DNA of 36,275 nucleotides from a virus (Duplodnaviria > Caudoviricetes), in IMG/VR virus record IMGVR_UViG_3300010373_000093, positions 1 through 36,275 of that record; one strand, written 5' to 3'. The position numbers were made by a program, and so were the translations under genes. Below the pieces are notes generated by a model. It was given only the letters and a program-made list of their open reading frames with translations, was not told the origin of the DNA and searched no databases. Below, in pieces: positions 1-36,275 of this stretch. The first letter of the stretch is position 1. The number at the start of each line of letters is the position of its first letter.

Positions 1-426
1 CCAAAGACCGGGGGGATTGGTCATACGCCAGTGAGTCACGACCGTTTTGCCGTCGTCATAAACGAGCGGACCTTGGAGTAAATCTCTGGAGTCTGGGTAC
101 TTCTTGATGAACGCAATGAGATCAGTAATGGCTCCCGGTTCTAAAAGAACGTGGCTATCAATACAGAGTACCCACGGCGTTTTGGCCAGACGGAAAAGGG
201 CATCACGCGGAGCGCTTGTTCCCACCAGATCGGGACGGTGCAGATAGGTTCCACCTACTGCCAGAGTTGCGTGATTCGTGCGCTTACAACCCTGTGGTGC
301 GTTGTCAATGACAAGGTATTGACAGGGCGCGTGATAGGTAGCAAGCGCTTGGAGCGTGAAATACACTCCGTCAAAATCATCGTAGGTAGCCATCCCCACG
401 GTAAGGAGAGACTTGTAATCGGTCAT
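1..426 (-). CDS. GT-A fold glycosyltransferase (GT2-like), N-terminal part; runs off window edge
   Basis: Not in the ORF track. Hand translation from ATG 426 (RBS AGGAG upstream) is open to position 1: MTDYKSLLTVGMATYDDFDGVYFTL...YLVIDN...GTSAPRDALFRLAKTPWVLCIDSHVLLEPG. This has the GT2 beta-1, VIDN and DxH motifs. Confidence 0.85.
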   Translation of the reverse strand, partial: MTDYKSLLTVGMATYDDFDGVYFTLQALATYHAPCQYLVIDNAPQGCKRTNHATLAVGGTYLHRPDLVGTSAPRDALFRLAKTPWVLCIDSHVLLEPGAITDLIAFIKKYPDSRDLLQGPLVYDDGKTVVTHWRMTNPPGLW

Positions 427-445
427 TGGTTGCTCCTAGGGCGAA

Positions 446-2650
446 CTACGAACAGTTGGTTGTCGCTTGCTGACCGGGCGTTGTACCGTTAAAGGTAGGC
501 GCGCGACAAATACAGCCACTTCCCGTATGGCAATTATTTGTCGGAGTACTCCAGCTAGAACCAGTCCAGGTAAAGGTACAAGTGCCACAGACTGGAGGCG
601 GTTGCGTTGTCGTGGTCGTTCTACAGTTGGTCACGGCGGTCTGATTGCAACAGCAATCGCATTGGCCGGCTGGCGTGTCGCAAGTGCAACCGGGCTGTGC
701 GCAGCCAACGTAAAGAGTCCACTGAAGACCATAACCGCAGTTCCAGATACATTGCCCGCAAGAGATAGGCGCTATTGTCGTTGTGGCTGGACAGGGTAGC
801 GTGACGTTTGGAAGTCCACCGCAATTGACACAGACGTTACTACAGTTAAAGCTCTGGGTTTGCCCCACAATAGGACAGTAGACAGTATTCGACAGGAACA
901 GACATTGGCAACTACCCGAACAGTTGACGCTCTGTAAAGTCCAGTAGTTGCCAGGAGCGCATTGGTATGTACAGCTACCACAGGGGGGCGGGGTAGTTGT
1001 TGTCGTGGGGATGCAGTTCGCTTTAATCGTACCGACACCACCAATAGGCGGGGGAGGCGCGCCGGGACAGGTGCAATTCGAGTTACAGAGGTTCGTTACG
1101 TTTGTGACGTTGCCAAATACTCCATAAAGGTAGATACAATATCCGCAAAGGGTAGTCGTGGTAGTCGTGGTTGTGGTCGTAGTGGTCGTGGTACTGGTAA
1201 CGCAAGTAGGCGGGTTAGCACAAGAAGTTTGGGCCGTTTCGCACGTCGCTTGTCCCGCGTAGCCAGGAGGACAACAGCCACAGCCAGGAGCGCCTCCGCT
1301 CGTACAATTATTGGCCGTCTGTATCCAAGCTGAGCCATTCCAACTGAAGCAGCAGTTGCCTGAACAGGGCGCGGGCGTCGTTGTTGGTGGTACGGTGGTT
1401 GTCGGGCATTGCCACGGACAGGGAAGGGTACAGGGCGGGGGAGTAGTGCCGCCAGGACAACCGTTCCAACCGCAAGAGGTTTGCGTTGTAGCGCCGCAGT
1501 ACGAGCCAGCTATAGACGGAGAGGGACAAGAGCAACCGCAGCCCGTTACGGCTCCATAGCTTGTGCAACCGCCAAGAGTTAATACCCAAGCAAACCCGTC
1601 CCAAGTCCAGTTGCAATAGCCTCCGCAAGAGGGGGGCGGGGGTGGTGGTACTGTTTGACAGGGAACGCTAAAGACATAGCAATCCGATGGAGTGACGTTA
1701 CCCGGACCTGGACAGAAGCAGTTTGTTGCCACACAGCCATTTGTTACCTGATACCAGCCCAGACCGTTCCAGAACCACGTACAGGCCGAGCAACTCGGTG
1801 AGATGGTTGTGGTGCAAGCGGGCGGTTGCGTTGTGGTTGTTGGCGTTCCCGTGGTTGTGGTTGAGGAACCATTCGGACACCACGGTTGCGGTGGTACGTA
1901 ATAGGAATTAGGCACACAGTAGGTTTGTGTGCATTCACCACCCGCGTTCGTGCATGGGCAATACTGCGGCGTTTCGCACTGACAACCGCCAGAGCAAGTC
2001 GAAGTATTTAGTACCCAGCCCGTGCCAGGCGACCAGTTGTAGACACAGCTACCCGTACAGGGAGCGCTAGTTGTGGTCGTGGTTGTGGTACTAGAACCGT
2101 TGCAATTGGTGGTAGTCGTTTGGCCTGTTTTCGTACCAACAATCGTAGGCGAGATACAAGCGCAGCTAGACGGCGTACAACCGTAGGACTGGATTTGCCA
2201 GGCGCTTCCTGACCAGATGAACGTACAGCTTCCCTGACAGGGCGGTGGAGTCGTGGAAGTGCTGGTCGTGGTGCTGGTTGTACCTACTGCTTCAGCGACA
2301 ACCCACCACACGCCGTAGCGGTCGCGTGAAACTAAAACCCAAGTCGAGCCGGGGATGGGATTGAGGGCAAAGACGGTTTGACTTGTACCGCCGATCTGTT
2401 GGAGCGTTCCAGCCGGGGGAGTTAGTGCCCAGTTGGGAAGAAGCTGATAGATCGGACAGGACGCGGAAGAGAGAGCCGCGTTAATACCGCCTGATGGAGT
2501 CAGGGCCACATAAAGCTCTGCGCCCCAACCAACTTCCTCTTCAACAGCGTCTCGGTTGCGCGTATTGCGCGGAGCCGTCTTGACGAGGTTTAAGAGTCTT
2601 TTAAGCTGTTGTCTATCGCTCTCGCTGAGAACGAAAAAAGCATCGGACAT
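446..2650 (-). CDS. Cys/Thr/Pro-rich repeat protein, probable tail fibre or receptor-binding protein
   Basis: 734 aa. A ~120-aa non-repetitive N-terminus is followed by about 9 Cys-rich modules joined by poly-Thr/Pro linkers. It lies at the distal end of the tail operon and is TAATG-coupled to the upstream gene. Confidence 0.7.
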   Translation of the reverse strand: MSDAFFVLSESDRQQLKRLLNLVKTAPRNTRNRDAVEEEVGWGAELYVALTPSGGINAALSSASCPIYQLLPNWALTPPAGTLQQIGGTSQTVFALNPIPGSTWVLVSRDRYGVWWVVAEAVGTTSTTTSTSTTPPPCQGSCTFIWSGSAWQIQSYGCTPSSCACISPTIVGTKTGQTTTTNCNGSSTTTTTTTSAPCTGSCVYNWSPGTGWVLNTSTCSGGCQCETPQYCPCTNAGGECTQTYCVPNSYYVPPQPWCPNGSSTTTTGTPTTTTQPPACTTTISPSCSACTWFWNGLGWYQVTNGCVATNCFCPGPGNVTPSDCYVFSVPCQTVPPPPPPSCGGYCNWTWDGFAWVLTLGGCTSYGAVTGCGCSCPSPSIAGSYCGATTQTSCGWNGCPGGTTPPPCTLPCPWQCPTTTVPPTTTPAPCSGNCCFSWNGSAWIQTANNCTSGGAPGCGCCPPGYAGQATCETAQTSCANPPTCVTSTTTTTTTTTTTTTTLCGYCIYLYGVFGNVTNVTNLCNSNCTCPGAPPPPIGGVGTIKANCIPTTTTTPPPCGSCTYQCAPGNYWTLQSVNCSGSCQCLFLSNTVYCPIVGQTQSFNCSNVCVNCGGLPNVTLPCPATTTIAPISCGQCIWNCGYGLQWTLYVGCAQPGCTCDTPAGQCDCCCNQTAVTNCRTTTTTQPPPVCGTCTFTWTGSSWSTPTNNCHTGSGCICRAPTFNGTTPGQQATTNCS
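450..2290 (-). repeat. Intragenic array of ~9 Cys-rich modules (C-x-G-x-C-x3-W-x-G-x2-W-x6-C-x3/8-C-x-C-x2-P...T-x-C) with Thr-codon runs
   Basis: Visible in the translation. ACC/ACG/ACA runs occur at e.g. 1150-1200 and 2255-2282. Confidence 0.85.
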
Positions 2651-3210
2651 TAAGCGGGGATAGCGAACAGGGTTAGCCGAGCGGTGCCTGACTTACAACG
2701 TATGACAAGCCGGTTAGCGTCCACTGGCTCAAAGCGCAGGGATTGACCGGGACGGAGAACGGCAAAGGATAGGGGCGGTATTTCTCGTTTGGGAGGGCTA
2801 CGCATCGTGCGGCATTTGGTCAGGTCCGACGCATCGGGTCGAGGCAGGATGGCTAGCTCCAGAATACGCCCCATAACAAGGGCACGCTGTTCGGAAGTCG
2901 GTTGGACCTGAAATTTACCCTCATCGTTGCGAAGAACAAGCTGACTGACGGGCAAGTTTTCGAGCCAACCGACATCAACCTCTTGCCAGTCCTGGCCGAT
3001 CTTGGCTTGGCGCAAGTAAGGTTGTTCTTCTGAGTCAAGCCAGCGGGTAAAGCGCGAGTCAACGGCTACCGGGATGGTTTCGGGCTGTTGAAAGTAGACC
3101 GTCTCCACGACTCCGAAGCGCGCTTTTGTTGTCGCCTTAATTTCGCGCGATGGAGTTTCCTCTGTAGCGCTTGAACTGTCGATTCCAGCGTGAACGGTAT
3201 CTTCGGACAT
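2650..3210 (-). CDS. Putative minor tail protein (beta-rich)
   Basis: 186 aa, RBS GGAG, in the tail operon. Confidence 0.6.
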   Translation of the reverse strand: MSEDTVHAGIDSSSATEETPSREIKATTKARFGVVETVYFQQPETIPVAVDSRFTRWLDSEEQPYLRQAKIGQDWQEVDVGWLENLPVSQLVLRNDEGKFQVQPTSEQRALVMGRILELAILPRPDASDLTKCRTMRSPPKREIPPLSFAVLRPGQSLRFEPVDANRLVIRCKSGTARLTLFAIPA

Positions 3211-3239
3211 GGTTGCTCCGGTGTTTCGGCCATTATTCT

Positions 3240-3659
3240 TTAAGGGTCGAAGGCATCGATACGAAGAATGACATTGGCCGTATCAGCCTTGGCGTGAAGG
3301 GTGGAACGAGTACCGGAGAAAGTTCCGGTGCCGGCTTCTGCTTTGGGTAGTTTGCGCGAGAGGCGCACAACATAAAATTCAGTGGGGAGCAGTTCAACTA
3401 TCGGGTAGAACTCGTTCGTCACATTATCGCGGATGCCTACCGTAACGTAGTTCGTCGAATCGATGTTACATAGTACACACAGACCGCCCATTGCGTCAAG
3501 CTGGGCTAGGCTAATGTCCGTGCCGCTTGTTGTGATTGTTACCGCGCCTGGAGTCGGGCCATTTGTTCCAGAGACGGATGGTTGAAAAGCAGAGGGTTGG
3601 CTCTGATAGACTAAGCCACCTTGAACGATCTGAAGATTGGCAGTTACACGCGCGGACAT
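3240..3659 (-). CDS. Putative minor tail protein (beta-rich)
   Basis: 139 aa, RBS AGGAG, in the tail operon. Confidence 0.6.
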   Translation of the reverse strand: MSARVTANLQIVQGGLVYQSQPSAFQPSVSGTNGPTPGAVTITTSGTDISLAQLDAMGGLCVLCNIDSTNYVTVGIRDNVTNEFYPIVELLPTEFYVVRLSRKLPKAEAGTGTFSGTRSTLHAKADTANVILRIDAFDP

Positions 3660-3668
3660 GGTTACTCC

Positions 3669-4973
3669 TTAAAAGACAAGCGGTATCCCCAGTTGGGTAA
3701 AATCGACTTCTGTATATTTCTCAACGTGGACAAAGCCTTCCGTGGTTGTGTGCGGAAGCGCTACATAATCGGCGGTTTGGTAGCTTGTGGAGGCTTTGTA
3801 GATGCCCATATTCTGAGGAGCAGCCGCGCCGATAAACAGCCAGTAAGAAGAGGAACCAGAAGCGCCCGGTAGTTTTGCTTTATTTTGTTGAAGAGCGATC
3901 CAGTAAGCAGCCGCACCTTCTTGCGTCGTGCCAGAGTTAACAACCGAGCCAGATTGGTAAGTGGTAACGATGTTCCAATCTTCTACATTATCCGAAATGT
4001 TTGGTCCAATAAAGACCCACGGCGCTGCTGGCGGTGTAGGTTGTAGCCCTGGATTGATAAAGGGCAGGATAAACAGGCCACTATCGGTGCCTGTACCGAC
4101 TTGGACACCAGCCGGAAGACCAGCGCCGTTAAGGATACCCTTCATCGGATTACCAAGCCGATCCTTAAAGCGCACAAAATGTTGTGGATTGGAAGCAACG
4201 GGGGGAGAGCCGTTAATCGGATCGAGGAAGTAGGCTCCGGTGGCTCCGTCCCAGTGGCCCGAAAGAACCTTGGTGGCCTCATCGAGTAAGTCACGGTCGA
4301 AGCTATCGGCGCGGATGTCAAAGGTCAAATGGAGCGTGTAGTAGATGTAGCAGGTTCCGTAATAGCGGCGCTCCCACTCAATCTCAGACAGCTTGATGCA
4401 GCGCGCCGGCATTCCCCACAGTTCTTGGTCATTGACGGAGTTACCCATCACCGAAAGGAAAGCGAAGTCAAGCTGCGCTACATTCATCTCGATCTTGACT
4501 TGTGGCCGGTTAGCGTCAAACTCGACTTGCGGTCCTCTCAGGCGCTCGAAAGCGGAGTTGAGGATAGGACGGCCAAAGCGATCCTTGGTAGCTTCTTCCG
4601 AGTAGACGACAAAGCTACCGTTGATTTTCGGCGGTTCCTGGAGCGGGTCTTGAACCTCCGAGTCTTTACAAGCGCGGTCATCTCGATCTGGTGGCTTGGT
4701 CGAGAAAGTAAAGGTAACTTTCCAAAACTCGTTGGGTTCTCCCTCTACTTCAGGCTTGACAGAGGCTTGCCAGCGACACCATGCCCATAGGTCCGCGTCG
4801 TTGTCAATAACCCAGTAGGTTCCAAAGACGGGCAGACCCGGAGTTTGTAGGACGTTGGCCGGGCCGTCTAAGGTACTACCCTGGACGCGGAATGTTACCT
4901 TGTACTCGCGGTGCCCCTCATCGTCGCGCTCGCCTTCCCAAGTCGTTTGGCCAGGCAGAAGTACGGTTGCCAC
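3669..4973 (-). CDS. Tail tip/distal tail protein with possible carbohydrate-binding (CBM5/12-like) insert
   Basis: Immediately downstream of the tape measure gene, GTG start coupled to its stop. Motifs WNIVTTYQSGSVV and YKASTSYQTADYV resemble W-x4-Y-x2-G-D-x-V repeats. Confidence 0.6.
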   Translation of the reverse strand: MATVLLPGQTTWEGERDDEGHREYKVTFRVQGSTLDGPANVLQTPGLPVFGTYWVIDNDADLWAWCRWQASVKPEVEGEPNEFWKVTFTFSTKPPDRDDRACKDSEVQDPLQEPPKINGSFVVYSEEATKDRFGRPILNSAFERLRGPQVEFDANRPQVKIEMNVAQLDFAFLSVMGNSVNDQELWGMPARCIKLSEIEWERRYYGTCYIYYTLHLTFDIRADSFDRDLLDEATKVLSGHWDGATGAYFLDPINGSPPVASNPQHFVRFKDRLGNPMKGILNGAGLPAGVQVGTGTDSGLFILPFINPGLQPTPPAAPWVFIGPNISDNVEDWNIVTTYQSGSVVNSGTTQEGAAAYWIALQQNKAKLPGASGSSSYWLFIGAAAPQNMGIYKASTSYQTADYVALPHTTTEGFVHVEKYTEVDFTQLGIPLVF

Positions 4974-7915
4974 TAAAGACCTACCTTTCCAACACCTGAA
5001 AGGCGCACGCGCCGTTCGTAGGTTCCGACCTTATCCGTCAGCGCCACGTAGATTTTTTCAAGAATTGCTTCCATGCCTCCAGTGCCTCCCCCTCCAGGCG
5101 CGGAAGGTGCTGGAGGTCCGACAAATTCGGGCAAGCCCTCGCGCACGTCAGGAGCGAACTTTCTTGACGTGCCCTCTTCGGCTGCACCGGATACTCCAGG
5201 AATCGAGAGTTTCTCGTAATACTCCTGGATACGGCTAGCGGCCTCAGCGGAACCAATTAGCGCTGCTTCCCACTTATGTATCTCTTTCTCTCCAGCCTCA
5301 AAACCTTTGGCGGGGTTAATATCTCCAGCCTTTTTCTGATCGGCTGCTTGTTGCTTGGTCGCCTTCGCTATCAGGTCTTGAAGCTCTTTAACGCGCGCCT
5401 TTGCCTTCTTGACTTCATCGGTTTCGACGACCCCAAACCCTTTAGCCGCGCGGTCAATGACACCTTTCTGCCATTCCAATTCTAGATTGAGCTTTTCGAT
5501 AGCATCTTCAGCAGCTTTGGCATCTTCTGCCATGCCTGCATATCCGTGCGCTTTAGTGCTGAAGTAGCCTTTACGAGCCGAGTTTAGTAGGTCCGTGACT
5601 TGGGTTTGCGCTTTGACTAGAGCATCAGTGCCGCCAAACATATTGGCTAGGTTAGAACCGCGCGAAGCTTCCAAGAGACCTGTAACGATGTCATAGATCA
5701 TCTGGAAGAACTGGCGCTTTATATCCGTGACAAGCTCTGTCCAGGCGCGAAGGAATGGGACTTTGAGGTTAAGTGTGAATGCTGTCCATCCAGCTTGTAG
5801 CACATCCCAAGCGCTCTGAGCTATCTTTTGTAGGAAGTCAAAAAGAGGGGGCCAAGTTGATTTAATTTCCTCTACCGCCAGATTAAACCCAGCCACAAGC
5901 ATCTCCCAAGCCAGGTCCATACCACTGGAAGCGGTAGTAACGCCCTTCATCTCCTTCTTTACCTTTTCAATCGTCTCTGGTAGCAAAAGCGCAGCATGGT
6001 ACACAGACATAAAAATGCCAAACCATTCGGAGAGAAGTTCTCCGACATGGGCAATAGGTCCGGACTGGGCTGGAATGGCGAGAAGAACATCTAGAAAACT
6101 GGCCCCAGCAATTTGCGCTGCTGAGAAGCCAGCTACAAACACGGCTCCAAAAGACAGGGCAAAGCCTAAAAGCGCTGAAGCAGTGCCGAGTATTGCTCCC
6201 CCAACGGCCATAACGGTACTGCCCAGTCCAAAAAGAAGAGCGATGAGAGGAGAGATAATGAGTTCCCAAGCGCCAAAAGCGGCTACGGCAAGAACGATGG
6301 CTCCAACCAGTAAGTTGATTCCAAAAGTGGCTACCGTTTCAGCCGCATCAAAGGCGATAGTCGCCAGAGTTGCTAAAGATATAGCGCCTGTATAGATGCC
6401 CCAAGCGAAGCTGCCGAGCATCGTAAAGAAATCTGCTACAGCTTTGGTAGCTGTAAGGGTTATGGTCATCACACCGACGACAGCATATTGCAGACCAAGT
6501 AAGGTGTTTTTGAATACTTCGTGAACCATCTGCGCGCCATTAAGGAGCAGATAGACGCTGAAAAGAGCCAACTTCCAACCAAGCCAAGCCACAGTTAAAG
6601 CAGTTATCTGAGCCGCTTGTAACGCGAGCGCTCCTAAGAATTTAGCTCCGGCCAAGATACCTGAGATAGTGGCGAGCGTTACCGAAGTGGCGAGAAGGGC
6701 CGTATTATAGCTTAGGACGGCTAGGCGCATAAGTGCCTGCCCAGCGGCAATAGCCAACTGCTTAATATAGAGCGTAGTAATCAAGAAGTTAAAGAGGGCT
6801 ACCGTTCCCGAAAGGATACGCCAAGCGGTATAAACCCCTGTAAGCCCAGCCGCAATAAGGGCTAGACCTAAGACTAGGCGCTGGTGTGTCTGGATGAACT
6901 GACCGAGCCAGCCTATGACCAACTGATAAACTTCCTGGACCTTGGTTTGAACGATCTGCCAGGCTTCCGAAACGCCTCCTACAGACTTAACCCAGATGGC
7001 GGTTGCTACGGCTAGACCCGTAAAGAGAACGGACAAGGGAGAGATAGAAGTAGTTAAGCGCATTAGTAAGGAGAAAAAGCGCATAGCTGGTCCCGCCGTT
7101 GTCAGTACCAAGATGAAGGCACCAACTGCAACAACCATCTCCTTATACTGAGGATTGAGCGCACGGACCCACTTAACCGAGTCGGTAAGAAACTGGATGA
7201 TCGGTTTGGCGTAGCGAGAGATGATCTGCCCTAAGTCTTCCCGAAGTCCCTGAAGGCTGTTTTGGAGTAGCTTGATTTGACCGGATACGGTCTTCATCAT
7301 CTCGGCCTGAGCTTCACTGCCCATACCGAGTGTGCGCTGTATTTCCTTCTGAACAAATTCGTTATGTTCGGCTGGGCTTTTGCCTTGCTCACCACCCCCA
7401 CCTGTACCACGTCCACGCCGTAGAGTGGGAATAAACTGAGCGAGAGCGAAATAGTTACCAGTACGCTGGTAGACCGAAAGAGCAGCTAAAGCGCTAGAGG
7501 CCGAACCCCTCCCTAGTGCTTCTAGGTCGGATGCCCAGCGCACCGCATTCTTGGCCTTTTCGCCGATCATGCCAAGAGCTTCTGCTTGCCCTAAAAGGCC
7601 GATTACGGAAGTGCGCGACTGAAGACTTGTCGCCTGCATGAGACTAACGAACTCGCCATAGTCCTTTAGCGTAGACTCGACATTGCGTCCCGTGGCTTTA
7701 ATAGCCGCACCAAGCTGAACGGTAGCTGTCTCGAAATTAGCGAAAGATCCAAGCGCTTCTTTCGCTCCAGTTAGTTCGGCTACAGAGGCGAGCGTTTCGG
7801 CCACGGTCTGGCCGAACTGCTTTGTCTTCTGTACAGCTTCTTTCAGCATGTTCTGAAAAGAAGTGCCATCCCCTGTAAGCCGAACGATCAGATTTTCTAG
7901 CTCGGTGCCGTCCAT
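4973..7915 (-). CDS. Tape measure protein
   Basis: ~980 aa, Ala/Gly-rich helical with long hydrophobic segments. N-terminus ELENLIVRLTGDG. The probable start ATG 7915 overlaps the upstream TGA, and the gene follows the tail chaperone. Confidence 0.9.
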   Translation of the reverse strand: MDGTELENLIVRLTGDGTSFQNMLKEAVQKTKQFGQTVAETLASVAELTGAKEALGSFANFETATVQLGAAIKATGRNVESTLKDYGEFVSLMQATSLQSRTSVIGLLGQAEALGMIGEKAKNAVRWASDLEALGRGSASSALAALSVYQRTGNYFALAQFIPTLRRGRGTGGGGEQGKSPAEHNEFVQKEIQRTLGMGSEAQAEMMKTVSGQIKLLQNSLQGLREDLGQIISRYAKPIIQFLTDSVKWVRALNPQYKEMVVAVGAFILVLTTAGPAMRFFSLLMRLTTSISPLSVLFTGLAVATAIWVKSVGGVSEAWQIVQTKVQEVYQLVIGWLGQFIQTHQRLVLGLALIAAGLTGVYTAWRILSGTVALFNFLITTLYIKQLAIAAGQALMRLAVLSYNTALLATSVTLATISGILAGAKFLGALALQAAQITALTVAWLGWKLALFSVYLLLNGAQMVHEVFKNTLLGLQYAVVGVMTITLTATKAVADFFTMLGSFAWGIYTGAISLATLATIAFDAAETVATFGINLLVGAIVLAVAAFGAWELIISPLIALLFGLGSTVMAVGGAILGTASALLGFALSFGAVFVAGFSAAQIAGASFLDVLLAIPAQSGPIAHVGELLSEWFGIFMSVYHAALLLPETIEKVKKEMKGVTTASSGMDLAWEMLVAGFNLAVEEIKSTWPPLFDFLQKIAQSAWDVLQAGWTAFTLNLKVPFLRAWTELVTDIKRQFFQMIYDIVTGLLEASRGSNLANMFGGTDALVKAQTQVTDLLNSARKGYFSTKAHGYAGMAEDAKAAEDAIEKLNLELEWQKGVIDRAAKGFGVVETDEVKKAKARVKELQDLIAKATKQQAADQKKAGDINPAKGFEAGEKEIHKWEAALIGSAEAASRIQEYYEKLSIPGVSGAAEEGTSRKFAPDVREGLPEFVGPPAPSAPGGGGTGGMEAILEKIYVALTDKVGTYERRVRLSGVGKVGL

Positions 7916-8780
7916 CAATCCTTCTTGGGTTCTTTGTATCCGGCCAGCGCCTTCCATTTGGCTATTGCTAAAGCGCGCTGATCCTTGCGGGATTGCCGTT
8001 TCTCTTTACGGGTTAGAGGTTTTTTGCTCTCAAATTTCAGCCTAAAATTGTCCGGTGTTATCTCGTTGGGGTTACGGGAAAGGACACGCCGAACTTCACA
8101 GGTCAGGGCCATTAAGTAGTGGTCAGTACGATTAGGGCGGTTCCAGGACAGGTCTTCATAGCCCTGCCATGCAAGGTACTGGCGATGCGTGACAGGACCG
8201 GCCCAGTTGAGAAGATCGTGGAGAGGCTGGCCCAGCCGTTCGGCAAGCTGGAGCCAGCCATGCCACGATAGCGCTAGTTTTTTGCCGCTAAGCTCTCTTC
8301 CGAGTTCTCCTTACTCTTTTTCAGCTTTCCTAAGCGCTTCTGAAGATCAGCAATTTTCTTCTCCAGACTCTCCATCGTTTCGACTTCGTTAAGTCGGCTA
8401 ATCTCTTTAACTCGTTCAAAGAGCGGGCCGACGAGACGCTGAGGCCAACTGCGCACGACCGAGAGAGGAACCTGATGCTTACGGTCCACGTTACCGCGCG
8501 CATCGAGGATAAGGTTCCCATCCGGTCCAGGGCTAAAGAGACAAAGGGCCACAAGCAGTGGTTCACTATCGGCCATGCCACCGAGACTAATGGTCTTTAC
8601 GCCATCGTCTTCAGACTGGCGCATGGTCGTGCCAGCCAATTGCGCATTACGCCACTGGGCCACGGCATCGCCGAAAGCTTCTGTCAAGAGGTAGGTTTTG
8701 CCCTTGTACGTCACAGGGATTTGGATGAGGGCAAGGTCGTCCTCATCGAAATTCATCGGGGAAACGTCGATTTGCGACAT
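7915..8780 (-). CDS. Tail assembly chaperone, frameshifted long form (lambda gpGT-like, ~288 aa)
   Basis: Slippery A AAA AAC at 8283-8277 directly before TAG. The -1 frame is open 8280-7915 (KLALSWHGWLQLAERLG...RTDHYLMALTCEV...). Confidence 0.85.
8274..8780 (-). CDS. Tail assembly chaperone, short form (gpG-like)
   Basis: 168 aa, between tail tube and tape measure, ends ...AAKN at the slippery site, RBS AGGAG. Confidence 0.85.
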   Translation of the reverse strand: MSQIDVSPMNFDEDDLALIQIPVTYKGKTYLLTEAFGDAVAQWRNAQLAGTTMRQSEDDGVKTISLGGMADSEPLLVALCLFSPGPDGNLILDARGNVDRKHQVPLSVVRSWPQRLVGPLFERVKEISRLNEVETMESLEKKIADLQKRLGKLKKSKENSEESLAAKN

Positions 8781-8804
8781 GGTTGCTCCTTAAAGGTTAG
8801 AGGT

Positions 8805-8867
8805 AAAAAATCCGCTGGCCGGCAGAGAACTCCCAGTGTGCCGCCGGTTTCTACCGGCGCAGCGGAT
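8805..8867 (-). terminator. Branched hairpin plus U-tract downstream of the tail tube gene
   Basis: Minus strand: ATCCGCTG...CAGCGGAT outer stem enclosing CGCCGGT-AGAA-ACCGGCG, then TTTTT. Confidence 0.55.
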
Positions 8868-8873
8868 AGTCGC

Positions 8874-9392
8874 TTAGCTGCCCGTGCCAGAAGTAAAGAC
8901 CGGACCAGCCTCCGCGCCGGTCGGATCGGTGTTGGTCAAAACAATCGTCACATTGGCCAGAGGCATTTCCCCTTCCTTAAGTTCTTGTGGCTCAAACTTC
9001 TGCACGTAGGCATAAAAGGCCAGAGTCGGCACGGAGCCATCATTGACACCAGTGCCAGAGATATGCTTGCCTTCGGGGAAGAAGACCGTTACGGTCTGGT
9101 GGACGTTGATAAGAGACAGCATATCCGAGTAAGCGGCTGGCGCATAAGCGCAAACGCACTCAATCGTATCCATCTTCTTGAGTTTGCGCGGGGCCATCGT
9201 GTGCCATACAAGGTTGTGCATGGTCGAGATGTCCGTGGGATCGCCGCCATCAATTCCAGGGGGCTTGATGGTCTTTTCCCATAGATGAACGGAGGCGTTT
9301 GCCGAAAAGCAAAGCAGACTGGCAAAACCGTCGCGCAGGTAAAACCCTGTCGGGTTATTGACGCCGGTTGCTGGACTCGGAGGAGTAGTCAT
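8874..9392 (-). CDS. Major tail (tube) protein
   Basis: 172 aa with PPGIDGGDPTDISTM and FEPQELKEGEMPLANVTI. Lies between the tail terminator and the chaperone, RBS AAAGGA. Confidence 0.75.
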   Translation of the reverse strand: MTTPPSPATGVNNPTGFYLRDGFASLLCFSANASVHLWEKTIKPPGIDGGDPTDISTMHNLVWHTMAPRKLKKMDTIECVCAYAPAAYSDMLSLINVHQTVTVFFPEGKHISGTGVNDGSVPTLAFYAYVQKFEPQELKEGEMPLANVTIVLTNTDPTGAEAGPVFTSGTGS

Positions 9393-9414
9393 GTTCTTTC
9401 CTTTCTTAAGGTTG

Positions 9415-9858
9415 TTAGCTCAAGGTTAAGAGGGCGTTGACAACGGATATTGAGCGCTTGCTAGAAGGAGTGTTCTTACCAAGGATCGCCAGGCGAATTT
9501 TCGAGAAGCAGTGAACAATGTAGCTGTTCGTACCGAGAACAATACTTTGCTGATTGACCGTAGCCAGCACTTGCTTTATGGCAAAAGCCTTTTGGTAATC
9601 AGTAGGATGATCGACAGCCCTAACGCGCACCTGAATCCCGTAGTGGGTAAAGAGACTACCTTGCATCCAGCGCCCGTCTTCCTGATCTGCCGAGTCGTAA
9701 CAGGTGATGCAGTTGTCTGGTTCACTGGGTTCGTTGGAAGCATAGACCGGCCAAGCGTTTGGCTTTGTCGGTGGACTAGGCGGACTGGTGGCTAGCCCTA
9801 GCTGCACTAGAACCGCAGCCGTAAGCTCGGCAGGGCTATTCAGGAGTGGAATGCCCAC
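9415..9858 (-). CDS. Tail terminator/completion protein (minor-capsid-3-like)
   Basis: EPSEPDNCITCYD and GIQVRVRA motifs; position in the neck cluster. Confidence 0.7.
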   Translation of the reverse strand: MGIPLLNSPAELTAAVLVQLGLATSPPSPPTKPNAWPVYASNEPSEPDNCITCYDSADQEDGRWMQGSLFTHYGIQVRVRAVDHPTDYQKAFAIKQVLATVNQQSIVLGTNSYIVHCFSKIRLAILGKNTPSSKRSISVVNALLTLS

Positions 9859-10285
9859 GCTTCACCTTTGGTTCTTCAGCTAGCCCCAAATCCACGGCTG
9901 TTTCTGTATTACCTTGCGCATCCTGAACGAATCCAGAGGCTTTGAGAGCGCCCGTATCCACGGGAACGAGAGGTTGGCTCGCAGCTAAGAGCGCTTTGGC
10001 CGCGTTCAGGTTGGCTACTTTCAGGCCAATCCCATGTTCAGCATCGCCTCTAATCTTTGTGCCCAGTTCGTTGCGCATCTGTCGGGCCGGTCGTTCCAGG
10101 AACTTGGCTTGCCCACCGTTGGGATGATTGGCTTGCAAGTCTTCGTGAACGTAGATGGCATAAGGCGCGGAATAGCCCACCGTGCAAATGCCGTTGTCCT
10201 TTTTCTGGCTACGGGCGCGGCGCTTTAGTAGGTCTTCAACAAGCCTTGAAACACCTTCTACAAGCGCTGAGACAAACCTGGCCAT
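9836..10285 (-). CDS. HK97 gp10-like neck/tail completion protein
   Basis: VGYSAPYAIYVHE, GQAKFLERP and SQPLVPVDTGALKASG motifs. Confidence 0.75.
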   Translation of the reverse strand: MARFVSALVEGVSRLVEDLLKRRARSQKKDNGICTVGYSAPYAIYVHEDLQANHPNGGQAKFLERPARQMRNELGTKIRGDAEHGIGLKVANLNAAKALLAASQPLVPVDTGALKASGFVQDAQGNTETAVDLGLAEEPKVKRGHSTPE

Positions 10286-10413
10286 TAGGACTTGCCCCCG
10301 CGCAACTGGTTAACGAACCATCCCTTCATTACCCAGGCCCAAACCTTGGCGAACTCCCACACGAAACGCGCGTAAAGGATTGCGGTTATCCAAATTGTTT
10401 TCAGTGTTCCCAT
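10285..10413 (-). CDS. 42-aa Trp-rich amphipathic peptide
   Basis: Hand translated: MGTLKTIWITAILYARFVWEFAKVWAWVMKGWFVNQLRGGKS. TAATG overlaps at both ends, exactly filling the gap. Confidence 0.65.
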   Translation of the reverse strand: MGTLKTIWITAILYARFVWEFAKVWAWVMKGWFVNQLRGGKS

Positions 10414-10793
10414 TAGTCGGCTCCCTTGTTATGAAGGCGCATGAGGCCAACTTGTCGGCGTATGGCACGGCCCTTGATATCAGGCGTTTCGTAGTAGGTC
10501 TTGACCTCCATAAGCTCTTGATCGAGATGAGACGATCCAGAACCCGTACCTACCCAGTCGGCCAGTTGCCCTAGCCAAAGATGGCTCCCGAGATCGATGC
10601 GCTGCCCAACGATAGCAATAGCATCAAAAGCGACCGTGTTCCCTTTGGCGTCAACCACTTCTCGGCGCTTGGTAAGCCAGCGCACATTTATTTGGACCGG
10701 AGCGCCTACTGCTGGCTGGCCGTAGCTGTCGTAGCCTATAAAGGGCATGAGGACAGCTTGTTGCAGGAGATCGTTTGTCTCTAAACCTGGCAT
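10413..10793 (-). CDS. Head closure/stopper protein
   Basis: YDSYGQP...VRW...EVVDAKGN pattern; follows the adaptor gene. Confidence 0.7.
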   Translation of the reverse strand: MPGLETNDLLQQAVLMPFIGYDSYGQPAVGAPVQINVRWLTKRREVVDAKGNTVAFDAIAIVGQRIDLGSHLWLGQLADWVGTGSGSSHLDQELMEVKTYYETPDIKGRAIRRQVGLMRLHNKGAD

Positions 10794-11267
10794 TTAGCCC
10801 CCAAAGAGGGTGGAGTAACCATTGGGGTTAAGATCACCCGTGCCACAACCATACTCGATACCGGCCCAGTAGCCCCCTGCAACTTGGCGTTTACCAATAG
10901 CGCGCAGCATACCGGAGTAGTCGAGCATACAGGCTTGGCGTCCGTAGTCGGTCGTTTCAAAGCCATCGTTAGCTTGGCCGCGCTGGAAATTACCGCTCGC
11001 TCCCATCGTAGATTTACTACGGTAGAGAGGGTCCATCACGGTATAGAAGTGAGCGGCAAGCCAGCGCTCGATAAGCTCTAGCTCCACGGCGGAGAGAGTA
11101 ACGGGCATAATGGCTTTGTTTTGCGCAGCCGTATTCACCCGGTCCACAACCGCACTAGCTGAGGCGATGAACGGTGTCAGGTCCGTCAAGCCATCCCAGT
11201 TAGAATTGTCATTCAATCCCCCTAGGATGGCTTCGACGGCGCTGGTTTTAGTACGTGGCGGAATCAT
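10794..11267 (-). CDS. Head-tail adaptor protein (DUF4054-like)
   Basis: LTPFIASAS, IERWLAAHFY and TTDYGRQACMLD motifs. Confidence 0.75.
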   Translation of the reverse strand: MIPPRTKTSAVEAILGGLNDNSNWDGLTDLTPFIASASAVVDRVNTAAQNKAIMPVTLSAVELELIERWLAAHFYTVMDPLYRSKSTMGASGNFQRGQANDGFETTDYGRQACMLDYSGMLRAIGKRQVAGGYWAGIEYGCGTGDLNPNGYSTLFGG

Positions 11268-11455
11268 GTAGTGCCGTTATAGATCAGTAGGTAGTCATCC
11301 AAGGCCGCGTTGGTGGTTGGTGTCTGCTGACTCCAAAAGGTATGAGCATCCGTGGCTAGCTTCTTCTCTTCGGCGTTCATAAACTTCCAACCGAAGCTAT
11401 TGCGCAGTTTTTCGCCCTTGTTGAGAAGAAGCTGACGGAACTGTTCTCGGTCCAT
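11264..11455 (-). CDS. Small hypothetical protein
   Basis: Probable start ATG 11455 with GAGG RBS; ATGA overlap with the adaptor gene. Confidence 0.55.
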   Translation of the reverse strand: MDREQFRQLLLNKGEKLRNSFGWKFMNAEEKKLATDAHTFWSQQTPTTNAALDDYLLIYNGTT

Positions 11456-11515
11456 ACTGATCCTCACTTAGTTGGGACTCACACGGAGCGGCGGCATTTT
11501 CAGACGGCTCTAGCC

Positions 11516-12130
11516 TCAGCAGCCTCCGCGACCACCGCTAAAGCCAAAGAACATGGGAGGCGGCGCGAAGTATTGCGGCTGCGGAATAAAAGCAGGCGGA
11601 TTCAAAATGCGCTGGACTTGGGCGGGCAAATCGTCTGGGCATCCAGGCACCGTACCAGAGATAAAGACCGCGCCGTTATTGGGCTTGGCCACGATAACGC
11701 ACGGGTCTTTGACAACGATTCCGTTCATGCGCTCATATTCCTTGACGTGGACATGAAGGCAATTTGTTAGCTTCTTCTCGCACGGGATACAAACCTCTGC
11801 AACCCACACGCACAGGGGCTTATTCTCAATAAGCGCTAGGTCCACGGCGGTATTGAGAGTTAAGGGCTTTTTGTGGGAAACTTGTGTGCAGTTACAGTCA
11901 ATCGAGCAGCGTCCGTTATCGAGATCGCAGTCACATTTACCCATCTGACAACGGCAATCAGGACCATTACAGCCACAGTTAGGAATAGGCGCGGGAGTAA
12001 CGGGGATAGGCGCAACCGGAATCGGCAAGATATTGGGGTTCGGGTTAGCGGCGTCCGTCTGTTGTACCGAGGAACAGGCCAGAAGGAAGAAGGTACAGAG
12101 TATCAGGCTTACGGCGGCAAAGTAGCGCAT
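11516..12130 (-). CDS. Putative lipoprotein with Cys cluster and thioredoxin-like CxxC domain
   Basis: Start ATG 12130 (TAATG coupling). Signal peptide with lipobox LLAC, Pro-rich linker, CGCNGPDCRC...CNC cluster, then NKPLCVWVAEVCIPC. Confidence 0.6.
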   Translation of the reverse strand: MRYFAAVSLILCTFFLLACSSVQQTDAANPNPNILPIPVAPIPVTPAPIPNCGCNGPDCRCQMGKCDCDLDNGRCSIDCNCTQVSHKKPLTLNTAVDLALIENKPLCVWVAEVCIPCEKKLTNCLHVHVKEYERMNGIVVKDPCVIVAKPNNGAVFISGTVPGCPDDLPAQVQRILNPPAFIPQPQYFAPPPMFFGFSGGRGGC

Positions 12131-12516
12131 TAGTCTTCTCCAAAGATGGACCAGCCAAGGGTTTGATTGGCTAGGTCGATGCCAAATAGAACGAGTACAG
12201 CGGAAGAGGTAAGGGCTGTGCCCAACCAGAAGTGACCACAGGACGCAACGATGCCTCCAATGGCTCCAGCTTGATAGCAAGCAAAGTCCCAGGCCGAACC
12301 GCCCCAGGTATCACCCTCAAACCAAGAGGCAGTATCGAGAGCAAACTCTTTGAGCGCGGTAATAAGGAAGAAACTCGCGTAGAGCCAACCCACGGACAGG
12401 CCATGCGTTGTTCCAGCAAAAAGGATGAGGGCACCAGCCAGGACATGAATAACTTGGGCCATGTACCACGGACTGGGTTCCCAGATGCCTTTGCCAGAAT
12501 TAGCAGGGTTTGTCAT
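12130..12516 (-). CDS. Multi-pass membrane protein (holin-like candidate)
   Basis: 128 aa with 3-4 hydrophobic segments. Confidence 0.6.
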   Translation of the reverse strand: MTNPANSGKGIWEPSPWYMAQVIHVLAGALILFAGTTHGLSVGWLYASFFLITALKEFALDTASWFEGDTWGGSAWDFACYQAGAIGGIVASCGHFWLGTALTSSAVLVLFGIDLANQTLGWSIFGED

Positions 12517-12559
12517 AGGTTGGCTCTACGAACGAGTGAGGGGTTAGTTAGTGACGACG

Positions 12560-12817
12560 TTAGGACTTGGCCGGGATACCAGCGCTACTAGCTAACTTTT
12601 GTAGAAGCGCGTCAAGAATCGCTTTCCACTCTTGCGGAATGGAAGAGTTTGACAGCACTTCTTCAAGCGCAGCCACCACAGCCGGGCCACCGTACTGAAG
12701 AATAAGATTCCAAACGACATCCCAGCCATTACCGCTGATGATGCTAATGAGCTTGGCCCACAGGCCAATCGGCAGAGACGGGCTGGTCAGAGCGGCTTCG
12801 ACAAACTTTTGAGACAT
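12560..12817 (-). CDS. Small amphipathic helical protein
   Basis: Probable start MSQKFV at 12817 with AAAGGA RBS. Confidence 0.6.
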   Translation of the reverse strand: MSQKFVEAALTSPSLPIGLWAKLISIISGNGWDVVWNLILQYGGPAVVAALEEVLSNSSIPQEWKAILDALLQKLASSAGIPAKS

Positions 12818-12873
12818 TGGGAGTTCCTTTCGTTTAGGGCGAACAGGTCGGAAGTTGTAAAAGTAAGGGACAC

Positions 12874-13686
12874 TCATGCAAGCGAAGGGCTGACGACGAT
12901 ACAGGCGATAGCGGAATCGGGGATCGAGTGGTTGCCATTGAGAAGGCCCATGCCTTGCTCGGACCACGAATCACCCCAACTGTTCCAAATGCGCGTGGTC
13001 AATTGACGACCATCCCAGTCTACAATGTCAGCCGTACAGACCGAGTGGGACCACCACGAAAAATCCGAGACGACCGGGCAATCGAGAAGCGCGGCTGTGA
13101 CCAACTGGTCCAGCATGTTGTTAGGGTCCAGGTCCATCCAGCGCACGTACTTATGAAGCGCCGCGTTCTCCCACGTCTTCGGGTTGTCGTTGCCACGGCT
13201 CATCGACTGTTGCGGCCAGAACTCAGACGTGGGGACGCCCTTTGTGGCTTCAAACTCGACACCTTCGCCACCCCAGCCGCCTTCATCGCGGAAGTTCTTT
13301 ATCATGCACGCGCCAGCATAAGCCGAGAGATCGGCATACGGCTCGTTCATGTAGGCACGCGCCAAGAGATGAGCGCTAACGCCTGAGTGCATCCAGCAGT
13401 AGCCTTTGCCGTTCTGGTCGCGGGAAGGTACGATCTGACCGACGCGACCAGACTTGCGAATGTCTGATAGCTGCGCTTTGGCTGCGATCTTGGCCTGGAT
13501 GCGCGCCTTCCACTCGCTACGCGGAATGAGAGGCAGCGTAAAGGGCTGCGCGTAGTAAAGGCTCCCGTGCGGATAGAGGGAGAAGTCGCGCGGGATAAGC
13601 CCGTGATGGCCGAGCGCGTTCTGGTTCCCCGGCAAGGGAGCCATGAACTTGTGCATGTTGTGTTGTGTGATTATTTCGAGCGCCAT
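12874..13686 (-). CDS. Papain-like (C1 family) cysteine peptidase
   Basis: Catalytic motifs DQNGKGYCW (Gln/Cys), WWSHSVC (His) and IWNSWG (Asn). Probable start MALEII at 13686. Confidence 0.88.
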   Translation of the reverse strand: MALEIITQHNMHKFMAPLPGNQNALGHHGLIPRDFSLYPHGSLYYAQPFTLPLIPRSEWKARIQAKIAAKAQLSDIRKSGRVGQIVPSRDQNGKGYCWMHSGVSAHLLARAYMNEPYADLSAYAGACMIKNFRDEGGWGGEGVEFEATKGVPTSEFWPQQSMSRGNDNPKTWENAALHKYVRWMDLDPNNMLDQLVTAALLDCPVVSDFSWWSHSVCTADIVDWDGRQLTTRIWNSWGDSWSEQGMGLLNGNHSIPDSAIACIVVSPSLA

Positions 13687-13889
13687 CGGTAATCTTTCCA
13701 ACTTTCGTAGAGAAGTTCCCCAATCGTCCAAAGAAGACAGGGGAGCCAGAAAACGCCATAGGTAACGGTCTGCCTAGTGCGCTCTTTTAGGCTAAGATGG
13801 CCGTAAGGGTCAGAGACAACCCAAACAAACCAAGCAGAGGCACAGGCAAACAGGGCGTAAAAACCAAGTAAGTACCAGTACCAAGTCAA
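13671..13889 (-). CDS. Small two-helix membrane protein
   Basis: 72 aa, aromatic/hydrophobic segments, FWLP motif. Confidence 0.55.
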   Translation of the reverse strand: MTWYWYLLGFYALFACASAWFVWVVSDPYGHLSLKERTRQTVTYGVFWLPCLLWTIGELLYESWKDYRWRSK

Positions 13890-13891
13890 GA

Positions 13892-14371
13892 TCAGTCTCC
13901 TGCTGGGATAATTACATCGTCATCTGCGCCTTTGTCCTTTCCTTGGTACTTCGGCGGGTCGCAGTCAACGCCGCTGGGGTAAAATCCAGGACCAGATTTG
14001 CCCTCATACTTTGTGGCCGGTAGGTAGTCAGGACAGTGCCGGCTCAAACCCTGAAGGACACGGAGAAGTAGGCGCAGAGTCGATTCATCGTGCCTGACGA
14101 TGAAACCGTATTTGTTCTGCGCCGTCCGGCCAAAGTTGAGTAGTAAGGTAGCGCGGATAGACTGGAGTTCATCGTAAGCCTCCTCCAGTTCATGGACGTT
14201 ATGCGCCAGAGCGTCAAGCTTCTGAGAGACGGGAGCCAAGCCATGATGCGGATGAGGCTCTTGGCCGAGGACCGTCCCGCGCAATTCGTTCTGTTGGGAA
14301 CCGTGGCGCTCGTCCCAGTCGGACGGTTTCGGCCCTTCGCCGTTGATATAGTTCATTTCGTCAGCGCGCAT
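13892..14371 (-). CDS. Hypothetical protein
   Basis: 159 aa, starts immediately after the upstream stop, GGAGG RBS. Confidence 0.6.
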   Translation of the reverse strand: MRADEMNYINGEGPKPSDWDERHGSQQNELRGTVLGQEPHPHHGLAPVSQKLDALAHNVHELEEAYDELQSIRATLLLNFGRTAQNKYGFIVRHDESTLRLLLRVLQGLSRHCPDYLPATKYEGKSGPGFYPSGVDCDPPKYQGKDKGADDDVIIPAGD

Positions 14372-14971
14372 TTATCCTCCATACTTCTTAAGAAGGGCCA
14401 GAAGAGAGGCAGCATCAGTAGGCAGCGCACCCTCAAAGCCACCACCCTTGTCCGGATTGCTGACGATGATATAAGGCACGGGCTTGCCACTTGTGCGCTT
14501 AAAGGCTTCCTGCCAGAGCGGAGACTCGTTCGTCAGGTCCGCTGACTTATCGAGAAAGCGCCATTCCTTTTGACCACTAGGACCAGCCGGACAGGTCTGG
14601 TTCAAGTAGCTGCGCACATCACCCGAAGACAATGCCAGTTGTTGGGCTGGTGTCAGGGCTGTGGTGCGATCCGTGACAACCAGAACGTGAAGACCGCTAA
14701 CCGGAATTGGAGCCGGTGTCGGCTTAGGAGCGGGGCCAGGGCCAGGATTAGGTATAACCGGCCAGTGCCAGGGCCATTGGAAGTGAGGCAGACTCGGTAG
14801 CTGCATTCGGCCCGCGAAACCGCCAACGGCTCCAGCCAGAACAGCTACCCAAAGGGACTGGACGAACGGGCGCTCGAAAAAAGCGACCGCTTTAGGTCCG
14901 GTGCCTTTCACATAACCGAACCCCTGGACCAGCCAGAGAAACGGTTGTTTAAGCCACTGTAGAAAAGTCAT
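14372..14971 (-). CDS. Membrane-anchored protein with Pro linker and thioredoxin-like (no CxxC) domain
   Basis: TM segment LWVAVLAGAVGGFAG, PNPGPGPAPKPTP linker, then an alpha/beta domain ending LLALLKKYGG. The fold call is inference. Confidence 0.55.
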   Translation of the reverse strand: MTFLQWLKQPFLWLVQGFGYVKGTGPKAVAFFERPFVQSLWVAVLAGAVGGFAGRMQLPSLPHFQWPWHWPVIPNPGPGPAPKPTPAPIPVSGLHVLVVTDRTTALTPAQQLALSSGDVRSYLNQTCPAGPSGQKEWRFLDKSADLTNESPLWQEAFKRTSGKPVPYIIVSNPDKGGGFEGALPTDAASLLALLKKYGG

Positions 14972-15002
14972 GGGAACTCCGTAGGCGGCGAAGGGTTACG
15001 GG

Positions 15003-15446
15003 TTAGGCAGCGCTTGTTGCCGGAGAGCCGAAGGCTTGTTTCACTGCCTTTAAGACTTCCTCACGGCTCTTGGCCTGACCGAGCGGAATCTCTTCCTCGC
15101 TGGCCAAGTCCTTAAGCTGCTGAAGGTTCATTCGGTCCAGGTCTGACACGGTGAAGTTGAGCATCTTGCCGCGTTCTTCCTGAGTTAGCGGAGTGCTAGG
15201 TGCATTGCGCTGAGTTACGCCAGGAATCACCACTTCCTTGCCGCGCCGTTTGTAGCTGGCCAGTTCATCGGCGTGGACCTGTTTGAACTTTTCCGGCCAT
15301 TTATCGGCGTAGTGAGGAAAGGGACTTTGGAATACTTCGCCCTGTGAGACGCTGATCCCAAGGACTTCCTTGTTGCCAGGAATCGGCTCACAATGCTTGC
15401 CAGCCAGAACTTCAAAATAAAAGGTTGGTTTGGTGGTCTGACTCAT
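15003..15446 (-). CDS. Protein with C-terminal Rho-N/HeH-like domain
   Basis: DLDRMNLQQLKDLASEEEIPLGQAKSREEVLKAV; such genes commonly follow capsid genes. Confidence 0.7.
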   Translation of the reverse strand: MSQTTKPTFYFEVLAGKHCEPIPGNKEVLGISVSQGEVFQSPFPHYADKWPEKFKQVHADELASYKRRGKEVVIPGVTQRNAPSTPLTQEERGKMLNFTVSDLDRMNLQQLKDLASEEEIPLGQAKSREEVLKAVKQAFGSPATSAA

Positions 15447-15754
15447 GGTTGCTCCTTTTTGCCGTCGATCCGGTCTACTAGACGCGCCAGCGTTGTACTA
15501 ATCTGGCTAAGGCTGCGCTGGTTTGATTGGATGGCCTGATTCATGGTCGCATGGTCTTCTCGACACATCGCCCGTTCGCTGGCCATTTCTTTTGAGAATA
15601 CGTCTAGTTGCTTGTCGTGCCGCGCGTCAGCACGATCTTGCATGTTAGGAATTGTGACGCGCACAACGTAGATCAGGGTAGTAATGAGCGTAGCCAGGCA
15701 GATTGCCCCCACGCTAAAACTACCGATCATTTTCGAGACTTCGACAATTTCCAT
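15443..15754 (-). CDS. Single-TM coiled-coil protein (BhlA/holin-like candidate)
   Basis: N-terminal hydrophobic helix then coiled coil. Probable start MEIVEV at 15754 with GAGG RBS. Confidence 0.55.
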   Translation of the reverse strand: MEIVEVSKMIGSFSVGAICLATLITTLIYVVRVTIPNMQDRADARHDKQLDVFSKEMASERAMCREDHATMNQAIQSNQRSLSQISTTLARLVDRIDGKKEQP

Positions 15755-15775
15755 CTCTCTGTTCCTCAACATTGA

Positions 15776-15800
15776 GGAAGGGTTCGCCCAACCCCTTTCC
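15776..15800 (-). terminator. Hairpin downstream of the capsid gene
   Basis: GGAAAGGGGTT-GGGCG-AACCCTTCC imperfect stem; weak U-tract. Confidence 0.35.
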
Positions 15801-15823
15801 ATCCGGTAGCGAAGCGGAGTGGT

Positions 15824-17104
15824 TTACAGGCTCGCGGTGGCGTGCAGAATACCGCAGTTACCGTAGAAGTCAGCGCGCAACTGAGGAACCTGGATGGCCA
15901 TGACCTTGAAGGACAGCTTCATGCCTCCAATCGATTCCCACTGGATCGTGGTGATGTCCATGCCATTGACAGCCCGCGCAACGTCAGGCGTCATCTGCAC
16001 GATCATCATGGTGAAGGGGAAGAAGGTGGTCGCGTCGTTACCTGCCCCAGCAGCTTGCGCCGCAGCAGAGGTAAACATGAAGTCCAAGCGGCGGACATCG
16101 GTGATGCCCTCAATCGAGCGCAAGCGGTCGCGGATAGTTTGAGTGGCCAGGCCCGACACGTTACCCGCGCCTGCCGTCACGATGTAATCGTTGTCAAGGT
16201 ACTGGTCCCAGTCGGGGCTATGGTAGACCATGAAGGGACCATAGAATTTGTCGGCGTACAACTGACTGCGGGCGGCGAGGATATCCTTAATCAAGTCGCC
16301 AGGAACCCAGCCAGACCCCGAACGACCGTTGCCGTTGGGCCGGTAGAAAGTGGCCGTATTACGGTTGGGGAAGTTACCGTAGCCATAGACCTGGCTAACA
16401 CGGCCATAGCCGTAGCCAGAGCTATAGGGCGTGCCAGAGCCACCGTAGGACATGCCGGGGATAACCCCGATCAGGGTCTTCTCGATAGCTTCTGCCACAC
16501 GTCGGCCAGCCGTTTCGCCCGAAGTCGTATCAAGTGGGGTCGAGCTATTGCGGCTGACAGCCAGACGGCGCGAACTGTACCAGAAATCCGAATGCGTCAG
16601 AGGCAACGGCAAGCCCTGGAGTTGGAACTGCGGGGCATCCGTGCGGCCTTCTGTCAAACCGTCCATGTCCACAATCGCCTCACCGGGATCGGACATGGTT
16701 TCATGTTCGAGGATCATCTTGCCCATGCCGTTGAAACCGCCGAAGCTGTTGGCAGAGGCAAGGTCCGCCCAAGCGCGCAAACGATAGCGAGCAGCGCGCA
16801 GAACCACGGCGTCAAGCTGAATCCATTCCTCTTTGCGCAGAGCCACGGCATTGAAGACTGGGCTGTTGATGCCGCGCGCCTGAAGGTTCGTGATAAGTTC
16901 GGGCTGATACTGAGGAGCGTACTTCGGTTCGTTGCCCTTGGCGTTGTGGTTAAGAACCATGCCCTTAAAGACATCAACAACACGCTGACCGCGCTCGTTG
17001 AGGTAAGGACGCATGAGCTTCGGGTCGAAGCGAACGCCTTGGAGCGCTTCAGCCAATTGGCCGTGCCCCTGGCCGTTCAGAATGTAATCTTGCTGCACAA
17101 ACAC
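15824..17104 (-). CDS. Major capsid protein (HK97 fold, linocin/encapsulin-like family)
   Basis: N-AVALRKEEWIQLD, LPLPLTHSDF...RRLAVSR, PLDTT...AGRRVAE.IE, KVMAIQVPQLRADF.G.CGI. GTG start, GGAG RBS. Confidence 0.9.
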   Translation of the reverse strand: MFVQQDYILNGQGHGQLAEALQGVRFDPKLMRPYLNERGQRVVDVFKGMVLNHNAKGNEPKYAPQYQPELITNLQARGINSPVFNAVALRKEEWIQLDAVVLRAARYRLRAWADLASANSFGGFNGMGKMILEHETMSDPGEAIVDMDGLTEGRTDAPQFQLQGLPLPLTHSDFWYSSRRLAVSRNSSTPLDTTSGETAGRRVAEAIEKTLIGVIPGMSYGGSGTPYSSGYGYGRVSQVYGYGNFPNRNTATFYRPNGNGRSGSGWVPGDLIKDILAARSQLYADKFYGPFMVYHSPDWDQYLDNDYIVTAGAGNVSGLATQTIRDRLRSIEGITDVRRLDFMFTSAAAQAAGAGNDATTFFPFTMMIVQMTPDVARAVNGMDITTIQWESIGGMKLSFKVMAIQVPQLRADFYGNCGILHATASL

Positions 17105-17161
17105 GGTTTATTCTCCGGGTTGTCGGTAGTGGGGTATTAAGAAAGAGCGTCAGGGGTATGG

Positions 17162-17671
17162 TTAGAACTGTTTCTGACTGAAGAGCCAACCAACCGCGTC
17201 AGCGGTGGCGTCATAGTGTTCCATCGACATGAACCAAGCCTGAACCGAACTGGTTGTCGTCTGAATGAACTGGCCAGGCGCGGTCGAATGCGAAGGAATC
17301 AAGCGCTCTCCGATGGTATAAGCGTTGGCGGAACCAGTACCAACCTGTGGAGCCACGGCGATATTCATGTACTCGCCAGCCAACGGACAGTAAAGGAAAA
17401 CGCGGCCACCCGCGCTTGCGCCTGGAGAAGCGTAAGCGGTCGAGTACAGTTGTCCCTGGAGGCTGTCAGGCAGAAGGATGGCAGCAAGGCGCGGATCGCC
17501 GTCCGCCGAAGGCGCATACGGGGTCCAGGTGGGTTCGCCGTTAACAAGGGCAGCGCCAGCCACGATCATCATGGCTGAGCCAGGATAGGGAGTTTGGTTC
17601 GCGGCCAAAAGCCCTTCCAGGAAAACGCCGCGCGGTTGTGCGGCAGTAAGCAGAATCTCAGAACCCTTCAT
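17162..17671 (-). CDS. Head decoration/cement protein
   Basis: 169 aa, between scaffold/protease and capsid; EG...TPYPG and LQG...TAY...GRVFLY.P..GE motifs. Confidence 0.7.
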   Translation of the reverse strand: MKGSEILLTAAQPRGVFLEGLLAANQTPYPGSAMMIVAGAALVNGEPTWTPYAPSADGDPRLAAILLPDSLQGQLYSTAYASPGASAGGRVFLYCPLAGEYMNIAVAPQVGTGSANAYTIGERLIPSHSTAPGQFIQTTTSSVQAWFMSMEHYDATADAVGWLFSQKQF

Positions 17672-17697
17672 TGGTATCTCCGGTGTTATGTGCGGGT

Positions 17698-17740
17698 AAA
17701 ACTAGCTGGCTACTTGCCTTAGTAGACTTTCGCCAGCTAG
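17698..17740 (-). terminator. Bulged stem-loop with short U-tract
   Basis: CTAGCTGG-(CGAAAGT bulge)-CTACT-AAGGCA-AGTAG-CCAGCTAG-TTTT. Confidence 0.5.
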
Positions 17741-17764
17741 ATCGGGAGAGATGGACGCGCGCAG

Positions 17765-19828
17765 TTACTTGCTAAGTTTCTTGAGGAGATGCGGGCTAGC
17801 CATCTCCGTATAGTCGATATTGGTAGTCGGAATTGCTTCGCCCAAGTTGGCGTTAGCGGTTACATCCGGAGCGCCCGCGCCACCAAAATAGAGCGCTTGG
17901 GGCTGCTGCTGGCTGTTCTGAACCGGAGGCAGAATCAACTCCATTTCCTTGAGTTCACCAAGCGACTTCTGCATATAGCGGTTGCCGACTTGATTACGCT
18001 TATCCTTGTCGGCGATATTGCCAACCAGACGCGAGACGATGCGATGCTTCTCTTCGATCTCAACACGGCGCGCGTTGGCCATGATCTCGCGCACGGCGGG
18101 GGGTGCGTTCGACTCCTTGAGCCACTGGTCAATGGCCTTGTTACCTGTGTACTCGTCCTTGGTGCCTTTGCCACCCGCTTGCATGGAACCGCCCTTACCG
18201 GAGCCGGAACCATCAAAGGAGTGCATATTCGTGTCGTCATTGTTCATGTACTCATCGTCGTCCTCATCCTTCTTTTTGGCGTTGAGGACAGCGGTGATGG
18301 CCTTTTTCGTTTCCTCGCACTGGCAGTTTGCCGCCAGCGCTTCCAGTTCTTTGCGCTTCATAAGGTCACTTTCTTTCGTAGGTTTGAGAGTGGAATGGTA
18401 CTGGAGAGCCGGCGCAGATCGTGCTTTGGTCGCGTGGTAGTTTGCCGCCGCGATATGGGCATTTTGCAGGTACGGGTTATTGCTTGCTTTGGCACACTTC
18501 GCGGCAACGCGATGAGAGTGAGCCGCAATTAGATGTTCTTCTGCCGTGCCACCCTTCGTAGCATCCTGGCTGGCCTGAGCCGCGCGGAAAGATTCAGGAC
18601 TCGAGGCACCAGCCAGATGAGCCATAAAGCCCTGGCGCTGGCCGTCGTCGGACATATCGGTCTGAGGGACAGGAGGCATGGCGTTGGTAGTTCCTTTCCA
18701 GGAATCGGGTAGGGCAAGTCCTTTGCGCTCGGCAATCGTTTTGATTTTGCTCTTTACCAAGTCGGGATTATCGGCGTGGCCAATGAGACGTGCTGCATGG
18801 TCTACGTCTTCCTGACTCTTAATCGGGAACGACTGATGCGGCCCAGCAAAATCTTCCGGTGCTTCCTTGGCAAGAGCATCTCGCGCGGACTGGTTCCATT
18901 TGGCGTTATAGACGAGGAAAGCAGCTACTTCTTCCACAGCGTTATTCTCCGTTGGCGTGGGAGTTTTTACTTTTTCGGAGTATTCTTCTTCGGCGCTGCC
19001 GGCCTCCGCACTACCAACCCGCGCTTGCTTGGCAGGTTTCAGAACTGGCTCGCCGGGAGTATTGGCTACCGATTCCTTCGGCTCTTTTTCTTTCGGTTCC
19101 TTGGGTGTCTTCGGCGCGGCGGGTTCTTTAGCCTCTTTAGGTTCAGAAGCAGGTTTCTCCTCTCCACCGGGACCATCAAAACCTTCACCCCTGACCTGTT
19201 GAGCCACAGCCTGCGCTTGACCAAGGGGATTGGGACTTTGGCCAAAGGTGTAGGCGTTGTCAGTCGTCTCCTGATTGAAGACACCGCAGCCGTCTTGTAG
19301 CGAGCAAGCGCCTACTTGATCGGGCAGGATGGCAATGTGGTCCGGTTTGTAGTCTTTGGCTACGAACTGATAGGGCTTGCCGTTGTGGTTGGCGCTAGGA
19401 CTGGCCGGTTCGTTCGTTGTGTATAGCCCAGTGGAAAGCTCAATAGGCTGACCGGCCTGGAGTGCCTGAAGAACGCGGTTATCAACCGTGCGTGTTCGCT
19501 CTACGTCAAACCAGCCTTGCGTTTGGAGCTTACCCGTCGTGGGATCGATCTTGGCGTTACGAGCAAAGCCAATCTCGCTCTTCTCGCGTACTCCTGGCGT
19601 GTTGACGGAAACATGCTGACCGAGTACCACAGGATGGTAAACGACAAGCGGGATCGTGTTCCAGGACTTATGCTCTTTGGCTATCTCATCGGGAGGATAA
19701 TAGAGAGCGCCCTTACTCCCGTTGAGAACGCCCGGCACGATCAGAGTCATGGGCGCGACTAAATACTCTCTGCCGTTATGCCGGACACGGGCCGCTTTGC
19801 CCGTTAGATTGGCCGTGATTCGTTCCAT
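17765..19828 (-). CDS. DUF2213-type prohead protease/scaffold protein with inserted DUF6582-like domain
   Basis: VPGVLNGS, PLVVYHP, IELSTGL and PDHIAILPDQVGACS..DGCG motifs. Internal FAGPHQSFPI...LPDSW domain and a long charged scaffold region. Confidence 0.85.
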   Translation of the reverse strand: MERITANLTGKAARVRHNGREYLVAPMTLIVPGVLNGSKGALYYPPDEIAKEHKSWNTIPLVVYHPVVLGQHVSVNTPGVREKSEIGFARNAKIDPTTGKLQTQGWFDVERTRTVDNRVLQALQAGQPIELSTGLYTTNEPASPSANHNGKPYQFVAKDYKPDHIAILPDQVGACSLQDGCGVFNQETTDNAYTFGQSPNPLGQAQAVAQQVRGEGFDGPGGEEKPASEPKEAKEPAAPKTPKEPKEKEPKESVANTPGEPVLKPAKQARVGSAEAGSAEEEYSEKVKTPTPTENNAVEEVAAFLVYNAKWNQSARDALAKEAPEDFAGPHQSFPIKSQEDVDHAARLIGHADNPDLVKSKIKTIAERKGLALPDSWKGTTNAMPPVPQTDMSDDGQRQGFMAHLAGASSPESFRAAQASQDATKGGTAEEHLIAAHSHRVAAKCAKASNNPYLQNAHIAAANYHATKARSAPALQYHSTLKPTKESDLMKRKELEALAANCQCEETKKAITAVLNAKKKDEDDDEYMNNDDTNMHSFDGSGSGKGGSMQAGGKGTKDEYTGNKAIDQWLKESNAPPAVREIMANARRVEIEEKHRIVSRLVGNIADKDKRNQVGNRYMQKSLGELKEMELILPPVQNSQQQPQALYFGGAGAPDVTANANLGEAIPTTNIDYTEMASPHLLKKLSK

Positions 19829-19874
19829 GTTGGAATACTAGCGCCTAGATATACAATCCACAGCGTTAAAGTCA

Positions 19875-20117
19875 CTAGCGCGCGATGAGTCGGACTAGCC
19901 GATAGTTGTATTTCTGGGGCTTGTCGCCGGTGCGGTCCAGAAGAATGTCCAGACCGATAGGCTGGAGCTTCTTGCGCAGATAGTTGAGATGGACGCGGAA
20001 ATTTACGATTTGGCAGAGTTCATCGTCGATGCAGGCAAATAGCTCATCGCGGCTGTGGGGTAGACCATCTTCCAGCACGGCCATCAGGCGGCGTTGCGTT
20101 GGCGTGTAGAGAGGCAT
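19875..20117 (-). CDS. Winged-helix DNA-binding protein
   Basis: TPTQRRLMAVLEDG...SRDEL...VHLNYLRKKL...YRL resembles an OmpR-type wHTH. Confidence 0.7.
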   Translation of the reverse strand: MPLYTPTQRRLMAVLEDGLPHSRDELFACIDDELCQIVNFRVHLNYLRKKLQPIGLDILLDRTGDKPQKYNYRLVRLIAR

Positions 20118-20135
20118 CAGGTTATGCGAGACGGG

Positions 20136-20396
20136 TTAATCGAACTCACGCGGCGCAGAAGCGCGCCCATAGGCAGAGTAGTAGCGGTAGCGCAGACATT
20201 CTAGAAACAACCGGGGGTCTGACTCAGCGGTTACAGGCTTCCAACCAGAAGGTGGGCCAGCCGTAGGGTTCTTGAGGATTTGCACCAGTCCAGGGCTGTC
20301 GTTGGATGTGACCAAACGGTTGCCGATAAGGAGAATTACCCCTTCGGAAACATCTTGCCCGTGGTCGTTAAGGCCGCGAATTTCTACTCCGAGCAT
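20136..20396 (-). CDS. Small protein directly downstream of the kinase domain (candidate immunity/partner)
   Basis: Probable start MLGVEI at 20396, 4 nt after the upstream stop; GGAG RBS. Confidence 0.6.
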   Translation of the reverse strand: MLGVEIRGLNDHGQDVSEGVILLIGNRLVTSNDSPGLVQILKNPTAGPPSGWKPVTAESDPRLFLECLRYRYYSAYGRASAPREFD

Positions 20397-20400
20397 CTTA

Positions 20401-23400
20401 CTACTCCTTTTTATCACCGAACATGCGCTCAAATCCGGAAGCGTCATGGTTGCTCTTGGGATGTCTCTTAAAGGCACCAGCCGTACCGGGCTTATTGATG
20501 TCTACTTCATCACTATAAAGGCCAGCATCCGACTCGGAAGAGGATGGTCTTTCTCCAGAGGCGCTTGTATGAACTGGCCCTATGTTTTGTCCATAAAAGG
20601 CGGGCAGGTCCGTGAATGGCTTCCCACGTTCACCTGCCTTAGCGAGAATATCCAGGCGCTCTTTGGTGAGCTTAATGGCTTCTGGCTCGATTCCGTGTTC
20701 CTTGAGTGCTTTTTCGACCTCTGGCCATTTGCCGGTTAGCTTGGTCATTTCATAAGGCACGGTAAGCCAATCATTGTAGGTGTTGTTGCCGCCGAAGGAA
20801 TGGGTCGGAACCTTCATCTCTTCAAGCAAGTCTTGATTGGAAAAACCGCGTGACTTCACTGCTGGGAACGATAGCCCGTTGTCAATGAGGACCAGTTTAT
20901 TACCGTGCGTCAGCATCCAGTTGTTGTCGTGACGGTCTACGTTGCCTGTCAAATAGTCGAAGCAAGCAGCGCGAATACAGTCGGTGCGCCCATCATACTT
21001 GTCAGCATACCTCACACTGCGCGCGTTTTTGGCCCCTGGCACAAACTTTTGGAGAGAACCTAGTCCGCCGTGGTCTGGTAAGTCGCGTATACAAGTCGGA
21101 GGTACAAGGTCTTCAAAGCCACATATTTTGGCCACGGCATAAGCAGCCGCTTCCCGCCGATACATGGTGCCGCCGTCGATACCGTCGCGCAAGCCATCTT
21201 CTTCAGCGGAAGCTGGCTTTAGCACTCCCTCAACTCCATTATCGAGTGTGACCTTATACGAGCCGTTGATGCCACCACCTAGGTAAGAATCGTGGACTAC
21301 CTTCGCCGTGGCGATGGATTCGGTGCCAGGTATCCGTGGAACATCTTCAACCTTTGGTGCTTCGGGTTTGTCGCCGTGCTTATCAAGGTGGACTGCTTGT
21401 GTGTTGGAATCATCACCCCGCGTCGGTGGATGTGTTACCTTATCTACCAAGCGCAGTTCGGGAGATTCGCCTCGGTCGCTCCGACTGTGCCACTCGGAAG
21501 GCTTCTCACCTGCCGGTTGTCGATCTGCAATCTTGTCCCACTCCTCGCGCTCTTTGGTTTCTTCCCCGTGTTTGCGCGTCTTGAAGGCCATCGGCACCTT
21601 GGTCATGTCCCTCTTGGGGTTGGGCACCACCGCTTCTCGACGGGCAATCGGATCAATTGGGCCAGCAATTCGCACATCGCCACTTTCCTTGGACCAGCGC
21701 CCGCTACGGTCGCGCGGCTGGTTGGGGTCATAGTTGGCTAAAAGGTCGGAGAAGCTCTCCAGAGCGGATTTTTTGGCCTGAAACTGCACAGGTTGCCACA
21801 AGCAACGGCAGTGTGGGTCATGGGCACGTTCGTTGTGGAGCAGTTCTACTGTATAAACTCTACGGGCATTATGACAGGTCGTGCCCCTGGCCGGAATGGG
21901 CTTAACAGTTCCTACTCCCAAAGCGCGGTAGGCATCCAGTTGCCCAGCTTGATGAGCATGAATAACCCCTACACGCGCTGCGGCTCCTGTGAGATGCTTC
22001 GGATAGGACTGATAGAGGCGCGAGAGAGCGTTGACCGTAACGTGACCAGACTGACGCGCGACGTTCTGAGTAAACTCGGCACTGGCTCCTATAAAACCAA
22101 TCTGCGCGGCTGCTTCGACCGAGCCTTGCGTATCACGCGCGCGGCGAGCCAGATCGTAGGCTTTCTGAACGCCCTTGACGTAGGCCGCGCCTAGGTAGTT
22201 GGTCCAGAGGGCATTGTTGGCAAAGGAGCCTCCAGTTCCTTTTTGGCTTCTGCCATTTCCTCTGGCGTTGGCTCCCGGCCCGTCAGATGAATGAACATTT
22301 GCCGTAGTTCGTCCAAGGTCAGTTCCTTGGTATCGGTCAGAGTCAGTTTGGGCTTGATGGAGATGGACATTGTGAACGCCTCCCGAAGTCGCGTTAGGGT
22401 TGACCTCCACAGACTTAAAGGTCTGGAGATCGAAATAGGCCAGTTGATCTTTTTCAAGCGCTAGCTGCCTTGCTGCTGCTTCCTCTGATTTTACCACAGA
22501 CACATCAAGGAAGACCTTGTGGCTCTGGGGATCGTGCCAGGCTCCCAAGTAGTGGTCAGGCTGGCTCAATAGGTCGTGGTTTTTCTTCAAGTAGCGCGCC
22601 AGGTCCACGGGCTTTAGTTCCTTCATCCCCTTGGCAAAAGAGCGCTCAGGATAAGGGCTAACCGCGTAGCCACGACTGGGTTCTCGGCCTGTACCCAGTT
22701 GATAGGTAAAACCACCATCGGGCTTGGCCACTCGGTCAAAAAGGGAGTGGAGCGTCCCTACCGTCGTGGCCGATACGTGCTTCGGTAGAATCTCTGGAGC
22801 AAGCTTAGCTTCGATGTGCGTCTGACCCTTGCCTTCAGCCTCAACGAGCCGGTGGTAGCCATCACCTAGCTCCAGTTCCTTTTGACCAGCGCGACGGTAG
22901 ACCTTGACCGGACCTGGAGTTTGCGACAATAGCCCTCGCTTAACGTCACTTTTGGCCAGGTCGTAATTGGCTTGGTCGAGCTTTAAGGATTTGATGGGGA
23001 TGGAAGTTGTTTCAGTATCCCCCGCGCCTTCAGTAACGTAAGTTGTCGGTGGAGAGTACTCTAGTCCATGATCCTTCATGTACTGGGCTGCGACGTGGCG
23101 GATATGAGCGCTTGGACCAACCGGAACTTCGCCGATACCTTTGATCTTGGCTGTTTTAGGTAAACCAACGAGAGGTTCGGATTCACCGAGAGTGCCCCCA
23201 TTTGTCCACCGTCCGTGGTAATCGCGCGCTTCTTCTGGGTTAAAGTTATAGATATTCTCTTGGCTTGGATCGAAGGTGCCTTGATTGTGCGCGGACTTAA
23301 TCTGATTGGGGTCGAAAGCGATCCACACGCGCGCAGGCTTTCCCGAAGCATCCTTGCCCATGTGGGTAATGCCGTCGAAGCCAAGTTTACGGAGCTTGGC

Positions 23401-24057
23401 AGTCGCTTTCTTATTGCCACCTAAAGCGCTAGAGATGAACTCATAGCCAAACTTGGCCAGGCCAGGATTTTGTAAGAAGTTCTTTGTATGGGCATCGGCA
23501 TCGAAGGGGCGCTTGATATTAAGATAAACAGGTAAGACATGAACCGGCCCTTTACCCTGACTCCCACCCATGACGTTGCCACCACCCCATTCCTTGGAGG
23601 ACTGCTCGCTTTCGGAGAAGTAGAATCCTGGACCCATGAGCGCTCTATCGTTTTGCCGGTTCTTATCAAAGGCCGAGAAGTTGGCCTTGGTGCCGTGGTA
23701 AACGACCAGCGGTCTACCCTTATCGTCGGTAACATGGGAAGGCTCGACAGGTGTAACCGGCTTGGGACGGCCTGTAAGCGCGGAAACGACCTTCGACAAA
23801 AGGCCAGGCTTTTGCGGTTTCGACCAGTCGCCAAACCACTTCTTAAAAGCGCCTGAATGGATATCCGCTTCCTTGCTCGATCCAGCCGATCCACCGGCTC
23901 CCCCTGAAGTCCATTCGCCTCCCCCTGACTCTCCCGAAGGGATACGAGCTTCGCTAGGGTCGTAGTTGGCCAGAAGCTTACGGACAAACTCCGAGCGCAG
24001 ATTTAAGGTCTGAGTCGGATCGTAGCGGAGTGGGTTGGGTCGAGGTTTTCGTTTCAT
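20401..24057 (-). CDS. MuF (Phage_Mu_F/SPP1 gp7-like) polyvalent head protein with ART-like, ParB-like, unknown and PI3/4-kinase-like domains
   Basis: Probable start ATG 24057 (ATGA overlap). ART-PolyVal-like: FKKWFG, PLVVYHGT, GFYF, GFDGI, FDPNQIKS. ParB-like: GDGYHRL. MuF remnant: HAHQAGQLDA..LGV, HDPHCRCLWQP. Kinase: GVLKP, REAAAY, GSLQ, DRHDNN, LIDNGLSF. Confidence 0.85.
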   Translation of the reverse strand: MKRKPRPNPLRYDPTQTLNLRSEFVRKLLANYDPSEARIPSGESGGGEWTSGGAGGSAGSSKEADIHSGAFKKWFGDWSKPQKPGLLSKVVSALTGRPKPVTPVEPSHVTDDKGRPLVVYHGTKANFSAFDKNRQNDRALMGPGFYFSESEQSSKEWGGGNVMGGSQGKGPVHVLPVYLNIKRPFDADAHTKNFLQNPGLAKFGYEFISSALGGNKKATAKLRKLGFDGITHMGKDASGKPARVWIAFDPNQIKSAHNQGTFDPSQENIYNFNPEEARDYHGRWTNGGTLGESEPLVGLPKTAKIKGIGEVPVGPSAHIRHVAAQYMKDHGLEYSPPTTYVTEGAGDTETTSIPIKSLKLDQANYDLAKSDVKRGLLSQTPGPVKVYRRAGQKELELGDGYHRLVEAEGKGQTHIEAKLAPEILPKHVSATTVGTLHSLFDRVAKPDGGFTYQLGTGREPSRGYAVSPYPERSFAKGMKELKPVDLARYLKKNHDLLSQPDHYLGAWHDPQSHKVFLDVSVVKSEEAAARQLALEKDQLAYFDLQTFKSVEVNPNATSGGVHNVHLHQAQTDSDRYQGTDLGRTTANVHSSDGPGANARGNGRSQKGTGGSFANNALWTNYLGAAYVKGVQKAYDLARRARDTQGSVEAAAQIGFIGASAEFTQNVARQSGHVTVNALSRLYQSYPKHLTGAAARVGVIHAHQAGQLDAYRALGVGTVKPIPARGTTCHNARRVYTVELLHNERAHDPHCRCLWQPVQFQAKKSALESFSDLLANYDPNQPRDRSGRWSKESGDVRIAGPIDPIARREAVVPNPKRDMTKVPMAFKTRKHGEETKEREEWDKIADRQPAGEKPSEWHSRSDRGESPELRLVDKVTHPPTRGDDSNTQAVHLDKHGDKPEAPKVEDVPRIPGTESIATAKVVHDSYLGGGINGSYKVTLDNGVEGVLKPASAEEDGLRDGIDGGTMYRREAAAYAVAKICGFEDLVPPTCIRDLPDHGGLGSLQKFVPGAKNARSVRYADKYDGRTDCIRAACFDYLTGNVDRHDNNWMLTHGNKLVLIDNGLSFPAVKSRGFSNQDLLEEMKVPTHSFGGNNTYNDWLTVPYEMTKLTGKWPEVEKALKEHGIEPEAIKLTKERLDILAKAGERGKPFTDLPAFYGQNIGPVHTSASGERPSSSESDAGLYSDEVDINKPGTAGAFKRHPKSNHDASGFERMFGDKKE
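22191..22370 (-). CDS. Nested out-of-frame 59-aa gene inside the MuF polyvalent gene
   Basis: GGGAGG 8 nt before ATG 22370. Product MSISIKPKLTLTDTKELTLDELRQMFIHLTGREPTPEEMAEAKKELE looks like an ordered helical hairpin. Confidence 0.6.
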   Translation of the reverse strand: MSISIKPKLTLTDTKELTLDELRQMFIHLTGREPTPEEMAEAKKELEAPLPTMPSGPTT

Positions 24058-24272
24058 CCGATAAAGTCCTTGTCTTTGGCCATGCTCCAGATTGCCCAGA
24101 GGAGAAAGGCGCAACCTGCCACAAGAACGGGCCACGCGAACCAGAGAGGTATACCCGGTTCCTGATAGACGACGGTGACAACAGAGGCTATCCAGACAAG
24201 AAAGCCGACACCTGTAAGGAGGAAGATAGCCGCGACAAAGGCCAGAGTCAGTAAACCCTTAAGGATGTGCAT
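24054..24272 (-). CDS. Small two-TM membrane protein
   Basis: 72 aa with two strongly hydrophobic helices; RBS AAGGGG; coupled to the MuF gene. Confidence 0.7.
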   Translation of the reverse strand: MHILKGLLTLAFVAAIFLLTGVGFLVWIASVVTVVYQEPGIPLWFAWPVLVAGCAFLLWAIWSMAKDKDFIG

Positions 24273-24281
24273 GTGTGCCCC

Positions 24282-25748
24282 TTAGTGGCTGGAGAGAAGT
24301 CCTGTTACCAGTTTCGCTCCGTTCTCGGTGTTCAGGTCATGCCAGAGCGGATGCTCCATTATAGCCTGGATCGAGTGTTTAAGCATGTGCGTGGCGTAGT
24401 GGATGGCCGGATGGTCAGCGTCCAGGTCGCCTCCCAAAGCAATTGTCTTGCCCGTGGCCGTGTTCGCCGTTTGGAGAGGCAAGCGCTCTTTACCAAAGTG
24501 GCCAGGTGCCGTCCAACCTTGTGGATGAAGATGGAGTCCAGCCCAGACCGCTCTACCCGCTTTACCAGCCACATGCCCTGTCGCTTTCGCTGCACTACCA
24601 GCCTTATGAGCTAGGGAACTGGCTTCCGAGTGAATCAGTCGCCCTTCTTTCAGAAGATGCAGACCCGTCAGGTTCTCCAAGTGATGTTCCGCTGCTTCCA
24701 CTAGATGCGTCACGCCTTTACCGACCCGCGAGTTGGCCAAGGCGCGATGGATATTGCCAAGGTGTTGGGCAAAGGTGGAATGCTGTAACCCAGTCTTCTC
24801 AAAAGCACGGGCCATATGATGCGCAGCTAATAGACTGGCATAGCCGACTCCCGGCATGGCATAGCCACCAAATCCTTGCAGTCCTTCGTGGGCTGCATGG
24901 ACCATATGCTCGGACAAGTGGCCAAAGGCAGTACCAGCCACCGCGCCAGCCGGACCAGCCAGAGCATGGGCTAGGGCACCTTTGATGCCTAGGGTAGCTG
25001 CGGTGGCTCCCAAGTGGAGATAGGGAGCCAGTGCCCCATGCTCCTTTTTCATCTGCTCGTAAAGTTCATTCTGCTTCTGCTCGATTGTCTTGGAACCCTT
25101 CCGGAATGGATTGCGGATGTGCTTTTCTGCCCAAGAGCTAACCTTACTGCCAAGAATGGCCCCCGTTGCCTCCGCAAACGCTCCCAAAGCATGATCCCCA
25201 TGTCCATGCCCTCCATGCTCGCCGTGGCCTCCATGAGCCGCTTCATGGCCTCCACCAGTGGCTTCTTCTACTCCCGCGTGTCCGGCCTCATGGACCGCTC
25301 CTGAAGTTGCGGCAGAGTGAACCGCATCATGTGCGGCTGCTTTGGCGGCAGCATGATGCTCATGGAGAGCAGAGACAGCGTGTTCAACCCCTTCTGACGT
25401 GCCGGCCTGTGCAGCGCGCGCTCCGCCCTGAGCCACGAAGCGAGCGGCAACTTTGGGCAAGTTCTGAATGACTTGCTGCACATGGCCTAGTTCGTGGTTG
25501 ACGTTGGCTAAATTACTCGCCATTGGGTGGTGATGTTCATGGCCACCGTGCCCATGCTCGCCATGCCCAGCGTGCGCTTCGGCAGGCATTCCGTGTTCGG
25601 GCGCTGGCGCTCCAGGTCCACCGTGGCCGGGTTCCGCGCCTCCCCGTTCACCGGGTCGCCCAGCATGGCCAAAGTCACCAGAGCCAGCCCCGCCGTGAAG
25701 GACAAGCCCGGTCGCGCTCTCACCTTTAACAAATGTGAAATCGTTCAT
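24282..25748 (-). CDS. His/Gly/Ala-rich protein, probable internal head protein
   Basis: 488 aa, ATGA-coupled to the portal gene. N-terminal GGAGSGDFGHAGRPGERGG motif and HGEHGHGGHEHHH-type tracts. Confidence 0.7.
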   Translation of the reverse strand: MNDFTFVKGESATGLVLHGGAGSGDFGHAGRPGERGGAEPGHGGPGAPAPEHGMPAEAHAGHGEHGHGGHEHHHPMASNLANVNHELGHVQQVIQNLPKVAARFVAQGGARAAQAGTSEGVEHAVSALHEHHAAAKAAAHDAVHSAATSGAVHEAGHAGVEEATGGGHEAAHGGHGEHGGHGHGDHALGAFAEATGAILGSKVSSWAEKHIRNPFRKGSKTIEQKQNELYEQMKKEHGALAPYLHLGATAATLGIKGALAHALAGPAGAVAGTAFGHLSEHMVHAAHEGLQGFGGYAMPGVGYASLLAAHHMARAFEKTGLQHSTFAQHLGNIHRALANSRVGKGVTHLVEAAEHHLENLTGLHLLKEGRLIHSEASSLAHKAGSAAKATGHVAGKAGRAVWAGLHLHPQGWTAPGHFGKERLPLQTANTATGKTIALGGDLDADHPAIHYATHMLKHSIQAIMEHPLWHDLNTENGAKLVTGLLSSH

Positions 25749-27913
25749 GCTTCAGGTTCCTCTTGACTGGACTGTCCGGGGAATGGTTTTTGTGTACTGC
25801 CGGCTCCCGGTGGACCTTTGCCAAAACCGGGCTTGCCGCCAAAGGGCGGTTTGTTACCAGCCTGAGCGCCGGCCTTGATTTCCATTTCTGTCTGTTCGGG
25901 GTCGTGATAGCCCGGTGGGGGAGTTGGCTCAAAGCCATGCTGTTCGGCAAGCTGCTGCGCCTGTTCCTGATCCTCTTGCATTTTATCCTCAGCATCCTGA
26001 AGGATTTGCTGAGCATCCTGTTCGTCGAAATCATCTACCTTGGTCATAAAGGCCATTGGTGGCACAATCGATTGCACATTACCAGCCACGTAAGCCGAGT
26101 ACGCTTGCGCCTTCTGAAGAAGTATTTGCGCCTTCTGAAGCTTGGTCTGGGCGTCCAGGTCCGGCCACTTGCAATACCACTGTTTGGGCTTGGGCAGAAT
26201 GCCAATAAGGATAAAGCGCTCAATTAGAGGGACGATGATACGAGGCGTCACATGCGTTACTTGCCGATGGCGCACACGATCATTCCAGGTTGAATCGTCT
26301 TGGTTACTGGCTAGCTCGCCCCGCTCGCTACCTTTGAAAACGCGCACGGGAATCGTTAGCTCGATACAGATAGCTTCGATCTGTTTATCAACTTGCTGGG
26401 TGGGATCGACCACCGTAGGCGATAAGACCTTGGCCGACATGCCAGTTAGCTGCAAGTAGCGCTGAAGACCGTTCCGGTACTGGCCCATCATGGAGCGCAC
26501 AGCCGTTTGGTCGATCAGCACGTCGCCGCCAAGGTTCGGGTTGGTTTCTAGGCTAAGGCCAGGGAACGCGCCGGCCCAGTACATTTCCGCTGAACCGCCA
26601 TACAGTTTGCGCAAGTCTAGCAAGCGGTTGTAGACAGGTTGCATGCGCGGCACGCCGAAGATTTCTGAGTTTCTCAGATTGTCGGCTATATGAATGACGC
26701 GGGACCAGTGGACTCGGACAGTCGCAAGAGGTAATCCAATTCCCGTATGAGGCTGGGATGGGTCGTTAAGGGTAACGAGGTACATAAGGGGTTGTCCGAA
26801 GCGCGGATTTCGGATGTTGGCTTCGTACTGCACAACTTGAACCATTGACTCATCGAAGACGCGGATATAGAGGAGTTTTCGAGTAGGCTGTCCAGGATTT
26901 CCTGGCGCAAACTCGTCAGAGGGTGGATACTCGGAACTGGAAGGGAGGAAGGGCAATCCGCTATCGTCCTCATCATCCGCTTCTTCATCTCCTTCATCCG
27001 GCGCTTGTGTTTGCGAATCTTCTTCGCTCTGCGCTTGGCCCGTGCCAACGTCTTCTTGTTCTGGCTCATAGCCTCCCCCTTTCATGGGACTCGTTGGATT
27101 ACCACCGTGATAGCTTGTGGGAGTGAACTGAGTACCAAAATACTGCGCGTCCGTGCCCATCGTGGACGAAAGCTGTTGCTCCTGTGGCTGTTCGCCATAA
27201 ATGGACTTTGACAGCACGTCCTCAGCGCTTGTACCCTGTTGCCCGACTTGGCCTGGATTCGTCACTTGCGCGGTTTGGGCTTGGGGGTCGATAGGCGTTT
27301 GGCCGGCTGGAGAAGAAGCGTTATCGGCTGGCGTCACGGTGGCATAGGGGTTGCCATCGGGCGGAAAGCCAGCGACAGGCGCTTGTAGTTCTAACCCGTC
27401 GTCGATACCAAGAAGCATGATGCCGAACGTACCAATACCAGACAGAATGTCGGCGCGGCAGCAGTAGTTCCAGAGGGGATGGCCGCCAAAGGCCGAATCA
27501 TACGTGGTGTTCTGACCGTTCAGAGATTTAACAAGGTCAAGAATCGCTTGCTTGAAAGGTGTCTCTAAGGGACTACCGTTCTCGTCTACCTTATCGGGAT
27601 CGGTGTTCTCTTCGTCGAATATCTCTGGCTGGACTTGCCACGTCTCTTTGGGCCAGACATTGACAACCCGCTCGGCTACCCCTTCTCGCGCATATAGAGC
27701 GCGGTAGTAGTCAATAGGCAGATACTCGCCGGAAGGGTAGTTACATTCTTCGTCGATATTGCGCCGGCCATCGACAAGCCTATCGAGGAACTGCCCACGC
27801 GCAAGGAACGAATTGGAAACGAGTTGTTCCAACAAGTTCAGGGCGAAGGGATCGGGCAAGCCACCGGAGGATCGTTTGGTAACTTGCCCGACTGGAGAGT
27901 TGGATTTGGACAT
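25745..27913 (-). CDS. Portal protein (DUF1073 type) with long low-complexity insertion
   Basis: YAREGVAERVV..WPKETW, RADILSGIG.FG, VHWSRVIHIAD, IPVRVFKGSERGELAS.QD, W.DL motifs; AGGAG RBS. Confidence 0.88.
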   Translation of the reverse strand: MSKSNSPVGQVTKRSSGGLPDPFALNLLEQLVSNSFLARGQFLDRLVDGRRNIDEECNYPSGEYLPIDYYRALYAREGVAERVVNVWPKETWQVQPEIFDEENTDPDKVDENGSPLETPFKQAILDLVKSLNGQNTTYDSAFGGHPLWNYCCRADILSGIGTFGIMLLGIDDGLELQAPVAGFPPDGNPYATVTPADNASSPAGQTPIDPQAQTAQVTNPGQVGQQGTSAEDVLSKSIYGEQPQEQQLSSTMGTDAQYFGTQFTPTSYHGGNPTSPMKGGGYEPEQEDVGTGQAQSEEDSQTQAPDEGDEEADDEDDSGLPFLPSSSEYPPSDEFAPGNPGQPTRKLLYIRVFDESMVQVVQYEANIRNPRFGQPLMYLVTLNDPSQPHTGIGLPLATVRVHWSRVIHIADNLRNSEIFGVPRMQPVYNRLLDLRKLYGGSAEMYWAGAFPGLSLETNPNLGGDVLIDQTAVRSMMGQYRNGLQRYLQLTGMSAKVLSPTVVDPTQQVDKQIEAICIELTIPVRVFKGSERGELASNQDDSTWNDRVRHRQVTHVTPRIIVPLIERFILIGILPKPKQWYCKWPDLDAQTKLQKAQILLQKAQAYSAYVAGNVQSIVPPMAFMTKVDDFDEQDAQQILQDAEDKMQEDQEQAQQLAEQHGFEPTPPPGYHDPEQTEMEIKAGAQAGNKPPFGGKPGFGKGPPGAGSTQKPFPGQSSQEEPEA

Positions 27914-27943
27914 GCTCCTTATGCGAGGCGGGGTGAGCCGGTC

Positions 27944-28282
27944 TTAGGAGTGAAAGCCTTTCTTAGCCGCAGCCGCAACCGCTTCGGCCTGTTCAGTCTT
28001 CTGCGCCTGTCCGACTTGGTAGGGCATCCAGCAGCAATAGTGACCTTTGGGGCGCTCCTCACCATCTTGGATCAAGGGAACGCTCGTTGCCGAGCAAGGT
28101 TTACCATTGGGATCGAGGTAGCCAAGATTAACAAGCGTAGCAGACCAGACAAATGCAATTTGCGCGGAAAGTGGTCCGGTGTACGTACCAGATACAGCAT
28201 CGTAAATGTAGTAGTGGACAACGCGGCCAACGGTGGGAGGAATCTTAACACTCACTTGAGTCTCCTGAGTTCGGTTTGGCAA
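27944..28282 (-). CDS. Conserved phage hypothetical protein (PTVGRVVHY family)
   Basis: PTVGRVVHYY...VNL...WMPYQ motif pattern. Confidence 0.7.
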   Translation of the reverse strand: MPNRTQETQVSVKIPPTVGRVVHYYIYDAVSGTYTGPLSAQIAFVWSATLVNLGYLDPNGKPCSATSVPLIQDGEERPKGHYCCWMPYQVGQAQKTEQAEAVAAAAKKGFHS

Positions 28283-28755
28283 TCGAGTATGTCTTGGGCC
28301 AGCCAGTCAAGCCTACTTTTCTGGGCGTCCAGGTCCAGAGGCTTTGACTCTCTACGATGCTGGCCCGTTGCCTCATCTAATGATATCAAGCTCTGCATTA
28401 AGGGGATAGATCGAATCCGCTGAAGTTGCTCCAGTTGGTACAGTGTCTCATGGAGCCAGTTATATTCGGTCTGGACAATGCGAAGGCGCGTCAGCCAGTA
28501 GCTCACTTTAAGCCTATCAAGTTCTTCCTGCTTCGTTGGTGGAGGCCATTCGGGACCGGCCTTGTCGCGGCCAGAATAGGTCCAACCATCTTGGAAAAGC
28601 AGCCGGCCCTTAAATCGTACCGGGTCGCCGCCATGCTGCGCCTTGAACTCCTCAAAGTACGCATCCCAATCGAGAGAAAAGCCCAGGCTAAAGCTAGGGT
28701 CAAGGTCGAAGCTCTCGTCGGACTGATCGTAAGGATTCTGAACAGGTATTGGCAT
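28252..28755 (-). CDS. Hypothetical protein
   Basis: 167 aa; fits the operon packing. Confidence 0.65.
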   Translation of the reverse strand: MPIPVQNPYDQSDESFDLDPSFSLGFSLDWDAYFEEFKAQHGGDPVRFKGRLLFQDGWTYSGRDKAGPEWPPPTKQEELDRLKVSYWLTRLRIVQTEYNWLHETLYQLEQLQRIRSIPLMQSLISLDEATGQHRRESKPLDLDAQKSRLDWLAQDILDCQTELRRLK

Positions 28756-28757
28756 GG

Positions 28758-29087
28758 CTAAGCAGTGCGGCGCTTACATTCGTGGCAGATCGTTTCCATT
28801 CCCAAAGGATCGTGCCTATGGCACCAGCGCGTAGAGCAGTGCGGACAGCGCGTCAGAACGGCATGGCAAAAGGGACAGACGCCACAATCTTCCTGGAAGG
28901 CCAGGTTATGCAGGTCCAAGGTTTCATTATCGTCGGTGAGAACAATCCGGTCCTCAAACCCAGTGGCACGTAGAATCTTCCGTATCTCTTCATACGCCTT
29001 GGTAGGCAGTGTGAGAACGGTAAACGTGTAAGGTTCTCCAGGCTTTCCGCGCTCAGGGAACTTCAGCGTTTTTTGGACTCGCGGCAT
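28758..29087 (-). CDS. Zn-finger protein
   Basis: Probable start MPRVQK (AGGAG RBS). C-terminal CPFC, CPHC, C..H and CHEC pairs. Confidence 0.6.
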   Translation of the reverse strand: MPRVQKTLKFPERGKPGEPYTFTVLTLPTKAYEEIRKILRATGFEDRIVLTDDNETLDLHNLAFQEDCGVCPFCHAVLTRCPHCSTRWCHRHDPLGMETICHECKRRTA

Positions 29088-29361
29088 TACGTCTCCTTTG
29101 ACGAAAATCTTCAGAAGAGCGGAACAACCAGCCGAAAATAAAACCAGTGGGCAAAAAGACAAACAGCCCTAAGAGAAAGCCTTGACGAAACGACTCCATA
29201 GCCATTTCGATAGCCAGAGAGCGTATTTCAGCTAAGGTCTGGAGTGTTTCAGCAGTCATTCTTTGACTCTCGGCATCGTAGGTCGTGTATTTCTTTGCGC
29301 ATCCTGACGGCTTAGTCGCCATAGTTCTGAAGCCAAGAACCGAGTAGGCGTATGTGGTCAT
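29053..29361 (-). CDS. Small single-TM protein
   Basis: GFLLGLFVFLPTGFIFGWLF segment; start uncertain. Confidence 0.5.
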   Translation of the reverse strand: MTTYAYSVLGFRTMATKPSGCAKKYTTYDAESQRMTAETLQTLAEIRSLAIEMAMESFRQGFLLGLFVFLPTGFIFGWLFRSSEDFRQRRRNAASPKNAEVP

Positions 29362-29512
29362 CCCTGCGCCAGAGGCGTATCTGCTGGACGAATACCGCCA
29401 GCATAGAGCCTAGCGCGAATCCCCAGCACAGCCCCCATACCATCGCTGTGCGCGCGGCCTCTTGAGCTATCTTGATGATCTCCAGTCGTAGGCTTTCCAT
29501 CTCCGGACTCAT
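29312..29512 (-). CDS. Small single-TM protein
   Basis: ATGA-coupled to dcd; VWGLCWGFALGSMLAVFV segment. Confidence 0.55.
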   Translation of the reverse strand: MSPEMESLRLEIIKIAQEAARTAMVWGLCWGFALGSMLAVFVQQIRLWRRDDHIRLLGSWLQNYGD

Positions 29513-30174
29513 TCTTTGATCCTCGACACGGTAACGCCGCGCTGGTTTTGGTAAATGCCACCCTTGTCTTTATAGCTGCGCTCTGGTATGGCATCGCCGA
29601 CGTGAAAACGAATCTGGCAGATGCCCTCCATGAAATGGACGCGCACAGGGCTATTGGCGTGATTAACGAGTTCGATGGTCAGGTTGCCTTCCCAGTCCGG
29701 CTCCAATGGCGTGACCAGTGGTTGTACAGCAACGCGGGCAATCGTAGACTTGCCCAGACAATCGGCCTGAAGAAAGCGCGGAATGCGCAGATACTCAAAG
29801 CTTGTACCCAGTACGCAACAGTGAGGATGGAGGATGAACGAGTTCACGTCCTCGCCATAGACGATGGTATCAAACATGCGCTTTTCATAGTCCGGATCGC
29901 GGAGCATCTTGGGATCGAGAATCTCTCCAAAGGTACTCTTAAATACCTTTAATTCGCGTCCTAGGCGCAGGTCGTAGCCGTAGTGGTTTAGACCGTAGGA
30001 CAACTTGCCCGGTCGGTCGCCGTAATCAGTAAACGGCTCGATCATGGGCAACGTAAAGGCATGGCGCTTGTGGGTCTGGGGACATTGGTAGCCGTAGATG
30101 GGTTTGTCCTCTGGGCCGTCGTAGGCCACTGGCAAGCAGAGGTTGCGAATTTGCCAGTCGGCGAGTAGCGTCAC
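29509..30174 (-). CDS. dcd: dCTP deaminase
   Basis: LSYGL..YGYDLRL, GKSTIAR, TPLEPDWEGNLTIEL, EGICQ and YQNQRGVT motifs. Confidence 0.92.
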   Translation of the reverse strand: MTLLADWQIRNLCLPVAYDGPEDKPIYGYQCPQTHKRHAFTLPMIEPFTDYGDRPGKLSYGLNHYGYDLRLGRELKVFKSTFGEILDPKMLRDPDYEKRMFDTIVYGEDVNSFILHPHCCVLGTSFEYLRIPRFLQADCLGKSTIARVAVQPLVTPLEPDWEGNLTIELVNHANSPVRVHFMEGICQIRFHVGDAIPERSYKDKGGIYQNQRGVTVSRIKE

Positions 30175-30410
30175 TGGTTGTCCCTTTCATAGATGGCTTG
30201 CCGTAAGTAAACGAGCAAGTCTAAGGCTTCTTCATAGGCATCGCGCAAGGCATCGCGGCCATTGTTGGGCTGTAGCGGTGTGCCGTAGCGTTTGCGTCCT
30301 ATTGTATCACGCTTTTGCATGTCCGCAATTACCAAGTCCCATACGGCAGGCTTGTCGTTAGGACTAGGCGCGGGCTGTTCGTGGTCGAGAAAGTGCGTCA
30401 AGCGGACCAA
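30171..30410 (-). CDS. Conserved small phage protein (possible all-alpha NTP pyrophosphatase-like)
   Basis: GRKRYGTPLQPNNGRDALRDAYEEALDLLVYL motif; adjacent to dcd. Confidence 0.65.
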   Translation of the reverse strand: MVRLTHFLDHEQPAPSPNDKPAVWDLVIADMQKRDTIGRKRYGTPLQPNNGRDALRDAYEEALDLLVYLRQAIYERDNQ

Positions 30411-30733
30411 CCTTTCCTCATCTCGGCGATGGTTACTGGGTCGTCCTTTCGATGACGGCCCATGCCTGGATCACCCGTCCAGTTGCTTTTACGCCAGCGG
30501 CTCATAGTAGAGGCGAAGCGCCATAGTGACCTCATAAACCCCCAGGTGAAGTGGCCCATGAAAAATCCAAGGAGCGCGTAGAAGCGCAGTGTCGCAGGCA
30601 CCATCGGATCGGCAGCGCCCAGTACGAAGCTGGGCCACGTCGGAACCGTCCCGTCACGTCGCTTTACAAGGTATTTGCCTTCGGGCGTCTCCGATTGCTC
30701 GCGGAACAGCCCGTTCAGTTGTTTCTTCATCAT
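30398..30733 (-). CDS. Conserved phage hypothetical protein
   Basis: GKYLVKRRDG...FVLGAADP...LRFYA motif; ATGA-coupled to the terminase nuclease gene. Confidence 0.65.
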   Translation of the reverse strand: MMKKQLNGLFREQSETPEGKYLVKRRDGTVPTWPSFVLGAADPMVPATLRFYALLGFFMGHFTWGFMRSLWRFASTMSRWRKSNWTGDPGMGRHRKDDPVTIAEMRKGWSA

Positions 30734-31659
30734 CCGACTCCGGCTCTCGCCATAAGAGGTTTGGTGAGCATACAGTGTACGGCTACAACGAGCGCATCCG
30801 CTTCGTTGGGGCTGTGACCGATAATCTCGATAAGCGTTTTGGTTTTGGAGTTAGGGTCTTTCTTGTTCTTGGGAGGTAGGAACAAGCGCCCTTCCTCATC
30901 ATAGGACAATGGGAACGCGGTCAACTCTTCGCGCAAGGTTGTGTACTGGGCAGGAATGGCAAAGCCCTTGTTCACGGGGTCGAGTAGGACGCGCAAGTTG
31001 CCGTACATCTCGGCGCGGCGGTTCTTGAAGCTATAGCGTTCCTCGCGGTTTACGATGCGCTCCTTCACTTGCGTCTCGCCATACTTGATGGGTACAAGGA
31101 TTGGCTCGCCAAAAGCTACTGTGCGCACTTTGTATCCTATGCGACGCAAGTAGTCGGCATGTTGCTTCCCACCACCACCGCGATCCAGGCAAACCTGTTC
31201 CGGTTGCAGTTTGTATCTACGCATCAGGTCCAGGCAGATCGTGGGAATGGCCGTTGTGTCGGGAGTCTTGGCTGAAACCATTTCGATGAGGCCGAGTTCG
31301 TCAATGACAGCAAAGCTACTGTCTTCTTGCCCTTCGCCGGGGTCGATACCGAGTGCCTTGGCTCGCCGTGAGCGATTTTCCAGGTGTAGCCGACGTGCCA
31401 GGGTTGCCGCACGATTGAGCCACAGGCCAGGGAACATCTTGAGTTCCGCGCCTTCATAGAACTCAGCATCCAGGCCGATACACTGGCGTATCAAGTCCCA
31501 CGTCGAGCGGCGCTTTTGGTAATCGTACCACGAAAGAACGCCGGGAACGATCATCTTATTAGAGGGTCGTTTCCCAGCGCGCTTTTCGGCTAGTCCCAGA
31601 ATGACATTGGGGCTATGCTCGGCCTTGATCTGGATTACCTTGCGGTAGTATTTGGTCAT
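30730..31659 (-). CDS. terL: Terminase large subunit, C-terminal part (linker plus RNase H-like nuclease)
   Basis: SPNV...VPG, LGIDPGEG.D, LDRGGGG, FKNRRAEMY and SPNEADAL motifs. Confidence 0.88.
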   Translation of the reverse strand: MTKYYRKVIQIKAEHSPNVILGLAEKRAGKRPSNKMIVPGVLSWYDYQKRRSTWDLIRQCIGLDAEFYEGAELKMFPGLWLNRAATLARRLHLENRSRRAKALGIDPGEGQEDSSFAVIDELGLIEMVSAKTPDTTAIPTICLDLMRRYKLQPEQVCLDRGGGGKQHADYLRRIGYKVRTVAFGEPILVPIKYGETQVKERIVNREERYSFKNRRAEMYGNLRVLLDPVNKGFAIPAQYTTLREELTAFPLSYDEEGRLFLPPKNKKDPNSKTKTLIEIIGHSPNEADALVVAVHCMLTKPLMARAGVG

Positions 31660-31662
31660 CCC

Positions 31663-32172
31663 TTAGATGGGCTTATCAGGTCCGCGCTGAAACACAGTTG
31701 ACCCTTGATGTGGATGAGCTTCCTTACTCGTTTCCACGTCTTTCATGCGCTCGGCTTTACAACGTGGGCAATCGCAGAGCATACCATCGCTGGCATCGAC
31801 TGTGCCCGTGGTCTTTTTGAGAATCTCAACCTTGGCCTGAAAGTCTTCGGGGCTATCGGCCTCAATTTCCATTATATGCACATCTGCCCCAGACTTGAGC
31901 GCTTCAACGATCTGATCTTGCACGGATTTGGGCAAGGTCTTGAATGACTCTAACTTGACCTCTAGGTGTGGCTGCGCGACACGTAGTCCAAGCAAACAGA
32001 CCTTTTCGACTTCCTTGGCTTCCAGAAGATCAATTGGCTCCGTGCCAACCCAGCAGTTCTTGCGCCGGTTGCCGTTCTTCGTTTTGTAGAAGCTCACGGC
32101 TGCTTTGATGCCGTGTTTTTGGTAGAGCGCTTCCAGTTCGGCTTTGAACAGCTTGTTGTCGGGATCGTTCAT
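31663..32172 (-). CDS. Hypothetical protein
   Basis: 169 aa, AGGAG RBS, CDCPRC motif. Confidence 0.65.
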   Translation of the reverse strand: MNDPDNKLFKAELEALYQKHGIKAAVSFYKTKNGNRRKNCWVGTEPIDLLEAKEVEKVCLLGLRVAQPHLEVKLESFKTLPKSVQDQIVEALKSGADVHIMEIEADSPEDFQAKVEILKKTTGTVDASDGMLCDCPRCKAERMKDVETSKEAHPHQGSTVFQRGPDKPI

Positions 32173-32181
32173 GGTGTCTCC

Positions 32182-32565
32182 TTAGCGTCCAGGGCCACGG
32201 GTTGTCATATCCGCCAGTCCAGAGCGAATGGCAGGAACGGGAGCTACGTAAGGCTGTTCGGCTGAGGCTGAGCCAGTGCCTACCTCTTTTGGTTCTGGCT
32301 CGACCGGCACGAACTTGGCGGCGAAGTCACCTACCGAACAGGTGAACCATTCACCCGCGTCATTGCCGTCTAGTCCTTCGTAGACGATGCGTAGCTGCTT
32401 GGTGCCGCCATCCCACGCCACGCCCAAGATTTTATAACGTCCGCAAGCAACACGCACAGGGTTTGAGCCACCACTTTTGTCCTTGAACCAAGGGGCATAA
32501 CGGTAGATCGTCCCCGGTGTGAAATCCATTTGCGTTCGCTGCTTGATACGTTTGATCTTGGTCAT
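32182..32565 (-). CDS. DUF1653-like protein
   Basis: GTIYRY...YKILGVA...IVYEGL...WF...F.KF pattern. Confidence 0.6.
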   Translation of the reverse strand: MTKIKRIKQRTQMDFTPGTIYRYAPWFKDKSGGSNPVRVACGRYKILGVAWDGGTKQLRIVYEGLDGNDAGEWFTCSVGDFAAKFVPVEPEPKEVGTGSASAEQPYVAPVPAIRSGLADMTTRGPGR

Positions 32566-32586
32566 GGCTCCCCTCCGCTCTTAGCA

Positions 32587-32949
32587 CTAGCCGATTATAC
32601 CATAAAGGACTGCGGCTATGGCAAGTGTTTGACACAGTGATAAATCGGCTGGTGTCCGTTCTTTGCCGTAGAAGTAGGTGCGAGCAAGTAAGTGCGTGAG
32701 CCGCTCGCTGCCAATGTTCTTGGCCATCATTTCCATGCCGTAGGACTTCGAGATGCGCTTGGCGGACACGGGCAAACCAGCCGTATGAACGCCGCGCTCA
32801 TGTAGTTCCCAGACGACATAAGCACAAAAGCGCTCTCCTAACTCCCTGGCTTGTTTGTTGAGGGGTTGCATCCACGGACCAAAGAGCGGTTTGGTTTCGT
32901 CGGTCTGAGGCTGTTCTACAGTTGCGACAATGCGCTTACTCATGTCCAC
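32587..32949 (-). CDS. Hypothetical protein
   Basis: 120 aa; fits the operon packing. Confidence 0.6.
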   Translation of the reverse strand: MDMSKRIVATVEQPQTDETKPLFGPWMQPLNKQARELGERFCAYVVWELHERGVHTAGLPVSAKRISKSYGMEMMAKNIGSERLTHLLARTYFYGKERTPADLSLCQTLAIAAVLYGIIG

Positions 32950-33140
32950 CTTTCAAACCTTAGAGGCGCTTGGCACTTGAGAAAGTAGCTTGTACCATCC
33001 CATGTATTGAGACACTCGACCAAACCTGTTTGTGTATTGGCTCGTATCGAGTAGTGGGGAGAAAGGTCTTGACCTTGGGCGTCATAAAGTACCCCTAAAT
33101 CTCCCTCATCATAGGCAAGATTGTACCAACGCTCAGGCAT
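32940..33140 (-). CDS. Small hypothetical protein
   Basis: 66 aa, short overlaps with both neighbours. Confidence 0.55.
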   Translation of the reverse strand: MPERWYNLAYDEGDLGVLYDAQGQDLSPHYSIRANTQTGLVECLNTWDGTSYFLKCQAPLRFERWT

Positions 33141-33666
33141 CGTCCTTTTTCACCACTTCTTGACGCGCGGCGTTGGTAATCGTGACTCTGCCGCCTTCCA
33201 GCGCGAACCAAGGATGATCTTTGATGAGATAGCGGATACCACCCTCCGTCATGTCGAGAAGCGTAGCCAGCACGGTACAAGAGGTCGGACCATTGGCGGC
33301 GATATACTGGACCAACTTCTCCCGGTTCGCTTGGCCTTGTGCCGAAGGGTGCGCACCCTGACTAGGCGAAGAGGGTTTCGGCTTGGGCTTTGTCTCCAGG
33401 TCGGTATCGTACTCAGTATCGTCTTCCTGATCGTCGGTAGGATTAAAGACGTGTAGACGTGCTGAGCGCTTCGTTGTCCCACCTTGCTTGGGAGGAATTG
33501 GACTACATTGCGCTTCTTTTTGGATAAACTCACTCTTAAATCGCTTAAGAATGGCCAGGCGCGATTCAAGACCGGCAATGATGCCGTCGAGACTCGTTGG
33601 GTCAGTGAGAAGGTCGAGAGCGGCCAGAGTAGGGGCGATGTGAGCGGACTGCGAAGTAGCTGCCAT
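33133..33666 (-). CDS. Coiled-coil plus C-terminal winged-HTH protein
   Basis: REKLVQYIAANGPTSCTVLATLLDMTEGGIRYLI pattern. Confidence 0.65.
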   Translation of the reverse strand: MAATSQSAHIAPTLAALDLLTDPTSLDGIIAGLESRLAILKRFKSEFIQKEAQCSPIPPKQGGTTKRSARLHVFNPTDDQEDDTEYDTDLETKPKPKPSSPSQGAHPSAQGQANREKLVQYIAANGPTSCTVLATLLDMTEGGIRYLIKDHPWFALEGGRVTITNAARQEVVKKDDA

Positions 33667-33708
33667 AGCTACAAACCTTTCGGTTGGAGGGGAGGGCGCT
33701 GGTGGAAG

Positions 33709-34305
33709 TTAATCAGCAAGTAGGTCGCCGGCTTTCACTCCTTTATAGAAGAAGTTACTGCACGGGTTGGGATTACCAAAGACGAGTTTCTTTTTAGCCC
33801 ATGTGTCCATCTGTGTATAGACCAAATCGTCAACGCCCGATGCTTCATCAACTACACCGAGCGTAAAAGCCGCGTGATGTCCGGCCATACCTTCGCCCTT
33901 TTCGCTAACCATACCTCTAAGGTAGCTAATGGGGTCGATGAGTCCTGTATCGAGGTCGATCTTGCGCACATCGCGGTGATTGACGAGCAGGCTACCGCCT
34001 TCCTTACTGTCGAGCGGGTAGGCAGCGGTTTGCACATAGCGCATAATCTCGCCCCAGAGTACGCGCAGGTGGTCGTCTTTAACGGATGTGTTTATAACGC
34101 GACAGGGCTGGTGCGTCAAGAAATAGGCCAGGCAGATAAAACCTGCCACGTAGTCTTTACCAAGCATGTTACCAGCGACAACAAAAGTCTCATCGGCGTC
34201 CTCAAACACCGATGAGATAATCTCGCGCTGCTGGCGATAGAAGACCACATCCGGCCACAGGACACGCTTGAGAACGAATGGGTCTTGAAGGTCACTTGGG
34301 TTCAT
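33709..34305 (-). CDS. terL: Terminase large subunit, N-terminal ATPase part
   Basis: Q motif FYRQQREII, Walker A VAGNMLGKD, Walker B GVVDEASG, coupling motif FGNP. Probable start ATG 34305. Confidence 0.9.
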   Translation of the reverse strand: MNPSDLQDPFVLKRVLWPDVVFYRQQREIISSVFEDADETFVVAGNMLGKDYVAGFICLAYFLTHQPCRVINTSVKDDHLRVLWGEIMRYVQTAAYPLDSKEGGSLLVNHRDVRKIDLDTGLIDPISYLRGMVSEKGEGMAGHHAAFTLGVVDEASGVDDLVYTQMDTWAKKKLVFGNPNPCSNFFYKGVKAGDLLAD

Positions 34306-34393
34306 TGTGACGTTTCGAGCGCCGGTCAAGCCAGTAGCCTAGCAGTAGCCCTAAGAAGGTTAGGCCAAAACCGTAGACGACGATGATTTCCAT
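34292..34393 (-). CDS. 33-aa single-TM microprotein
   Basis: Hand translated: MEIIVVYGFGLTFLGLLLGYWLDRRSKRHNEPK; AAGGGA upstream. Confidence 0.5.
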   Translation of the reverse strand: MEIIVVYGFGLTFLGLLLGYWLDRRSKRHNEPK

Positions 34394-34403
34394 AGGCTAT
34401 CCC

Positions 34404-34622
34404 TTAATTGGATTCATACCGCTGGAGAGAGCGCTGATGCATGTACTCGGCCCAGTCGTCTTTACCTTGAGGGTGAGACTTCTTTTTGAGCCACGCTTCG
34501 TACTCCTGCATCCGGCGCTTGTCGCGCTTGTCCATGAGCAGACAGACGACTATCGCTCCCCCCATGAGGAGAACGATCAGGCTGGTCAGAACCGCGTGAA
34601 ACATTGCTTGAATCTTTCTCAT
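34404..34622 (-). CDS. Small single-TM protein
   Basis: VLTSLIVLLMGGAIVVCLL followed by a basic tail. Confidence 0.55.
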   Translation of the reverse strand: MRKIQAMFHAVLTSLIVLLMGGAIVVCLLMDKRDKRRMQEYEAWLKKKSHPQGKDDWAEYMHQRSLQRYESN

Positions 34623-34830
34623 GTTGAGGTTGGATTTCAGGATGTTCGCGGGCGAACTTTTCCAAGTCCACTTGAGGCAGTTGGGGAATTTGCCAGCCCC
34701 ACCACAGGCGATGGATTTCCCCTTCTAAGGCTGTGTCAGTACCATCGTATAGCATCACAATGCCTTCGATGGCCGCAGCTAGACTAAGGCCCAGCACCAT
34801 GCCGATCAGATACCTCTTGAGAATCTTCAT
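34462..34830 (-). CDS. Small membrane protein overlapping both neighbours
   Basis: MKILKRYLIGMVLGLSLAAAIEGIVML N-terminus. The C-terminal half overlaps the next gene out of frame. Confidence 0.45.
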   Translation of the reverse strand: MKILKRYLIGMVLGLSLAAAIEGIVMLYDGTDTALEGEIHRLWWGWQIPQLPQVDLEKFAREHPEIQPQHEKDSSNVSRGSDQPDRSPHGGSDSRLSAHGQARQAPDAGVRSVAQKEVSPSR

Positions 34831-35530
34831 CGCTGTTTCCAATCATGTCATTGAGTTCTTTGAGTCCATTGGGAAGAATGGCGCGCACTGTCTCCATGTC
34901 CGTGCCTTCCAGTTGTTTCATTTCGATAGCTAAGCGTTGTTCCACTTCATCCGTGCGCATGCCATCGGGCAGGCTCTTGGCGACATCGGCGAAGTTGATA
35001 CTAAGCTTACGAACATCAACCTTCTTTGGTTCGTCGAGTCCCCACAATTCCCGCTTGGCCTGGAGGATTTGTAGGATCGTCACCATGTACCGATTATCAG
35101 GTAGCCGGCCTTCACGCTTGTCTACTACCTCCGTCAGTACCATCTCGCCGGTTGGGACGCGCTTCCTTTTACCATCTTCCCCTTCTACCGACTCATAGGC
35201 CGGCTCTTGCTTCTCGGTATGGCTTGTGGCGTCACGCTTTGACTTGAACCAAGCCTGCCACGCTTGCCATAGAGCGTCGTCATACTGCGCTTCTATCTCA
35301 CGTCTGCGCAGGTCTTTGTCTTTTGGTTTCCAATCACCACCGGCTTTGTCGATAGCGATTAGGTCGCGCTGTACTTGCCGTTCCGATTTGCCGACGATCT
35401 TGGCAATGCGCTGCACAGGGCAGCCACGTCTGCGCAGGCGACATATCTTCAATCGCCGCGCATCTATCTCTGACATTGGTACTCGCGCGCCTGCCATAAA
35501 ATCGTTATTCGATAATTTTTCGCTTGTCAC
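34784..35530 (-). CDS. terS: Terminase small subunit
   Basis: N-terminal HTH RRLKICRLRRRG...IAKIVGKSERQVQRDL, AWQAWFKSK and RELWGLDEPKK; upstream of TerL. Confidence 0.8.
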   Translation of the reverse strand: MTSEKLSNNDFMAGARVPMSEIDARRLKICRLRRRGCPVQRIAKIVGKSERQVQRDLIAIDKAGGDWKPKDKDLRRREIEAQYDDALWQAWQAWFKSKRDATSHTEKQEPAYESVEGEDGKRKRVPTGEMVLTEVVDKREGRLPDNRYMVTILQILQAKRELWGLDEPKKVDVRKLSINFADVAKSLPDGMRTDEVEQRLAIEMKQLEGTDMETVRAILPNGLKELNDMIGNSDEDSQEVSDRHGAGP

Positions 35531-35549
35531 AAATTTACGTCAAGTCCTG

Positions 35550-35579
35550 AGCTTACAGACACTTGGCGCATGTCGTCAA
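35550..35579 (-). promoter_or_regulatory. Possible sigma70-type promoter for terS
   Basis: TTGACG-18 nt-TAAGCT upstream of terS. Confidence 0.3.
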
Positions 35580-35744
35580 GACCGACTTAGGCACTTATCA
35601 CGTTTGGTAATCGACCCTTGAACCTGTTCTCGGCCATTTGAGGGGTAATCGCTGGTATACCCCTATCCTTAGCGCACTTACGGCAAATTTTATATCGTCC
35701 TACGTTCCACAGCCAGTAGCCGTAGCGCCCACAGTTCATGCAGA

Positions 35745-36053
35745 CTAATTTGGCTTTTCATCGTGAATCTCCAAGGCTTTTAGAGCCAAGTCTGAAGCAT
35801 TGTCGGGCGGATCGAATGACCAATCATGGCTAGCTTCGTGTCTACCGAAAGCCAGGCACAAGAGCTTGTCTGTTGGAACTAGCTCTTTTCGCCATAATGC
35901 TTCACAAGCCTTGGCAAATAAGCGCAGCTTACGATCCGATAGCCGATTACATCCTGACAGAAAGCCTAATAAGAGATTCGGATTGGTTCTGTTCTCAAGC
36001 CATACCTGTTCGGCATAAGGCATAGACACGCTATCACTGCCCGTAAGCTCCAT
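35745..36053 (-). CDS. Protein of the 'EWL...P..ML.FL...SDRKLRLFA.AC' family known from Gemmataceae
   Basis: EQVWLENRTNPNLLLGFLSGCNRLSDRKLRLFAKAC; family recognised from memory. Confidence 0.6.
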   Translation of the reverse strand: MELTGSDSVSMPYAEQVWLENRTNPNLLLGFLSGCNRLSDRKLRLFAKACEALWRKELVPTDKLLCLAFGRHEASHDWSFDPPDNASDLALKALEIHDEKPN

Positions 36054-36056
36054 TGG

Positions 36057-36275
36057 TTAGTCCTTGCTTTCTTCGGCCATACGCTTAGGAGAAATGGCGC
36101 AACAGCCGCACACGGGGGCACCAACTCGCTCAAAGTCCTTTTTGGCAATCCGTATAGAGCAAGCGCACTCCTGACAGACGAGCTTTATGCTGACGGCTGG
36201 TCGCGCCAAGGTCGTTTTGGCTGGAGTCAAAAGGGCCGAGTGCGGGTAGACCGGCACGCTTTTGAGAAACTCATC
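36057..36275 (-). CDS. C-terminus of SprT-like protein with Zn ribbon (starts outside window)
   Basis: Frame is open from the window edge: DEFLKSVPVYPHSAL...IKLVCQECACSIRI...GAPVCGC. Confidence 0.55.
   Translation of the reverse strand, partial: DEFLKSVPVYPHSALLTPAKTTLARPAVSIKLVCQECACSIRIAKKDFERVGAPVCGCCAISPKRMAEESKD

Follow-up and report, generated by a model that had tools for sequence, protein, structure and literature searches.

A 59-codon gene nested out of frame in a phage MuF-like polyprotein gene is paired with an unnamed upstream domain and may encode its inhibitor

Background

In polymorphic-toxin models the position of the toxin at the 3' tip of its gene explains the immunity genes, one recombination bringing both (PMC3482391, available sections). 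As presented there, the models do not say how a partner would stay with a toxic module that lies mid-polyprotein. The locus described here raises this question and suggests an answer, namely a partner gene overprinted on the linker behind the module. It lies in the window, the whole stretch of 36,275 nucleotides analysed, which is a phage contig read on the minus strand. Is the small open reading frame in the linker a gene, is it tied to the domain in front of it, and what might its product do?

The nested gene and its host polyprotein

The host of the nested gene was a 1244-aa ORF situated in the head-packaging module, between the portal gene and a DUF2213-like gene. The features of the region were as follows.

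25745..27913, minus strand: portal gene, given for context
20401..24135, minus strand: host gene, MuF-like polyvalent protein of 1244 codons, the start being perhaps ATG 24057 and not GTG 24135
23974..24042, minus strand: MuF-like N-terminal stub (DPT..L.LR..F), parted from the C-terminal piece by inserted modules
23278..23727, minus strand: ART-PolyVal ADP-ribosyltransferase domain, residues 137-286 (PF18760, E=1.7e-25)
22372..22758, minus strand: GGFT-GAW-LDVS-Q domain (GGFT domain below), residues 460-588, unnamed, with a confident alpha/beta model and weak matches to PHROG 17808 and 3170
22379..22384, minus strand: Shine-Dalgarno (SD) sequence GGGAGG, with an 8-nt spacer to ATG 22370, coding in the main frame for the C-terminal S-G-G of the domain
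22191..22370, minus strand: nested 59-aa partner gene in the +1 frame, its product comprising a K-P-x-L-x-L segment, a helix, TGREPTxEE and a second helix
22192..22371, minus strand: main-frame linker over the nested gene, residues 589-648, poorly conserved and beginning at an Asn site like those of the other modules
21736..22209, minus strand: degenerate MuF-like C-terminal part (WTNYL...HDPHCRC), matched by tblastn to the MuF region of L047 (E=0.002) and to L014 and L015 (E=1e-20)
20854..21237, minus strand: C-terminal PI3/4-kinase-like (SCO1664-like) domain
20136..20396, minus strand: ordinary 86-aa gene with AGGAG, next after the polyprotein that has the kinase at its tip, with no PHROG match
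17765..19828, minus strand: DUF2213-like / phrog_760 protein with repeated Asn sites (Pfam score 21.5, below the cut-off of 22)

The host product was a polyvalent protein in that at least two unrelated effector domains (ART-PolyVal and PI3/4-kinase-like) were present in one polypeptide beside virion genes. An earlier note on this DNA had called it a MuF polyprotein, a name that held in part: Pfam Phage_Mu_F (PF04233) gave no match in the window polyprotein, but a split and degenerate MuF-like part was carried. The split pieces matched the MuF regions of two related loci, L046 and L047, weakly, and PF04233 was present in the nested relative L009. Because the N-terminal stub and the HDPHCRC part match the MuF regions of related loci, the MuF-like scaffold of the window was taken to have been split by the inserted modules. 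Repeated Asn sites in the host protein (N57, N297, N589, N801) resembled, by motif inspection, sites in the neighbouring protease-like protein encoded at 17765..19828, which is presumably the head maturation protease.

The nested ORF ran from ATG at 22370 to TAG at 22193-22191 on the minus strand and was located wholly within ORF 24135-20401, with its own start, ribosome binding site and stop all inside, and its 59-aa product included TGREPTPEE. GGGAGG, ATG and product length were all as the earlier note had described for a hidden gene overprinted in the polyprotein gene, and residues 589-648 of the main frame read as the linker that it had quoted. The anti-SD pairing energy of ATG 22370 was -10.3 kcal/mol, a value equalled or exceeded at 7 of 227 out-of-frame ATGs in the 26 window genes (22370 counted in), three of the seven having at least 59 codons open, and only one of the 26 gene starts in the window paired more strongly. 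The per-codon codon-usage score was 0.145 in the nested frame and 0.019 in the main frame, and none of 359 control windows taken elsewhere in the genes of the window favoured the +1 frame as strongly. In the nested frame the GC contents at codon positions 1/2/3 were 0.54/0.44/0.59, and in the main frame 0.58/0.53/0.43. A search of 21900-23100 for sigma-70 promoters and terminators found none.

Contigs from three DNA runs covered the nested stretch with zero differing letters and zero indels, two of the three being perhaps the source of the window itself. No RNA run was listed as containing the stretch. An assembly artefact was ruled out by the conservation over nested loci, by the loci found from the partner alone and by the three DNA runs without an indel.

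Homologues and pairing with the upstream domain

Scans of viral, metagenome and genome collections with the GGFT domain retrieved 57 loci, which were reduced to 42 after removal of nine duplicates, the contig of the window itself, two short fragments and three loci cut off after the domain. A match to the partner profile directly after the domain was found in 24 of the 42 distinct, untruncated loci, two of the matches, both free-standing, being weak (E about 1e-2). The partner was nested in a longer ORF in nine loci, overlapped a short extension in three, was free-standing in ten and was fused in frame in two. Many short homologues of the GGFT domain ended in SGG-x-stop, with the partner overlapping the stop and the SGG codons serving as the SD sequence of the partner.

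The remaining 18 of the 42 loci had no partner profile match, and the GGFT domain can therefore exist without the nested-gene partner. Among these 18, other small downstream ORFs were seen by eye in seven, two of them nested in the +1 frame (L046 and L047), and about nine were polyproteins with no evident partner. Behind the GGFT domain, L046 (from 3257, plus strand) and L047 (from 3245, plus strand) had nested ORFs of another, shorter partner type, and these resembled free small ORFs of L052 and L054.

When contigs were scanned with only the partner as query, seven loci were obtained, with the GGFT domain directly upstream in six of them (four distinct), all nested in the +1 frame; the seventh was an unrelated repeat protein. 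Distinct nested cases numbered 14 including the window, the other 13 being from viral or metagenome contigs, and all 14 were in the +1 frame, with an ATG at the matching place and with start and stop intact. In an unbiased scan of 105 long ORFs in 53 loci, 42 nested ORFs with ATG and SD were found, and the sole cluster of more than two was the partner family with eight members. The nested gene is tightly paired with the GGFT domain upstream. Similarity of the domain and similarity of the partner were correlated (rho 0.37, reached in 2 of 5000 permutations, n=25), a weak result since kin share labels.

A word-indexed search with the 59-aa protein gave no match, and a profile search returned 846 representatives (clusters) at E up to 0.001. 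The best 150 of these had a median length of 58 aa and three had the domain in frame. The partner family had no match in Pfam, PHROGs or NCBIfam, no usable match in the ESM Atlas and, for the partner itself, none among 50,697 annotated phages. The partner's weak Pfam matches, to DUF1553 and sigma-70 region 3, fell below the cut-off and were discounted.

The earlier note had proposed a two-gene cassette of domain plus cognate partner and had suggested a check for stand-alone homologues of the 59-aa peptide. Such homologues were found right after the GGFT-GAW-LDVS domain, the reverse search returned the domain, and conservation was in the nested frame, all of which supports the existence of the cassette.

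Selection in the nested frame and change of layout

Conservation followed the nested frame when codon positions were compared in both frames, as the earlier note had advised. Among ten nested loci, nucleotide identity by partner codon position was 0.51/0.63/0.35 and amino-acid identity was 0.40 in the partner frame versus 0.19 in the main frame, the partner frame being higher in 45 of 45 pairs, which argues that the main frame is a spacer. Between the window and L014, the codon changes were 19 synonymous and 15 non-synonymous. These patterns indicate that purifying selection acts in the nested frame, and by conservation ORF 22370-22191 was confirmed as a real gene. It is hardly credible that the ORF is a relic without expression or arose by chance from the linker, given the third-position-biased divergence, the start and stop intact in 14 loci and the codon usage favouring the nested frame.

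Past the nested stop, the main frame continued into a module header in 11 of 14 cases (judged by eye, the header motifs being self-labelled) and into a MuF-like part in two of 14. Over the ten nested linkers no stops were seen versus 28.6 expected from synonymous recoding, the nested loci being open by definition. In the host-equivalent frame of free-standing partners, two stops were seen versus 14.6 expected, and five of seven were stop-free versus 1.55 expected. With nested loci open by definition and five of seven free partners open as well, openness of the main frame argues only weakly for selected read-through.

On a tree of the GGFT domain with 26 rows, seven changes of the nested label were needed, and a single clade of nested loci was rejected (AU p=0.0015, quick tree), which argues that the free, overlapping, nested and fused layouts interconvert. 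Because the nested loci are not one clade and five of seven free partners are stop-free, the direction implied by a cassette captured into the polyprotein is not preferred, and a passage from nested to free would be equally plausible as one from free to nested.

The GGFT domain

The GGFT domain was modelled with a pLDDT of 95. It was named in neither Pfam nor NCBIfam, and may figure in the FTP supplements (131 domains) of PMC5512222. ESM Atlas matches were to unnamed viral clusters only. Searches of the PDB by sequence, with Foldseek and with VIA-align (best Z 4.1) all gave no match. In BFVD, 23 proteins matched at E up to 0.001, most of them uncharacterised and from phages, and a DUF3293 protein matched at E 0.017. 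Phage S-CBP42 had a distant copy, located within a protein annotated as an internal virion protein.

A low-threshold alignment placed the invariant G72, W74, D85, S87 and Q105 of the domain in register with G56, Y58, E69, S71 and Q104 of SAM lyases; in that register the active-site Gly and Gln are present and Asp stands where the enzymes have Glu. The order of strands and helices was like that of phage SAM lyases (T3 gp0.3, Svi3-3; PMC7877911 and PMC12255297, available sections), and the spacing from G to the acid was 13 in both. The GGFT domain differed from the enzymes in those sections in that Tyr is changed to Trp and Glu to Asp and that the equivalent of Glu105 is missing. PF23780 (SAM lyase) had no match among 22 members of the domain family at E up to 1, and hhalign against seven SAM lyases scored 11.4, which was not significant as shuffles scored 7.5-17.8. 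Similarity among known SAM lyases is itself described as barely detectable (PMC7877911, in part). In a check for a ferredoxin-like fold, 7ock_L (Z 2.9, rmsd 5.5, 93 aligned) and 6znb (Z 2.4, rmsd 4.8, 72 aligned) were not set apart from unrelated structures. The favoured guess for what the domain does, put forward with low confidence as a lead, is that it is remotely related to the SAM-lyase/PII-like anti-defence enzymes.

Proposed role of the partner

We propose, with a probability of roughly 0.55, that the nested gene encodes an inhibitor, that is an immunity-type partner, of the GGFT domain directly upstream. Some ribosomes would initiate on ATG 22370, using the GGGAGG that doubles as code for the last residues of the domain, and other ribosomes would read the main frame straight through the linker. 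Once packaged in the head, the polyprotein would be cut by the maturation protease at the repeated Asn sites, putative cleavage sites recognised by motif inspection. Since the linker would be discarded after cutting, it need only be stop-free. The +1 frame is likely a cheap one because a stop can arise there only where a T-ending codon precedes AA, AG or GA. Once released, the GGFT domain would act as an injected effector, and in the producing cell it would be kept inactive by the 59-aa partner, made as a separate protein. There was no in-frame restart inside the linker of the window, and the modules downstream therefore depend on read-through.

Inhibition would fit the effector-rich company of the domain, as host proteins of the cassette carry ART, zeta toxin, kinase, 2H and PARP domains. 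It would also fit the small ORFs downstream of MuF toxins (PMC5576092, available sections) together with the small gene behind the C-terminal kinase of the window, and the second +1 nested ORF, located behind the zeta-toxin domain of L009. Neither an integrase nor a repressor was identified in the window, a fragment estimated to be 50% complete, so that a lysogen in need of immunity is hypothetical.

The main rival reading, possible but doubtful, makes the partner not an antidote but a second subunit or a chaperone that activates or stabilises the domain and is packaged with it. Such a role would account for the natural in-frame fusions of domain and partner (L024, L028, P0082), for the fusions that join the partner with MuF or with a module header (P0119, P0156) and for the tight coupling of the partner start to the end of the domain; the fusions suggest that the partner can travel with the effector, which suits a subunit at least as well as an antidote. 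The fold of the natural fusion P0082 had a pTM of 0.62, with both parts locally confident and the N-terminal segment of the partner unplaced. However, many partner-less copies of the domain retain the same invariant residues, and the fused partner of L024 retains its own ATG and GGAGG (L024:3406, plus strand), where an internal in-frame start may also be used. Nesting, moreover, yields a separate, unlinked protein, as suits a factor that stays behind.

It is improbable that the small protein acts independently, as an effector or packaging adaptor sharing the cassette but not binding the domain. The large size of the family (the 846 representatives, known as single sequences) and the fusion of three members (P0079, P0097, P0118) to unrelated domains would be expected of an independent protein, but the domain was directly upstream in six of the seven loci found from the partner and the pairing was kept across four layouts.

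A programmed +1 frameshift giving a domain-partner fusion and no separate protein is highly improbable: natural fusions exist and SD pairing was weak at three of the 14 nested starts (L006, L030, L060), but the ATG was at the matching position in every case, free-standing copies exist and the SD of the window was among the strongest of the contig.

Comparison with known systems

The MuF polymorphic toxins (Jamet et al. 2017, PMC5576092) are, in the available sections, like the window in their location in a head-packaging module and in a MuF-like scaffold with effector domains, and both have a small ORF directly after the effector-coding sequence. In those toxins the toxin is C-terminal and the small ORF lies past the stop codon, whereas in the window the domain is internal and the gene that encodes it also harbours the small gene, in another frame. 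The arrangement of a C-terminal toxin and a downstream ORF was not that of the GGFT domain and its partner and was apparently that of the kinase and the 86-aa gene, so the latter (20136-20396) is likely to be the immunity gene of the C-terminal kinase, as its position is the usual one for such genes. Phage polyvalent proteins (Iyer et al. 2017, PMC5512222) also carry several unrelated effector domains (ART-PolyVal, kinase-like) beside virion genes, and proteolytic release has been proposed for them; unlike the window, no embedded partner gene is described in the available sections of that report.

The Rz/Rz1 two-component spanins (Kongari et al. 2018, PMC6139136, available sections) are a cognate phage gene pair that is embedded, overlapped or separated, as is the pair described here. 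Spanins are membrane lysis proteins, whereas the gene embedded here lies in a spacer behind the partner domain of a multi-domain protein, and fused forms occur too. In Bacillus subtilis, comS in srfAB (PMC12915044) encodes a small protein in another frame of a very large modular gene, as here. ComS is a competence protein co-expressed with the operon and, in the available part of that source, is not described as the partner of a module of its host gene; unlike comS, the cassette described here turns up in many different host proteins.

MuF toxin-immunity pairs and polyvalent proteins were already known (PMC5576092, PMC5512222, PMC3482391, PMC9503650, as far as their available sections go), as were nested genes such as Rz/Rz1 and comS. 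Literature searches with mostly open-access coverage found no paper on nested immunity or partner genes in MuF or polyvalent proteins, and the combination of both was found in no paper.

Implications

The locus brings to light a domain-partner pair that has no name, has hundreds of relatives and is missed by gene callers when nested, and its free, overlapping, nested and fused forms are a natural series for the study of the origin of overlapping genes. If the partner is an inhibitor, a weapon in the middle of a polyprotein would carry its own antidote, hidden from annotation. A general design is offered tentatively and may well not hold: behind each internal weapon module, the disposable linker that the protease cuts would have an antitoxin gene overprinted in its +1 frame. 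Under such a design an effector cassette could be inserted at any point of the chain and would escape annotation. The L009 nested ORF that follows a zeta-toxin domain, and likewise the second type of partner in L046 and L047, would be further cases, and unknown domains that are toxins could be picked out by scanning linkers for nested genes.

The L009 ORF (L009:2897-3067, plus strand) was located right after the zeta-toxin domain of a MuF polyprotein and was nested in the +1 frame, with 56 aa, a GGAG and GC contents of 0.57/0.36/0.84. Homologue searches with this ORF found none. It is possibly a hidden antitoxin.

Other observations in the window and related loci

Modules in the window started after Asn sites (23967, 23247, 22371 and 21735, minus strand), and 17765-19828 (minus strand) likewise has Asn sites. 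Elsewhere modules started after Lys (L009, L020, L060, L062, L063) or after YADGG (L002), and these module-start residues look like a phage-specific protease code. A 488-aa His/Gly/Ala-rich protein with no family match (24282-25748, minus strand) was encoded between the portal gene and the polyprotein gene and opened with a GGAGSGDFGH header resembling the headers of other modules. The stretch 22803-22998 (minus strand) between the ART and GGFT domains appeared ParB-like by eye and had no Pfam match. Genes for a dCTP deaminase (29509-30174, minus strand) and for a PHROG 645 ('RNase E') protein (34784-35530, minus strand) were also present. A 127-codon +1 ORF with a strong SD-like pairing of -10.7 (26686-27069, minus strand) was located within the low-complexity insert of the portal gene.
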